DNA of 64,000 nt, from contig CBDBHR010000003.1 in assembly GCA_965205865.1 (NCBI GenBank), forward strand, positions 1 to 64,000. The letters run 5' to 3'. This document shows positions 1 through 64,000 of the stretch, piece by piece. This DNA comes from a bacterium (GTDB lineage Bacteria > SAR324 > NAC60-12). Position 1 is the first letter of the stretch; each line of letters begins with the position of its first letter. Made by a program: the position numbers and the translations under genes. The notes below the pieces were generated by a model that made no database searches, had not been told where the DNA came from, and saw only the letters and a program-made list of their open reading frames with translations.

Positions 1-17
1 CTGGCGAGCGCGAGTAG
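1..17 (+). CDS. 3' end of a PhyH-like dioxygenase paralog (gene lies upstream of the window)
   Basis: Bases 1-21 are identical to 3823-3843, the end (..GERE*) of the 2928..3839 gene. Confidence 0.6.
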
Positions 18-389
18 CCGAAAATCCGGGGACAGTTTCAAAAGCTCTTAATACTATAGAGACCAAAGTTATTAACCTGTTCAAAAAATAGAAATGCCAT
101 CAATTTTTCATATTTCTCAGTTTGAGAATCCTGAAGCTCTTGAGAGAAGATACTGCCAGAGACTTTGGTAAAAATAAACCATTCAGCATCTTGCCCCAAA
201 TTCTGTGGTGTCTTGATATCTACTCTGTCACTCACCATGCCGAGCAATCAATCTCTGTACGTAATTTCTCGATAGCTTCTTCTGTCTTTGGTTGGACATA
301 CGCATATTCTTCATCAAGTACTACGATCTTGTTGTATCCTTCATGGCTGATAGCGCACTTTAGGGGCATGACATTCTTTATCTAGTATT

Positions 390-507
390 GCGCAACGTTT
401 AGGTGAGGCCCGACCTTTCTTGGAAATCACTCAACTTCGTATAACTCAGAGCCTCGGGGAGTAGCAAAATCGCTGTTGTAAGCGTGGCCTCGACCGCCTT
501 GTTGGGC
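390..507 (-). other. attC integron cassette recombination site
   Basis: Minus strand: R'' GCCCAAC, 5-nt spacer, L'' GGTCGAGGCC ... L' GGCCTCACC, 5-nt spacer, GTT. L''/L' pair with one extrahelical C. Lies just after the hicB stop. Confidence 0.8.
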
Positions 508-525
508 ATTGATATTTTGTTTGTA

Positions 526-858
526 TTAGAGATGAGATGCTTTTTCCAGGACATCTGAAGCCCATTGATTGATACTCTTACCATTTACCTCAGCGGCAGT
601 TGCAACAGCGGCATGTACTTCTGGAGAAACCCGAAGCATAAGCTTTCCCGAAAATGGCTTTTTGGCAGGTCGGCCAGTTCGTTGACTGACCTCAAGATAA
701 TGATCGACGGATTCTTGAAAAGCAGTTTCAAGCTCATCTACTGTCGATCCGTGAAATACAACAATGTCATCAATCCCTGCCAATCGACCTGTAAAAATAT
801 GGTCTTCAGGATCGTATTCAATACGAGCTGCGTAGCCTTTAAAAATCATTGCATTCAT
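526..858 (-). CDS. hicB: HicB family antitoxin
   Basis: KGYAARIEYD..FHGSTVDELETAF..FSGKLMLRVSPEVH..SINQW; overlaps the upstream hicA by 4 nt. Confidence 0.9.
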   Translation of the reverse strand: MNAMIFKGYAARIEYDPEDHIFTGRLAGIDDIVVFHGSTVDELETAFQESVDHYLEVSQRTGRPAKKPFSGKLMLRVSPEVHAAVATAAEVNGKSINQWASDVLEKASHL

Positions 859-1109
859 GGTTGGACTCCCGCTTTCTCTAGAAATTCACGGGCGGCTTTT
901 ATACGATAGCGCAAAGCTTCTTTATTGGGATGAGGGCGATGAAAATCTGCCCGCTTTCCATTGAAAATGAAAGTAATTGCAGAACCAGTCCCTTCGTCTT
1001 TTTCAGCCCCCAAAGCTAGAAACAAGGCTTCAATCTTCCGCCATTGAAGATTCCCATTGATGGGATCCGTGAATATATTATTTAAGGTTTTGAGGTTATT
1101 TCTATTCAT
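855..1109 (-). CDS. hicA: HicA family toxin
   Basis: W.KIEALFLALG..G.GS..FHRPHP.KEA motif; paired with hicB. Confidence 0.9.
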   Translation of the reverse strand: MNRNNLKTLNNIFTDPINGNLQWRKIEALFLALGAEKDEGTGSAITFIFNGKRADFHRPHPNKEALRYRIKAAREFLEKAGVQP

Positions 1110-1114
1110 CTGTC

Positions 1115-1137
1115 ATGATAGCATCTTTAGCTATCAT
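1115..1137. promoter_or_regulatory. Probable HicB operator
   Basis: Perfect inverted repeat ATGATAGC-N7-GCTATCAT 5 bp upstream of hicA; related TGATATCA at 1151-1158. Confidence 0.6.
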
Positions 1138-1178
1138 TGCAATCAAAATATGATATCAACTTTTCTTTATTGTCGAGT

Positions 1179-1230
1179 GCCCAACTACAAGTTCACGGGC
1201 GCCCACCCAACGAGAAGGGTGGCTCGTTGT
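1179..1230 (-). other. Right half (L'/R') of an upstream attC site, start of the hicAB cassette
   Basis: Minus strand GTGAAC-TTGTA-GTTGGGC; GTTGGGC is the exact complement of R'' GCCCAAC at 501-507. Confidence 0.6.
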
Positions 1231-1391
1231 AGTGGTAAAGTAAAAAAAGCGATAGAATCGCTAAGCAAAGATCGCTAAGCAAAGAAGGACTCCTATGACC
1301 CATACCAACAAAAATTGCCCGCAACCCACCACGGACCTCACCACCGCCAATGCCAATTTGGATGAGATTGGCAATTGCATCAATTCTAAAA

Positions 1392-1514
1392 TAACCTGAA
1401 TTCGACATAAATCTTCAATAATATGAGTATCCTAGTGTATATGTCATCCTCGCGAAACTTGTCCCCGCGAAAGCGGGGAGCGGGGATCCAGATTTCAGTC
1501 TGGCTGCATACCTC
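1392..1514 (+). mobile_element. Truncated copy of the TAACCTGAGTTCGA MITE
   Basis: Matches the left part of the copies at 5343 and 27038; carries a 22-nt nested hairpin. Confidence 0.85.
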
Positions 1515-2394
1515 CTTAGTAGAATTCATCCGGAGGCTTGTCCGGGAACAGCCGCTGGGCACCGTGGGTGGCATCATCGCGCTGCTGCTGCTTTTCTGCG
1601 GCATCTTCGCCGATATGCTGGCCCCCTACGGGATGAACGAAATTCACCTGCTGGACAGGTATGCCCCGCCTTCCTGGAAATACCTGCTGGGTGCCGACCA
1701 GCTGGGGCGAGACATCCTCAGCCGAATCATCCATGGGGCACGCATTTCGGTGATCATTGGCCTCTCCGCAACCAGTATCAACCTAGTGGTCGCGCTGCTG
1801 ATCGGTGCAACGACCGGGTTCTTCGGCGGCAAGTTCGATATGGTGGTGCAGCGGTTTGTGGATGCGTGGATGGCCTTCCCAGGGCTGCTCATTCTGATCA
1901 CGGTGATGTCGTTGGTCGGACAGGGCCAGCTGCAGATCATCCTGGTGCTGGGCATTGTCGGCGGCATCAGCGGTTCGAGAATCGCGCGCAGCGCGGTCAT
2001 CGGCATCAAGGAGAATGTGTATTTTCTGGCAGCCAGGGCCGTGGGCGTCCCCATGCGCCAAATCCTCTTCCGGCATGTGCTGCCCAACATCATGGCGCCC
2101 ATGATCGTTATCTTCACCGTGACCATTGGCGACGTGATCATTGCCGAGGCCTCCCTGAGCTTCCTTGGTCTTGGGCTGCCCCCCGATGTCGCCAGCTGGG
2201 GAGGGATGCTCAGTTGGGAAGGACGCCGCTACATGGAGAGGGTCCCGGCGCTGGCTCTCTGGCCCGGGTTTTCCCTGTTCATCGTCGTCTGGGGCACCAA
2301 CATGTTCGGCGACGCGCTCAGAGACCTGCTCGACCCCAGCCTGAGAGGCGGTGGCGGGCGCTATGGTGCCGCGAAGACGAAGAAGGCTCTATGA
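1423..2394 (+). CDS. Peptide ABC transporter permease (DppC/OppC); first ~30 codons are MITE-derived
   Basis: LGADQLGRDILSRII.GAR.S, RHVLPN, EASLSFLGLG, GDALRDLLDP. Confidence 0.9.
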   Translation: MSILVYMSSSRNLSPRKRGAGIQISVWLHTSLVEFIRRLVREQPLGTVGGIIALLLLFCGIFADMLAPYGMNEIHLLDRYAPPSWKYLLGADQLGRDILSRIIHGARISVIIGLSATSINLVVALLIGATTGFFGGKFDMVVQRFVDAWMAFPGLLILITVMSLVGQGQLQIILVLGIVGGISGSRIARSAVIGIKENVYFLAARAVGVPMRQILFRHVLPNIMAPMIVIFTVTIGDVIIAEASLSFLGLGLPPDVASWGGMLSWEGRRYMERVPALALWPGFSLFIVVWGTNMFGDALRDLLDPSLRGGGGRYGAAKTKKAL

Positions 2395-2477
2395 AATAAC
2401 CTAAGGACGCCAACTTCCAGCGCTGCGGCCGGTCACCGGTGACGCAGTCCAAAACATGATCATTTAGAAAGGTATAG

Positions 2478-2900
2478 TAACCCGAATTTGGATTATCCTG
2501 GCACATTTTTTGGGTGTATGTCATCCTCGCGAATGCGGGGATCCAGGGTATTGAAATGAACCCTGGATTCCTGGTCCCGGATCAAGTCCGGGATTGCCAG
2601 GAATGACAACCTCGCCAATTTTCATGCTTGGATTATCCTGGCACATTTTTTGGGTGTATGTCATCCTCGCGAATGCGGGGATCCAGGGTATTGAAACGAA
2701 CCCTGGATTCCTGGTCCCGGATCAAGTCCGGGATTGCCAGGAATGACAACCTCGCCAATTTTCATGCTTGGATTATCCTGGCACATTTTTTGGGTGTATG
2801 TCATCCTCGCGAATGCGGGGATCCAGGGTATTGAAATGAATCCTGGATTCCTGGGCAAGCCAGGAATGACAACCTCGCCAATTTTCATGCCAGGACAAAC
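2478..2900 (+). repeat. Tandem array of three ~140-bp REP-containing units
   Basis: Units start at 2488, 2628 and 2768, each GTCATCCTCGCGAATGCGGGGATCC...GGATTCC..GGAATGAC; the third is shorter. Confidence 0.95.
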
Positions 2901-2927
2901 CTGAATCTGATCACCATAGGTATACTC

Positions 2928-3839
2928 ATGACTGATTTCAAAGCAATCACCTCCTCGCTCGAGGAACGGGGCTTCTGCGTTGTCCCGGAATTCCTGAGCC
3001 ATGAAGAGATCGACTTCCTCGTGGAAGAATTCGATGCCAGCCCAGACTATTCCCCCCCAACGAAAACCAAGCATGCGGCGCAGCACCTTGGCGATAGGCC
3101 AGTTGCCGGTCAAACCGGAGCTCTGCGTGCTAACGCAATGGGACGAAAAGAAACCTTCCAAAGAATAGGTCCGCGGATGGAAGCGTTTGCCCAGGGACTC
3201 ACCGGAGCCAAGGCCGCGCTCTATCAAATTCTCTATCAACAGACCCCGGTAACCAATCTTTCCTTTCATCAGGATCACGATCACTTTTTCCTGACGGAGT
3301 ACAATCGGACTCATCTCAATTACTGGATTCCGTTGGTCAAACCCTCGCGCACCGAGGCGGGACTGCGCCTGGTTCCCTGGGATCGGCTTCGCGAAAAGTC
3401 GCCGCGACTCTTTAACCTCTGTCGGCGCTCGGGCGCCAGTAGACTGCACTCGCTTCGTGACGGGGGTACCTTGTATATTTCCGACTGGAGCGGGGTTCAC
3501 TGGCTCGAGGAAGATCTTGAAATCGAGGAGGTCATGGAGACTCCGGAGGTGGGACCCGGCGACCTGCTGCTGCTGCGCGTCAACACCATCCACGCGACGC
3601 AGACGACCGACGATCGACGCCTCGCGGTTTCGTTACGCACTTGCGATCCGGAGACGCCAATCGACTGGCATCGGGTGGCCGGCAGTCCCACAATGGCAAT
3701 GATGCAACGTCTCGGAGGCTTTAAGGGGCGGACGGGGCCCAACAAGTTGTTTTCCCCGGTTTTTCAAGCCACCCAGGAAAACGACTTCGGCATCACTCTG
3801 GGGGACATCGTGCCGACCCTGACTGGCGAGCGCGAGTAG
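2928..3839 (+). CDS. Phytanoyl-CoA dioxygenase-like (PhyH) Fe(II)/2OG dioxygenase
   Basis: ERGFCVVPEFLS start, HQD, YWIPL, PGDLLL...IHAT...RLAVS. Confidence 0.8.
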   Translation: MTDFKAITSSLEERGFCVVPEFLSHEEIDFLVEEFDASPDYSPPTKTKHAAQHLGDRPVAGQTGALRANAMGRKETFQRIGPRMEAFAQGLTGAKAALYQILYQQTPVTNLSFHQDHDHFFLTEYNRTHLNYWIPLVKPSRTEAGLRLVPWDRLREKSPRLFNLCRRSGASRLHSLRDGGTLYISDWSGVHWLEEDLEIEEVMETPEVGPGDLLLLRVNTIHATQTTDDRRLAVSLRTCDPETPIDWHRVAGSPTMAMMQRLGGFKGRTGPNKLFSPVFQATQENDFGITLGDIVPTLTGERE

Positions 3840-3976
3840 CCGAGCCGACTTTGCGGAAGAAAATGTGGTGGTGAAAAGTAATTTATGCAACAATACCGGT
3901 GGCGGCAGTCCTGTGTTCGTGATCAGTGAAATTCAATGCCACCATCAACTGAAATAAACCATAACAAAGGAGAACA

Positions 3977-4813
3977 ATGACAGGAAGACTAGCAGACAAA
4001 GTAGCAATCGTCACCGGAGGCAACAGCGGAATGGGCGCGGGCACGGTGGAATTATTCGTGTCCGAAGGAGCCCGGGTGATGATTGCGGCCCGGGGAGAGG
4101 AAGCAGGTCAGGCGCTGGCTGACCGGCTGGGTGAGAATGCGATTTTCAAGCGCACCGACGTTTCCGTCGAAGCAGACGTGAAGGCGTTGATTGACACCAC
4201 CGTTGAAAAGTGGGGACGTCTTGACGTGCTGTTCAACAACGCCGGCATCGGGCAGGGATACGTCAATGTCGAGGAATTCAGCATGGACGATTTTGACACC
4301 CTCTTAAAGGCGAATCTGGCCTCTTGTTTCCTCGGCATCAAATATGCGGCACCGATTATGAAGCAGCAGGGCAGGGGCAGCATCATCAACAATGGCAGCA
4401 CCGCCGGTGTGACCACTGATGGCTCGGGCCCCCTCTATTCAGTAAGTAAAGCCGGGGTGATCCACATCACCAAAGTTTTGGCTGTTGAACTTAGAGAGCA
4501 CGGGATTCGTGTTAACTGCATCTCGCCTGGTGCAATCGTGACCCCCATCTTCTGGGGTGGACACCAGACACAGTCCGCTGAGGAAAACGAACTCCGGACC
4601 CGTCGGCTCACGGAATACTTTGATGATGATTTGAAACGTGCGGGGACCCCCGAAGACATTGCCTATGCCGCGTTGTATTTGGCGAGTGATGAGAGCCTCC
4701 ACACCACGGGGCTCAATATGAGGGTTGACGCCGGATTGACCTGTCATAGTCGCCCCCGGAAGGATCTCATCAGCCGGGGCGAAACAAGGTACAAAAAAAT
4801 TATTGGTGACTGA
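3977..4813 (+). CDS. SDR family oxidoreductase
   Basis: TGGNSGMG, NNAG, YSVSK; RBS AAGGAG. Confidence 0.95.
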   Translation: MTGRLADKVAIVTGGNSGMGAGTVELFVSEGARVMIAARGEEAGQALADRLGENAIFKRTDVSVEADVKALIDTTVEKWGRLDVLFNNAGIGQGYVNVEEFSMDDFDTLLKANLASCFLGIKYAAPIMKQQGRGSIINNGSTAGVTTDGSGPLYSVSKAGVIHITKVLAVELREHGIRVNCISPGAIVTPIFWGGHQTQSAEENELRTRRLTEYFDDDLKRAGTPEDIAYAALYLASDESLHTTGLNMRVDAGLTCHSRPRKDLISRGETRYKKIIGD

Positions 4814-5003
4814 GGAAAAGCCGCCAATTGTGAGTCATAATGCTGAAACGGCGAGTGCTCCGGAAACTGCCAAAGAAACTGCGGCACGTCAAGACGCTCG
4901 TGCGGAAAAATAGATTGACATATCCGGACAGATAGCCAGAACAGGCGTTCTGTGATGGGGTCTGGCCATTGATTATGTCTGATTTCTTAATTCTATCGAA
5001 AAA

Positions 5004-5078
5004 GGGTTAGGCCTTTGATTATTTAATTAAGAACGGGTCAAGTTTTTTGCCTTCTTTTCATTTAATCAAAGGCCTGCC
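5004..5078. repeat. ~75-bp element with AGGCCTTTGATTA terminal inverted repeats
   Basis: Reverse-complement relative of 22411-22496. Confidence 0.75.
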
Positions 5079-5190
5079 TCCTCATTAATGTGAAAATAAA
5101 AAGGAGTTCTATGAAATTTGGAGTTCAATTCAGTTGTTGTGCTTCAGGGTATTTCCATGCATGAGCAATGGCAATATCGAAGCTGAGTGC

Positions 5191-5340
5191 CCTGCTCGAC
5201 CCCAGCCTGAGGGGCGGTGGCGGTCGCTATGGAGCCGTGAAGACAAAGAAGGCTCTATAAAATTACCTAAGGACGCCGACCTTCAGCGCTGCGGCCGGTC
5301 ACCGGTGATGCAGTCCAAAACATTATCATTTGGAAAGGTA
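5191..5340 (+). pseudogene. Duplicated 3' end of the dppC-like gene and its downstream flank
   Basis: Close similarity to 2325-2474. Confidence 0.85.
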
Positions 5341-5342
5341 GG

Positions 5343-5556
5343 TAACCTGAGTTCGACAAAAATCTTCAATAATATGAGTATCCTAGTGTATTTGTCATCC
5401 TCGCGAAAGCGGGGATCCAGATTTCAGTCTGGCCGCATACCTCTGGATTCCTTCCCTGCGTACGCAGGGATCTCGCAGGAATGACAAGGTTTCTCTAAGA
5501 TATGAAGATTCCATAACATATTGAATTTATTAAATTCTTATCTCGAACTCAGGTTA
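5343..5556 (+). mobile_element. MITE with 14-bp TIR (TAACCTGAGTTCGA) and internal REP pair
   Basis: TAACCTGAGTTCGA...TCGAACTCAGGTTA; near-identical to 27038-27235. Confidence 0.9.
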
Positions 5557-5565
5557 GGTATACTC

Positions 5566-5890
5566 ATGACTGATTTCAAGGCAATCGCCTCCTCGCTCGA
5601 GGAACGGGGTTTCTGCGTTGTCCCGGAATTCTTCAGCCGTGATGAGATCGACTTCCTCGTGGAAGAATTCGATGCAAGCCCAGACTATCCCCCGCAAATG
5701 AAAACCAAGCATAACGCGCGGCACCTTGGCGATCAGCCAGTTGCCGGTCAAACCGGAGCTCTGCGTTCTACCGCAATGGGACGAAAAGAAACCTTCCAAA
5801 AAATACGTCCGCGGATGGAAGCGTTCACCCAGGGAATCACCGGAGCCAAGGCCGCACTCTATCATATCCTCTATCTCCAGACTCCGGGGA
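5566..5890 (+). pseudogene. Truncated PhyH-like paralog
   Basis: Matches the first ~108 codons of 2928..3839 and breaks just before the HQD motif. Confidence 0.9.
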
Positions 5891-5896
5891 GCAATC

Positions 5897-6242
5897 ATGT
5901 CTACACAAGATAACGCTAACAACAACGAGCAGCTCTTATTGCCCGGCCGCCTGGGTGATCCCCAGAGGGACTGGAGGAGCGATCCGCGCGTTGACCCTTT
6001 TATGATCGCCGCGATCGTCTAGCGTGACTTAGACGATGCCGTGGCCGACGGGTCGGCCGTTGGACGCGGATTCGCCTCTGAAGGAAAAACGCGACTATAT
6101 CGCAAAAATCGAGCCTGACCATGAAGTCCGGTTCAAAGCTTTGAACTCGGACCTTCCCCCGATTGAGAATGTGGAGCGGCGTAGCAAGGTCATCAAGGGT
6201 GTGGACGGGAATGACATCCACTTGTATAGTAAAAATCATTAA
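5897..6242 (+). pseudogene. Alpha/beta-hydrolase (esterase-like) N-terminal fragment, disrupted
   Basis: LPGRLGDP..DPRVDP and IKGVDGNDIHLY in separate frames with a stop between. Confidence 0.55.
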
Positions 6243-6341
6243 GATCCGCACGTTCGCTCTGGATGAGAAATATTTTTTTACAATAATTTCAATATCTTAT
6301 GTTTGATATATTAAATACAGGAAACCCGAATTAATCCTTGG

Positions 6342-9300
6342 TCAGTGAAAGTCCCGGCTTTTGACTTGGATTGATTTATGCTTCAGTTGTGGTTCCCAGA
6401 TCATTTCTGCCACCAGGTGGGTCACTCCTTCGGCCACTTGCAGATTTCCAGTCACTCCCATGCAGGAAAGCGTTTTTGCTTGCAAGGAATAGCGCTCGAA
6501 AATCTTTTTCCAGATGACCAAGTTCACGAACCCCGTTTCGTCTTCAAGAGTCATGAATGTGACACCCCGCGCCGTCCCTGGTCGTTGGCGGCAAATGACC
6601 ATACCCGCATAGCGGACTCTGCGTCCGCCTGGCATTTGGTTGAGTTGACGAGCAGTGGGAAGTCCACGAGCCGACAGAGCAGGACGAAGTGGTTTGAGTA
6701 GGTGTCCCCGCGGGCTGTGGCTGCTGGTCTGGTGGTCCCATATGATTGATTCCAGACTACTCAGGGGGAGAAATTTAGGCAATGAGGTGTTGTTACTCAA
6801 TGGCAGTAAGGGTTTTTCCTGGTTTGCAAATCCCTGTATCTGCCACAGTGCGCTACGGCGGTCCAAAGCAAAACACTCGTAGGCGCCTGCCTCGGCCAAG
6901 GCTTCCAACTTGTTCTGGCGGAGACCACTTCGCCAGACAACATCCTGAAGATTACGAAAAGGAAGCTGTCGATTTGCCGCTACCAGCTTTTGCCAGTCTC
7001 GCTCCCCCAGTCCTTTGACGAAACGCAACCCCATGCGAACTGCAAAAGAAGTGGATTGCTTTCGATGACTGTCAGTCTCAACAAGAGTGCAATCCCAGTG
7101 GCTCTCGAGAATATTGACGGGTTGCACCGCGACCCCATGAATCCGGGCGTCATTGACGATGGTGGCGACGGAGTAGAAGCCCATCGGCTGCGCATTGAGC
7201 AAGGCGCAGATAAACTCTGCCGGATAATGACATTTGAGATAGGCGGTGGCATAGGCAATATGAGCAAAACTGGCAGCATGACTCTCGGGGAAGCCGTATT
7301 CTCCAAAGCCACGGATCTGCTGAAAGATACGCTTGGCAAACTCCTGCCGGATTCCTTTCTTCACCATGCGAGTAACAAGCCTCTCCTGGTGCCGCTCTAT
7401 GCGCCCTGATCGTCTCCAAGCCGCCATGTCCCGCCTGAGTTGGTCGGCTTCACCGGGGGTGTAGTCGGCTGCCACCATCGCTAATTGCATCACCTGCTCT
7501 TGGAACAGTGGAATGCCCAGTGTTTTCTTCAAAACCGGAATGAGAAATGGGTGGGGATATTCGATCTCCTCCTCTCCATTACGTCTTCGTAGATAAGGAT
7601 GGACCATACCCCCGCTGATCGGTCCGGGACGAACAAGGCTGATCTCGATCACCAAGTCATAATAATTGCGAGGTTTGAGCCGTCCCAACATGGCCATTTG
7701 GGCACGGCTTTCGATCTGAAACACTCCCACCGTATCGCTGTCACAGACCATATCATAGGTGGGGGCATCTTCCCTGGGGATGGTGACAAGAGAAAGCTTT
7801 TGCCGACGATGCTTCCAGAGGAGATCGAAGCAAAGGTGAAGATGGGTAAGGGCTCCCAATCCCAGCAGATCTACCTTGAATAGACCTGCTTGCTCCACGT
7901 CGTCCTTGTCCCACTGGATAACCGTTCTCCCTTCCATAGAGGCGTTTTCGATCGGCACTAAGTTGTGGACGGGACAATGGCCCAACAGAAAACCTCCGGG
8001 ATGAATGGAGAGATGGCGGGGAAAATCCTGAATCTCTTTCACTAAAGGAATCAGATGGCGCAGCGCCGGATTCCCGGGGTCGAGTCCTGCCTGCCGAATG
8101 ACCTCATCGCTCCAACGGTCGTGGGAAATCAGCTTAGCCAGTCGACCCAGGCTGGTTGCCGAAATTTCCAGCACTTTTCCTATTTCCCGGATAGCAGATC
8201 GGTATCGGTAACGGACTACATTGGCCACCATGGCAGCGTTCTCCCGTCCATACTTTTCGTAGACAAACCGGATCACCTCTTCCCGGCGTTTGTGCTCGAT
8301 ATCGAGATCAATATCCGGAGGCTCAGCCCTTTCCCTGGATAAGAAACGCTCGAAAAGAAGATCTACCTGGGTTGGATCCACGCTGGTGATCCCCAGTGCG
8401 AAGCAGACGGCAGAATTGGCAGCCGACCCACGACCCTGGTAAAGGATGTCTTGACGGCGACAGTATTCCACGATGACATGCATAGTCAGGAAGTAACCCT
8501 CGTATTCCAATTCCTTGATCAGCGCGAGTTCTTTCTCCAATTGTGGAATTTGCTCTTGAAACTTTCTGCCCAAGCGGCGGGCTGCGCCTTTGAAAGTGCA
8601 ATCTCGTAAATACTGGCTGGATGTCTTGCCTTCTGGTAATTGTTCCAGTGGATAACGGAAATGTAACTCTTTGAATGAAAAGGAACAACGGGCAGCAATC
8701 TCTCGGGTGCACATGACTGACTGAGGATCATCAAGAAAAAGTTTTGCAAGATCATCCGGGTTTTGCAAAGCGTACTGGTCGTTGGGCTGGATAAGCCGGC
8801 CAGCCGTGTTCAGGGTCACTCCTTCCCTGATACAGGTCAAAACGTCCTGCAATCGGCGCCGTTCGGGAGCGTGATAAAGGACTTCCACGGCAGCCACCAT
8901 GGGAAGGTCAAAACGGTCCGCCAATCTACGAAGTCGATCCTCCCGCAATACCTCTTCCGCTCTACAATGTCTGGTTAAAAGTAAATAGAGACGGTCTTCG
9001 AATGCTGATTCGAGCTGTTCCAGAACACGCTCCGGACCGCCCTCCGGAGGAGCATCCGGTTCAGACCGGCCAATCCACAGGGCAATCAATCCGGGATTGG
9101 AATGATAAACTTCCTGCCAGCTCAGCTTGCATTTTCCCTTTGAGGAACGCCGATGTCCCTCGGTCAACAAGTGACAGAGATTTTGGTAGCCTACTTTGTT
9201 TTGAACCAGCAAGAGGATTTCCGATCCGTCCTGTAGGCTGAGCTGAGATCCTACAATCAAGTGAATACCCAACTGAGAGGCTCGAACATGAGCCTTGACG

Positions 9301-9518
9301 ATCCCATAGACCCCATTGCGATCGGTCAACGCCAGGGAAGGAATGCCTTTCTGCTGACAGGCGTCGACCAACTCCTCGGGATGGCTGGCCCCTTCCAGAA
9401 ATGAATAGTTGCTCTTACACCAGAGGGGAACGTAGGATTGAGCGGGAACAGGTTTTTGAGCACCTGTCCGCTTGGGGACCAAAGGAAATCTCGAGTATTC
9501 TGTTGTCTTGGCGATCAT
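6342..9518 (-). CDS. dnaE2: Error-prone DNA polymerase DnaE2 (ImuC)
   Basis: PHP domain, GRGSAANS, PPDIDLD, GFPESHAASF, C-terminal SRDFH. Confidence 0.97.
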   Translation of the reverse strand: MIAKTTEYSRFPLVPKRTGAQKPVPAQSYVPLWCKSNYSFLEGASHPEELVDACQQKGIPSLALTDRNGVYGIVKAHVRASQLGIHLIVGSQLSLQDGSEILLLVQNKVGYQNLCHLLTEGHRRSSKGKCKLSWQEVYHSNPGLIALWIGRSEPDAPPEGGPERVLEQLESAFEDRLYLLLTRHCRAEEVLREDRLRRLADRFDLPMVAAVEVLYHAPERRRLQDVLTCIREGVTLNTAGRLIQPNDQYALQNPDDLAKLFLDDPQSVMCTREIAARCSFSFKELHFRYPLEQLPEGKTSSQYLRDCTFKGAARRLGRKFQEQIPQLEKELALIKELEYEGYFLTMHVIVEYCRRQDILYQGRGSAANSAVCFALGITSVDPTQVDLLFERFLSRERAEPPDIDLDIEHKRREEVIRFVYEKYGRENAAMVANVVRYRYRSAIREIGKVLEISATSLGRLAKLISHDRWSDEVIRQAGLDPGNPALRHLIPLVKEIQDFPRHLSIHPGGFLLGHCPVHNLVPIENASMEGRTVIQWDKDDVEQAGLFKVDLLGLGALTHLHLCFDLLWKHRRQKLSLVTIPREDAPTYDMVCDSDTVGVFQIESRAQMAMLGRLKPRNYYDLVIEISLVRPGPISGGMVHPYLRRRNGEEEIEYPHPFLIPVLKKTLGIPLFQEQVMQLAMVAADYTPGEADQLRRDMAAWRRSGRIERHQERLVTRMVKKGIRQEFAKRIFQQIRGFGEYGFPESHAASFAHIAYATAYLKCHYPAEFICALLNAQPMGFYSVATIVNDARIHGVAVQPVNILESHWDCTLVETDSHRKQSTSFAVRMGLRFVKGLGERDWQKLVAANRQLPFRNLQDVVWRSGLRQNKLEALAEAGAYECFALDRRSALWQIQGFANQEKPLLPLSNNTSLPKFLPLSSLESIIWDHQTSSHSPRGHLLKPLRPALSARGLPTARQLNQMPGGRRVRYAGMVICRQRPGTARGVTFMTLEDETGFVNLVIWKKIFERYSLQAKTLSCMGVTGNLQVAEGVTHLVAEMIWEPQLKHKSIQVKSRDFH

Positions 9519-9534
9519 GTCATCTCCATTCTAA

Positions 9535-11070
9535 TCACTCGACGCGGCCCTGGGAGTACCAACACCTTCTTTGTTCGTCATAAAAGATCCAGAGAGTCTC
9601 CCCCCGTTCAGTATTGACGAAACGATAGTTTCTCCGTACTTCTCGATTCCACCATCCTCCATTTATCCGGTACCCCCTCCCCCCTCCCCTGACCCCTCCC
9701 TCGAGGGGAGGGGGATTCCTTAACAGACCTCCCAAACCCGATGATTGTTTGAAGTTCTCCGGAGACTTTCCCATCAGTTCGGGTTGAACCTGGACACGCC
9801 GTATCAAGGAGCGTATGGCAACTGAGCGGGGATTGGCTTCGCAGAAACTCTTGAAAGGCTGCCATTCGAAACAAGCTTCCGGCAGATGCCCCGACTCGAG
9901 ACGGACTGAGAACACCGAATCGGGACCGAACTCAGCCCGAATCCGAGCCAGGGCATGCATAGCCGCCTCACGATTACGGCGAGGATTTCTCTGCAGCAGG
10001 TTCAATTCCTCGGCTGAAACGCGCGCGCCTTCCAGCTCGAGGAACAATTCCACCGGAGGAACGTGGAAGGAAACTGTCTCCAGGCGTAAACGGACCAAAT
10101 CCAGCAAGATTGATCCCTCCAAGGTCGCTCTCGTTGCTTGGATGCGCTGACGATGACGAACTCCGTCTTGCAGTAGAATTTGCAAGTGGAGGGCTCCCAC
10201 TGCCTGGCATCTTTCCGCTATCGCCTTCAACATGGGATCCAGCAACTGCTTGATCCAAAAAAGCAGTCTCATGGTATTGCAATCGCTCTCATTCAAGTCC
10301 ATCCAGGCAGATAGGGGCTCTTGGATTCTTCGGGATTGGATTGGCAATGAAAACGCTTCCGAAGCAAATTGGTAAAAACTCCAAGCATGCTCGCCAAGGT
10401 GATGTGCGATGCTGTTTTTTGGAAGATCGAGGAAGTCACCCACGCTAAAAACAGCTAATTTCTCCAGCCGATCTCGCAGCGCCGGCTCAAGATGCAGATG
10501 CAACAGCCACACCTTGCGGCATTCAGTCTTTTCGACCTCGCGGGAAGGGATGACGGTCACCTGATTCTTTCCCTTGGCAAGGGCGTAACTGCCAAAACGG
10601 GTAAAGCCAACTGTGATATTTGCCTGGAACTGCAAACGCGTGAGGTGGGAGTCAATCTGCCTGGCCCATTCCTCCGGAGATTCATAGAGTTTGTCGAGTC
10701 CGCTGGCGTCCATCCAGAAAATCCCCGGCTCCTGCTCACAAGGTTCAACCTGGGGACTGAATCGATCCAGCAGCTTGAGGATCTGCCGGAGCACGGCCTG
10801 GATTTCTCCCTCTGAAACCGTCCCCGCGCATAGGTTTTGATCCAGAGAGAGGGCGGAGGAATAGCGCATTCCCGACTGTATGCCGGACTGACTGGCTGCC
10901 GAATTTATCCATAGAATGGGGCTTTGAGTCTTCTCTTTCTTTAACACTGCAACCGGCCTCTCTCTCCACTCAGGATGTTTCCTCAGCAGGAGCTGCAGTG
11001 GCAACTCCCGGATGTTAATGCAAGCCGTTCGGTCCCCGGCAATTCTCGATGTGTCGCCAACCTGGTCCAT
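9535..11070 (-). CDS. imuB: ImuB, Y-family polymerase-like
   Basis: FSPQVE..G.FWMDASGL, C-terminal GGWW...R.Y....G..LWIF; between imuA and dnaE2. Confidence 0.9.
   Translation of the reverse strand: MDQVGDTSRIAGDRTACINIRELPLQLLLRKHPEWRERPVAVLKKEKTQSPILWINSAASQSGIQSGMRYSSALSLDQNLCAGTVSEGEIQAVLRQILKLLDRFSPQVEPCEQEPGIFWMDASGLDKLYESPEEWARQIDSHLTRLQFQANITVGFTRFGSYALAKGKNQVTVIPSREVEKTECRKVWLLHLHLEPALRDRLEKLAVFSVGDFLDLPKNSIAHHLGEHAWSFYQFASEAFSLPIQSRRIQEPLSAWMDLNESDCNTMRLLFWIKQLLDPMLKAIAERCQAVGALHLQILLQDGVRHRQRIQATRATLEGSILLDLVRLRLETVSFHVPPVELFLELEGARVSAEELNLLQRNPRRNREAAMHALARIRAEFGPDSVFSVRLESGHLPEACFEWQPFKSFCEANPRSVAIRSLIRRVQVQPELMGKSPENFKQSSGLGGLLRNPPPLEGGVRGGGRGYRINGGWWNREVRRNYRFVNTERGETLWIFYDEQRRCWYSQGRVE
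9673..9716. repeat. CCCCTCCC...GGGGAGGGG palindromic REP-like element inside imuB
   Basis: CCCCTCCCCTGACCCCTCCCTCGAGGGGAGGGG, translated as PPPLEGGVRGGG. Confidence 0.65.
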
Positions 11071-11650
11071 GAAGTTTGTCCTTCAAAATCTCAATTTCAT
11101 ATTGGAAGTGATCGACCCCCAGATGTCGACAGACGCTTTGCCCTCTCAGAGAGACCATTGGTCCCAGCGAAGGCGCCTCTCGGGCTTTAGAGGTCAGACA
11201 GAGCAGTGCGGTATCGTGGGTCCGCGCCTGTTGGGCCAGACGCGCCTGCAGCGGGATGGGAATGCTGGGATTGGAGTTCAAATCCATCACGATCAAGCCG
11301 AAAGCTCCCGACTGTATGAGGCGGTTCGCCGCACGAACCACAGTTTGAGCACAAGGAACGCGAATTATCACTAAGGCATTCAAATCCACCCCGTTCTTGT
11401 CAACATCAGGAGCAAAGAAAGTTTGCGAAGTCGTCGAAATCCATGCCACCGGCTCCCCTTCGAATTGGGCATCCAGCACCAAACGAAAGGCAGCAGTCAA
11501 AAGAGCGGATCCTGCCATGGAGGAAAGCTCACAAAGTCGCCCGGTCAAGTGCGCACGTGACCAGAGAGGCGTTTTCGCTTGTTCTTCACCCGGTATCCAC
11601 TCGAGGTGGGACTTGAGTTGCCTTAATTCACCGGCCTTTAAGGCTACCAT
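11015..11650 (-). CDS. imuA: ImuA, RecA-like
   Basis: GRLCELS, FFAPD, SGAFGLIVMD; cassette context. Confidence 0.85.
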   Translation of the reverse strand: MVALKAGELRQLKSHLEWIPGEEQAKTPLWSRAHLTGRLCELSSMAGSALLTAAFRLVLDAQFEGEPVAWISTTSQTFFAPDVDKNGVDLNALVIIRVPCAQTVVRAANRLIQSGAFGLIVMDLNSNPSIPIPLQARLAQQARTHDTALLCLTSKAREAPSLGPMVSLRGQSVCRHLGVDHFQYEIEILKDKLHGPGWRHIENCRGPNGLH

Positions 11651-11665
11651 CTCTACTCCTCTTGC

Positions 11666-12280
11666 TTATTCGATACGCCTTCTTACCTCGATGACTTTAC
11701 CCAGCAGTGAAAATGGTTCTCCATCCTCTTGAGGGATAATCGGCTCAAAGGCATCATTCTCAGCATACAATTCGATACGTCCGTCCTTTTCCCGGTATCT
11801 TTTCACGGTCGCCTTCTCACCCACCAGCGCTACCACGATGTCCCCCGAATTAGCAGATGACTGCTTACGGACGATTACGGTGTCCCCTGGTAGGATACTG
11901 GCCCGGAGCATGCTATCCCCCTCAACGGTCAGGGCAAAGAGCTCCCGATTATCGAAGCGAGTCTGAGCAGGGATATATTCGACCGGATCCTGCATGGCCT
12001 CGGTTAATTCTCCTGCCCGGACACGCCCCAGCATGGGGATAAGATGGCAGGAAAGAACCTTTGTCGATTCAGGCAGTTGATGAGCGCGAGCTTTTCCGGG
12101 GTTTTTAATCAACTTTCCCTCGGATACCAGCGCCTCCAAATGCTGGCGAGCCGATTGAACCGCCCGGAACCCAAAAACCTGCTGAACCTCTCGGGTGGTG
12201 GGTGGAGTTCCATTCAGGATCCTTTCCCGAACAAATTCATAGACTTTTTTCCGTGTCTCTCCAGGTTGCGTATAGGCCAT
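11666..12280 (-). CDS. lexA: LexA repressor
   Basis: PPTTRE HTH, AG cleavage site (GRVRAG), GDSM, TVKR. Confidence 0.95.
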   Translation of the reverse strand: MAYTQPGETRKKVYEFVRERILNGTPPTTREVQQVFGFRAVQSARQHLEALVSEGKLIKNPGKARAHQLPESTKVLSCHLIPMLGRVRAGELTEAMQDPVEYIPAQTRFDNRELFALTVEGDSMLRASILPGDTVIVRKQSSANSGDIVVALVGEKATVKRYREKDGRIELYAENDAFEPIIPQEDGEPFSLLGKVIEVRRRIE

Positions 12281-12348
12281 GGTATTTCTCCTTGGATAAC
12301 TAACAAAAAGCCATCAGAGGTCAAAAAAACAATTGATGATTAAATAAC

Positions 12349-12360
12349 AGACATTTGTCT
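12349..12360. promoter_or_regulatory. Candidate LexA operator AGACA-N2-TGTCT
   Basis: Palindrome ~70 bp upstream of lexA. Confidence 0.4.
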
Positions 12361-12510
12361 ATATTACAAGTTATTTTTGCAGGAAATGGGAGAATCACTG
12401 AAGGCGCTTCCACAAGCAGCGAGGGGTCATGTTTCGATTCACCGATGAGGTCGCAATGGGAATACGTATTTAAGAATCGCAAAATTCGTGTTCTTCAAGC
12501 AGCCGAGGGG

Positions 12511-13200
12511 TCATTTGGTAGACAGGTTTCGATTCACCAGACATAGGGTTTTGGGTTGCGATTGTGTGTCTCGATGTAACTATGGCTTCGGTCAACTCGA
12601 GAGAAGGCGCCTCGTCGAATCGCAATGGGAATGAAATGCGGGTGAAATCGCGGGTGTTTTTTTTGAGCCATTCTTTCACCTTAAGATGTTTGTGGGTGGC
12701 GTAATTGTCCAGGATCAAGTGTATTTCAATAAGACGCAGGAAGCGAATCGGTGCAAAATTCGTGTTCCCTGTCTGCGTATTCTAGCTTTGCCATGACGGA
12801 TATAATCATGAGTTCTGGTGCCATTGCGCCCTAGTGGCATCACTCGAAGATTTTATCCGAGAAGGGGGGAGAAGAGCTTCTCACAGAACTGACAGCTTCT
12901 CAGGGGGCCGATGTACAAACCGATGACATCTTTCAGTTGCGCAGTGAAATGCTTATCAAATGTTCCCTCCAATGAGACGATCGCATACTTTACCCGGTTG
13001 TCTTGCCTATGTTTCAGGCTTCTCTTCAATGGTTTTCTTCACAATCTCCTCGATTTTATACGTAGCGAGACCTGTTATTCCTTTTTTCAAGCTTTATCGC
13101 AGACAGGATGATGCGCGCACGACGAGTGTCTCGCATCGCTCCGGTATGACGGCGTGCGGTTTTGCCCAATGTCATTTTCTTCCCGGGTCGTTTTATACTG
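12511..13200 (-). pseudogene. Fragmented IS630 copy interleaved with unrelated sequence
   Basis: Colinear short blocks matching the reverse complement of 24229-25308 (e.g. LDNYATHKHLKVKEWLKK). Confidence 0.85.
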
Positions 13201-13684
13201 GTCCCCATCAGCGACACATCTTAAAAGAGCTCCGCTTCACATCACTAAGTTACTCCACAGGACTGGGGCCGGGAATAGAAAGTAATCCCTCCAATAGACG
13301 TCGCACCAAGCGCTTTTCAAGCTTTATACCAGCGAACGGACACTGTCGTATACGTCGACGTTTTTTTCCGCACCACTTCTTGAAATTCATCAAGTAATTT
13401 CTTTTTTATGGTTGACATGGATTTCTCTGTAATCTATTTTTTGAACAGACATCATCCGGAATAAGCTCAGGGTGTGATTTCGAGCAAAATAGGAAATTTT
13501 AAACGCTGTAAAATCAATGGTTAGGTGGCACGACGTTTTTCACTGATCTAAGGAGTAAATATAATGTTCATTGTCCTACTGGTAATCACTTTTCCGGAAA
13601 TCAATAGCCACGATTCTCAGCCGGATCATAGACGAGAAGATTAGAGGGGCCTGGCAGCGGTATCTGACATTCGCGATCTACGTT

Positions 13685-13927
13685 GTGGGCGTGTCCGGTG
13701 GCGTACGGGTATGGGACCTGGAGAAGTACATCACCCCGAGGCCCGAGGAGGCTGAGGCCATTGTGCTCAACCCCGAGCGCTGGACGTTGGAGGTGTACCG
13801 CACTGTCGTCGGCACCTTGCAAAGCATCGCCTGGATGCTGCTGGTGTTCTTCGTATTCACGCTGATTGCATACGTGATCGTTCGGGGTCTGGAGGCAAGG
13901 AATTCGACGCCGCCCGCAAAGGAGTAA
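13685..13927 (+). pseudogene. C-terminal fragment of a membrane protein
   Basis: Hydrophobic helix WMLLVFFVFTLIAYVIV; no convincing start. Confidence 0.35.
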
Positions 13928-13963
13928 AAGTGCTACAAAATGAGGTAATTGAGCTAAGCCGCT

Positions 13964-14050
13964 GTGCGGCGGCGCATCTTGCGGGGCGCAAGTCCCCGTC
14001 TGGTAAGACCTGGACAGTCACCCGTATGGAGTGTTGCGTGTATAGCGGAG
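13964..14050 (+). ncRNA. Group II intron 5' end (domain I fragment), truncated
   Basis: Starts GTGCG; GGGGCGCAAGTCCCC stem-loop, GGTAAG, CACCCGTA..GAGTGTTGCGTG as in bacterial group II intron 5' ends; no RT ORF. Confidence 0.65.
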
Positions 14051-14301
14051 GCTCTACCGGGAAATCTCGTCCGCGAACCGAGTACAAAACTACGTGAAAA
14101 AGCGTTGGTTGGGTTTGGCGGTGCCGGTCATTTCCGTTGTGTGAACTTCAGTGCGCACCATGTTGCGTCGATCGCGCAGATCTTGAAGTCCACTAAGCCG
14201 ACGGAGAGCCCACTTTTACGCAACGTCCCGGCCCGCGATTTCGCTTCCTCCGCGTTCCAATGGACCATTCGAATTTGCGGCATCAGTTCGATCCGCATTG
14301 T

Positions 14302-14897
14302 TCAACTCAACCTATATTTATCATTGAGGCCCACTCCTTCGACAATCAGGGGGATGATCTTTTCGATTCGCTTCGTCTTGGTTTCTTCCCGTTTGGCGTC
14401 GGAAACATAGTCCGCATACTCGCGTTGTTTGCCCTTGGTAAGTTCCTTGAAACCAGCATGCGCTTTTCGTTTTTTGAGAGTACGTCTTCGAGTTGCGATG
14501 GGAGATTGAGCGGTTTGTTACGCTCCGGCTTGATTTGCAAACCCTTCACCTGCAATTGGATGGCCTCTTCCACATAGGACATTATGAGCGTGGGATTGAT
14601 TTCTTTATTTGATGAAAACCGCCACTGCCGCTGCGCTTTGGTCCGTCCTTGCTGGGCGTTGATCAGCAACTTCTTCTCGTCACTCAAAAGCGTTCCTTGA
14701 AAAAACCAGAGCGCCACGAAGGACTTGAACGCGCCCAGACCGACGACCATTTTCCCCTCCAGCGTGTAACAAGGCATTCCCCATTTCACTGTTTCTTCGA
14801 GTTTACTAGAAAGCAGGACCTTTCGCAATTGAATCAACTCCTCTCTCCAATGGTCGCTGGCTTCGATGTAATCATCCACCCTCTTGTATCGTTTCAT
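14302..14897 (-). pseudogene. YdeI/OmpD-associated (DUF1801) family protein, frameshifted near 14465
   Basis: EETVKWGMPCY, LWFFQG, RQWRF; C-terminus (LTKGKQREY..KREETK..R..GLNDKY) continues in another frame at an A run. Confidence 0.85.
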
Positions 14898-15157
14898 GGG
14901 ATTTCCTTTCACTTACTGTTCACCTGCGCAGTGGCTACTCGTTATGAATGAGACCGTGCTTCAAAAAATGGATTTCAATATCGCTTTGATCGCGCGTTTT
15001 ATCGCCAGCCACTGGACCTAAAAACGCCAAATGTCGATCCGGCTTTGCGAGATCCATTGCTCACCATGAAAAAAAGCTTCATTCGGGGAGATGCCCTCCG
15101 TAAAATTGTGAGAGTCGGATAGTTCGAATCGCATGATAGGGGGGAACGGCAAGTGAG

Positions 15158-15580
15158 TCAATCGGACGATTTCCACGGGTCGTAAGAGCCGATATTCCAG
15201 ACATGACCTTCCGGATCGCGACAAGCAAAAAAAGTACCGCCGTATTCGGGATTTTCAAGTGGGGATACGATCTCGACGCCAGCCTCTACGGCACGATCAT
15301 GCAGGGCTTCCGGGTCGTCCACCACGATATAGACGGATTGGGTATTCGCTCCCTCGGGTCCGGGGATACTCATCAGTTTACCATGAGCGTCATCACGCTC
15401 GCTTCCGAGCATGATCATTCCGTCACCTAGGGTAAGCTGGGCGTGGGCGATAGAGTTGCCCTCTCCTTTCACGACCAAGTGCTTCGAAAAGCCTAGCACG
15501 CGGCATAGCCAGTCGATTGCGGCAGCTGCGTCGCGATAGCGCATCGAAGGAATAACAGGCGATTTACCAAAGATGGGCAT
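15158..15580 (-). CDS. VOC/glyoxalase family protein
   Basis: YRDAAAAIDWL..GF, HAQL, F..RDPEGHVW.IGSYDP. Confidence 0.92.
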   Translation of the reverse strand: MPIFGKSPVIPSMRYRDAAAAIDWLCRVLGFSKHLVVKGEGNSIAHAQLTLGDGMIMLGSERDDAHGKLMSIPGPEGANTQSVYIVVDDPEALHDRAVEAGVEIVSPLENPEYGGTFFACRDPEGHVWNIGSYDPWKSSD

Positions 15581-15818
15581 GGGAATATCTCTTAAAATAG
15601 GAACAAAAAATAGTTATTGATGACAGTAACATCCTGATATCCTGAAGTAAAGTTTTTTTTATTTCTGAGAATTGAGATGGCCGGGTTCAAAGTGCGATGT
15701 TTCTTTACAATTTTTGATTTCATTGTTTGTTAATTGCTTGACAATTATCCAGCGTTGGCTAGTATCATTCTTAATAATTTTCATTTAACAAACTTGACAA
15801 CTACTTGACAATCGTTCA

Positions 15819-16832
15819 ATGGTCACCTCCGAAAATATTTTCGCCTATATCAACCGGCAACAGTCCGTAAGCAGCGCGGAGCTGGCCGCTCACTTCGGCA
15901 TTACCCGTCAGGCGATCAACCTCCACATTCGCCGACTTATCAATTCCGGCCGAATCGAAAAAACCGGTTCTACACGAAGTGCCCGATATTTTTCCGCTAC
16001 CAGAGCACCGGAGCCGGCGATTTTCTCGAGACCCTTCAATCTCCGAGGCTTGGACGAATCAGATGTATACGAGCGGGTTGCAGTTGTGCTGAATCTGAAG
16101 CGAACCTTGAAATCAAATGTGGAAACCGTTATGCATTACGCTTTCACGGAAATGCTCAACAACGCGATCGATCACTCGGACGCCGTGCAATGCCGGGTTA
16201 AGGTGAGAGTTGCTACCGGCACCCTGGGATTTGAGATTAAGGATGGCGGCATTGGTGTCTTTCGGTCCATTGCGGATAAATTCGGACTGCCCGATGAGCA
16301 GGCGGCAATGATCGAACTCCTCAAGGGCAAGACCACCACCATGCCTGAGGCTCACACTGGTGAAGGAATCTTTTTTACTTCCCGTGCCGCTGACCGCATG
16401 GTGCTTCGCTCGCACCGCCTGCAGATTGCATGGGACCGCATGCGTAAAGATGTGTTCGTCTCGACTCCCCGCTTCTCCAAAGGCACAAAGGTAATATTTG
16501 AGATCCGCCGGAACTCCAGGTTGCGATTGGAAGATGTTTTTGCTGAATTCGCTCCGCAATCCTATGACTACCAGTTTGAAAAGACGCGAGTAGCGGTAAA
16601 GCTACTGCAACATGACTACTTGTCACGCTCAGAAGCGAAACGGATACTGTTCAATCTGGACAAATTTTCTGAGGTTGAGCTTGATATGCGCGATGTCGTA
16701 CACCTGGGCCAGGGATTTGCGGATGAAGTCTTTCGAGTTTTCGCGTCACTCCATCCTGACGTCCAAATCCGAACCATCAATGAAAGTGATGCCATTGCCG
16801 CGATGATCCGTCACGTGCAGGGTACGGTGTAA
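15819..16832 (+). CDS. wHTH + HATPase + STAS-like (DUF4325) protein
   Basis: N-terminal HTH; EMLNNAIDHS, D.G.G, GEGIFF; SRSEAK...GQGFADEVFR. Confidence 0.8.
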   Translation: MVTSENIFAYINRQQSVSSAELAAHFGITRQAINLHIRRLINSGRIEKTGSTRSARYFSATRAPEPAIFSRPFNLRGLDESDVYERVAVVLNLKRTLKSNVETVMHYAFTEMLNNAIDHSDAVQCRVKVRVATGTLGFEIKDGGIGVFRSIADKFGLPDEQAAMIELLKGKTTTMPEAHTGEGIFFTSRAADRMVLRSHRLQIAWDRMRKDVFVSTPRFSKGTKVIFEIRRNSRLRLEDVFAEFAPQSYDYQFEKTRVAVKLLQHDYLSRSEAKRILFNLDKFSEVELDMRDVVHLGQGFADEVFRVFASLHPDVQIRTINESDAIAAMIRHVQGTV

Positions 16833-16869
16833 AAAGCTTTACAAATAGGGTCCATTTTATGGTTTATGT

Positions 16870-17030
16870 GGGTTCGGGCTCTTCTACTTCTCACCAAAGG
16901 CAGAGGTCTCCCTGGTTATCTCGCTTAACCTTCCTGATGTTCCGTCCCCAACCACATCATGCGCCTGAACCTCGTTTTATCCACCACCGCAATGGGATCA
17001 GCGAGTTTCAGATTTCACCTGCCACGACTG
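16870..17030 (-). other. Possible group II intron internal remnant
   Basis: TGATGT..ACATCA stem followed by GGAAGGTTAAGCGAGATAACCAGGGAGACCT, resembling intron domain I. Confidence 0.3.
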
Positions 17031-17083
17031 GGGAGTCGACGCCGCAATCAGTGTAGATTGTCGCCACCGTTAAATAAGCAGTC

Positions 17084-18550
17084 TCATGCCGTCATGCTCA
17101 CTTGTTCTTCGCTCAAATCCACAACGGAGATTGAGCCGCCAAATCTTTCCCGTACAATTTCCAAGAGGTGTAGATGGTGAGTGAAGAAGAGTACCTGCGT
17201 CTTCTCAGACAATTTGGACAACACCTCGAAGCCAGCCCCGGCTCTGTCATTATCGAAGTTGATGAACAGATCGTCCGCAACGAACGGCAAAGCGTCTGCC
17301 CGTTCGAGATAATCTTCAATGGAAGCAATACGTAAGGCGAGATAAAGCTGGTCCGCCGTTCCGCTGCTCATACCGGGTACGTCTACAATATTTCCATTTG
17401 GCCTCAATCCGATCAGACGCGCTTGGTCGTTTTCATCGTAGTCAACTCGAAGATCGATGAAAGAATCTGCGGTGACCGTCGCAAAAAGCTCACCAGCGCG
17501 TTTCAGAAGTGGCGCTTGCTTCTCTCGCCGATAGCGATCAATTGCCCATTGCAGCAACATGGCGGAAGTACGCACGCGGACATAGCGCTCCGACACCTCG
17601 CGGATTTCGACCAGAGCTTCCTGACGTGTTGTCTCCGCCCGTGCCGCCGCATCATCGCCGCCTATCGCCTGGAAAGCGTCTCTGGCCTGCGATCTGGTTT
17701 CAGCCACAGCGGTCAACTGATCGCGCAATGTCTTCAACTCGGCGGCGGTGGTTTCTTCTTGGGCGACAATCCGGTCGATATCGACTGCATCGCATTCCGC
17801 CTCCAGTTCGACCACAGACAGACCATCCCCTTCCTGCTCAAGCGTTTGCAAGGTCGTGCGCAAGTGGTTTTGCAAGGCATGGTGAGAATCGGACTTCTCG
17901 ATGGCGTTCCTTAGCTCACCAATCGTGTCAGCGCTGGCCGCGTGCTTGAGGAAGTTGACTGAATCGCATGCTTTTTGGCGCTCTTTTTCCAAGGCGCGTA
18001 CCTTGTTCTCGATTTCTTCTATCTCTTTGTCTTTGTTGACTCGAAGGTTTCGTATGCGCTGAGCTTCGGCCAATCGCTTCTCGATCTCGAGCACGGCGGC
18101 GTCCGCGACGGTCCCTGTGAGATCGTCTGCCAACCCGATCAGCGTCTTCGCGACAACAGACTCGAAATCAGTGACATCCCGATTGATTTTGTCTATGCAC
18201 TGATGGCGTAGCTCGTATATTCGTACGTCCTTTTCTCGCATTTGATCAATGACGTCGATCTGAGCGGAGACTTCATCGGGGTTCGAGTCAATTGCAAGTC
18301 CAAGTTCGGTCAAGGCAGCGGACCACTTTTCCCGCCACTCTGACCAGGCCTGTAACGCGCGAGTGAGTTCGCGGCACCGCCGCTTGATGTTGCTCGCAGC
18401 TTCTTGCAAACCTTTGAGCAAAAGAGTCTTGGTCTCCGCCTCCTGTTCGTATTTGTTCCGCACAGTGTCCGCTCGCTCCAGGATCACGCGCAGGCTGTGG
18501 TTCTCCAATGCGGCGCGCTCGATACCGAGCGATGACAATTCTACTAATAC
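17084..18550 (-). pseudogene. YhaN/AAA_27 SMC-like protein, C-terminal part only
   Basis: Coiled coil, MSSGTADQLYLALR, LPFVADDLFINFD, FFTHH; no Walker A. Confidence 0.85.
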
Positions 18551-18683
18551 ATGACTTTCGGCTAAATAAATATTAGCGAAATTTAAGTGTCATTTTTCTT
18601 AACTTCTCGATATAATCGCCGTATGCCAGGTGAAATAAAACCTTAAGCCCAAGGCGATTTCGTTGAGAACTATCAAAAAAGAA

Positions 18684-19821
18684 CGGAATGATAGACAAAA
18701 AGGCTTGGCATATACTTGGAATCTACTATGATAGATTCAAATGAATTAAACAAGAATCTATCAGAGGAGATTGAAAATGAAAAGCACAAGTCTCATGGAA
18801 ATAATCAATAAATTCCCAACAGAAGAAGAAGCACTGAAGCATCTTGAAAATCTACGATGGAGCGATAAACCAGAGTGTCCCTACTGTCATTCCCAGAAGG
18901 TGTCGAGACACAAAGAAAAGAACCAAAGAAGCCGGCTTCAATGTCAATCCTGCCATCGTTCTTTTTCGGCAACCGTCAATACGATCTTCCATAACAGCAA
19001 ACTTTCCTTGAGAAAATGGTTCCTGGGGATCGTTCTCGTTTTGAATGCCAAGAAATCAATTTCAAACCGTCAACTCGGAAGAGACTTGGATTTGAGTGTC
19101 AAAACTGCCTGGTCATTCGGGAAACGAATCCGGGAAGCCATGGGAAAAGATGGCGAGCAACAACGTCTATTCAAAGGAATCGTCGAGATGGATGAAACCT
19201 ATGTCGGAGGAAAGCCCAGGAAGGAGAACAAGAAGGAAGACAGGGATGATGACAACAAGCGTGGTAGGGGAACAAAAAAGCTTCCTGTTGTAGGTATTGC
19301 GGAGCGTAAGGGGGGAGTTGCGGCAGAGCTCTTTGATGACAAGTCCTTATCGAACAAGAATTTCAAAGAGATGCTGAAGGAGCACGTTGACCTGGCGAAG
19401 GCTGTTTTGATGACGGATCAATATTCAGGGTACCGAGCAATGAAAGATGAAATATTTCATTATTCTGTTGATCATGAAAAGCAATTCGTAGACGGGAATA
19501 TCCACACAAACACGATTGAGAGTTTTTGGAGTCTTTTAAAACGCGCATGGTATGGCCAACATCACTGGTATAGTCGTCGGTATGCGCATCTTTATATCGG
19601 CGAATCATGCTTCAAATACAACCATAGACGCAATGAAAACATGTTCACCGATACCTTGAAACTTTGCCTGGGGGGTTGATATTGACAAAAAATAAACGCC
19701 GTGAGATCGTTAAACCTCACGACGTTACAAATGAGCGGATTGCAGAAAGGAATATGCTATTAGTCAAGGAAAGAGACCTAACTTACCATTAATCGCTTAA
19801 GCCTTAATGTCTATCATTCCG
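18684..19821 (+). mobile_element. IS1595 family element
   Basis: 23-bp TIRs CGGAATGATAGACA(AA/TT)AAGGCTT, 21/23 match; flanks are not duplicated. Confidence 0.9.
18777..19679 (+). CDS. IS1595 transposase
   Basis: CPYC..CQSC zinc ribbon, VEMDETYVGG, LMTD, HTNTIESFWSLLKR. Confidence 0.95.
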   Translation: MKSTSLMEIINKFPTEEEALKHLENLRWSDKPECPYCHSQKVSRHKEKNQRSRLQCQSCHRSFSATVNTIFHNSKLSLRKWFLGIVLVLNAKKSISNRQLGRDLDLSVKTAWSFGKRIREAMGKDGEQQRLFKGIVEMDETYVGGKPRKENKKEDRDDDNKRGRGTKKLPVVGIAERKGGVAAELFDDKSLSNKNFKEMLKEHVDLAKAVLMTDQYSGYRAMKDEIFHYSVDHEKQFVDGNIHTNTIESFWSLLKRAWYGQHHWYSRRYAHLYIGESCFKYNHRRNENMFTDTLKLCLGG

Positions 19822-19927
19822 AAATTAAATACTGATTGATGTTTAAATTTTTCATATTCTATTCTTGTTTTAAATTTAACTGTGTTCGAGACAACGAACT
19901 ATATGATTTGAAGCAGTGTCGCCTCTT

Positions 19928-20011
19928 TCAATGCGAGCCCCTCGGGGGTCGAATCGTAAAGAAACGTTGCATTTGAGACCCTTCCTGATCGTTTAAATCG
20001 CTTGCATACAT
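19928..20011 (-). CDS. Candidate 27-aa small protein
   Basis: AAGGAG RBS; MYASDLNDQEGSQMQRFFTIRPPRGSH; intact in the second copy (23064-23147). Confidence 0.35.
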   Translation of the reverse strand: MYASDLNDQEGSQMQRFFTIRPPRGSH

Positions 20012-20151
20012 GAATCTCCTTTTTAAAAAGTGGAAATCCGGTAGACGAGCAACTTATTCGCCAAACAGATTCTTGACCATTTCTGATTATTTTTATTGAA
20101 TTGCTGTCCGGTTCGAGATGGAATTGTCACGAATTAAATAAACTATATGTC

Positions 20152-20166
20152 TCAAGATGCGTGCCA
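20152..20166 (-). promoter_or_regulatory. Sigma-54 promoter-like site
   Basis: TGGCAC-GCATC-TTGA (consensus ends TTGC); second copy at 23288-23302. Confidence 0.6.
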
Positions 20167-20326
20167 AATTTTCTGAATCCGCTGCAATCCAGTAAGCAAG
20201 GGAGTTGAGGGGGATTTTTCGAGATAACGGGGGAGTGGTTCGAATGTCGCATATCGCAACACTATTGAAGCGATAAAGCGGCCATATTTTTATGCAACTC
20301 TATGATAATAAAGGGATTATTGATAT

Positions 20327-20345
20327 TTGTCGCATATTACGACAA
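20327..20345. promoter_or_regulatory. Probable enhancer (UAS) for the sigma-54 activator
   Basis: TTGTCG-N7-CGACAA, with a related site at ~20246-20262. Confidence 0.55.
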
Positions 20346-20416
20346 TAATCGCATTTTGCAACAGAAAAGGCGACGATGCGCGCCTGATTCTTGCGAACCA
20401 CCTTCAGCTGATCGAT

Positions 20417-22309
20417 TCAGAGCTTGGTGGGCAGGCCGTACTTCTTCAATTTCCGGTAGAGGGTCGTTCGATTGATTTCCAGGGACTGAGCCGCCTTGCT
20501 CACATTGTTACCGGAGACCTCGAGCGCGTGGAGCAGCGCCTCTCGCTCGACTTCCGCCAGCGAGCGGACCGTATTCGGCGCCGGAGTTTCCCCGTATGAA
20601 GCCCCCGGCAGGAGTTGGGGGGGAAGATTGTCCGCTTGCAGCGTGTCCGTCGTCTCCAACAGAACGGCACACTCAATGGCATTCTCCAGCTCGCGAACGT
20701 TACCGGGCCAATTATATTGCAGCAAGAGTTGTAAGGCAGCGGAGGAAAGGCTATTTACGGATTTATCGACTCTTTCGGTGTGTTTACGGAGAAAATGTTT
20801 TACCAACAAGGGAATATCTTCCCGACGTTTTCTTAGAGGAGGAACGAAGATGGGGAATGTAGAAATTCGGTAGTAGAGATCTTCTCGGAAATCATTCTTC
20901 TCAATGGAAATATCCAGGTTTTTGTTGGTGGCCACAATCAAGCGAATGTCGATGGGGATGAAGGTCGTGCCACCGACCCGGCGGATCACTCTTTCCTGCA
21001 GGACACGCAAGAGTTTGGCTTGAAAAGCTGGAGACATGTCGCCGACCTCGTCAAGAAGAACGGTACCACCCCTGGCGTACTCGAAGGTACCGATTCTTTG
21101 CCTGTAGGCTCCGGTGAAAGCGCCTTGTTCGTGTCCAAAGAGTTCGCTTTCAATGAGCTGCTCGGGAATGGCGGCGCAGTTGATGGCCAGGAAACGACCG
21201 TTCTTGCGTAAGCTGTTGAAGTGCAAGCATTTGGCGACCAGTTCCTTACCGACTCCGCTCTCGCCTAGAATGAGTACCGTGATATCACTTTCGGCAGCCT
21301 GCTTGATGAGCGAGTAAACACTTTGCATCTGATCGCTGGTACCCACCATGTTATCGAAGGAGTGGGTGTTTTCCAGTTCGGCGCGCAAGCGTAGTAATTC
21401 GGTTTTCATGCGTTCGATCTTGCACTCTTTGAGCAAGTCGCGATAGACGTAAACATCGCCGAGTGCCTCTCCCCGACCATCGATGACGGGGTGGATGGAT
21501 CGATAGAACAGACGTTGCCTCGAATCCTGAACGGTGGTGGTTTCTTCCACCATGTTGCTGGCATCCGGGAAGAGGCTTCTTTCCTTCTCATCAGTCAGAT
21601 TGAGTTCCCGGAAGCGTTTTTTGTATCGTGCCTCGAATCTCTCCGGCGAAGTCTTCTTCAGCGCGTTTTCCGAGAGGTCGAATAGTTTCTCGTACCTCTG
21701 ATTGGCAAACACAACGCGCGCAGAAACGTCCCACATGGCCATAGGGTCTTCGGCCGCGTCGAGAGCGGCTTTCAATTTCCGATAACTGTTTTTCAATTGT
21801 TCCAGTTTCTCCGCCAATTGCCGTTCGACCTTCCACTTTTCTACGAGATAAATGATCATCTGTTGAATTTCTTCTCGCGTAAAAGGCTTCCGGATATAGA
21901 GCAATCTGCGCGGCAATCCCATTTTACGGATGTTCTCGGGCATTGCCTGCTCCGTGTCGGTGGTCATGATGACGAGTTCTAAGTCGCTATCGATCTTTCT
22001 CACCCTGCGGACCGTTTCAATGCCATCGATACCCGGAGACATCCTGACGTCGATGTAAGCGACAGCTACAGGACAGCTGGATTCCTTTCCCGCCTTGATG
22101 ATTTCGCAAGCTTCTTCTCCGCTTGACGCATGTAAGAGTACGTACTCCGGCTGCCAGGTCAATTCTTCTTCGATGATAAATTCAGCTTCCACCTCATTCG
22201 TTTTCCGCTCCATGAAGCGGGACCGTAATATCTCCGCAAAGTCGTTGTGGATTTCTTTCTGATTATCAACGATCAACACGCGACAGTTCAATTGATCTGT
22301 GTTTTCCAT
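20417..22309 (-). CDS. Sigma-54-dependent activator (REC-PAS-AAA+-Fis HTH)
   Basis: [32 protein letters not shown]-terminal HTH. Confidence 0.95.
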
Positions 22310-22410
22310 CAAATATTCTCTTGTCTGCGTATGTTTCAGAACCTGTTTAAAAATGCCGGGATGAGAGAAAAAAACGTTCTCTCTCCGTGGCAAAAAGGGG
22401 GTTAAATAAG

Positions 22411-22496
22411 AAAGTGGTCAGGCCTTTGATTAAATGAAAAGGGGGCAAAAAAACTGGACTCGTTCCTAATCAAATAATCAAAGGCCTGACCACTTT
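22411..22496. repeat. 86-bp element with 22-bp perfect inverted repeats
   Basis: AAAGTGGTCAGGCCTTTGATTA ... TAATCAAAGGCCTGACCACTTT. Confidence 0.9.
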
Positions 22497-22991
22497 TCCA
22501 ATAGGATCTCCCGGATAATTAAGCAGATGTTCCTCACCAACGCCCAATACCGATACCGGTTGACCACTCGAAATTGCAAAATCGCGAAAAAATACCTTTC
22601 GACCATCAGGGAAACGTTTCAAATCGATTTCGGGAATTTGCGCTGAAGTGCTGTTGTATGGTATCACGGCGAAACGCACCTTTTTTTCCGCCATTGCCTC
22701 CAGTACATCCGGGTGATGTCCAATGACCTGCTGAATCAACCATGCCGCTTCCGCCAAGGCGTATGGACTTACATTTTCGCCTGACACGACGGGCAATCCT
22801 CCTGCATCAACCCATTGCTGATAATACGCATCCGGCTCAAATTTCTCACGCACAGTGTCCGGAATGGGGATTTTATTTTCAGCGACATTTTCACTAACCT
22901 CACTACTACCACCACCGCCACCACACCCGGCGATGAGCAAGGCAACGAGGAGCATTAAAATTAAATACTGATTGATGTTTAAATTTTCATA
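22470..22991 (-). pseudogene. Lipoprotein, truncated (possible zincin-like peptidase N-terminus)
   Basis: LIAGC lipobox; cut by the IR element after NYPGDP; start frameshifted relative to the 19822 copy. Confidence 0.6.
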
Positions 22992-23968
22992 ATTCTATTC
23001 TTGTTCTAAATTTAACTGAGTTCGAGACAACGAACTAAATGATTTGAAGCTGCATCGTCTCTTTCAATGCGAGCCCCTCGGGGGCCGGAACGTAAAGAAA
23101 CGTTGCATTTGAGACCCTTCCTGATCGTTTAAATCGCTTGCATACATGAATCTCCTTTTTAAAAAGTGGAAATCCGGTAGACGAGCAACTTATTCACCAA
23201 ACGGCTTCTTGACCATTTCTGATTATTTTTATTGAATTGCTGTCCGGTTCGAGATGGAATTGTCGCAAATTAAATAAACTATATGTCTCAAGATGCGTGC
23301 CAAATTTTCTGAATCCGCTGCAATCCAGTAAGTAAGGGAGTTGAGGGGGAGTTCTTAAGATGATATGGGAGGTTTCGAAAGTCGCAATTTGCAACACTAT
23401 CGAAGCGATCAAGCGGACATATTTTATGCAAATCTATGATAATAAAGGGATTATTTAGAATTGTCGCATATTACGACAATAATAGCATTTTGCAACAGAA
23501 AAGGCGACGATGCGCGCCTGATTCTTGCGAATCATCTTCAGCTGATCGATTCAGAGCTTGGTGGGCAGGCCGTACTTCTTCAATTTCCGGTAGAGGGTCG
23601 TTCGATTGATTTCCAGGGACTGAGCCGCCTTGCTCACATTGTTACCGGAGACCTCGAGCGCGTGGAGCAGCGCCTCTCGCTCGACTTCCGCTAGCGAGCG
23701 GACCGTATTCGGCGCCGGAGTTTCCCCGTATGAAGCCCCCGGCAGGAGTTGGGGGGGGGGGAGATTGTCCGCTTGCAGCGTGTCCGTCGTCTCCAACAGA
23801 ACGGCACACTCAATGGCATTCTCCAGCTCGCGAACGTTACCGGGCCAATTATATTGCAGCAAGAGTTGTAAGGCAGCGGAGGAAAGGCTATTTACGGATT
23901 CATCGACTCTTTCGGTGTGTTTACGGAGAAAATGTTTTGCCAACAAGGGAATATCTTCCCGACGTTTT
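22958..23968. repeat. ~1-kb direct repeat, copy 2
   Basis: See 19822-20831. Confidence 0.95.
23551..23968 (-). pseudogene. 3' fragment of the sigma-54 activator
   Basis: Near-identical to the C-terminal ~135 aa of 20417..22309. Confidence 0.9.
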
Positions 23969-24140
23969 GAGAAGAGGAAGAAAGGGGTCAGGCCGTGCGC
24001 CAGTAGACCTCTGTAATGTCCTGCTTCAACATGCCATTTGCATCAAACTCAATGGGGCCCGCTAGGCTGGCCAGCCCAGACGTCAGACCAAACAGTATCA
24101 ACTTGACACGGTCGACGGGAACCCCCGCTTGTATAGCCGC

Positions 24141-25323
24141 TAGTGTGTCGCTCTTTTATTAATGTGTAAAAAAATCCTTGGTTTGCTATACTACGAGCTG
24201 TCCTTTTTTTTGCATATATGGAGACAGCATGAGAAAAGCACCAAGTATAAAACTGACCCGGGAAGAACGGGATGAATTGGGCAAAACCGCACGCCGTCAT
24301 ACCGGAGCGATGCGAGACACTCGTCGTGCGCGCATCATCCTGTTGGCTGCTGATGGCCTTAAGAATCAAGAAATTGCCAAAACGCTTGGAACCAGCGGTA
24401 ATGCCGTTGGAAAGTGGCGACGGCGCTTTGTTGAAAAAGGAATAACAGGTCTCAATGATGATCCGCGGCCTGGCAGGACACGCATTTATGGAGCGGATAA
24501 AATCGAGGAGATTGTGAAGAAAACCATTGAAGAGAAGCCTGAGGACCGTACCCATTGGAGCACGCGATCGATGGCCAAGGCAGTTGGCGTAGGCAAGACA
24601 ACCGTCGGTAAAGTATGGAAGGCCCATCGCCTCAAGCCTCATCTGGAAAAAACATTTAAGTTGTCGCATGATAAGCATTTCACTGCGAAACTGAAAGATG
24701 TCATCGGTTTGTACATGAATCCTCCTGAGAAAGCGCTGGTCTTGAGCGTCGATGAGAAATCACAAATCCAGGCACTCGATCGCACCCAGCCAGGTCTGCC
24801 ACTGAAACCAGGGCGCAATGGCACCAGAACTCATGATTATATCCGTCATGGCACCTGCTGTCTGTTTACTGCTTTGAATACGCAGACAGGGGAAGTGCTC
24901 GCTCGCTGTGAAAAACGGCACCGACACCAAGAGTATCTGCGCTTCCTGCGTCTTATTGACAAGACTACCTCGAAGCAACTGCAGGTACACTTGATCCTGG
25001 ACAATTACGCCACCCACAAACATCTTAAGGTGAAAGAATGGCTCAAAAAACACCCGCGATTTCACCCGCATTTCATTCCTACTTCCTCCTCATGGCTGAA
25101 CATGGTGGAACGCTTTTTTGGCAAGATCACTGCAGAACGGATTCGACGAGGCGCCTTCAAAAGCGTGCTCGAGTTGACCGAAGCCATCCATAGTTACATC
25201 GAGACACACAATCGCAACCCAAAACCCTATGTCTGGACTAAAACTGCCGAAGAAATTATCAACAAACTCAAACCTGTCTACCAAATGACCAATAATACAA
25301 TGTATTAAACAGGCAATACACTA
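24141..25323 (+). mobile_element. IS630 family element
   Basis: CTAG at both ends, imperfect TIR TAGTGT...ACACTA. Confidence 0.9.
24229..25308 (+). CDS. IS630 transposase
   Basis: VDEKS, HDYIRHGT, ILDNYATH, SSWLNMVERFF. Confidence 0.97.
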   Translation: MRKAPSIKLTREERDELGKTARRHTGAMRDTRRARIILLAADGLKNQEIAKTLGTSGNAVGKWRRRFVEKGITGLNDDPRPGRTRIYGADKIEEIVKKTIEEKPEDRTHWSTRSMAKAVGVGKTTVGKVWKAHRLKPHLEKTFKLSHDKHFTAKLKDVIGLYMNPPEKALVLSVDEKSQIQALDRTQPGLPLKPGRNGTRTHDYIRHGTCCLFTALNTQTGEVLARCEKRHRHQEYLRFLRLIDKTTSKQLQVHLILDNYATHKHLKVKEWLKKHPRFHPHFIPTSSSWLNMVERFFGKITAERIRRGAFKSVLELTEAIHSYIETHNRNPKPYVWTKTAEEIINKLKPVYQMTNNTMY

Positions 25324-25683
25324 GTTTATTCCCCCCCGGTGGCGAAGATCCGGTTGTCGAATCGCCTCCTTAGTTAACTTACTGAAAATATAGACTAATA
25401 CCTCTGAGAAAGGCCTTTATCCACCTGAAGCAGGAGTCTGAATATATTGACTTTACTAGATCGGAAAGAGTGGTTAACTAATTGATATTAAAAATTTAAA
25501 CACCAAAATCCAAGTTTTAATACATAAGTCTAATGTTTTTGGCAACTATAGGGGGGAGTGATTCGGAGACTGCTTTGACCAGATTGGGTGAGATCGCTGT
25601 AACGCGTCCTGTTGGCGATAAACCTAATGATATTCGGCAGAAAACGGGGATTTTTCGTTCAGATACAGATTATGTGATGGATT

Positions 25684-26997
25684 CTAAACAACAGTAGGTC
25701 TTCTGTTTCCGATCAGGGCGACTGAATATAGAGGTGTGAACTGAAGCTTCTGTTCGGACCGTCTGCTGTATGTGCCGTCATACAGCACCAGCCCGTGTGG
25801 ACAGTTGTTAAATTTCTCAAGCATCAAATGCAGACTTCGCAAGCTGCCGCCTTTGCCGGATTTTACTTCCAGCGGGTAAATGTTCCCTTCGCGAACTACA
25901 AGGTAATCTATTTCGGCACTGCTGCCGCGGGCGTCTCGCGCCCAGTAGAACAACTCGGAACTATGCCATGCCAGTAGTTCTTGAGCGACAAACTGCTCGG
26001 CCAGCTTTCCGCGGTACATGGCCAGAAGGTTTTCCTGTTGCAATTCCAATTCAACCGGAACCTGGCAAATACGCTGCAAAAGTCCTATGTCCAATAGGGA
26101 GGCTTTAAACTTTTTGGGGTTGGCAGTTGCGCCCAATGGCAAACCGGACGGATGGCAGGCCGGGATCTTATGCGCGATTCCGGCTTTTGTCAGCAGGTCA
26201 AAGGCTTTGTGATTCATCTGTCCGGAAAAGCCGGAATGAAGCTGGGTATATTTCAATTGTTCGCCGACACTTTTTGCTATATTCAAAAAGACACCATCCA
26301 GGCATGTCGTATCGATGCGAGGTTTATACCTGGAGAAATCGTCTCGGAATGAATCGATGATTTCCGATTGAACTTGGAACGTTTCAACCATCGATCCTGA
26401 ATCGCGCCAAGTTTGGACACATTCGGGCATGCCACCGACTATGAAATAGCGGCGCAATTCTTTGAGAATCATTTGTTGGATTGATTTAGTGACCCTTTCC
26501 GGAGGGATTAGAGAATAGTCCGCCATCGGATCTTTGTCCAATGCGAGAAGATATTCGTAGAATGTCATTGGGTGCAGATGCAGGTATTGCACTCGTCCAA
26601 CAGGGATGGAAATCTCGTCAAAAGCAAACTCCAATAGTGAACCCGCCGTTACAACATGAAGTTCGGGCATTTGTTCGTAGAAATATCGCAATGCGGTAAT
26701 CGCTCGCGGACAGGCCTGAATCTCGTCGAAAAAAAGCAGCGTTTTCCCGGGAACGATTCGATTCGTTGCTAATTCGACCTGGTTCAGTATTGTGCGGGGC
26801 TCCAGACTTCCGTCGAAATACCCATGGAAATCACGACGTTTTTCCAAGTCGATTTTAACAAAACCGTCAAATTGGTTCGCCAAAACATTTTCTACAAGCC
26901 AAGTTTTCCCGACCTGACGCTCCCCACGAATAATCAGTGGTTTGCGCCGTGGCGAATTCTTCCATCTGATAATCTCTTCTTCCGCCAATCTCCTCAT
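25684..26997 (-). CDS. AAA_14 ATPase with DUF4143 / PD-(D/E)xK-like C-terminus
   Basis: GERQVGKT, FFDEIQ, GGMPE, EIDY..PLEVKSG. Confidence 0.9.
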   Translation of the reverse strand: MRRLAEEEIIRWKNSPRRKPLIIRGERQVGKTWLVENVLANQFDGFVKIDLEKRRDFHGYFDGSLEPRTILNQVELATNRIVPGKTLLFFDEIQACPRAITALRYFYEQMPELHVVTAGSLLEFAFDEISIPVGRVQYLHLHPMTFYEYLLALDKDPMADYSLIPPERVTKSIQQMILKELRRYFIVGGMPECVQTWRDSGSMVETFQVQSEIIDSFRDDFSRYKPRIDTTCLDGVFLNIAKSVGEQLKYTQLHSGFSGQMNHKAFDLLTKAGIAHKIPACHPSGLPLGATANPKKFKASLLDIGLLQRICQVPVELELQQENLLAMYRGKLAEQFVAQELLAWHSSELFYWARDARGSSAEIDYLVVREGNIYPLEVKSGKGGSLRSLHLMLEKFNNCPHGLVLYDGTYSRRSEQKLQFTPLYSVALIGNRRPTVV

Positions 26998-27037
26998 GAA
27001 AAAAACTCCTTTTGATTGAACATCCAAACGCACTATT

Positions 27038-27235
27038 TAACCTGAGTTCGACATAAATCTTCAATAATATGAGTATCCTAGTGTATATGTCATCCTCGCG
27101 AAAGCGGGGATCCGGATTTCAGTCTGGCTGCATACCTCTGGATTCCTGCTTTCGCAGGAATGACAAGGTTTCTCTAAGATATGAAGATTCCGTAACATAT
27201 TAAATTTATTAAATTCTTATCTCGAACTCAGGTTA
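27038..27235 (+). mobile_element. MITE with 14-bp TIR (TAACCTGAGTTCGA)
   Basis: Complete 198-bp copy with unmodified internal REP pair. Confidence 0.9.
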
Positions 27236-27554
27236 TTTAAAACAAATACACGCTAAACCACCTACTATTGTCGTAGAAAGTCAACGTTGGTTATACGTTT
27301 TTATCGTAGAAAGTCAAGGGTAATACTATCTTAGCAATGTAGAACATCAAGTAAAAAAGAAGATGAAAGAAGTTGGTTTTTTGGTATTCTGTCTTCGACT
27401 GCATAAAAAACAGGAAACTCGAGTAGTAGTTTTGGGAAGATTTTGATGAGGACTGGGGGAATAGCTCATTGTATCTGATTCAACGAGCGCAACTTCTTCT
27501 GGGATAATCAACTGGAATTAATTTTGTTATTTTTTCTTATTCTAAAGCATTCGA

Positions 27555-27700
27555 TTACCTCCTCCTATCTATCTCGTACTTTTTCATCTTGTTGAAGAGT
27601 GTTGCCCGGGAGATCCCCAGGGTGGAAGCGGTTTTTAACTTGTGACCATGGTAATTTTTCAGGGCGCTGACAATATACCCTTTTTCATAATCCACGACAT
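27555..27700 (-). pseudogene. Fis-type HTH fragment
   Basis: YEKGYIVSALKNYHGHKLKTASTLGISRATLFNKMKKY. Confidence 0.7.
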
Positions 27701-28363
27701 AATAAGCTATATGGCCGACATCGTCGTCGCGGGTTTCTAAAAACTATTTGCGCACCGTATGCCCCTGAACCGGTTGCAACAGTTCAACAAAATCGTACCG
27801 ATTTTACAGAAGGCCGCCTTGGTGATTACCACTGAGTCCGGTGTTTTTCCATAGACCAGATATTCCTCATAATCACTGCTGTCGATCGTAAATTTCCGTA
27901 TTAATTCCGTAAAGCCTGGTTTTTTATACGCTTCGAGTATCTTTTCCAGGCCCCGAACTGGCATGCCCAGGTGCGCAAACTTCTGGTTATCATCCATAGC
28001 CTCTTCTCTGATTTATTGATCGTGGTTGATACAGATTTGCACCTCGCAGTTATGCGTATGCTGATCGCCGGCACCATGTCAAGTGCCCACAAAGGTACAG
28101 TTTCGTAAATTTTTTTTTGGCGATAAATGGGGATTGGTGATTGAATAAAAGGGGGTTGATTTTTCGCTTTCATTTTTTGAGTTCTCTTCTTCTCAAAAGA
28201 CAAAATAATAAGTCATGTTACCGTGAAGAAAACTATCTGACCTACTGAAACTATATGGTTTGTTATTTTTCTTCATCCTCCGGGGTGAAAATAATTTACA
28301 TGAAGGTTACGTGTATATTTTTTGCATTCAGCGGTTTCCATGAATACGCTTCCCCACAAGTGT

Positions 28364-28738
28364 GTCATTCCTGGCGAAGACCAGGAATCCAGGAGTCGCC
28401 ATCATGAAAACCTACTACGTTTATATCTGAGCAAGTAAAAGAAATGGCACTTTATATATTGGAGTGACCAATGATCTTCTTAGAAGAGTTTATGAACATA
28501 AAAACAATCTCATAGAAGGATTTACCAGTAAATACCAAGTACGTCAATTGGTAAACTATGAGACCACTTCAGAGGTAACAACTGCTCTCCGGAGAGAAAA
28601 ACAACTCGAGAAATGGAAACGAGCTTGGAAAATCGAACTCATTGAGAAAAATAATCCTCAATGGAAAGATTTATATGAAACGTTTTAGTCACCCTGAATC
28701 GCCAGCCCGGTGGATTCCTGGTCTTCGCCAGGAATGAC
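28364..28738. mobile_element. GIY-YIG gene flanked by 28-bp perfect inverted REP-like repeats
   Basis: GTCATTCCTGGCGAAGACCAGGAATCCA (28364-28391) and its reverse complement (28711-28738). Confidence 0.85.
28404..28688 (+). pseudogene. GIY-YIG nuclease with in-frame TGA at codon 9
   Basis: [32 protein letters not shown]...REKQL.KW.R.WK. Confidence 0.9.
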
Positions 28739-28804
28739 GACTCGATGAGACGCATAACTGCAAAATCCGTGCATGCATCATCAGATAATAATTGACCCTT
28801 TTTC

Positions 28805-29647
28805 TTACCGGTGTTCGCACAGCCCACCGTCAATGATGATAGTTTTGCCGGTGACATAATCGGATAGGTCCGTCACCAGGAACTCCACCACTCCGGCACA
28901 GTCTTCAATGGTTCCCTCCCGTCGTAACGGTATCTTATCAGCCAAGTTCCTCCGATCACCCAGTCTGCCGGTGCGGATGATGGCCGGGGCAATGCTGTTG
29001 ACATTGATGTTATACGGGCCAAGATCCCGGGCTAACGATCGGGTATAATGGATGATGGCTGCCTTGGCCGTTCCATAGGGAGTATATCCGGCATGAGCCA
29101 TCACCCCGTCAGTGGAAGAAACCGTTACGATTTTGCCGGAATTCTGGGATTTCATATACGGGGCCACAGCCATGCAGGTATACATGCAGGTCATGAGATT
29201 GCTCTCCAGTACCCGGGTGAGGGTTTCCTGCGGGCAGTCCGAAGCTGTTGCGGTAGTATTGATGTCCCCTTCGCTGCCCGAAACCTCATCGAGGTCATCC
29301 CGTTCATCGGCAAAGACAACCGTACCGCCACCGGCATTGCAAACCACAATGTCCACGCGACCTAAATGTGCGACAACCTCCGCAATCGCCTTTTCTGTCG
29401 TTTGCCGTTCCCTTAAATCAGCCTCGATACCGATTGCCCGCACTCCCAAGGCTTGGCATTCTGCCATGATGGTGTCCGCTGTCATCGCTATTGTTTCGAA
29501 TTCGTAGACGGCGGCGGCATTTAAGTTTCTGTCGATGATCGCAATGTCGGCTCCCAGGTTAGCCAGTCGCAGGGCATATCCTCTACCAAGACCACGGGCG
29601 CCCCCGGTAATGACTGCTACTTTACCTTCCAACTTTTTCTCGCTCAT
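28805..29647 (-). CDS. SDR family oxidoreductase
   Basis: TGGARGLG, CNAG, YGTAK. Confidence 0.95.
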   Translation of the reverse strand: MSEKKLEGKVAVITGGARGLGRGYALRLANLGADIAIIDRNLNAAAVYEFETIAMTADTIMAECQALGVRAIGIEADLRERQTTEKAIAEVVAHLGRVDIVVCNAGGGTVVFADERDDLDEVSGSEGDINTTATASDCPQETLTRVLESNLMTCMYTCMAVAPYMKSQNSGKIVTVSSTDGVMAHAGYTPYGTAKAAIIHYTRSLARDLGPYNINVNSIAPAIIRTGRLGDRRNLADKIPLRREGTIEDCAGVVEFLVTDLSDYVTGKTIIIDGGLCEHR

Positions 29648-29853
29648 AGACTATTCTCCTATTTACATCTTATACCGTTTACGATTTGAAATTAGCCACT
29701 AGCTGTCATCTCGACGGGGTCGCCATCGACCAACGGGAGGGATCAGAAGATCTCTATCTACTTCGGCATTGGCCGATTTTTGTTTTCGTAACCAGCAGCA
29801 TTCAGTTTCCGAAACCGACACCTCGCTTTCTTTTTCCAGTTTCACTTCCATGG

Positions 29854-30142
29854 CTAAAACCCCTGCGCTGGTGTTTCCCACTGATCAGAAATCACATCAA
29901 TCACAACAGGACTGTTTGGATTACGTTCCCTGCCCAACGCGTCTCTCATCTCTTCAAGCGTTGTTACCGTATAGCCTCTCACACCAAAACCTCTCACCAC
30001 CGTGGCAGTCGACGTGGGAAAAGTCGGTTGAATCATAATTTTGAACGTAGCATTTCTTTTGTACGCGCATGATCCAACCGAGGGCGTCGTTGTTGAAGAT
30101 GATGGTGAAGATTGGCAGCTTGAAGCGATTCATCAATTCCAA
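29854..30142 (-). pseudogene. TPP-binding enzyme C-terminal fragment, frameshifted
   Basis: LPIFTIIFNNDALGWI ... FGVRG ... PVVIDVI. Confidence 0.7.
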
Positions 30143-30212
30143 ATGGTTTCAATCGCGGTGATTTTCATAACAAACCCTCCCCCTTATTGATAGTCAGGTA
30201 ATTTTATAAATG

Positions 30213-30327
30213 TGTCATCCTGACGGTCCGCCTGGTCCGCATACGGGAAGCGGCAAAGCGAAGAATCTCCGGAATGTTGCACCTAGATCCTTCGCCGTTG
30301 GCTCAGGTGGTTCTCCGAACGATGACA
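30213..30327. repeat. Degenerate TGTCATCCTGA...GATGACA REP pair
   Basis: GCGAAGAATCT / AGATCCTTCGC inner arms; sits at the accessory/core boundary. Confidence 0.6.
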
Positions 30328-30641
30328 AGCTACTACATTGAATCATAACAAAAGATGTTAATAAGTCGAGGAGATCCGCTCTTGATTTTTCTGAAAATTA
30401 TGGAAGGCAAGGACTCAGGAGTTTCCTTTGAACAGCGAATGGGCGGGAAAGGGGAGCCAATGGTCTTGGGGTAACGGGTTGAGAGCATTTTACCAGTGTA
30501 TTTCAACCCAGTCTCCTCTCGAGGGAACTCATTGAAAATTGCTGAAATCGTTTGGAGCAGGTATTCCAGCAGATTGGTGGCATCAATGTGTTTCATCACC
30601 AGAAGCGCTATCCATAGCGACACCAGTCCTTTAAAGTGAGG

Positions 30642-31412
30642 TCACTCATTGTTGCCAATTACAAAGTGTTGAGGCCGCCAAGCTCGTATTGGCAGATCAA
30701 CCAGTTGCAAATGGACGGTGACCGGAACTACCTGTTGAGATCCCACTGCTAGCACATAGACAAGGGCGCTGCCTTCTTTTTCATGAATATTGATGTCCAT
30801 TTCCGGAGAATTGAAATCCTGGATACTGCCAAGTTGCTGAATGGCTTCCGGAGCGTTTTGCAGAAAATCAATTGCGGTTTGATAAGCAGCTGTTTTTTTT
30901 AAGATCAAAGGCTGGATCAAAAGCGCGCTGAAGAAGTAGCCAAAAAAAATAGTATTGGCAGTCATCAAACGAATAATAAAACGACGAGGTTTGGGATTTT
31001 CGATAACTACGGTGCGTAACCATCGGTCTCCAAGCCGCCGTCCATGACTGTCTCTCAAAAGTAATATGCCCTCCAGAGGCAAAATCAGCAATGATAAGTT
31101 TCTCAGAATACCTTTTGCAGAAGACGGACTTTGCGACAAATTTTCTAATTGTCGAACTGTGATACCAACGATGAATTTTCCAGGACTACATCCCTTCCAT
31201 CCGTCTTTGCAAAGCAACAGGCAAAAGATTCCCAAGTAAACTGGAATGAGATTTTGCCAAGTTGAAGAAGAAAGCCGCAGGTCCCAATGTTCTGGGTAAC
31301 TGAGATAATTGATCGTATTGACCAGCAGGAGGGCAAAGGCAAAATCCAAGATTAAGGCGAATAAACGTTTGCCATGGGACGCGATTTTCAGTTTTTCCCG
31401 TTTTGCAGCCAA
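30642..31412 (-). CDS. RDD family membrane protein
   Basis: KRLFALILD, SPGK, RRLGD. Confidence 0.85.
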   Translation of the reverse strand: MAAKREKLKIASHGKRLFALILDFAFALLLVNTINYLSYPEHWDLRLSSSTWQNLIPVYLGIFCLLLCKDGWKGCSPGKFIVGITVRQLENLSQSPSSAKGILRNLSLLILPLEGILLLRDSHGRRLGDRWLRTVVIENPKPRRFIIRLMTANTIFFGYFFSALLIQPLILKKTAAYQTAIDFLQNAPEAIQQLGSIQDFNSPEMDINIHEKEGSALVYVLAVGSQQVVPVTVHLQLVDLPIRAWRPQHFVIGNNE

Positions 31413-31449
31413 AAAAACCTCGGATTTATGCTACGATGATTAAAGCGCT

Positions 31450-33150
31450 TCAAGAAGCTTTTTGCTGTCTCGCACGTTCCAGCATTTCCGATGCCAGACT
31501 CAAGGTTTGGGAAGTGATTTCAGACCCTCCCATCAAACGAGCCAACTCTTTCACTCGGTCTTGCGGATTGAGAGCCTGGATCGAAGTATAGGTTGCATTT
31601 TGATGAATGGTTTTAGAAATTGCAAAATGATGTTGCGAGAAAGAAACGATTTGTGGCAGATGCGTCACGCACAATGCCTGATGGACTTGACCCAGCGAAT
31701 GCAATTTGTATCCAACCATTTCTGCAATACGTCCACTGATTCCACTGTCGATTTCATCAAAAATTAATGTTTCTACCGGATCAATTGAAAGGAGAACCGT
31801 TTTTAAGGCCAGCATGATACGAGATAACTCTCCTCCCGATGCCGCCTTGGCCAAACTGCGGAGACTCTGTCCCGGATTGACGGACAATAAAAATTCCACT
31901 TGATCAATACCATTGGGTGTGTGTTGCGCACTTCTTTCAGGGTTCTTCAGGGTTTTTAAGTTCAATTGCGTCTCAAATCTGACTTTTTCCATGCCAAGCT
32001 GGAACAATTCTTCTCTGACTTGTCGATTTAATTTTTTTGCGGCTCGATGTCGCGCAGCAGACAAAATATGAGATTGATGCTCCAAGGCTGCTTTGGAGGC
32101 TTCCGTCTTTTCATGGAGCGTTTTTTCACTTTTTTCCGGATTTTCCAATTGATCCAGTTTTTCAGTGATTTGTTGCAAATACTCCAGAAGTTCAGGAATG
32201 GAACGAGCATATTTACGCTTCAGCGTTTGAATTTGACTGAGCCTTTGATTGGTCCATTCCAAGCGTTGCGGGTTTTCCAGATATCGGGAGGCATATTTAC
32301 CGAAACCACGGCGTAAATCCTCAATCTCAAGCAAACAATCTTCCAATGTTTGGCGAAAGTCCGTACATTCAGGGTCTACTTTTTCGGCCTCTTGTAAGGA
32401 TTGTCGAATGACACCAAGACGTTCCACGAGCGAACCGTCCTGGTCATAGAGCACCTCTTGGGCTTCTGCAAATATCAAAGACAATTTAGTGGCATTGCTC
32501 AAAATTTGCGCATCCCGGGTCAGAACTTCTTCTTCATCTACTTTTAAGTCCATCTCTTTGATTTCTTTTTGCCGGAACAAAAGTTCTTCAATTTGCCGGG
32601 AATCTTCTCTAAGCTGTTGTTTGAAAGTCTCGTATGCCTTCAAATCCTGTTGAAAAATGTGATATGATGTTTTGACAGTGTTGCGTAAATCCATCAAATG
32701 TCCAAAACCGTCGAGAAAGTCAACGTGGGATGAGACTTGCAGCAATGCTTGATTGTCATGCTGACCGTGGATGGTGACCAGTAATTTTCCTAATTCTTCA
32801 AGAGTGATTCGGGTGACTGCCACTTCATTGAGAAAATTTTTTTGCCGATTGTTAACCTGAAGGACACGTCTGATGATCAATTCCGATTCGAATGGAATAT
32901 CTATTTTTTGCAGCGTCAACTGTACGTTGGTCAAATTGCTGATATCAAAAATTGCCTCGACCAATGCTTGCGATTGACCGGATCGGATCAGTGAGTAATC
33001 GGCTTTTTTGCCCGTAATGAAATGGAGGGCATCGATGATAATGGATTTGCCTGCTCCGGTTTCCCCCGTTAAAATGGAGAATCCCTGTTCAAATTCAATT
33101 TCAATCTGCCGAATCGTGGCTAAATTATTAATCTTGAGGCGCAGTAACAT
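31450..33150 (-). CDS. recN: DNA repair protein RecN
   Basis: LTGETGAGKS, IHGQHD, ASGGELSR, LIFDEID, THLPQ. Confidence 0.97.
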   Translation of the reverse strand: MLLRLKINNLATIRQIEIEFEQGFSILTGETGAGKSIIIDALHFITGKKADYSLIRSGQSQALVEAIFDISNLTNVQLTLQKIDIPFESELIIRRVLQVNNRQKNFLNEVAVTRITLEELGKLLVTIHGQHDNQALLQVSSHVDFLDGFGHLMDLRNTVKTSYHIFQQDLKAYETFKQQLREDSRQIEELLFRQKEIKEMDLKVDEEEVLTRDAQILSNATKLSLIFAEAQEVLYDQDGSLVERLGVIRQSLQEAEKVDPECTDFRQTLEDCLLEIEDLRRGFGKYASRYLENPQRLEWTNQRLSQIQTLKRKYARSIPELLEYLQQITEKLDQLENPEKSEKTLHEKTEASKAALEHQSHILSAARHRAAKKLNRQVREELFQLGMEKVRFETQLNLKTLKNPERSAQHTPNGIDQVEFLLSVNPGQSLRSLAKAASGGELSRIMLALKTVLLSIDPVETLIFDEIDSGISGRIAEMVGYKLHSLGQVHQALCVTHLPQIVSFSQHHFAISKTIHQNATYTSIQALNPQDRVKELARLMGGSEITSQTLSLASEMLERARQQKAS

Positions 33151-33525
33151 GAGGGTTGGCGGTTAAGAACGTTGACGAAGGGCAACTGATATTTCCAAAA
33201 ACAAAACCTGGTAATGTGTTGCGCGAGTTAAAGATTTAGATGGAATAATGGCGTTTTTGGGTTGCTTGGAAAATTAGAGAATCAACCGGGTAAGGACGGA
33301 GTTCAAGGAGTAACTGACTGATCTCTAACATAGGGGGTTGCCGTTTACAAGGTTATTCCCTTTCATAGAGCGTTTCTTCCCTGCCGTTTTATCCAGCAAA
33401 CTCGTATATTAACCTGGACTTTGATTTCAATTAATTATATCAGTCACTTGTTGTTTTTTGCATTTGAAGAAACCGGTCAAATTTCGGGATACTCAATGCT
33501 GTCCAATATATAGGAGGAATTGTTT

Positions 33526-34614
33526 ATGGGAGATAGTTTAGGACAACTTTTTCGAATTACTACATGGGGGGAATCTCATGGTGGAGGAGTCGGAGTTGTC
33601 ATTGATGGTTGTCCTGCTGGTTTGCCCATCAGTGAAGAAGAAATTCAATTTGAATTGGACCGTCGAAAACCTGGACAAAGCCGGATCACTTCACATAGAA
33701 AAGAAAGCGACGTGGCACAGTTGCTTTCCGGGGTTTTTGAAGGGGCAACCGTGGGAACGGCTATTTCTATCATGGTTTGGAATAAGGATGTTCGTTCCAA
33801 GGACTATGAAGCATTGAAGGATCTCTATCGACCGAGTCACGCTGACTATACTTATGAAGCCCGTTATGGTCTCCGCAACTGGCAGGGAGGAGGGCGGGCG
33901 AGTGCTCGTGAAACCATAGGACGGGTAGCGGCAGGAGCGATTGCAAAAAAAATCTTAAAGCTGCACTGCGGCATCGAAACCTTGGCGTACGTGACTCAAA
34001 TCCATGATATCAAAGCACAAATTAAGCGAAAAAGTGTGACCTTTGAGCAGATAGAAAATAATATCGTCCGTTGTCCTGATGAAGCATGTGCGCCCTTGAT
34101 GATTCAACGCATTGAAGAGGCGCGAAAAGCGGGAGACAGTGTGGGAGGCATTCTTGGTGTTCTCGTTCGAAATACGCCTGCAGGATGGGGAGATCCGATA
34201 TTCGACAAACTCAGCGCCGACTTTTCCAAAGCTATCATGTCCCTTCCCGCAACACGGGGGATTGAATTTGGATTAGGATTCGACTCGGTTTATTGGACCG
34301 GTTCTCAACACAATGATCCTTTTGTTTTTAAAGACAAACGGGTGCGAACCCGGACAAATCATTCCGGAGGAATTCAAGGCGGGATTTCAAATGGCGAAGA
34401 TATTCATATGCGGGTCGCTTTCAAACCCACTGCCACGATCAATTTTGAGCAGGATACGATAACACGCGAAGGGAAAGCAATCAAATTGAAAGCCAAAGGA
34501 CGGCACGACCCTTGTGTTCTGCCTCGTGCAGTGCCCATGGTGGAAGCTATGGTGAATTTAGTGTTAGCGGATCATTTTTTACGAAGTTTGTCCAAAAAGA
34601 ATCAAAATCTTTAA
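33526..34614 (+). CDS. aroC: Chorismate synthase
   Basis: [25 protein letters not shown]. Confidence 0.98.
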
Positions 34615-34830
34615 TTTGATGTGAAAAGCAATTGAATTATAATCCTTTGGTACCAGCCTTGCTTGCAAAAAAAGTGGACTTATGTCAACCTACCTTTGGA
34701 GAGTGTCATGGAAAGAGACTACGAAAAGAAGGATTCTTTTTATCCAATTTATCTGGTCATCTCAGGATTTCTGCTATTTGCTGTTTCGGTTTTGATTCAA
34801 ATCGCAATCATTTCTTCTTAGTAATCCTTT

Positions 34831-35790
34831 GTGCACTATGATGTGTTTAATGGGGATGCAGATGGGATTTGCGCGTTGCATCAGTTGAGATTGGCGGTTC
34901 CTCTGGAGAGTGAACTGATTACCGGTGTCAAACGTGACGTAACTTTGCTGCAACGTCTATCTGGGATAGTGGGCAGCACAATCACCGTACTAGACATTTC
35001 AATGGATACGAACAGGGCCGGCTTGCTGGAACTGCTTCGCTGCCGAAATAAAGTTCAATATTTTGATCATCATTATGCAGGAGAAATTCCTGTTTCCCCA
35101 AGATTGGATGTTATTATTGACACGGCTCCCGACATTTGCACAAGTATATTGGTGGATTGTTTTCTACAAGGCCGCTATCGGGCTTGGGCAATAGCAGCTG
35201 CTTTTGGAGACAATCTCCACACGCCTGCTTGGAAATTAGCAGAATCTCTGGCATTGCCGGATTTTCAAGCGCAACAGCTTTGCGAACTAGGTGAGTTGAT
35301 CAATTACAACAGTTATGGAGAAAAAATCACAGATCTCCATTTTTCTCCCATTACCTTGTACCAGGCACTGAAATCCTTCGAAGACCCCTTGGAGTTTTAT
35401 CACCACTCGGAAGTTTTATCTAAATTGAAGCGTTACTATGCAGAAGATTTGGAAAATGCCAAGTCCTGTTCCCCTTTTCAGCAAAGCGCGGCCGGTTTCG
35501 TTTACCAATTCCCTGCGCAATGCTGGAGTATACGGATTGCAGGCGTGTTCTGCAACATTGTTGCTCGTGAAGAACCGGAAAGAGCCCATGCCTTGTTAGT
35601 AGATAAGGGAGATGGAAGCTATTTGGTGAGTGTTCGTGCTCCAGTGAATCGGCCCTTCGGGGCTGATAACTTGTGTCAAGCTTTTGAAACTGGGGGAGGA
35701 AGAAAGGCTGCTGCAGGGATTAATAAGCTCCCCGACGGGGAGATTGAGCGATTTTTAAAGCACTTCGAAGCAGTTTTTACGTATGCTTGA
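34831..35790 (+). CDS. DHH family phosphoesterase
   Basis: NGDADG, FDHH, GGGRKAAAG. Confidence 0.85.
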   Translation: MHYDVFNGDADGICALHQLRLAVPLESELITGVKRDVTLLQRLSGIVGSTITVLDISMDTNRAGLLELLRCRNKVQYFDHHYAGEIPVSPRLDVIIDTAPDICTSILVDCFLQGRYRAWAIAAAFGDNLHTPAWKLAESLALPDFQAQQLCELGELINYNSYGEKITDLHFSPITLYQALKSFEDPLEFYHHSEVLSKLKRYYAEDLENAKSCSPFQQSAAGFVYQFPAQCWSIRIAGVFCNIVAREEPERAHALLVDKGDGSYLVSVRAPVNRPFGADNLCQAFETGGGRKAAAGINKLPDGEIERFLKHFEAVFTYA

Positions 35791-35860
35791 TGATTAAAAA
35801 TCCCCAAGTCTCTCAAATCCATTGGATCATGATTTCCCTTCACCATTCATGAGATCTACT

Positions 35861-37105
35861 ATGCAATATGGAAATTGGAGATGCGCTTATTTGCTCGCAG
35901 GAGGGTTGATCTCTCTGGTGAGTAGTGGATGCGGGTATAGCGAAAAGGAATACATGGCAAAAGTAAATAGGGCCAATGAATATCAACGCTTAGCACAACA
36001 AAGACAAGCAGCCCTGGTGACCAATGAAAAAAAAGTGAAGTTTTTAGAAAATGCCTTGCAAACGTTCCAGAAGAATCTGGCGATCGCGCAAACGGAGAAG
36101 AAGCGGGAAACTGAACAAAATAAAATCAATAAATTACATTTGGACCAGAGCAGAGAAGCGTTGAAAAAAATAAGCGCGCAATTGGAAAACACCGAGGGCC
36201 GTTTGGCAAGCATGGAAAAAAATTTGGAGGAAGCATACCAAGAGCTTGCAAAAACAAATAATCAACTGAAGAGGAGAGATATCCATCTGCAACAGACGAA
36301 CATCCAACTACGAGAGAAAGACGCGCAACTGCAAACCAAAGAACGCCAACTCAGCGAAAACGCAAGCCAACTACAAAGCATCCGGCTTCAGTTCCAAGAA
36401 GTCGAGGAACGACTAACAATTGCCGGTAAGCAATTGGAAAAATCCATGAGCTTGAACAAGAATTTAGAGAAAAATGCCCAAGAGAATCTTCTGCAGATTA
36501 CCAGTATGGAACAAAAAGAAAAAAAACTGCAAAAGCAGGTCGATCAACTCAAAGAAAATGAACAGCATTTGAATGCCCAAATTCGGCAGTATGGAACAGC
36601 GTTGCATGCGGAAGAGGATGAAGCGAATACAGCACTGGAACTCCAGCAAATACTTGTGGCGTCACTGAGAGAACAGTTGGAGACAGACAAGGTTAAAATC
36701 TCTGAACTTTCCAATCGCATTGCCTTGCGTTTGGATGAAAGATTGCTATTCGATTCCGGACAAGTCTTTATCAAAGCAACGGGTTTCAAAGTGCTTAACA
36801 AAATCGGCGCAGTATTGAAAAAGATTGAAGATAAACATATTCAAGTCGAGGGACACACGGACAACTATCCAATAGGCACTAGTTTACATGGAATATTTGC
36901 GACCAATTGGGAACTTTCCGTAGCACGCGCAGTCAGTGTTGTCCGCTATTTAGTAGATGTGGTGAAAATTGAACCCCGTCGAATTTCCGCGGCCGGGTTC
37001 AGCTTCCATCAGTCTGTTGCTGATAATAAAACACCAGAAGGGAGGCAGATCAACCGGCGTGTGGAATTTACTCTCTTACCTCTGCGTATAAATGAAGGGG
37101 AATGA
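35861..37105 (+). CDS. OmpA/MotB family lipoprotein with long coiled coil
   Basis: SGC lipobox, VEGHTD, NWELSVARA, NRRVE. Confidence 0.88.
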   Translation: MQYGNWRCAYLLAGGLISLVSSGCGYSEKEYMAKVNRANEYQRLAQQRQAALVTNEKKVKFLENALQTFQKNLAIAQTEKKRETEQNKINKLHLDQSREALKKISAQLENTEGRLASMEKNLEEAYQELAKTNNQLKRRDIHLQQTNIQLREKDAQLQTKERQLSENASQLQSIRLQFQEVEERLTIAGKQLEKSMSLNKNLEKNAQENLLQITSMEQKEKKLQKQVDQLKENEQHLNAQIRQYGTALHAEEDEANTALELQQILVASLREQLETDKVKISELSNRIALRLDERLLFDSGQVFIKATGFKVLNKIGAVLKKIEDKHIQVEGHTDNYPIGTSLHGIFATNWELSVARAVSVVRYLVDVVKIEPRRISAAGFSFHQSVADNKTPEGRQINRRVEFTLLPLRINEGE

Positions 37106-37190
37106 AGGGAACGTAATCAAAAATGTCAAGGTGCCTTGCAGGTAATAGGAATCCTAATTTGCTTTTCTTCATGAAAGAATACAGGCGAGA

Positions 37191-39575
37191 ATGTTCACAT
37201 TACTCAAATTGATGCTCAAAGTCATCAAATGGTTTGCGATCATCACTTGCTTTGCCTCAATTGCAGTCGCAATTTCTGCTGGGTATGTTCGATATCTGTT
37301 GAATGAAGAATTGCCACAAGACCTCAGGGAATACCACCGGCCCAAAGAAGCCTTTCCCACAGTCGTTTTTGACCGGCATGGAAACCGGATTGACGAAATT
37401 TTCATCCATCGCAGAATTGTTGTCCCTTTTGAGCAATTCCCCCCCTATCTGATCCAGGCTTTACTTGCCAGCGAGGATACCCGATTTTTTTCCCATTTCG
37501 GCATCGATCCGGTTCGCATACTGGAAGCGTTTTGGAGCAATATCAACGCAACACGTTCTGTCGAGGGATCTAGCACCTTGACCCAACAAACTGCCCGTCT
37601 CTTTTTAATGAAGAAGGAAGGGAAACCGATTCGCAAATTTAAGGAAATTTTGCTGGCACTCCAAATTGAGCAGCAATTTTCCAAGGAAGCCATCCTCTCC
37701 CTGTATTTAAATAAAATTTTTTTAGGCAATGCGGAAGGGGTTGAATCAGCCTCACAGGGATATTTTGGTAAACATGCCAAAGAGTTGGGCTTGGCGGAAA
37801 GCGCGTTGTTGGTAGGATTACTGCCTGCACCTTCGATTTACGCTCCTACGATAAATTCAATTCTCGCAAAGGTGCGCAGGGATTTAGTTTTGGATCGTAT
37901 GTTCGAAGAAGGGTATATCACAGAAGAAGAACGGAAATCTGCTGTTAAAGAACCAATCCAACTCAGGAGAAATTATGATTCTGATTCTGCTGCAACTGCC
38001 TACTATGTCGAGCACGTTCGCAAGGACCTGCTGCATCGGTTTGACTCTGAAATCTTGTATAGAGGCGGGCTTCGGGTCCATATAGCAATGGATCTGGAAT
38101 ATCAGGTTTATGCGCACGAAGCTTTACAAAAAGGAATTTTGGAGTTGAGCAGACGTCAAGGATTTCGCGAACCGTCGGAACGAATAAAAATGAATTTGCA
38201 AGGGTTACTACCCCCAAGCGAAATTCATCGCGTGACCCATAAGAATCAAATAATTCTGGGAAGCATCATTCAGGGAGTTGTCACTCGAGTATCCAAAGAA
38301 AACACCGTAGTGAATTTAGGGTCTGTAGAAGGTTATCTGGAATGGGCCAATCTCAAAAAATGGAAACTGTGGAGATTGGCACAAAACAGACGTGTGGTTT
38401 CAGTCAATAATCCTTCCCAAATTTTGCAGGCAGGGGATGTCATCCAGGTGAAATTGGAGGACTGGGACCCGGCAAGTGAGCAGTTTCGTCTTACACTCCA
38501 CCAAGAGCCTCTGGTCAATGGCGCGATTTTCTCTGTTGATCCACAGAGCGGAGAGGTTTTGGCCATGTCGGGAGGGTACCTGTATGATCAAAGTGAGTTC
38601 AATCGGGCTATTCAGGCGAAGCGTCAACCTGGTTCCTTATTCAAACCCATCATATACGCTTCCGCGCTGGATGCAGGATACACGTTGGCCAGCATTCTCG
38701 TCGACAGCCCCCGTCTTTATAAGGCTGAATCAGACGATTGGGAGGAGGATTCTTTGACTCTAAAGAATCATGGAGATACGTTGTTGGGCAATGTTTCTTT
38801 GCGTACCGCTCTTGTAAAAAATCTCGATCTTCCAACGATTGGCTTAGTGGAAGATCTTAAACCCAAGCGAATTATCGATTATGCCAGAAAGTTGGGAATT
38901 TCTGCTGAAATGAAGAATAATCTGACGATTGCTTTGGGATCTTTTTCGACGACTCTTCAGGAAATCGTCACGGCTTTTGGCGTTTTTGCCAATGAAGGGA
39001 CCATCACGATTCCAATCTATATCACTCGTGTGGAAGATCTCAATGGGGTTGTTTTGGAAGAAAATTTTCCCCGGAACAAGCCCGTGATTTCCAAAGAAAC
39101 CGCCTATTTGATTCTTGATGGCATGCGCGATGTCGTGGAACAGGGTAGCGGACAAATTGCCCGTAAAATAGAACGACCTTCTGCAGGAAAAACAGGAACA
39201 ACCCACAATAGCGTGAACGCCTGGTATATTGGTTTTATTCCTCAACTGGTCACCGGGGTTTATGTCGGATTTGACCAACCGACTCCCATGGAAACAGGCG
39301 AAACGGGAGCCAGAGCGGCGACGCCAATTTGGGTCGATTTCATGAAGTCTGTCACACGCGATCTGCCGTCTCAACGCTTTGCTCGGCCTCCTCAAATTGT
39401 TTCAGTAAAGATTCATAAATCCGGTCGTCGCGCCGGTCCTTGTGATCCGAGTGAAGAGACTTACTATGAACAGTTCAAACGGGGCACCGAGCCTTTGATA
39501 GATCCCGCCCTAGTCCAGCAGTGCAACTTGCGGCAGGAAACCCCTGACATTCAAAAAACCGATTTGGAATTGTAA
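37191..39575 (+). CDS. mrcA: Penicillin-binding protein 1A
   Basis: EDTRFFSHFG, STLTQQ, GSLFKP, GKTGT. Confidence 0.9.
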   Translation: MFTLLKLMLKVIKWFAIITCFASIAVAISAGYVRYLLNEELPQDLREYHRPKEAFPTVVFDRHGNRIDEIFIHRRIVVPFEQFPPYLIQALLASEDTRFFSHFGIDPVRILEAFWSNINATRSVEGSSTLTQQTARLFLMKKEGKPIRKFKEILLALQIEQQFSKEAILSLYLNKIFLGNAEGVESASQGYFGKHAKELGLAESALLVGLLPAPSIYAPTINSILAKVRRDLVLDRMFEEGYITEEERKSAVKEPIQLRRNYDSDSAATAYYVEHVRKDLLHRFDSEILYRGGLRVHIAMDLEYQVYAHEALQKGILELSRRQGFREPSERIKMNLQGLLPPSEIHRVTHKNQIILGSIIQGVVTRVSKENTVVNLGSVEGYLEWANLKKWKLWRLAQNRRVVSVNNPSQILQAGDVIQVKLEDWDPASEQFRLTLHQEPLVNGAIFSVDPQSGEVLAMSGGYLYDQSEFNRAIQAKRQPGSLFKPIIYASALDAGYTLASILVDSPRLYKAESDDWEEDSLTLKNHGDTLLGNVSLRTALVKNLDLPTIGLVEDLKPKRIIDYARKLGISAEMKNNLTIALGSFSTTLQEIVTAFGVFANEGTITIPIYITRVEDLNGVVLEENFPRNKPVISKETAYLILDGMRDVVEQGSGQIARKIERPSAGKTGTTHNSVNAWYIGFIPQLVTGVYVGFDQPTPMETGETGARAATPIWVDFMKSVTRDLPSQRFARPPQIVSVKIHKSGRRAGPCDPSEETYYEQFKRGTEPLIDPALVQQCNLRQETPDIQKTDLEL

Positions 39576-39614
39576 TCTGAAAAGAATGGAGAAAAACATC
39601 GTGGAGAAAAAGGA

Positions 39615-40727
39615 TTATTGTCCCTGCGCACGGATATATTCTATTTTATTTTGCCGAATATAGCTGATAGGCCGAACTGTAACATTCTTGACCACATTGG
39701 CTGATTCAAAAAATATCATTTGGAAGGGCACTTCCTGTTTCTCATTCAGCTTGAAATTTGAACTCTGTCGTCCGCTCTTATATGTATAAAAATCCTTAAT
39801 CTTTTCCAAACTCCAAGAGGAAATTTCTTGCTCCGTCAAAACATTGCCCGCATAGACAACAGAAGTTTCTGTAATCCTCCGATTTTCATCAAAAGCCAGA
39901 CCTTTGAGTTGAATCCAACCCACTTGATCAGAAGTTGGCAGGAGATTCCGTAATTTTCCTTCAACCACAAAAAGAGTTTGTCGGCTTGTAAAATTTCTTA
40001 CTTGCTTGCTGTCCAACTCTCCCCCAAAATGAACAGGAAATTCCCTGGGATTGAGAAGATGATCGACCAAGGATGGTTCTTTCAATATCAAATAAATGCT
40101 TGCCACCAACAGTGTTGTGAAGACCACCATAAAAGTCAGTAAAGCGATGGTTTTCTTTCCCCAATTGATTCCCGTGGGCTTGACAATTTCCTCTACCAAT
40201 GACAATGGGCTTTCTGGAAATTGGAAAGAAAAATCGCGAGACTGTTCAGAAGATGTTATTTTCGTTTCGGAATCCTCAGAAATTTGGGCTGGCACTGTTG
40301 ACGATGCAGAGGGAGTTGGCGGTTCGGAATCCTTCGGAGACTCCGGATTCACATTTGAGACAAAAGAATTTTCGTAATCCTTTTTACCTTTGGCAAGAGA
40401 AGATCCGGGCTCCACGGGAGATTCATCTCCTTTGGCAGATTCCAGATTTATTGCAGGCAATACATCCTTTTCTCCACTTTTCAACCCGGTGGCTTCAAAA
40501 TAAGCTTTTTCTGCATCTGAAAGAATAGAAGAAGACGCATCCAATTCTTCGGATTCACCAGAGTTTTGTGAGGATGCGGAAGGGAGTTTTTGAAATTTAA
40601 ATACCGTCTTGCATTTCGTGCATTTGACTTTTGAAACTTTTTCAGAAAATCGTGATTCGTGAACTCGATATTTTGTGCCACAATTGTCGCATCGAATCGA
40701 GATTTTAGCCTCTGAAGAAGAAATCAT
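39615..40727 (-). CDS. Zinc-ribbon (MJ0042-type) membrane protein, DUF3426-like
   Basis: CDNC..KVKCTKC, low-complexity linker, single TM. Confidence 0.75.
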   Translation of the reverse strand: MISSSEAKISIRCDNCGTKYRVHESRFSEKVSKVKCTKCKTVFKFQKLPSASSQNSGESEELDASSSILSDAEKAYFEATGLKSGEKDVLPAINLESAKGDESPVEPGSSLAKGKKDYENSFVSNVNPESPKDSEPPTPSASSTVPAQISEDSETKITSSEQSRDFSFQFPESPLSLVEEIVKPTGINWGKKTIALLTFMVVFTTLLVASIYLILKEPSLVDHLLNPREFPVHFGGELDSKQVRNFTSRQTLFVVEGKLRNLLPTSDQVGWIQLKGLAFDENRRITETSVVYAGNVLTEQEISSWSLEKIKDFYTYKSGRQSSNFKLNEKQEVPFQMIFFESANVVKNVTVRPISYIRQNKIEYIRAQGQ

Positions 40728-41081
40728 AGCAACATCATTCTGTTCGTTAAAGAGATCCTCGAGAAAGATTTAATTTGCCGAAATTGTAACACATTTCAGG
40801 GGTATTTCAAATCCGGATCCCAGGTCGACCGAAGCCATTTCCCTTTTTTGTGTTGTTAACTTAGTTTTCAGTAGTGGATTTTTTCGAGAAATAATGATAG
40901 CCTTTATAGTTTTTCAAAATGCTAGACAAGCAGGTGCGTGTTGATCAAACAAGTTTACTCAATCTCTCAAAGGGATCTGCTGGCCAATGATGGCCTGTTA
41001 AGGTAGGGTTTCGTAGAGGGGTTGAATGGGATGCATGTCTGAGGGTTAATTTATCCGACCATTTGAATTGAGACGAAGCAT

Positions 41082-41396
41082 ATGTTTCCATTGATACCAG
41101 AGGCAATGGCGCAAAGTGTCGCAGGATCTCTGACTGAGAGTCCCCTTTTTGGGATGATTCCATTTGTTCTTATTTTTGTTGTTTTTTATTTCTTGCTGAT
41201 TCGCCCCCAGCAAAAAAAGCAAAAGGCCTTACAACAGATGATTCAAAATCTGCAAAAAGGAGACAAAGTGATTACAAGTGGAGGGGTCCACGGCACCATT
41301 TTCAAAATGGGAGAATTGGTGCTAACTTTGGAAGTGGCAGAAAAGGTTCGCATTCAGGTAGATCGTCAGCAGGTAGCTCGAGTCGTGGAGAAGTAG
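41082..41396 (+). CDS. yajC: Preprotein translocase YajC
   Basis: FYFLLIRPQQKK, GDKVITSGG. Confidence 0.97.
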   Translation: MFPLIPEAMAQSVAGSLTESPLFGMIPFVLIFVVFYFLLIRPQQKKQKALQQMIQNLQKGDKVITSGGVHGTIFKMGELVLTLEVAEKVRIQVDRQQVARVVEK

Positions 41397-41461
41397 TAGA
41401 TGACACTTCATCACTTGGAGAACATCTTCAATATATATAAACTTCAATTCGATACAGTTTT

Positions 41462-43033
41462 ATGGATTTACGTCTAAAAGGGTTGTTGATTTTTGCAGTT
41501 CTGGCAATCAGCGTTTACTATTGTTTTCCAACTTACATGGCCTATCGGGAAGGGGGCAATCCTCAGGAAGTGGATAAAAAAGTCAACCTGGGTTTGGATC
41601 TTCAAGGCGGCATGTACTTGGATATCGAAGTCATCATCGATGAGGCGGTTATCGCAGTCCTGCAAAGGACTGCTCAGGAGTTGGAAGATCTATTCATTGA
41701 CAACCAAGTGGATTATTTGAATATCGAAGTGATCCATAAAAACCAACTGCTCGTCGAGTTGGCAGCTGATGAAGTAGTGGATCTGGAAGACTCGCCTTAT
41801 GAGCGGTTTTTAGTTCAATTCGATCTGGAGCAAAATGCGGACCAGAAGATATTGACGTTGCAAGCTTCAGAAGCGGACCGCATTAAAAGAGGCGCCATAG
41901 AACTGGCATTGGAAGTAATAAGGAATCGTATTGACCAATTCGGTGTCACGGAACCAACAATCCAACGTCGGGGAGACAACAGCATATTGATTCAGTTGCC
42001 AGGTTTAACTGAACGAGAAAGAGCCATTGATCTGATTGGAACTACAGCCGTACTTCAATTTTTTCTGGTGGAAGATTACGCGACTGAAAATAATTACAAC
42101 CCCCAAACCTCCACTGTGAAATTCGAAGAAGAAATCGATCCTGCAACAAATGAAATTTTACGGCAAATCCCCTATGTCCTGGAAAAGAAACCGGTACTGA
42201 CAGGAGAATTCATTCGCGATGCTCAGGTACGGTTTGATCCTAACGACAACCAGCCCTACGTTGGTTTGTCCTTTGATTCTATTGGGGCAGATCGCTTTGC
42301 CAAAATTACCCAGAAAAATCGAGGACGCCGTTTAGCGATAGTCTTAGATGGCAAAGTCCAATCTGCTCCGGTTATTCGAGAAGCCATTACAGGCGGAGAG
42401 GCATCCATTTCGGGCTTATTCACCATCGACGAAGCCAGCAATCTGGCTTTAGTTCTGCGTTCAGGCGCATTGCCCGCCCCTATCGAGATTCGGGAGGAAC
42501 GCACTGTGGGAGCTAGTCTTGGGGAAGACTCGGTTCGGCAAGGATTGATTTCCTTACTGATCGGAGGGTTGATTGTGTTGATTTTCATGATGATCTATTA
42601 CCAGGTCTCCGGTGTGTTTGCCAATGCGGCGCTTCTATTCAATATTATCCTGGTGGTGTCCGTATTGGCAGGATTTGAAGCCACATTGACGCTTCCGGGG
42701 ATGGCAGGAATGGTCTTGACTCTGGGGATGGCAGTGGATGCCAATGTTTTAATCTTTGAACGGATTCGTGAGGAATTAAAACGTTACGGACATCCCCGTG
42801 CCGCAATCAATGAAGGATTCAGCAAAGCATTTTTAACAATTGTAGATGCCAATATTACAACGTTATTTGGAGCTTTGGCTTTATTGCAGTTTGGCAGAGG
42901 TCCGATCAAGGGCTTTGCTGTGACTTTGTCAATCGGAATTGTAGCTAGTATGTTTACTGCAATTGTGGTCACCCGCTTTCTGTTTGAAGTGATTTATTTG
43001 AACCGTAAGCAATTAAAAAGCATTAGTATATAA
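41462..43033 (+). CDS. secD: Protein translocase SecD
   Basis: LGLDLQGG, LRSGALP, GMAVDANVLIFERIREE. Confidence 0.98.
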   Translation: MDLRLKGLLIFAVLAISVYYCFPTYMAYREGGNPQEVDKKVNLGLDLQGGMYLDIEVIIDEAVIAVLQRTAQELEDLFIDNQVDYLNIEVIHKNQLLVELAADEVVDLEDSPYERFLVQFDLEQNADQKILTLQASEADRIKRGAIELALEVIRNRIDQFGVTEPTIQRRGDNSILIQLPGLTERERAIDLIGTTAVLQFFLVEDYATENNYNPQTSTVKFEEEIDPATNEILRQIPYVLEKKPVLTGEFIRDAQVRFDPNDNQPYVGLSFDSIGADRFAKITQKNRGRRLAIVLDGKVQSAPVIREAITGGEASISGLFTIDEASNLALVLRSGALPAPIEIREERTVGASLGEDSVRQGLISLLIGGLIVLIFMMIYYQVSGVFANAALLFNIILVVSVLAGFEATLTLPGMAGMVLTLGMAVDANVLIFERIREELKRYGHPRAAINEGFSKAFLTIVDANITTLFGALALLQFGRGPIKGFAVTLSIGIVASMFTAIVVTRFLFEVIYLNRKQLKSISI

Positions 43034-43043
43034 AAGAGGATGA

Positions 43044-43955
43044 ATGCGAATTCTCAAGGAAGTTACTCATTTTGATTTTCTTGGAAAAAAGATGATTGCA
43101 CTGATTGTTTCAGTATTGCTCATTCTGATGGGGACTGTCTCAGTCGTCTATCACCAAGGGTTTAACTATGGCATTGATTTCAAGGGTGGATTTCAAGTAA
43201 GAATCAAATTTGAGCGAGCAATCGACTTGAATGCATTGCGCAAACAGTTTGATCGTCTTGACATGAATTCCACCAGTCTGCAGACCATTGGAGATACAAA
43301 TGAGGTCAAACTGGTCTTACCATTGAATAATCCTTTGGGAACGGGATCTGAATTGACGAGTAATCTGAAAGAATTGTTGGCCGGTGATTATCCGAAATTG
43401 GAGATACGCAGCGTAGAAAGCGTGGGACCACAAGTGGGTGATGAATTGAAGTTGAGCGCCCTTTATGCAATTTTGATTGCGCTGGGATTGATTTTAATTT
43501 ATATCACCATCCGCTTCCATTGGAAATTTGGAATCAGCGCGATTTTAACATTGACCCACGACGTGGTGGTAGTGGTAGGATTTTTTTCTGTGTTTGACAA
43601 AGAATTCACGCTCCCAGTTGTTGCTGCATTGCTCACCGTAGTGGGATATTCCCTCAATGACACCATTGTCGTTTTTGACCGAATACGGGAAAACATGGCT
43701 CGCTTTCGTAAAAAAAATTTAGAAGAAGTGATCAATCTCAGCATCAACGAAATTCTGAGCCGCACTATATTGACTTCTGGTACCACTCTTTTTGTAGTGT
43801 TGGCTCTGTTTTTTCTAGGTGGAGAAATCATTCATGATTTCGCCTTCGGAATTCTGGTGGGAATTGTTGTAGGAACCTATTCTTCCATCTATGTGGCAAG
43901 CCCGCTACTTCTTCAAATGAGTGTCAAAGCCCCTGCTCCCAAAACCCAGAGCTAA
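43044..43955 (+). CDS. secF: Protein translocase SecF
   Basis: GIDFKGG, GYSLNDTIVVFDRIRE. Confidence 0.98.
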   Translation: MRILKEVTHFDFLGKKMIALIVSVLLILMGTVSVVYHQGFNYGIDFKGGFQVRIKFERAIDLNALRKQFDRLDMNSTSLQTIGDTNEVKLVLPLNNPLGTGSELTSNLKELLAGDYPKLEIRSVESVGPQVGDELKLSALYAILIALGLILIYITIRFHWKFGISAILTLTHDVVVVVGFFSVFDKEFTLPVVAALLTVVGYSLNDTIVVFDRIRENMARFRKKNLEEVINLSINEILSRTILTSGTTLFVVLALFFLGGEIIHDFAFGILVGIVVGTYSSIYVASPLLLQMSVKAPAPKTQS

Positions 43956-43966
43956 TCGGAAAAAGG

Positions 43967-44812
43967 ATGTTTGATACCGTTGCCGTGATTGGATTGGGAT
44001 TGATTGGTGGTTCCCTGGCCTTGGAACTGAAACGACTGAAACTGGTCGATCATATTCTGGGTTACGATGTCGACGTTGATCACTGCAAGAAGGCCGAGAT
44101 GCGCGGATTGGCAGACCAGATTTTCAATGACTGGAATGACAAGCTTTTCAGTGTAGATCTGCTGGTCATTGCTATTCCCGTAGGACAGGTGTCTTCGGTG
44201 GTTGAACAATGTCATCAATGGTTGAATCCTCGCACAATCGTGACGGACGTGGGTAGTGTCAAAAAGCCGATTCTTGTCACTATGCAAAACTATCCTGCAA
44301 TCAATTTCGTGGGAGGACATCCGATTGCCGGTTCGGAAAATTTTGGACCGGAAAGCGCAAAAACGGGTTTGTTAAAAGACAAAAATTTTATTGTCACTCC
44401 AACAGACGACACGTCTCCTCAAGCATTGGAAATTGTAAAAAAGTTATGGAGTGCGGTGGGGTGTCAGGTGCACGAAATGGATGCGGAGCTACACGACAAA
44501 ATTTTTGCGTCAGTTAGTCATCTCCCCCATTTATTGGCTTATGCTACCATCGAAGCTATCGGCACAAGCGGCACTCCGGAAATCCTCAAGTATTTTGGCG
44601 CAGGTCTGAAAGATTTTTCCCGAATTGCATCATCAAGTCCACAGATGTGGGCTGATATATTTATCGAGAATCGAGACCATCTTTTGGCCACTGTGAGCCA
44701 TGCGCGTCAAATTATTGAGAAGATGGAAACACTTGTACGTGAACAAAATCATCTGGGATTGATGGAGTTGTTAGCGCGTTCTAAAAATCTCAGGGACAGC
44801 TGGATCAATTGA
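43967..44812 (+). CDS. tyrA: Prephenate/arogenate dehydrogenase
   Basis: GLGLIGGS, DVGSVK, HPIAG, SHLPH. Confidence 0.95.
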   Translation: MFDTVAVIGLGLIGGSLALELKRLKLVDHILGYDVDVDHCKKAEMRGLADQIFNDWNDKLFSVDLLVIAIPVGQVSSVVEQCHQWLNPRTIVTDVGSVKKPILVTMQNYPAINFVGGHPIAGSENFGPESAKTGLLKDKNFIVTPTDDTSPQALEIVKKLWSAVGCQVHEMDAELHDKIFASVSHLPHLLAYATIEAIGTSGTPEILKYFGAGLKDFSRIASSSPQMWADIFIENRDHLLATVSHARQIIEKMETLVREQNHLGLMELLARSKNLRDSWIN

Positions 44813-44856
44813 TCCTCCCTCATACACATACGAAGAGCGTAGTGCCGTTCGCAAGT

Positions 44857-45525
44857 TCATGATCCTTTGATTCGGTTCCGGAAAAATTCAACCAAATCGG
44901 GCTTGCTCCATTCTCTTGGACCTAAACTCCGTCCTAAAATAGTTTTGTCACGGTCGATCAAGAAAGTGACAGGCAGGTTTTGAACACCATAGAGGCGACT
45001 TATCTCCATTTCCGGATCAGCAATTATTGGAAAAGTGAATCCATGTTTTTTTAAGAACTTCTCGATTTTTTGCTTACCTTCTCCCATTCCCACCGCCAAT
45101 ATCACCATCCCCACTTCTTTCAGTTTTTGATGAAGATGTTCCATGTCCGGCATTTCTTTCAGACAGGGGGAACACCAAGTTGCCCAGAAATTGAGTAAAA
45201 TGAAATTGTTTTGATACATGTACAACTCAGAGTGGGCGTCATTGATGGGAATACCCTGAAAATTCTCAGCCTTGAGCAACATACTTGGCAATTCGACAAA
45301 GTGACTCCTCAGCAAATTCTGTTCTTGAGGAGTGAGATCGAGGTCAGGGTGAGGATGGGAAGCGGATGAGTGATTATGATCCCCATAAGCAAGAAAAAAT
45401 ATCCCTGAAATTTGGAATGCCAAGAGAAAGCAGAAAATGCGGGCTTTTGAGTTTTCCATGTATGAACTGATGTGATAAAAATTGACAATGCTTTCTGGAG
45501 ATTGCAATGGTGATTCATGTTTCAC
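44857..45525 (-). CDS. TlpA-family thiol-disulfide oxidoreductase
   Basis: NFWATWCSPC..EMP. Confidence 0.92.
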   Translation of the reverse strand: MKHESPLQSPESIVNFYHISSYMENSKARIFCFLLAFQISGIFFLAYGDHNHSSASHPHPDLDLTPQEQNLLRSHFVELPSMLLKAENFQGIPINDAHSELYMYQNNFILLNFWATWCSPCLKEMPDMEHLHQKLKEVGMVILAVGMGEGKQKIEKFLKKHGFTFPIIADPEMEISRLYGVQNLPVTFLIDRDKTILGRSLGPREWSKPDLVEFFRNRIKGS

Positions 45526-45608
45526 CTTATCTGAATAATATATTGCAGAATCTCTGGTAGTGCAAATCTAATCTAATAAATCAGCTTCTGGGGTCATCAT
45601 TTCAGAAC

Positions 45609-46430
45609 ATGAAAGCAGCCATCATCATTCCTGCACGTTATCACTCCACTCGGTTTCCCGGCAAACCTCTGGTTTCCATCGCCGGCAAGACGTTATTAAA
45701 TCGGGTTTGCGATATTGCTTTGCATGCTGCAGCTCGTGTTCAGGGGGAAGTGGAGGTGATTGTAGCAACTGATGATCAGCGTATTATGTGCCATGCAAAG
45801 TCTATTGGCGTGCGCGCATTGCATACTTCTCAGCATTGTAAAACCGGGACCGAGCGGACATTGGCAGCAGTTGAACAATTGAAAATAAAACCCGATGCCA
45901 TTGTCAATTTACAGGGAGACGCGCCTTTGACCCCTGTCCATTTTATAGAGGCCATTCTGCAAAAACTTTTATCGGATCCGTCAATTCAATGGATCACTCC
46001 CGTGGCCCAACTCAGCTGGCAGGAACTGGATCAATTGCGAGAAATTAAAAAAACAACTCCATTCAGTGGCACAACGGTGATATTGAATGATAAAGATCGG
46101 GCTATCTGGTTTTCCAAAAAAATAATTCCAGCGATTCGCGACGAAGGTAAATTACGAAAAAACACGAAAGCGTCTCCTGTTTTCCGACATATTGGCTTGT
46201 ATGGCAGTACCTTGGAAATGTTGCGCATTTATGCCAATCTCTCACAAACTCCTTATGAAATTTTGGAAGGTTTGGAGCAGTTGCGTCTATTGGAAAATGG
46301 TTACCAAATCCAAGCGGTAAAAGTGCGTTATAGGGATCATCCCGCCATGTCCGGAGTCGATACGCCGGAGGATGCCAAACGAGCAGAAGATCTCATTTTG
46401 AAATATAAACCTGGATTATTCCTCGGATGA
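45609..46430 (+). CDS. kdsB: CMP-KDO synthetase
   Basis: IPARYHSTRFPGKPL, NLQGD, HIGLY, LEQLR. Confidence 0.95.
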   Translation: MKAAIIIPARYHSTRFPGKPLVSIAGKTLLNRVCDIALHAAARVQGEVEVIVATDDQRIMCHAKSIGVRALHTSQHCKTGTERTLAAVEQLKIKPDAIVNLQGDAPLTPVHFIEAILQKLLSDPSIQWITPVAQLSWQELDQLREIKKTTPFSGTTVILNDKDRAIWFSKKIIPAIRDEGKLRKNTKASPVFRHIGLYGSTLEMLRIYANLSQTPYEILEGLEQLRLLENGYQIQAVKVRYRDHPAMSGVDTPEDAKRAEDLILKYKPGLFLG

Positions 46431-46554
46431 TGACCTCTTTGCGGCGCTGAAGTGGAGCAGCCGCATAGTTCTTTAAGCAAGCCATTCGCGCAGTTATCCG
46501 CTCAGTTTTCCTTTGAACGATCGAGCATTGACGGCTCAAGATGTGGAGTGAAAC

Positions 46555-46997
46555 TAGTGCTTGACCGAAAAATACTCAAATTGCTGATATTAAATGACAA
46601 TTCTTCAATTTCACAGGATGAAGATTGGTTTGATGCAGTGTTCAGATGGCCAGACTAGCGAGAGTGGTCCTTCCTGGCGTTCCTCATCATGTCAGCCAGA
46701 GAGTGGCTCTCTCCATGGAAATCTTTTCAGCTGATGAGAATTGCAGAGAGTATCTCTCATTTCTCAAATAGCATGGAGAAAAAATAGTTTGTGCTTGGCA
46801 GAAAAATACTCAAATTGCTGATATTAAATGACATTTCTTCAATTTCATTGGATGAAGATTTGTTTGATACAGTGTTCAATTGGCCAAAATCAGCAAAAAA
46901 TAGGATTTTTGATGAGTTTCGCCAAAATCTTCGTTTCTTGAAAATAGGTGAATACCATTAAATATCATGTAGTTATCTAATTTTCGGTCAAGCACTA
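46555..46997. mobile_element. Non-autonomous element with 17-bp TIR and a duplicated left end
   Basis: TAGTGCTTGACCGAAAA ... TTTTCGGTCAAGCACTA; ~95-bp internal repeat (46557-46652 vs 46791-46886). Confidence 0.85.
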
Positions 46998-47080
46998 ACT
47001 AAGTAAGCACTGTCTTGGTGAGCAGAAGATACTTATATTAGCGACAAACCAAGTCGATAAAAGTAAAAGAAGGATTTCCA

Positions 47081-48826
47081 CTAATTCACCACGATAATTT
47101 CCTCTCCCAGCATATCCACGATTTTCACCGCCACTCTCGCGTCGGCGTGGGGGAGCGTCAGTTCATACCAGCCCCGGATAAAATCGGTCTTCTTTTTGGG
47201 CAGGTCGCTTTCCACGATGTTGAAACTCCTGTCGTTGTAATCGGTGTCGATCAGCACACAGTCGATTTGCGCCCGGAAATCTTCAATCTGCTCATCAAAG
47301 AGCGTTCTGTCTATTTCCATCCTGGCAAGGATGGATGGGCTGATGTAATCAATTATCTTCACCGTAGCTTTTGCGTCTTCCTTTGTAATCTCTACGATCG
47401 CCTCCGCGGGTTGATCCGTTATTACCCCGTCCTGCTGAATATCACAGATGGTGATGCGGTTTATCGGGGTTTTCTCTTCAGCCAGTTCAGTAATGATCCC
47501 CATTTCACTGCCATTGCAGAAAACTGCAATATCACGTGTTTCATCCGGCCGGTTGTTTTGAATTTCATCTTTTATAATCTGAATATCCAACCGGGTCAGC
47601 GGCCTGTTCAAATCCAAAATTTTCACCAACTGCCCCCCGACGGTTCCGTCGAAAAACAAGTCCTTCCGGTCTGTCTGAATACCGTATTTGGAGACAATGA
47701 TTTTCTTCAGTCTGTCCTGTTTGGCGAAGTCGTAGTTATTCACTCGGTAATGGATGAAGCCACGTCTGTTTTTCTCCACAAGATCTTCGTTTTTTTTTGC
47801 AATGACAACCTGCAAGCGTTTGATGGTGGTTTGAATTGCGCCCTTGTTCAAATCCGCCATGATCCAGCGACGGCCCAACTTTTCCGCGACCACAGCGGTG
47901 GTGCCACTACCACAGAAGCAATCCAGGACGATTGAATCTTCATTGCTTGAAGCTTTGATGATTCGTTCCAATAGGTCTTTAGGTTTTTGGGTGGGAAAAT
48001 CTGATCTCTCTGTTTTGTCTAAAGGATTTATTATGGGTATATACCAAGTATCTCTTCGGAGTATGAAAGTATAAGTGCCATTTTCATCTACAAACCATTC
48101 TCGCTCTGCATTTTTTAGTTTTTCCTTCCCTTCTCTTTTACCTTGAACATACTTCTTTTCGTCTTTTGATACATTGAAAATTGCTTTGTCTGTCTTGCTA
48201 TATAAAAATATGTTGTCATGTTTTTTTGCGAACCCTTTTTCTCCTGCTCCTCCGGAATAATAGTGCCAAATCACTTCATTTATAAAATTCTCTTTTCCAA
48301 ACACCTCGTCCAGCAAAAATCGCAGGTGATGGCTTTTGTGCCAATCACAATGCAGATAGATGCTACCATTTTCGCTCAGCAATTCCCGCATCAGAATCAG
48401 CCGTTCATACATGAATTGCAAATAGTTATCATTGGCCCAGATGTCCACGTATTGCGCCTGCTCGATGGAAGTGTGTCCTTCCCCTTCCAATTTTTCAGTT
48501 TGTCTGCGCAGTTTCACTCTACGTATATAATCCGCGCCGGAATCAAAGGGAGGGTCAATGTAGATCAAATCGATCTTTCCCCGGAACCCGGCAATCAACA
48601 GCGAGGAGAGAATCTCCTTGTTGTCTCCATGAAAAAGCAGATTGTAATCGCTTTTCACAAATTCCGAATAAGACGGCTCAGCCGGTGGATTGTCCACGCC
48701 AACGGTCTCGCATAGCTGCGCCGGGAAATGACGCACCACGTCCAACGGTTTCTTATCAAGCCAATGCAGCATCTGGCGACCCTTGATGGGGGTGATTTTG
48801 AGGGGTTTCTTTTTCGGCTCAGTCAT
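47081..48826 (-). CDS. mod: N6-adenine/N4-cytosine DNA methyltransferase (type III Mod-like)
   Basis: DLIYIDPPF precedes PTQKP..DCFCGSGTT (beta order). Confidence 0.92.
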   Translation of the reverse strand: MTEPKKKPLKITPIKGRQMLHWLDKKPLDVVRHFPAQLCETVGVDNPPAEPSYSEFVKSDYNLLFHGDNKEILSSLLIAGFRGKIDLIYIDPPFDSGADYIRRVKLRRQTEKLEGEGHTSIEQAQYVDIWANDNYLQFMYERLILMRELLSENGSIYLHCDWHKSHHLRFLLDEVFGKENFINEVIWHYYSGGAGEKGFAKKHDNIFLYSKTDKAIFNVSKDEKKYVQGKREGKEKLKNAEREWFVDENGTYTFILRRDTWYIPIINPLDKTERSDFPTQKPKDLLERIIKASSNEDSIVLDCFCGSGTTAVVAEKLGRRWIMADLNKGAIQTTIKRLQVVIAKKNEDLVEKNRRGFIHYRVNNYDFAKQDRLKKIIVSKYGIQTDRKDLFFDGTVGGQLVKILDLNRPLTRLDIQIIKDEIQNNRPDETRDIAVFCNGSEMGIITELAEEKTPINRITICDIQQDGVITDQPAEAIVEITKEDAKATVKIIDYISPSILARMEIDRTLFDEQIEDFRAQIDCVLIDTDYNDRSFNIVESDLPKKKTDFIRGWYELTLPHADARVAVKIVDMLGEEIIVVN

Positions 48827-49593
48827 GCCACATACCTTTCAATATCGGACATAACCCCTTCTTGAAGATCAGTGAGATTCGGGTACTGCTTGTCCGCGTT
48901 CCTGGTTAGATAAGTGACTTCTTTGTTTCCCAGATCCAGCATATTCTCGTATACCACCAGACTGATAAAGGGAAGATTTGCTTTTTTGAACTCCAGCAAT
49001 GCGATCGCCGTACTTTTTGCCTTGTCGTTCCCGATCACTCCAAAGAGGTAGAATTTACGGTTTTTGTAGCTTAAAGACCAATCTACGGTGAGAATTCTAT
49101 AGTCCGGGAGAGGAAGGTCATCTTGTTTAGGATCAAATTTCTCCAACTCTTTTGTGGCATACTCTTTCAAGTCCTCGTAGAATGTGGAACGGACATTTTC
49201 TCTGCTCCAATAGCGCATATTGCAGACTTTTTGTACGCAGCCAGCAAATTGAAGTACACTCTCATAAAGCATTTCCAGAGTCGTATCCAAATAAAGATTC
49301 CCTTCCTCATTTTGAACGTCACTGTTTATCAGAATGCTTTCAAATATTTTCTGGCGAGAATTCGTATTTAATTCATAAGTGTATGAAAGACGCATGACCG
49401 CCATGCCAAAGTCGCAGATACGAATATGGTTTTCGCATTCAGGGCTATCTTGCAGATAGATATCCACCATATCACCGTCTTCATGGCGAATAGGAGCGAT
49501 AAGCTGGAATTTTCCCGGTCTCCGCTCATACACATCAAAGCCAGTTCGGGTTTTTTCGCGGAGTAAATTCAGGGCTCGGTCAATTTTCATCAT
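48823..49593 (-). CDS. DUF1828-like protein
   Basis: P..HEDGD.VDIY...I.D.G N-terminal pattern. Confidence 0.65.
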   Translation of the reverse strand: MMKIDRALNLLREKTRTGFDVYERRPGKFQLIAPIRHEDGDMVDIYLQDSPECENHIRICDFGMAVMRLSYTYELNTNSRQKIFESILINSDVQNEEGNLYLDTTLEMLYESVLQFAGCVQKVCNMRYWSRENVRSTFYEDLKEYATKELEKFDPKQDDLPLPDYRILTVDWSLSYKNRKFYLFGVIGNDKAKSTAIALLEFKKANLPFISLVVYENMLDLGNKEVTYLTRNADKQYPNLTDLQEGVMSDIERYVA

Positions 49594-50080
49594 GATTTAG
49601 ACTCAAACTCATCTGGCGTGATTCAGGAAAGTACTCTAAATAATTTATTACGCCAATGTCACCAAAGAAAACTTCGAGAGCTTGCTCAAAGGTATTATAT
49701 CCGTTCGTAATTTCTCTATACTTTTCCTGTGGTTGCGTACTACCGGAATCCATTTCCGTAGCGGTCATGCGATGTATGTGGGGTTTATCATAATGACCAT
49801 TCTGGGATCGACTTGTTTCTCCATGTGGGCCGTTATAGCGCACGAGCGTGATCGAACCCAGCTCACTATTGTTGGTTTGATAACGTAAACCAATCGAGTA
49901 GTTTTCTATAAAATTATTATTTTGACGAATAAAAACCCAAAATGACTCGCCTTCTTGGTTTTGCAAAGTCAAGGCACAACGTTTGTGATTGTTTTCATCC
50001 TTGTATCCCGTATTAGGAACTTTTCTCTTTATCTCCTTGGGAGATCGTATCAGGTCTTGAATTGCTTGATCTGTCAGCAT
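49580..50080 (-). CDS. Uncharacterised protein with RYNGPH...PHIH motifs (DUF6978-like)
   Basis: Overlaps the DUF1828-like gene; histidine motif pattern. Confidence 0.55.
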   Translation of the reverse strand: MLTDQAIQDLIRSPKEIKRKVPNTGYKDENNHKRCALTLQNQEGESFWVFIRQNNNFIENYSIGLRYQTNNSELGSITLVRYNGPHGETSRSQNGHYDKPHIHRMTATEMDSGSTQPQEKYREITNGYNTFEQALEVFFGDIGVINYLEYFPESRQMSLSLNHDEN

Positions 50081-50128
50081 AGGACATGTTCGCTTCCTGC
50101 CTATAGATTTTAATTTGATTTTTCAGCC

Positions 50129-50584
50129 TCAAGTTGAAAAATATGTAAAGACAATAATGAGAGTTAAAAAAAGAAAAAAGAAGATCAAGGGAAGAAAGGT
50201 TTCAACAATGGTGAGCTTCCAATAACGACTTTTATTTTTTCCTTCCTCCAATAACTCCCATTCACGCTTGAAAAAGGGATAGGCAAGTTTTTTTTCTAAC
50301 TCATGTAAAGCATCAAATTTTCCTGTATTGAGCTGACGATAGGAACGGATGACAACAAACCACGATACAGAAAGTAAAATTCCCAAAATGCAAAAAGCTG
50401 TCAAAACTGATTTAACATGAATAATTTCTGAGCCATATCTGAGAAAAGTAGCAAGGACAAGGACAATTCCCGTTAGCAGACTGACATAAAGCCTGTTAGC
50501 TCCTTCCCTTCTTTGGCTCACCCGGTCCGCGAGTTCGGCATGGAGTTTGTAGATTTCCAAAAGTTCCTGTCTGTTTCCGTCCAT
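50129..50584 (-). CDS. Small 3-TM membrane protein, candidate pore effector
   Basis: Three hydrophobic helices; YK..ADRVS.RR..AN and SY.QLN..KF motifs; TAATG overlap with the TIR gene. Confidence 0.7.
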   Translation of the reverse strand: MDGNRQELLEIYKLHAELADRVSQRREGANRLYVSLLTGIVLVLATFLRYGSEIIHVKSVLTAFCILGILLSVSWFVVIRSYRQLNTGKFDALHELEKKLAYPFFKREWELLEEGKNKSRYWKLTIVETFLPLIFFFLFLTLIIVFTYFST

Positions 50585-50993
50585 TATGCTAACTCCCTTA
50601 TCGCTGAGACAATGCTGTCAGTGTTCCACTTAACAATTCGGGACGCGTTACTTTTAACAATCCGAGATGTTTTCTCACTGCCCCAAGGTTCTACTGCTAC
50701 AATAGGTTTTGGAGTTGTAAATTCCTTTTGTGCTATTTGTATCTCTTTCTGTATCCACTTGCTGTAGGTTGCATAAACTCCTGCTAGTATGAGAGCGACA
50801 CTACAGGTTGCATTTGCCGCAAAATTGCTTCATACAATTCCTTGTCAGTTCCCGACGTGTGTAATGGATCATCTTTCGGCACAGAATAATTTTTGAAGGC
50901 AAAGTAGGGTCTTTCCCTCAATAATATTTCCAGTTTTTCATAAATGTCCGAATACGCCCAAGAATGGCTGATAAATAAATTATAGGTTCTCAT
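50584..50993 (-). pseudogene. ThsB-like TIR protein, 1-nt frameshift near 50805
   Basis: LFISHSW..QMQP then shifted frame CSVALILAGVYATYSKWIQKEI..KPIVAVEPWG..SIVSAIRELA*. Confidence 0.9.
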
Positions 50994-51019
50994 GTCTGTC
51001 TCCTTAATTTAATGCGAGT

Positions 51020-51490
51020 TTAACCAATCGATAATTGGTTTGATTTTCTCTGCTCTTGTTTAAAGTTCCTGTCTGATTTCGTCCATTGGGCTAACTCCCT
51101 TATCGCTGAGACAATGCTGTTGGTATTCCAGCCAACAATCTGGTCGGCATGATCTCGGACCTTCGCAGAGATTTCATTTGTACAAGGCCGTAAAGCAAGA
51201 ATAGGTTTTGGTTTCGAAAAGCCACTTTTAGCAATCTTGATTTCCTTGTCTATCCACTCACTGTACTCAGCATAGACTCTCGCTAAAACGATTACGATAC
51301 CGCATGGTTGCATCTTATTGTGGATTACCTTGGATAACTGTTTGTCTGTACTATCAAGCACGGGAACTTTTTTGGGGATGGAGTGGTTGTGATAACGAAA
51401 GTTGTTGGCTTGTTTCAATAGATTGACCAAGTTGCTGTATTGGTCATGGTATGTCCAGGAGTGGCTGATAAATAAATGGTACGTTTTCAT
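51020..51490 (-). CDS. ThsB-like (DUF1863-type) TIR protein
   Basis: LFISHSW, SEWIDKEI (catalytic-position Glu), KPIL, VGWN..SIV.AI. Confidence 0.9.
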   Translation of the reverse strand: MKTYHLFISHSWTYHDQYSNLVNLLKQANNFRYHNHSIPKKVPVLDSTDKQLSKVIHNKMQPCGIVIVLARVYAEYSEWIDKEIKIAKSGFSKPKPILALRPCTNEISAKVRDHADQIVGWNTNSIVSAIRELAQWTKSDRNFKQEQRKSNQLSIG

Positions 51491-51500
51491 ATCTACCTCA

Positions 51501-54098
51501 TTATGAGTTTTTCCAATCTATAACTGGTTTTAATTTTTCTGCGCTTATCGTGGTAGCAGACGTATAAACGACGTGGTACTTGAATTTATCCGGTTGTAAA
51601 TTTTGCAGCCGTTCCACCGCTTTTTGCTTTGCTTCCACCGTTTTATCACCACGCTCGTTCTCGGTCTTGACCTCGACAATGTAAAACTCCCCCGTCTCTT
51701 TCACAAGCACAAAATCGGGAAAGTAGCGATGATAGCGTTTGTCTTGGCCCATATATTCGAAATGAAAGTCGGTTTTCCTGGGATCGGTCAAACCACCGGT
51801 GAACAGAAAGGCTTCCACGTCGTCGGGGTCCGTATTGAGATTCGACAAAATCTGCCGAAAGAAGGAACGCTCCGGCTCGCTGTCGAAGTTGTAAGGCGTG
51901 TAGTGAAAACTCAAATCGTACTTGTCTGAATAGTGCGCACTTTCAGCTAAAAGTCCGTTGTTCTTCATCTGATCATACGTCCTCTTGAGCAAACGCAAAC
52001 GGTGGACGTAAACACCATTCTCGTCCTTTTCAAAAACGTCCTTTCCATTTTCATCCTGAACCCGAATCAGCGCCAGGGCAACGGTGATCTTTTCTTCAAC
52101 GGTCTTGTAGTTCGCCTGCTGCTTTTCGACCTGCTGAAACAGTCCGTATAATTCACTATTTTGTATCTCCCCTTGTGGATACAGACTGTTGAGCCTCTGC
52201 AAAACCGGCATGACCGGAAGATGGTATCTCGAGGCGATTTTCCAGGAGGCGGTATGGCAATCCGTGGTTTCTCTTTCTGCAAATAGTTCCTTAGTGTCAC
52301 CTGTCGGCATCAGTATTTCTCCCGGTCCGCTAAAATCAGGAGTCAGGATGTTACGTAGAATTGCTGGGGTCTTCTGTGGTTCAGGTCGTTCCAGCGTGAT
52401 ATTACCGTCAGGTGTTTCGCTGCGGACAGCCCGCTTGACGGTGCGGGATATTTCCAGTTGCGGCAACTCCGTTTTAACGATTCGCAGGGTTACGCTCTCT
52501 TTGTCCCTTGCTCTGGCGCTGAGCCGGTCCAGATCGGTGCCGAAATTGTCCTGTAATTCTTTATCCAACGTTCTGGCATTTCCGTAGTCCAGAAATATCT
52601 TTGCGGAATGCTTGTTTCCCGGGATCTGGCGCAGGCAACGTGTTGCCGCCTGGAGGACATAGTTGTTGCTGGTTGTTTGCTCTTTGATAAGCGCGCAGGC
52701 AAACAGGCTGGGACAATTCCATCCTTCCACTCCTTTGGCGATCAGCAGAATGACGCGCTTTTGATTACCGGGATTGTTGAGACGCTTGAATTCGTCAACT
52801 TGCGACACGTCCGATTTTTGCGTGTTGACCAAGACCTGAGAGGCGCTTTCTCCAATACCCGCCATGGCCTGCTCGATCAGTAGCCTTGAGTCTTCCAGAT
52901 GTTCCTGCGTCTTGAAATAAAAGGCAATCTTCGCTCTTGCCCCGTTGGGAAGTGTCACGTCCCCATAATTCGTGAAAAATTCTCTGATGATGTCGTGGAA
53001 CACTTCCTGTTCGGGTTGCTCGCCGATGTCGTATTGATGAATCCCGTGAGTGAGGTCCTTCAAGATGTTGTCTTTGATGCCTTCCCCCAGCCCATACCAG
53101 ACGATGACCTCTTTCAGGTGCTGTTTCTTGTAATAAGGCGTTCCGGTCGTGTTGACAACAGCGACTATCGGTGTTTGCTCATGGATGTAGTTGATGGTTT
53201 CCCGCACCCGTTTCAACTTGTCAAAAGTGTTTCCATAGGTGTGATGCGCTTCGTCAGAAAAGACTCCGGGATTGGGCAAACTGGTAATTTTTTGCAGTCT
53301 CAGATTGGCTTGCAGCTCCTCACGCTCGAACGCCCATTCCGTCTGGTTGCTTCTTCTATTGGCACGCAGGCTGATCTTCTCGGTGTTGGTGACAATCAAA
53401 TTGTAACCGCTGCCTCTCTGCGCCTGTATGTCTTTTTCACTGCCGGGATACTCGATCTTCAAATTTGCGGCAAAATCGCGTTGGAGGTCGGGTGGCAGAA
53501 CCTGCTCATAGGGCATGTCGCTGAGTTCCCGCAGGCTTTCGATGATCGTCGTACCGGGTGCAAAGACTAGAGCATTTTTCATAAATTTGCCCTCGGGGTA
53601 ACGGAGAGACATTGCAAACTCGGTGGCGACTATCGTCCCGATCAGCACGGTCTTTCCCGCACCCATGGCCAAGGCGAGGATGTAGCTCGGATAGGGGAGC
53701 ATTGCAGCTTCATGCAAAGCCTGAATTCTTTTTTCAGTTACGAAAGCCGGATCGTCTTTGACTTTCTTGACCACGTCATCTACTTAAGCCCACTCCAAAG
53801 CGTCGCTTGACATCGAAATACCAAGCGAATCAAAAAAGATTTTTTTATCATGCCCGTAGTAGCGCTTATAGAGGTCCAGAATATGAGGGGTTCCCAATTT
53901 CAAGCGGACGTACCAGTAAGTTTCAAGAGCAAGAAACTGGGGTTCACGGAGAAATTTGAAGGTTGGTTCACCTGTTTCTGTTTCAGACTCCATTTGCCAG
54001 GCGAGAATTTCCCCGATGAGTGAGTATTCATCGCAGGCATATCCACCTTTGCGCCATTCAAAGGCGGATTCTTTCAACTGATCGAAGAGGGATGGCAT
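51501..54098 (-). pseudogene. res: Type III Res-like helicase-nuclease split by one in-frame TAA (53784-53786)
   Basis: LAMGAGKT, DEAH, EGWNCP, YFPDF..IVEVK; both ORFs are in the same frame. Confidence 0.88.
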
Positions 54099-54170
54099 TT
54101 AATAAATTCCGATTTGATGTTATGATTGCTTAAAAAATAATGAACCATTTTCCTCTTCATAGTCCACACC

Positions 54171-55376
54171 TTAAGCTGTATCTTGTTGTAGTTTTTCTAA
54201 TGATGCGATTGCACTGCTTAAATTTGACTGAACATCACACCCATATAGATTTTCGAAACTCAACTGTTTTTGTGTCACCAAGTGTGCCAATCGTTTTTCA
54301 GTAAAAAAATATTCACAATAGGGTAATGCTAAAGCTGCGTGGAAAAAGTCATGGACGTCATGGCCTTGAAATTTATGCCTTTTGTCCCAACGTACGGCGG
54401 CATACAATGCCGAGATAATATGTATTGCCGGCATTGCTTTGCCTACTTTATCTAGTCGGAAGAGATGGTAAATAAGCACCTCCAGTTTGGTTTTAGCTCG
54501 ATGCTCCCTTGCTTCATTCTCCGATATAGTTTTTCCTGTTGTTTTCTGAAACAGATCTTCCATCATGTCAGCCAGAAGATCACGATAACTCATGATATAA
54601 CCGCTAACTTCATCCAGAAACATTTGTTTGGAACTTTGTGCTTCATCTTGATGTTCAATTTTTTCTTTATTAAGCTTATTGGCTATATCAAAATCAGATG
54701 GAGGCTTCAGCCCACCATTTTTCGCCATGACATCAATCATTTGAGACATGGATAGAAACCACAGGTGATCTAAAAATGCTTTCCGGTGGATAATGTTTTC
54801 TTCAGAACTCATAAAACTTAACTCTGGTACTGGAAAAGCATTTGAAGTCACGTGACAAGCAAGCTTAGTCCAAATAAGCTCCTTTGTCTCGTATACTTTG
54901 CCAATTTTGCCTATAATTGAATACAAAATATGTCTAATTTCTGGCTTTACATTTCCTGGGATTAGCCGGTTTTGCAAACTGGAAAGCGTTGAATACAAAA
55001 AGTGTCGAATTTCCAGCTTTACACGCTCATCATAACCCACTGACATTACGCCGTTGGACAACCTATCTATCAGCTCTGCGGTCACTTTCAGAGTTTTAAC
55101 ATCAGTTTGCTTCATAACCTCCATGAAAACATCTTCACTAATTGGGAATATGCAAATTTGATAAGCCGAAAGCTCAAGAGCCAGATTGAGCAATGTATTT
55201 TCTAGTTTATTCTTTTCAGGCTGGAGGTAACCTTCTCGGAGGAGCAACCAAAACTTTGTATCAAGATAGACAATTTTTCTGTCCAAAATTTGCTTTGAAA
55301 GCTCCAAACTTAGCGAATAATAATAGTCCTCAATTGATTGTTCAGACATTGACTTGTTTGTTTTCGGGGTAGTCAT
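54171..55376 (-). CDS. Hypothetical protein with PIN-like motifs
   Basis: IVYLDTKFW ... HDFFHAALALPYCEYFFTE; AT-rich. Confidence 0.55.
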   Translation of the reverse strand: MTTPKTNKSMSEQSIEDYYYSLSLELSKQILDRKIVYLDTKFWLLLREGYLQPEKNKLENTLLNLALELSAYQICIFPISEDVFMEVMKQTDVKTLKVTAELIDRLSNGVMSVGYDERVKLEIRHFLYSTLSSLQNRLIPGNVKPEIRHILYSIIGKIGKVYETKELIWTKLACHVTSNAFPVPELSFMSSEENIIHRKAFLDHLWFLSMSQMIDVMAKNGGLKPPSDFDIANKLNKEKIEHQDEAQSSKQMFLDEVSGYIMSYRDLLADMMEDLFQKTTGKTISENEAREHRAKTKLEVLIYHLFRLDKVGKAMPAIHIISALYAAVRWDKRHKFQGHDVHDFFHAALALPYCEYFFTEKRLAHLVTQKQLSFENLYGCDVQSNLSSAIASLEKLQQDTA

Positions 55377-55522
55377 CCGTGTACTTCGACAGTTTTTTAG
55401 AAAATAGCATATTCGTTATTTTTACCAAACAAAAGTTTCAAAGGTGAATTTCTGTTAGTCGTAAATCGTAGTAATCTTGAATTAACATTTTTTCGACGCT
55501 GAAGCGAGTCAAAAGGAGGCAC

Positions 55523-56072
55523 TAATGTATTGCCTGTTTAATACATTGTAATATTGGTCATTTGGTAGACAGGTTTGAGTTTGTTGATAATTTCTTCGGC
55601 AGTTTTAGTCTGGACATAGGGTTTTGGGTTGCGATTGTGCGCCTCGATGTAACTATGGATGGCTTCGGTCAACTCGAGCACGCTTTTGAAGGCGCCTCGT
55701 CGAATCCGTTCTGCAGTGATCTTGCCAATAAAGCGTTCCACCATGTTCAGCCATGAGGAAGAAATAGGAATGAAATGCTGGTGGAATCGCCGTCGCCACT
55801 TTCCAACGGAATTGCCGCTGTTTCCAAGAGTTTGGGCAATCTCTTGATTCTTAAGGCCATCAGCAGCCAACAGGATGATGCGCGCACGAAGAGTGTCTCG
55901 CATCACTCCAGTTTGACAGCGTGCGGTTTTGCTCAATTCATCCCGTTCTTCCCGGGTCAGTTTAATACTTGGCGCTTTCCTCATGCTGTCTCCTTATATG
56001 CAAAAAAAAGAACAGCTTGTAGTATAGCAAACCAAGGAATTATTTACACATTAATAAAAGGGCGACATATTA
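55523..56072 (-). mobile_element. Internally deleted IS630 derivative (148-aa in-frame ORF 55538..55984)
   Basis: Both ends match 24141-25323; central catalytic region missing. Confidence 0.92.
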
Positions 56073-56801
56073 GTGAACCAGGCGTCCGCCATCCACCGGC
56101 AAAACCACCCCTGTTAAAAAATCGCCGTGGAGGAGATAATCCACTGCATTGACAATATCCTTGGTTGAACCTCTCCGTTTGAGAAGGCTTTGCTCGATAG
56201 CCGCCTGTTGATCAATATTACTACCCGGGGGAGATGGAAGCACATTTCCGGGAGCAATCGCATTCACATGAATCTCCGGTGCGAGAGCTTTGGCCAAGCC
56301 TTGGGTCAAAGTGACCAAAGCGGATTTTGTCAGGCAATAGGGTAAAAATTGGGTCCAGGGCCAAAACGCGGCGACATCGGCGATGTTGATTATTTTTCCT
56401 TCTCCAGTCGCCTTCATTTGCTCCCCGATTGTTTGAGACAAAAAAAAGGGCGCTTTCAGATTGAGATCAAAGAATCTGTTCCATTGTGTTTCCGTAACCG
56501 AAAAAAAAGGTGTGGGATAAAATGTCGCCGCATTGTTGATCAGTACCGAAATAGAACCCATGCGCTGCCGGGTCTGCTCCAGCATTTGTTGCAACTCCAC
56601 CAGATTGGCAAGGTCTGCCTGAAAAAGATGATGCCGCAGATGCCCACCCTCCATTTGGGCCAAAGTAGTTTGCGCGCCCTGGAAAGATTGATGATAATGA
56701 ACAGCCACCCGCATTCCCCGGGATGCAAGGTAAATAGCAATTTGTTGCCCCAAACGAATCCCGGCACCCGTCACCAAGGCAGTTTTTCCCGTCAGTTCCA
56801 T
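56070..56801 (-). CDS. Pteridine reductase/FolM-like SDR
   Basis: TGAGIRLG, VHYHQS, NNAA, YCLTK. Confidence 0.88.
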   Translation of the reverse strand: MELTGKTALVTGAGIRLGQQIAIYLASRGMRVAVHYHQSFQGAQTTLAQMEGGHLRHHLFQADLANLVELQQMLEQTRQRMGSISVLINNAATFYPTPFFSVTETQWNRFFDLNLKAPFFLSQTIGEQMKATGEGKIINIADVAAFWPWTQFLPYCLTKSALVTLTQGLAKALAPEIHVNAIAPGNVLPSPPGSNIDQQAAIEQSLLKRRGSTKDIVNAVDYLLHGDFLTGVVLPVDGGRLVH

Positions 56802-56817
56802 AATTTTTCAATTACTA

Positions 56818-58513
56818 CCTAAATCCTGCAATTAGATGACAATCAAACATGGAAATGGTAATATACTCAAATAGTTAACACAAGAATCAACATTTTAAGA
56901 GATCACCATTTCCATGAAAAACAAAGGTAGCGCAAGATCGGCAAGAACGACAGCAAAAAACATCCATATCAGCCAGGGAGGCAGAGACCTGACCGCGCAA
57001 GCAGGCTTGATTCCGGTTGTCAAATTTTTTCACAAAGAAGGGATTGTTTCAAAGACAGAGCAGACCGTAGATCATCGGCGTGGCGCCACGGGTCTTTATG
57101 ACGCAGTGGACATGGTCATTTTGTCGGTGGTCGGCATTGTTGGCGGCGCCCGTTCGATTCGTTCGATTGTGACAGTTTGGAACGACCGTGTTTTGAGTCG
57201 TGTGGCCGGTTGGCTGAGGATTCCGGATGAAACCACATTCGGCCGGATACTGCGTACTTTCACACAGAAAAACATCAATGAGATGGAGAGCTTGAACCAT
57301 CGGATTCGAGCCGGTATCTGGCGTAAGGCGCTTCGAAGTGGGACAAGCATCGTTGGGGTGTTACACTGTCTTGTGATTGACGTGGACTCCACTGTGAAAA
57401 CGGCCTACGGCAAGCAGCAAGGAGTGTCTGTCGGATATAATCCCCACAAACGCGGTGCAGCTTCGTATCATCCTCTGCTGGCATTTTGCGCAGAGACAAA
57501 GGAGATTCTTCAGGGTTGGCTTCGTGATGGGAGTGCCTATACCAGCAATGGAATCGTTGAATTCATGCGGCAACTTCTTGCTCACCTTCCAAATCGGACT
57601 CGCATTCTGTTTCGTGGAGACAGTGGTTTTTTTGTGGGGGATTTGCTGGATTTCCTCGAAGAACGAGGCCATGGCTATCTGATCAAGGTCAAACTCAAGA
57701 GGCTTGTCTCGTTGTTGGAAACCCAAAAATGGCAAAAAGTGAAGGGGCAGCCCGCTTGGGAAGGGTGTGAGTTTTCCCACCAATGTAAAACTTGGAGGAG
57801 GTCAAGAAAATTCATGGCCGTACGCAGGGAGAAAGAGGAGGAACTCAAAGGGATGGCCACCCTCTTTGAGATGAAGGAGTACGATTATTTTTGTTATGTT
57901 CTCACCGATGCGCTCACTCCCTGGCAGGCTCACAAAGAGTATGGCCAGAGGGCGGTCGCTGAGACATGGATTGAGGAAGCAAAAAATCAAACTGCGCTGG
58001 CTCAGATTAAAACCGACGATTTTTGGGCCAACAGTGCCTTGTTCCAATGCGCGATACTCGCTTACAACACGCTGCGCTGGATGGCCCTTTGTAGTGGTAA
58101 CGCAATACTGCGCCGTTGGGAACCGGCCACCATGCGCACCTATCTTGTCCGAATGGCAGGAAAATGGACGAGTGGCGCTCGTCAACAAAAACTGAGAGTT
58201 CCGGAAAGAACACTTTACAATGCTCAATGGGATGCATGGGTCGCTGTTGGAGAGACCTGGATCCTTTGTTTCACTCCAGTGGAAACGTTTTGCTGAGATG
58301 TCGATCCCCAAATCCAGGGAGAAGTACGTCTTGAATCTTGTGCCCGCGAAAGCGGGTATCAGATCATCACAAAATATGACGATCAAATGGAGGGCGGAAA
58401 AACCTTTATGAGCAAGGACTGATGGAAATTCAACTCTCAAATCCTTTTTTTTAAAAAAACCTCTCAAAGAGTGAAGGGAAACTCAATCAAAATATTCAAT
58501 TGCAGGATTTAGG
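56818..58513 (+). mobile_element. IS1380 family element, complete
   Basis: 16-bp perfect TIR CCTAAATCCTGCAATT; 5-bp target duplication TACTA. Confidence 0.95.
56914..58296 (+). CDS. IS1380 transposase
   Basis: IDVDST..YG.QQG, YHPL, RGDSGF, Y.QR..AE.WIEE.K. Confidence 0.93.
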   Translation: MKNKGSARSARTTAKNIHISQGGRDLTAQAGLIPVVKFFHKEGIVSKTEQTVDHRRGATGLYDAVDMVILSVVGIVGGARSIRSIVTVWNDRVLSRVAGWLRIPDETTFGRILRTFTQKNINEMESLNHRIRAGIWRKALRSGTSIVGVLHCLVIDVDSTVKTAYGKQQGVSVGYNPHKRGAASYHPLLAFCAETKEILQGWLRDGSAYTSNGIVEFMRQLLAHLPNRTRILFRGDSGFFVGDLLDFLEERGHGYLIKVKLKRLVSLLETQKWQKVKGQPAWEGCEFSHQCKTWRRSRKFMAVRREKEEELKGMATLFEMKEYDYFCYVLTDALTPWQAHKEYGQRAVAETWIEEAKNQTALAQIKTDDFWANSALFQCAILAYNTLRWMALCSGNAILRRWEPATMRTYLVRMAGKWTSGARQQKLRVPERTLYNAQWDAWVAVGETWILCFTPVETFC

Positions 58514-58520
58514 TACTATG

Positions 58521-60297
58521 CTATTCTGGAAGATCACTACTGAATCCTTTGCCGAAATAAATCAGAGAACGCTCGGCAATCTCTCGAAATATGGGAGCCG
58601 CTACTACTCCACCCAGGCTTGAGGTTTTCGGCGATTCAATCACTACCAATATCGTAAGCAAAGGATTTTCGGTCGGCAGGGACGATTCCGATAAAAGAGG
58701 CTATATTGTCTTTTTTAGAATAACTCTGAATGGTGTGGTCAAACACTTCGCTTGTTCCGGTTTTACCTGCAACAACAATTCCGGGAATCACCGATTGGTT
58801 TCCGGACCCGCCCACCTGGGTCACTGCAATCATGAATTCTTTGATCCGATCTGCTGTTTTGGCAGTGAGTATTCTCTTTTTTTGGCGTGGACCGAAATGC
58901 TTGTCCACTTTCCCATCGGCATTCCTCAGTTCCCGGACCACCTCTCCCTGTTCGTTTTCAAGATGGTGGACTATGTAGGGACTGACAAGCATCCCCCCGG
59001 TACCCATCACATTGATCGCTATCAGGAGTTGCATAGGAGAAACCAGGATACCGTATCCAAATGAAATAGACGCGTGGTCGGGAGCGGTCCAGCTTTCCGG
59101 AGGAGAAACTCTGCCAACAGCTTCTGCCGATAATCCAATATCGATTTTTCTGCCAAATCCAAATTGACGTAGATAGTCGAAAAACGTTTCTTTGCTGATC
59201 AACAGTCCGATTTTACTCGAACAAATATTGGACGATTTTTGAATGATTTGCTGGATAGTGAGCCAACTGAAAGGCTGGATATCGTGGATGACTTGATCGG
59301 CAACCTGGAAGGAACCGTTTTCGCAGAAAAATGCCTGTTCAGATTGGATGATGTTTTCTTCCATCGCCGTTGCAATGGTGATCAATTTTAAAATCGACCC
59401 GGGTTCATAGCCGCTGCTGATTGCATAATTCAGGTAATGCGAACGTGGAAATTGTCGAAAATGGTTGGGATCGAATCCAGGGACATGCGCCAAGGCCAGC
59501 ACTGCTCCGCTCTGAGATTCCATCACAATGGCAATCCCTCGTTGAGCTTGCGTCTTCGCAATTCCTGTTTTGAGGGCTTTTTCCGCAAAGTATTGAATGG
59601 AGCTCTCCAAGGTGAGGTGAAGGGCAAATTGTTGCGTCTCGTATAAATGCTGATGTTGGGTGTAAGGAATAATGCGGCGTGTGCCATCCTGCTCGATAAT
59701 GTATTTGTTCTTTTCCCCTTGTAGTTCCTCATGATATTCATGTTCCAAGCCTTCCAACCCTTGGGAATCGATCCCTGTGAATCCCAACAACGGACCTGCA
59801 AAATTGCCGAGGGGGTAATAGCGTTTGTATTCTTCAATGAAATCGATTCCTGGTATTCGCAACTGTCGAATCCTTTGGGAAACCTCTGGGCTCAGTAGAC
59901 GCTTGAGCCAAACAAATGAACGAGGGGATTGCAGTTTCTCCAGAATTTCCTTTTCGGACATGTCAAGTAGAGGAGACAATTGTTGCGCCACTTTTTCAGG
60001 ACCAATCACTTTTGCAGGTAACACGTGAGCGGAGTCGACTTTGATGGATGTCGCCAATAACCGACCCCGTCGATCATATATCGCATTGCGCCGACTTTCC
60101 AACAGGATTGTGCGCTGTTGTTGTCTGGCCGCTAGTTCTTCATAATTCTTGGCGTCCCAAACCTGCAAGTAAAATACCCTTCCCAACACCAACAGTAAGC
60201 TTAAACCGATAAATCCGACGACCGAAAAAAGTCGTGTTTGAAAATTATAAACATTGAATCGGGCGGACAGGGAACCACTTGGTTTAATCAGACGCAT
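58521..60297 (-). pseudogene. ftsI: FtsI/PBP3, frameshifted near the 3' end by a 4-bp duplication
   Basis: GSILK, SSN, KTGT; removing one CCGA at 58669-58676 restores PAENPLLTILVVIE..GGVVAAPIF to TAG at 58521. Confidence 0.9.
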
Positions 60298-60652
60298 CGC
60301 TGCCCGTGGAATCTAAAATCAAACGTTGGGAGGGGGAAGGTAGCTGCATATCCAACTGAGTGGTGGCAATGTGGTCCAACCGCTCGGGTCGCGTCAAGTA
60401 GTTCACTTCGATCTCCAAAAGGGAAATGCGTTGCTCCAAGGTGGCTTTCTCTTCTTGCAGGGCTTGGATTTGATATCCGAGCTGGAGGTAATTGGTCCAC
60501 TGCCGGATATAAAACAAACTGCCGATGGCAATCAATAACACTGCGAATAATGCAGTGCGTAAAGCATATTGTGGAGAAAATAAAATTTTGAGTTCATGCC
60601 ACCATTTGTGCTGGCGCCGGACTAAACGGGAATGGTAGGGGAAAATGTTCAT
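60284..60652 (-). CDS. ftsL: Cell division protein FtsL
   Basis: TM + leucine zipper + PERL..IA..L.M.P; overlaps ftsI. Confidence 0.8.
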   Translation of the reverse strand: MNIFPYHSRLVRRQHKWWHELKILFSPQYALRTALFAVLLIAIGSLFYIRQWTNYLQLGYQIQALQEEKATLEQRISLLEIEVNYLTRPERLDHIATTQLDMQLPSPSQRLILDSTGSDASD

Positions 60653-61157
60653 GTTGCTGTTTCATGTTTCATGGAAATCACATGGGTTCGTGATCCTCGT
60701 GAATCAGAAACCAGGGCTATCGAAGAGGTCGGCCGACCAAACCATGCATGAAATACCGGATATCCTGAGCCATTGTCGCACAATCCATACATAAGTCTTT
60801 ATTTAAACTAGGTCAATAAGAAAATTGAGTGATTCACTCAGGGATTCGAATTAATTCCGGAAACAGAGATGCAACTTTGCGGATCATGATCAGAACAATC
60901 CCCTCCCGGGGGTGGCGTGCGTAAAACAGACGGAGCGCGTAGCGTCTTCACAACGTGATCCAAACATGGGCTTGAATCTTGGTACTTTCTTTGGTACCAA
61001 AATGATAGTTTACAGGTCTGTCCAAAACCAGATACGGTGAAGTTGAAGATAGGTGACTTTACCCCATCAGGTTCATGCAGGCAATGAACAGTGATCGCTC
61101 ATGAATTAAACATCCGTACTCGACCGACTCTTTTCAAACTCGAACAAGGGATCCTGA

Positions 61158-64000
61158 ATGTCTTTGAGAAGCTTCCATCCGGTAGTGAGACAATGGTTTA
61201 CTGAGAATTTTTCCAGTCCTTCTGAAATCCAGTCTTTGGCGTGGCCAAAAATTTTAAAAAAGAAGGACGTCCTGATGTCGGCGCCAACTGGATCCGGAAA
61301 AACACTCGCTGCCTTCCTGTCGGTGATTAATAACCTCTTCGAACATAGTCTGGAAGGCACCCTGGAGGAGAAAACTCAGGTTGTCTATGTATCTCCTTTG
61401 AAGGCTCTCAGTAACGACATTCATCGCAATCTCCAGCTTCCCCTCGAGGGCATAAAAGCCGTTCTGGCAAAAAAGGGTTACCTCGACGGAGACATTCGCG
61501 CGATGGTCCGGACGGGCGATACTCCCAGCCGGGAACGGATTAGAATGACCAAGACACCACCTCATATCCTGGTGACCACTCCGGAATCCCTCTATCTTCT
61601 CCTCACAAACAAGCGTGGCAGGGAGATGCTCAGTGATGTGAATACGCTGATCGTTGACGAGATCCATGCAATTGCCGGGAACAAGCGCGGCGCCCACCTG
61701 TCACTCTCCGTTGAAAGACTGGCGCGTCTCAGCCGGAATTCGCTCCACCGGATCGGTATCTCCGCCACTCAGAAACCCATTGAGCGGATGGCCGATTTTC
61801 TCACCGGAGGCGTAAACAACTGTGAAATCCTGAACGTCGGCCATCGACGTAAATTGGAGCTTGAAATCGAGCTTCCGGGGTCTCCACTCAGTGCGGTAAT
61901 GGCAAATGAAGTCTGGGAAGAAATCCACGAGAAGCTGGAAAATACAATTTATGAACATCAGACCACCTTGATTTTCGTCCCCACTCGCGCGATGGCGGAG
62001 CGCTTATCGCATCATCTGACCGCAAGGTTGGGGCCCGAATTCGTTACGGCGCACCACGGAAGCATGTCCAGAGAAAAACGCCTGAATGCAGAGACGAAGC
62101 TCAAGTTTGGAGAACTGAGAGCACTGGTGGCGACAGGCTCTCTTGAATTGGGAATTGATGTGGGTTCTATCGATTTGGTAGTTCAGATCGGTTCCCCCAA
62201 GTCCATTGCCTCCCTGCTTCAGCGTGTGGGCCGTTCCGGTCATACGCTGGCAGGAATCCCAAGGGGAAAGCTCTACCCATTGACCAAAGACGAACTGATT
62301 GAAGCGGTCGCGCTACTGGACAGTGTGCGCAGGGGTGAATTGGACAACCTCCCCGTTCAGGAGAAACCGCTCGATGTCCTTGCCCAGCAGATTGTCGCGG
62401 AGGTCTCCTGTGAAGACTATACCAAAGACGCGCTCTATGACCTCGTCCGCAGGTCGTATATCTATCGAAATTTAAGCGAGAAAGAATACCATAGTGTCAT
62501 CCAGATGTTGGTTGACGGGTTTACATTCAGGAGAGGAATGAGAAGGTCATACCTCTATTTCAATCCGGTCACTGGCATCCTCAAGGCAAAAAAAGGCGCA
62601 TGTCTTATCGCCACGATTTCGGGAGGAACCATCCCCGACCAATTTGACTACGATGTGCGTCTCGAACCATCGGGAGTACAGATTGGCGCCGTCCACGAAG
62701 ATTTCGCAGTTGAAAGTATCCCTGGAGACATCTTTCAGTTGGGCAACACTTCTTGGCGGATACTCAAGGTGGAGACGGGAAAAGTCCGTGTCGAGGACGC
62801 GGAAGGCTTGCCCCCAACAATGCCCTTCTGGCTTGGTGAGGCCCCCGGCAGGTCCGCCGAACTGTCTGCGTCGATATCCCGTATCCGAGAAGAAGTCTCC
62901 ACACGAGTAAACCTGGATAATCTGGGTGACGATGCGTCGCAAGAATGGAAGCGGGATGCCGTCGCCTGGCTCTGCGAGCAGGTCGGTACCAGTGAGGAAT
63001 CCGCGGATCAGGTCGTCACCTACCTGGCCGCTTCAAAGGCGTGCCTTGGGCGAGTACCAACGCAGAATCACATCGTCTTTGAGCGTTTTTTCGACGTAGT
63101 GGGGGACATGCACCTTGTCATTCATTCGGTTTTCGGCAGCCGGTTGAATAGAGCTTGGGGTCTTGCCCTTCGAAAAAGATTCTGCCGCAAATTCAACTTC
63201 GAGTTGCAGGCGGCGGCCAATGAGGACAGTCTGGTCTTGTCCCTGGGGGAGACTCACAGCTTCCCGTTGGATGGAGTGATAAACTACTTGAATGCCCACA
63301 CGGTCCGCGAGATTCTCGTGCAAGCCATCCTGGACGCGCCCATGTTCCAGGTACGCTGGCGTTGGAACGCATCTACGGCACTGGCCGTGTTGAGACGAAG
63401 GGGCGGAGACCGGATTCCCCCTCAAATCCAGCGCTCAGATGCAGAGGACTTGCTTTCCCTGATATTCCCGGACCAGTTGGCTTGCCTGGAAAATATACCG
63501 GGAGACCGTGAAGTGCCGGACCATCCTCTGGTCAATCAGACCATTCACGACTGCCTCCATGAGGCCATGGACATTGATGAACTAGAAAGTCTTTTCAGCC
63601 GAATTCAAATAGGTGAAGTCGAAGTGTCGTTCCGGGATTTACGAGAACCCTCCCCATTGTCTGAAAGCATTCTCAACGCGAGACCGTATACCTTTCTGGA
63701 TGGCGCGCCCTTGGAAGAACGTCGAGTCCAGGCAGTCAGAACCCGTCGCTGGCTTGAACCCCAAGACGCCAGGAACTTGGGTAAACTGGAGAAAGGCGCG
63801 ATTCAAGCAGTGAAGCAGGAAGCCTGGCCGGTTGTCAGTGACGCGGATGAACTATACGACGTCCTGGTCATGCATGGATTTTTGACAGATAGGGAATGCT
63901 TGCAAAGTGAAGGCGGCGCCTGGCTTCCTTTTCTGGCATCACTCTTGGCGTCCAAACAGACGGTGTCCATAGACTTGAAAGACGATCTCGAGCTCTGGAT
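61158..64000 (+). CDS. lhr: Lhr family DEAD/H helicase (runs off the window; missing from the ORF track)
   Basis: Read manually: [59 protein letters not shown]. Confidence 0.93.

Follow-up and report, generated by a model that had tools for sequence, protein, structure and literature searches.

Two genes for minimal ThsB-type TIR proteins and one for a small membrane protein of the 8xMP family form a cassette that, with moderate confidence and judging by its sequence, we read as a Thoeris-type module having 8xMP as its effector. The cassette is probably an anti-phage unit inside a restriction-modification operon, and the pairing of TIR with 8xMP is widespread among homologous loci. Both the 8xMP family and the architecture of a TIR protein acting with a small membrane effector are already known, and the cassette is a further member. 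It lies in a window of 64,000 nt, the whole stretch of DNA analysed here (positions 1-64,000 of the forward strand of contig CBDBHR010000003.1, assembly GCA_965205865.1), with all three of its genes called on the minus strand (Table 1).

Table 1. Position of the cassette and of the surrounding restriction operon in the window.
Feature	Position	Strand	Evidence or remark
res N-terminal part, 104 codons, type III-like	53784..54098	-	ended by in-frame stop 53784-53786
res remainder, 757 aa, ResIII helicase and C-terminal nuclease-like region	51501..53774	-	Pfam ResIII 2.5e-5
TIR1, 156 aa, minimal ThsB-type TIR, 'TIR_A' type after res	51020..51490	-	Pfam PF08937, PADLOC ThsB
Relic of a TIR-stop/8xMP-start junction in the TIR1 3' tail	51060..51088	-	DNA alignment of both TIR units
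TIR2, ThsB-type, 'TIR_B' type coupled to 8xMP	50584..50993	-	frameshifted after codon 63 here
8xMP-family membrane protein, 151 aa, candidate effector	50129..50584	-	Pfam PF24838
DUF6978 / PDC-M24A gene	49580..50080	-	Pfam DUF6978 4.3e-7; PADLOC PDC-M24A 1.4e-5
DUF1828 / PDC-M24B gene	48823..49593	-	Pfam DUF1828 1.2e-15; PADLOC PDC-M24B 3.1e-14
mod, N6/N4 DNA methyltransferase, type III-like R-M	47081..48826	-	Pfam N6_N4_Mtase 1e-48; PADLOC MTase_III 7.7e-65

The original prediction, of a TIR pair followed by a three-helix membrane protein at a TAATG stop/start overlap in a locus without ThsA, is borne out by sequence, Pfam and PADLOC: the overlap, which joins TIR2 to 8xMP, is at 50582-50586, and a Pfam scan of nine neighbouring proteins detected no SIR2, SLOG or Macro gene. 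TIR1 matches the Pfam ThsB_TIR profile (PF08937) at 4.3e-14 (53.2 bits, cut-off 21.2) and the PADLOC ThsB model at 9.7e-13, and shares 70-80% identity with the TIRs found after res at four other loci (L002, L003, L006 and L007). Its AF2 model (pLDDT 84.7) gave Foldseek matches at ~1e-3 to MTH538, a B. cereus TIR protein and EcThsB, and MTH538 was the sole match when PDB sequences were searched with the TIR profile. The C-terminal half of TIR2 matches ThsB_TIR at 6.5e-5 (25.3 bits, above the cut-off), and over its N-terminal half TIR2 shares 72% identity with the TIR beside 8xMP at L006. Both TIR1 and TIR2 carry the glutamate of a W-I-x-K-E-I motif, as had been noted beforehand, and this glutamate (E83) is conserved in every one of the 18 aligned TIR relatives; we take the W-x-x-x-E glutamate of ThsB-type TIRs to be catalytic. 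The aligned TIR proteins are bare domains of ~135-140 aa without a sensor domain, which counts against the Thoeris reading.

Alignment of the DNA of the two TIR units revealed near identity across the stop/start junction. In TIR1, a sense codon replaces the old stop and is followed by nine codons left over from an 8xMP start, of which eight are sense codons and the last is a stop, and its four TIR_A orthologues terminate 22 residues before TIR1 does; at L007, a 31-aa relic of an 8xMP N-terminus is found behind TIR_A.

The membrane protein is recognisable as a full-length member of Pfam family 8xMP (PF24838; 1.8e-36, 125.4 bits, cut-off 30, profile positions 1-134 of 136). The family comprises 3775 representative clusters, and its profile is also matched by all 18 aligned relatives. 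Three hydrophobic segments predict an N-in protein with three transmembrane (TM) helices, in which 17 lysines and arginines fall on the two predicted cytoplasmic segments versus 2 in the loop, and the AF2 model is all-helical (helices 3-54, 57-100, 104-116 and 119-150). The cytoplasmic segments are better conserved (mean pairwise identity 0.74) than the TM segments and loop (0.48), and the conserved basic and aromatic cytoplasmic residues include K13, R25, R26, R80, R83, K89, Y12, Y82, F90 and W109. These residues resemble the positively charged pockets modelled in ThsF and ThsH in the available sections of a recent preprint (bioRxiv 10.64898/2025.12.03.692087). No nucleotide-sensing domain was recognised in 8xMP by Pfam profile scans, in agreement with the original prediction; this, like the bareness of the TIRs, we count against a Thoeris module, as we do the lack of a PADLOC model for 8xMP. 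Sequence searches at E up to 1 matched no solved structure to 8xMP, nor did Foldseek with its model at E <= 1e-3. The best match in a wide VIA-align search, a designed TM nanopore (Z 9.7), is under that tool's noise level for helical models, and the protein atlas clusters, the best named one being DUF3278-like (0.81) and another PycTM-containing (0.75), all score below 0.9 and serve as leads only. A literature search returned nothing relevant on 8xMP (PF24838).

We surveyed genomes through the loci of the best 80 of 117 confirmed relatives. A TIR-profile match on the same strand and directly upstream of 8xMP was present at 46 of these 80 loci (32 intact pairs and 14 with a split or partial TIR); a conserved operon that joins a TIR gene to a separate effector gene is expected of Thoeris of any type. 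At five further loci, a TIR gene or what is left of one lies upstream, either directly (L019, L071), farther away (L003, L007) or as a TIR_2 protein (L001), so that a ThsB-type TIR gene or remnant, or another TIR family, precedes 8xMP at 51/80 loci in total (best 80 of 117). On plasmids, an annotated TIR was directly upstream in 10 of the 14 contexts inspected (32 records matched), and five of these 10 are haloarchaeal. The neighbourhood survey that the original prediction had proposed as a check thus finds 8xMP homologues co-occurring with TIR, and the predicted module of TIR and membrane protein is conserved, translationally coupled and free of ThsA in genome and plasmid contexts alike.

The coupling is translational in most loci, and the stop/start overlap and same-strand adjacency recur in bacteria and archaea at <40% identity. 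Divergence of TIR and of 8xMP is correlated (r = 0.34, a value reached in 12 of 5000 permutations), and for 15 of 32 pairs the nearest TIR and the nearest 8xMP come from the same locus. The genome of the window has a second TIR-8xMP pair on another contig (C18), and two other genomes of the phylum contain intact or interrupted pairs. Close copies (53-78% identical) turn up in metagenome-assembled genomes from a dozen phyla or more, many of them named as sponge symbionts, a pattern pointing to recent exchange inside a single habitat.

The res and mod genes on either side of the cassette belong to a type III-like restriction system, in which a ResIII helicase-nuclease and a Mod methyltransferase share one operon, and the res-cassette-mod block is common with Latescibacterota genomes at 66-81% identity. 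At L002, L003, L006 and L007, res is 77-81% identical and the gene after 8xMP is 66-71% identical to mod. Besides ResIII, Pfam gives weak TnsA-like and VRR_NUC matches for res, for which PADLOC has no match. The adjacent, overlapping PDC-M24 A and B genes are a candidate for a separate defence pair inserted between 8xMP and mod. Among 47 neighbours upstream of TIR, 13 belong to restriction-type and 10 to other defence-associated families (raw counts, in a grouping of our own). Promoter-like and terminator-like elements were not above shuffled sequence (18 versus 14.7 expected, and 6 versus 8.2, respectively). The G+C content falls to 0.39 at 50-51 kb, where the remaining bins of the 44-58 kb region range over 0.38-0.50, a dip too mild for the insertion to be dated by composition.

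The effector role that the original prediction assigned to the membrane protein stands as the best reading, with its pore and oligomer as parts that we infer. To the directly observed genes and families, coupling, defence-island setting and conservation pattern, the proposed mechanism would add the synthesis of a signal, its binding as a ligand, oligomerisation, a pore and protection from phage. Infection would be sensed by one of the minimal ThsB-like TIRs or by both, and TIR would turn NAD+ into an ADP-ribose-derived signal. 8xMP would be the inner-membrane effector, with a cytoplasmic N-terminus and three TM helices, and may form a ring, of eight copies if the Pfam name is a guide. The signal would be bound by the strongly conserved basic and aromatic cytoplasmic face of 8xMP, and the ring would then permeabilise the membrane and bring the infected cell to a halt. 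The cassette itself would be a mobile unit lodged between res and mod that moves together with the restriction system.

The same features could be read with the roles inverted: an 8xMP ring would act as a membrane sensor or scaffold that gathers TIRs, and these, activated by contact, would deplete NAD+ as the effector. We consider this unlikely, even though it would account for TIRs that are bare domains without a sensor part, for translational coupling in most loci and for the correlated divergence of the two proteins. In the available text of the preprint, the limitations section allows for TIR as a NAD-depleting effector in unverified types, which favours inverted roles and counts against the Thoeris reading, yet PF08937 ThsB-type TIRs cluster there with signalling TIRs (bioRxiv 10.64898/2025.12.03.692087). 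Also contrary to inverted roles, orphan 8xMP stays conserved without TIR, and no true TIR-8xMP fusion was seen among four longer proteins, of which three were inspected: P0122 results from reading through a frameshift, P0121 and P0123 have ORFs extended in the upstream direction, and P0124 is the L071 ORF running on into an AAA_21 ATPase. In the usual Thoeris order, the sensor is a soluble TIR and the effector is in the membrane. A related and rather improbable proposal is that an 8xMP ring senses when a phage disturbs the inner membrane and gathers the domain-only TIRs on its conserved cytoplasmic face. This would invert the Thoeris order or else unite sensing with killing in a single complex of TIR and ring, and the conserved orphans of Poribacteria would put that ring to a TIR-independent use.

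We give a similarly low probability to an 8xMP that works independently of TIR, either in envelope homeostasis or in the exclusion of superinfection; the two would then lie side by side through hitch-hiking, as separate small defence genes moving together in a cassette. Part of the support for this, which we also count against the Thoeris reading, is that at 29 of the 80 loci (best 80 of 117) no TIR was detectable with the TIR subfamily profile, while 8xMP keeps 44 of its 50 most conserved columns. In five of these TIR-less genomes, ThsB-type TIRs encoded elsewhere match the cognate TIR profile weakly (4 of 8 regions, best 1.5e-9), a further point that we weigh against Thoeris. In Poribacteria, a P-type ATPase precedes 8xMP at all four loci scanned, and five more have an upstream ORF of the same size. 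Against independence, stop/start overlap and same-strand adjacency that recur across bacteria and archaea at such low identity make hitch-hiking alone a hard explanation, and we know of no function for stand-alone ThsB-type TIRs that lack an effector. By analogy, a putative precedent outside defence is RipA of Francisella tularensis, a small cytoplasmic-membrane protein that the available part of the source links to LpxA and lipid A synthesis, unlike TIR or phage defence (PMC4322802). None of the 18 8xMP members has a RipA-named match in NCBIfam, and our literature search returned nothing relevant on RipA with phage. The conserved TIR-less copies warn that the 8xMP family may have a second, TIR-independent function.

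The res stop and the TIR2 frameshift in the present assembly are likewise counted against a working Thoeris module. Translation of res continues beyond its stop in the same frame into the next ORF, and residues 1-104 align to the N-termini of intact orthologues of 861-866 aa at L002, L003, L006 and L018. In TIR2, the reading frame changes after codon 63, the break consisting of one base short in the C run at 50805-50807. Contigs from two other runs, X3 (depth 7.1) and X4 (depth 20.3), cover 50589-51119 and have one additional G behind 50805, which restores the TIR2 frame, and otherwise do not differ from the window; in X2, two perfect-match contigs (depth 2) meet at 50806-50807 with a two-base overlap. 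Since the X3 and X4 contigs are intact and the X2 contigs meet at this very point, the TIR2 break reflects either a mistake in assembly or a difference between strains that arose very recently, and the frameshift noted in the original prediction is present in the window and absent from these near-identical contigs. That the island is a decaying, non-functional remnant in this genome, with res and TIR2 broken and TIR1 bereft of its own 8xMP, is very unlikely: the in-frame stop in res, the TIR2 frameshift, the relic behind TIR1 and the split or partial TIR at 14 of the 46 loci with TIR directly upstream (best 80 of 117) would fit decay, but the frameshift is missing from the contigs of two other runs, TIR1, 8xMP, both PDC-M24 genes and mod are all intact, and 8xMP matches its profile end to end. 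For those who would test the Thoeris reading, a natural intact TIR2 allele is available in other samples, and it is also useful that the cassette and its type III-like restriction system travel as one block.

As a Thoeris-type module, the cassette can be set beside several known types. With types I and II it shares ThsB-type TIR genes, often several per locus, beside a single effector gene, and it differs from them in that the nine neighbouring proteins scanned include no SIR2, SLOG or Macro domain, as found in their ThsA effectors (SIR2-SLOG and TM-Macro). The combination of TIR with a small oligomeric TM effector is not new in kind, having been verified, according to the available sections of the preprint, for type V (ThsF, DUF2270) and type VII (ThsH, SLATT) Thoeris (bioRxiv 10.64898/2025.12.03.692087), the one item in the searched literature in which ThsJ and ThsF appear. 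The likeness to type V, as described there, is in a ThsB-type TIR beside a small protein of three membrane helices without SIR2, SLOG or Macro, and ThsF is modelled as a ring with positively charged pockets between protomers (bioRxiv 10.64898/2025.12.03.692087). The cassette differs in having two TIR genes and a candidate effector that is not DUF2270: PF10028 (DUF2270) had no match in the same genome or in 88 of 88 genomes of the phylum, and hhalign of 8xMP against 10 DUF2270 sequences gave a probability of 0.4%, so that homology to ThsF is not supported.

Type VII, with ThsH as effector and cADPR as signal, likewise combines TIR with a small helical membrane effector and, as far as the available sections describe it, shares with 8xMP a layout of a cytoplasmic helix at the N-terminus, a TM hairpin and a further helical stretch in the cytoplasm; 8xMP differs in its third TM helix. 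Pfam SLATT had no match in the window protein or in the 18 aligned 8xMP relatives, NCBIfam SLATT_1 gave sub-threshold matches in 5 of 18 members (best E 9e-4), and homology was not supported by hhalign (probability 0.8%, on shallow alignments). That no homology of 8xMP to ThsF or ThsH was found in these comparisons is counted against the Thoeris reading. If 8xMP is the receptor of a TIR signal, a very small membrane protein would read an ADP-ribose-derived signal without a classical nucleotide-binding domain, and a family of 3775 clusters that reaches archaea would noticeably enlarge the share of genomes with TIR signalling. 8xMP would then be a third, unrelated solution beside ThsF and ThsH.

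The cassette lies in a string of co-directional, tightly packed genes running down the minus strand of the window, with intergenic spacings of 10-48 bases where genes do not overlap, and is flanked by res on one side and mod on the other, both genes of a type III-like restriction system (see table). The order res, TIR, TIR, membrane protein, mod was found again in two Latescibacterota loci (L002 and L006), with variants in L003, L007, L018 and L001. Compared with the four Latescibacterota loci (L002, L003, L006 and L007), the window's res is 77-81% identical, TIR1 70-80%, the membrane protein 68-73% and mod 66-71%, which indicates that the res-cassette-mod block moves as one unit. The overlapping DUF6978/DUF1828 pair between the membrane-protein gene and mod corresponds to PDC-M24A/B, a PADLOC candidate system, and is an insertion separate from the TIR cassette; since homologues of both genes stand upstream of the TIR in another locus (L010), we regard the pair as a separate mobile cassette. 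An ORF directly upstream of res may be a further island gene of no recognised family: nothing significant was matched in Pfam, PADLOC or NCBIfam, the sole row being from NCBIfam (E 0.0072, 15.7 bits versus a cut-off of 194). Two short ORFs at the other end share closely similar peptide stretches and, with a third between them, look like a repeated or mobile-element remnant.

Features of the gene string and flanking open reading frames in the window
Feature	Positions	Strand	Description
Gene string	54098 down to 47081	minus	
ORF upstream of res	54171-55376		401 aa
res		minus	two pieces, 104 aa + 757 aa
In-frame stop in res	53784-53786	minus	
TIR1	51020-51490	minus	156 aa
TIR2	50584-50993	minus	in two frames
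Membrane protein	50129-50584	minus	151 aa
DUF6978 gene + DUF1828 gene	48823-50080	minus	PDC-M24A/B
DNA methyltransferase (mod)		minus	581 aa
Two short ORFs	46452-46961		~340 bases apart
Short ORF in between	46646-46771		

The membrane protein belongs to the Pfam family 8xMP ('octameric membrane protein family', PF24838), which it matches end to end (125 bits versus a cut-off of 30). A near-length search yielded 1515 relatives and a profile search 3775 representative clusters at E <= 1e-3; relatives in RefSeq plasmid records are annotated as 'hypothetical protein'. Three hydrophobic segments are present, and Lys and Arg number 17 on the N-terminal and central segments versus 2 in the short loop, which places the N-terminus, together with segment 80-123, on the predicted cytoplasmic side. 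Mean pairwise identity is 0.74 in these two predicted cytoplasmic segments, where many conserved basic and aromatic residues lie, compared to 0.48 for the membrane-spanning parts and the loop. The AF2 monomer has four helices (pLDDT 77.8), and no resembling fold was found among the solved structures searched.

TIR1 is a ThsB-type TIR (Pfam, 4.3e-14; PADLOC, 9.7e-13) whose AF2 model (pLDDT 84.7) alternates strands and helices as in the TIR fold, with structure matches at ~1e-3 to MTH538, a Bacillus cereus TIR protein and EcThsB, and nucleoside-hydrolase folds beside them. Both TIR genes keep, as originally predicted, the W-I-x-K-E-I glutamate; it is invariant in all 18 aligned relatives, and we take it to be the catalytic residue from the ThsB literature. 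Equally borne out were the TAATG overlap between the TIR2 stop and the membrane-gene start, and the lack of a ThsA-type gene: Pfam analysis of the neighbouring proteins found no SIR2, SLOG or Macro domains near the cassette. The 22-residue C-terminal extension of TIR1 preserves traces of a second TIR-stop/8xMP-start junction, and in L007 a 31-residue piece of 8xMP survives at the matching position; the ancestor therefore had two tandem TIR-8xMP cassettes and lost the first effector.

We next consider how closely 8xMP is tied to TIR genes. In the best 80 of 117 confirmed 8xMP relatives, a cognate profile, built from TIRs adjoining 8xMP, matched directly upstream on the same strand in 46 loci (32 intact pairs, 14 split or partial). 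In two further loci (L019, L071) 8xMP is directly preceded by an ORF with a TIR domain or by a TIR fragment; in L001 a TIR_2-family protein with Ig-like domains (697-1722) replaces the ThsB-type TIR; and in L003 and L007 the TIR is farther upstream, in L007 past a transposase. An annotated TIR gene also directly precedes 8xMP in 10 of 14 plasmid contexts inspected (<45% identity; Proteobacteria, Actinomycetota, Cyanobacteriota and five haloarchaea). The own genome has a second, divergent pair on contig C18 (L082, 1486-2335, minus strand), a 146-aa TIR overlapping an 8xMP with 33% identity to that of the window, and a pair occurs in two other genomes of the phylum, with 8xMP split in one. TIR and 8xMP divergence correlate at r = 0.34 (12 of 5000 permutations as high) and in 15 of 32 cases a single locus supplies both the closest TIR and the closest 8xMP; inheritance of the pair is thus mostly, though not always, joint. 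Altogether, 8xMP is largely tied to TIR genes. Unusual ORFs were also seen: the TIR ORF of L018 (4841-5992) runs on into a Phage_Mu_F-like domain, the 8xMP ORF of L071 (1413-4127) extends into an AAA_21 ATPase, and on a Rhizobium leguminosarum plasmid (L149, NZ_CP050092.1, 1-4108) 8xMP begins 2 bases past a 1215-aa protein, NB-ARC in RefSeq, that carries WD40 repeats.

The best-supported reading, to which we give slightly better than even weight, is a Thoeris-type system with 8xMP as candidate effector. Upon infection the TIR would make an ADP-ribose-derived signal, 8xMP, presumably as an oligomeric ring, would bind it via its conserved cytoplasmic face, and the signal-bound ring would breach the membrane and kill the cell. 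That the 8xMP ring instead assembles the TIRs by direct contact is unlikely; this model stays in play because the TIRs are bare domains and because a recent preprint warns that the TIR of unverified types may itself act as an effector by depleting NAD (bioRxiv 10.64898/2025.12.03.692087).

Co-occurrence with TIR genes, on which the original prediction depended, fails in 29 of the same 80 loci (best 80 of 117), which lack a TIR by the cognate subfamily profile; in 18 of these a Pfam scan of upstream ORFs found no TIR, the upstream genes being P-type ATPases, Eco57I-like enzymes, SNF2/NOV_C helicases, a TonB receptor and others. In all four Poribacteria loci scanned (L059, L061, L062 and L063, about 3500-6460) an intact 8xMP follows a heavy-metal P-type ATPase, and L065, L069, L070, L075 and L079 have an upstream ORF of the same size, apparently an orphan gene inherited vertically in a conserved gene order. 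Of the 50 columns with >= 90% conservation in paired copies, 44 are retained in the orphan copies, which are thus still under the same constraint. Five genomes with TIR-less 8xMP have ThsB-type TIR genes at other sites, which match the cognate profile weakly and have no 8xMP adjoining. A role of 8xMP independent of TIR is unlikely, but the conserved orphans and Francisella RipA, a putative relative reportedly linked to lipid A synthesis (PMC4322802), keep it in consideration.

Local decay of the island is possible for res, split by an in-frame stop in this assembly and a single uninterrupted ORF of 861-866 aa in four relatives, but is weakened for TIR2. The predicted frameshift is present in this assembly, with 63 codons in one frame and the second frame until the stop. 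However, when public contigs were aligned to 50100-51600, two runs from two other studies (depths 7.1 and 20.3), otherwise identical to the window over 50589-51119, had an extra G behind 50805 that restores the frame, and in a third run the perfectly matching contigs end exactly at the frameshift site at depth 2. The break thus reflects either misassembly or a strain difference of very recent origin, and TIR2 should be regarded as functional at the population level.

Within the phylum, 4 of 88 genomes have an 8xMP that scores above the cut-off, and the single genome of the same genus has none, a patchiness that fits horizontal spread. Nearly all loci (best 80 of 117) are metagenome-assembled genomes, from at least twelve phylum-level groups (17 Poribacteria), and many of the hosts are, judging from their names, probably sponge symbionts. 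Neighbours upstream of TIR (n=47) comprise 13 restriction-type, 10 other defence-associated and 10 housekeeping-like genes and 14 without a family. TIR-8xMP or lone 8xMP repeatedly lies directly 3' of restriction or SNF2-type helicase genes: just downstream of hsdR on a Polaromonas plasmid (L133), and just after SNF2 + NOV_C in L014, L050 and L052.

TIR systems with small membrane effectors were verified in a preprint of December 2025: type V uses ThsF, a DUF2270 protein with three TM helices, and the signal 3'cADPR, type VII uses ThsH, a SLATT protein, and cADPR, and for both effectors the models were rings or filaments whose inter-protomer pockets are positively charged (bioRxiv 10.64898/2025.12.03.692087). 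8xMP, in contrast, is not DUF2270 and probably not SLATT: PF10028 has 0 matches in the own genome and its phylum, and hhalign probabilities are 0.4% against DUF2270 and 0.8% against SLATT_1, so that homology to ThsF or ThsH is not supported. The sole hint of SLATT kinship is sub-threshold NCBIfam SLATT_1 matches in 5 of 18 8xMP members. The plan of a TIR with a small oligomeric membrane effector is hence already known, and 8xMP would be another, candidate effector family, to which this locus adds nesting in a restriction operon, a tandem-cassette past, an intact TIR2 allele elsewhere, exchange across many phyla and conserved TIR-less copies.
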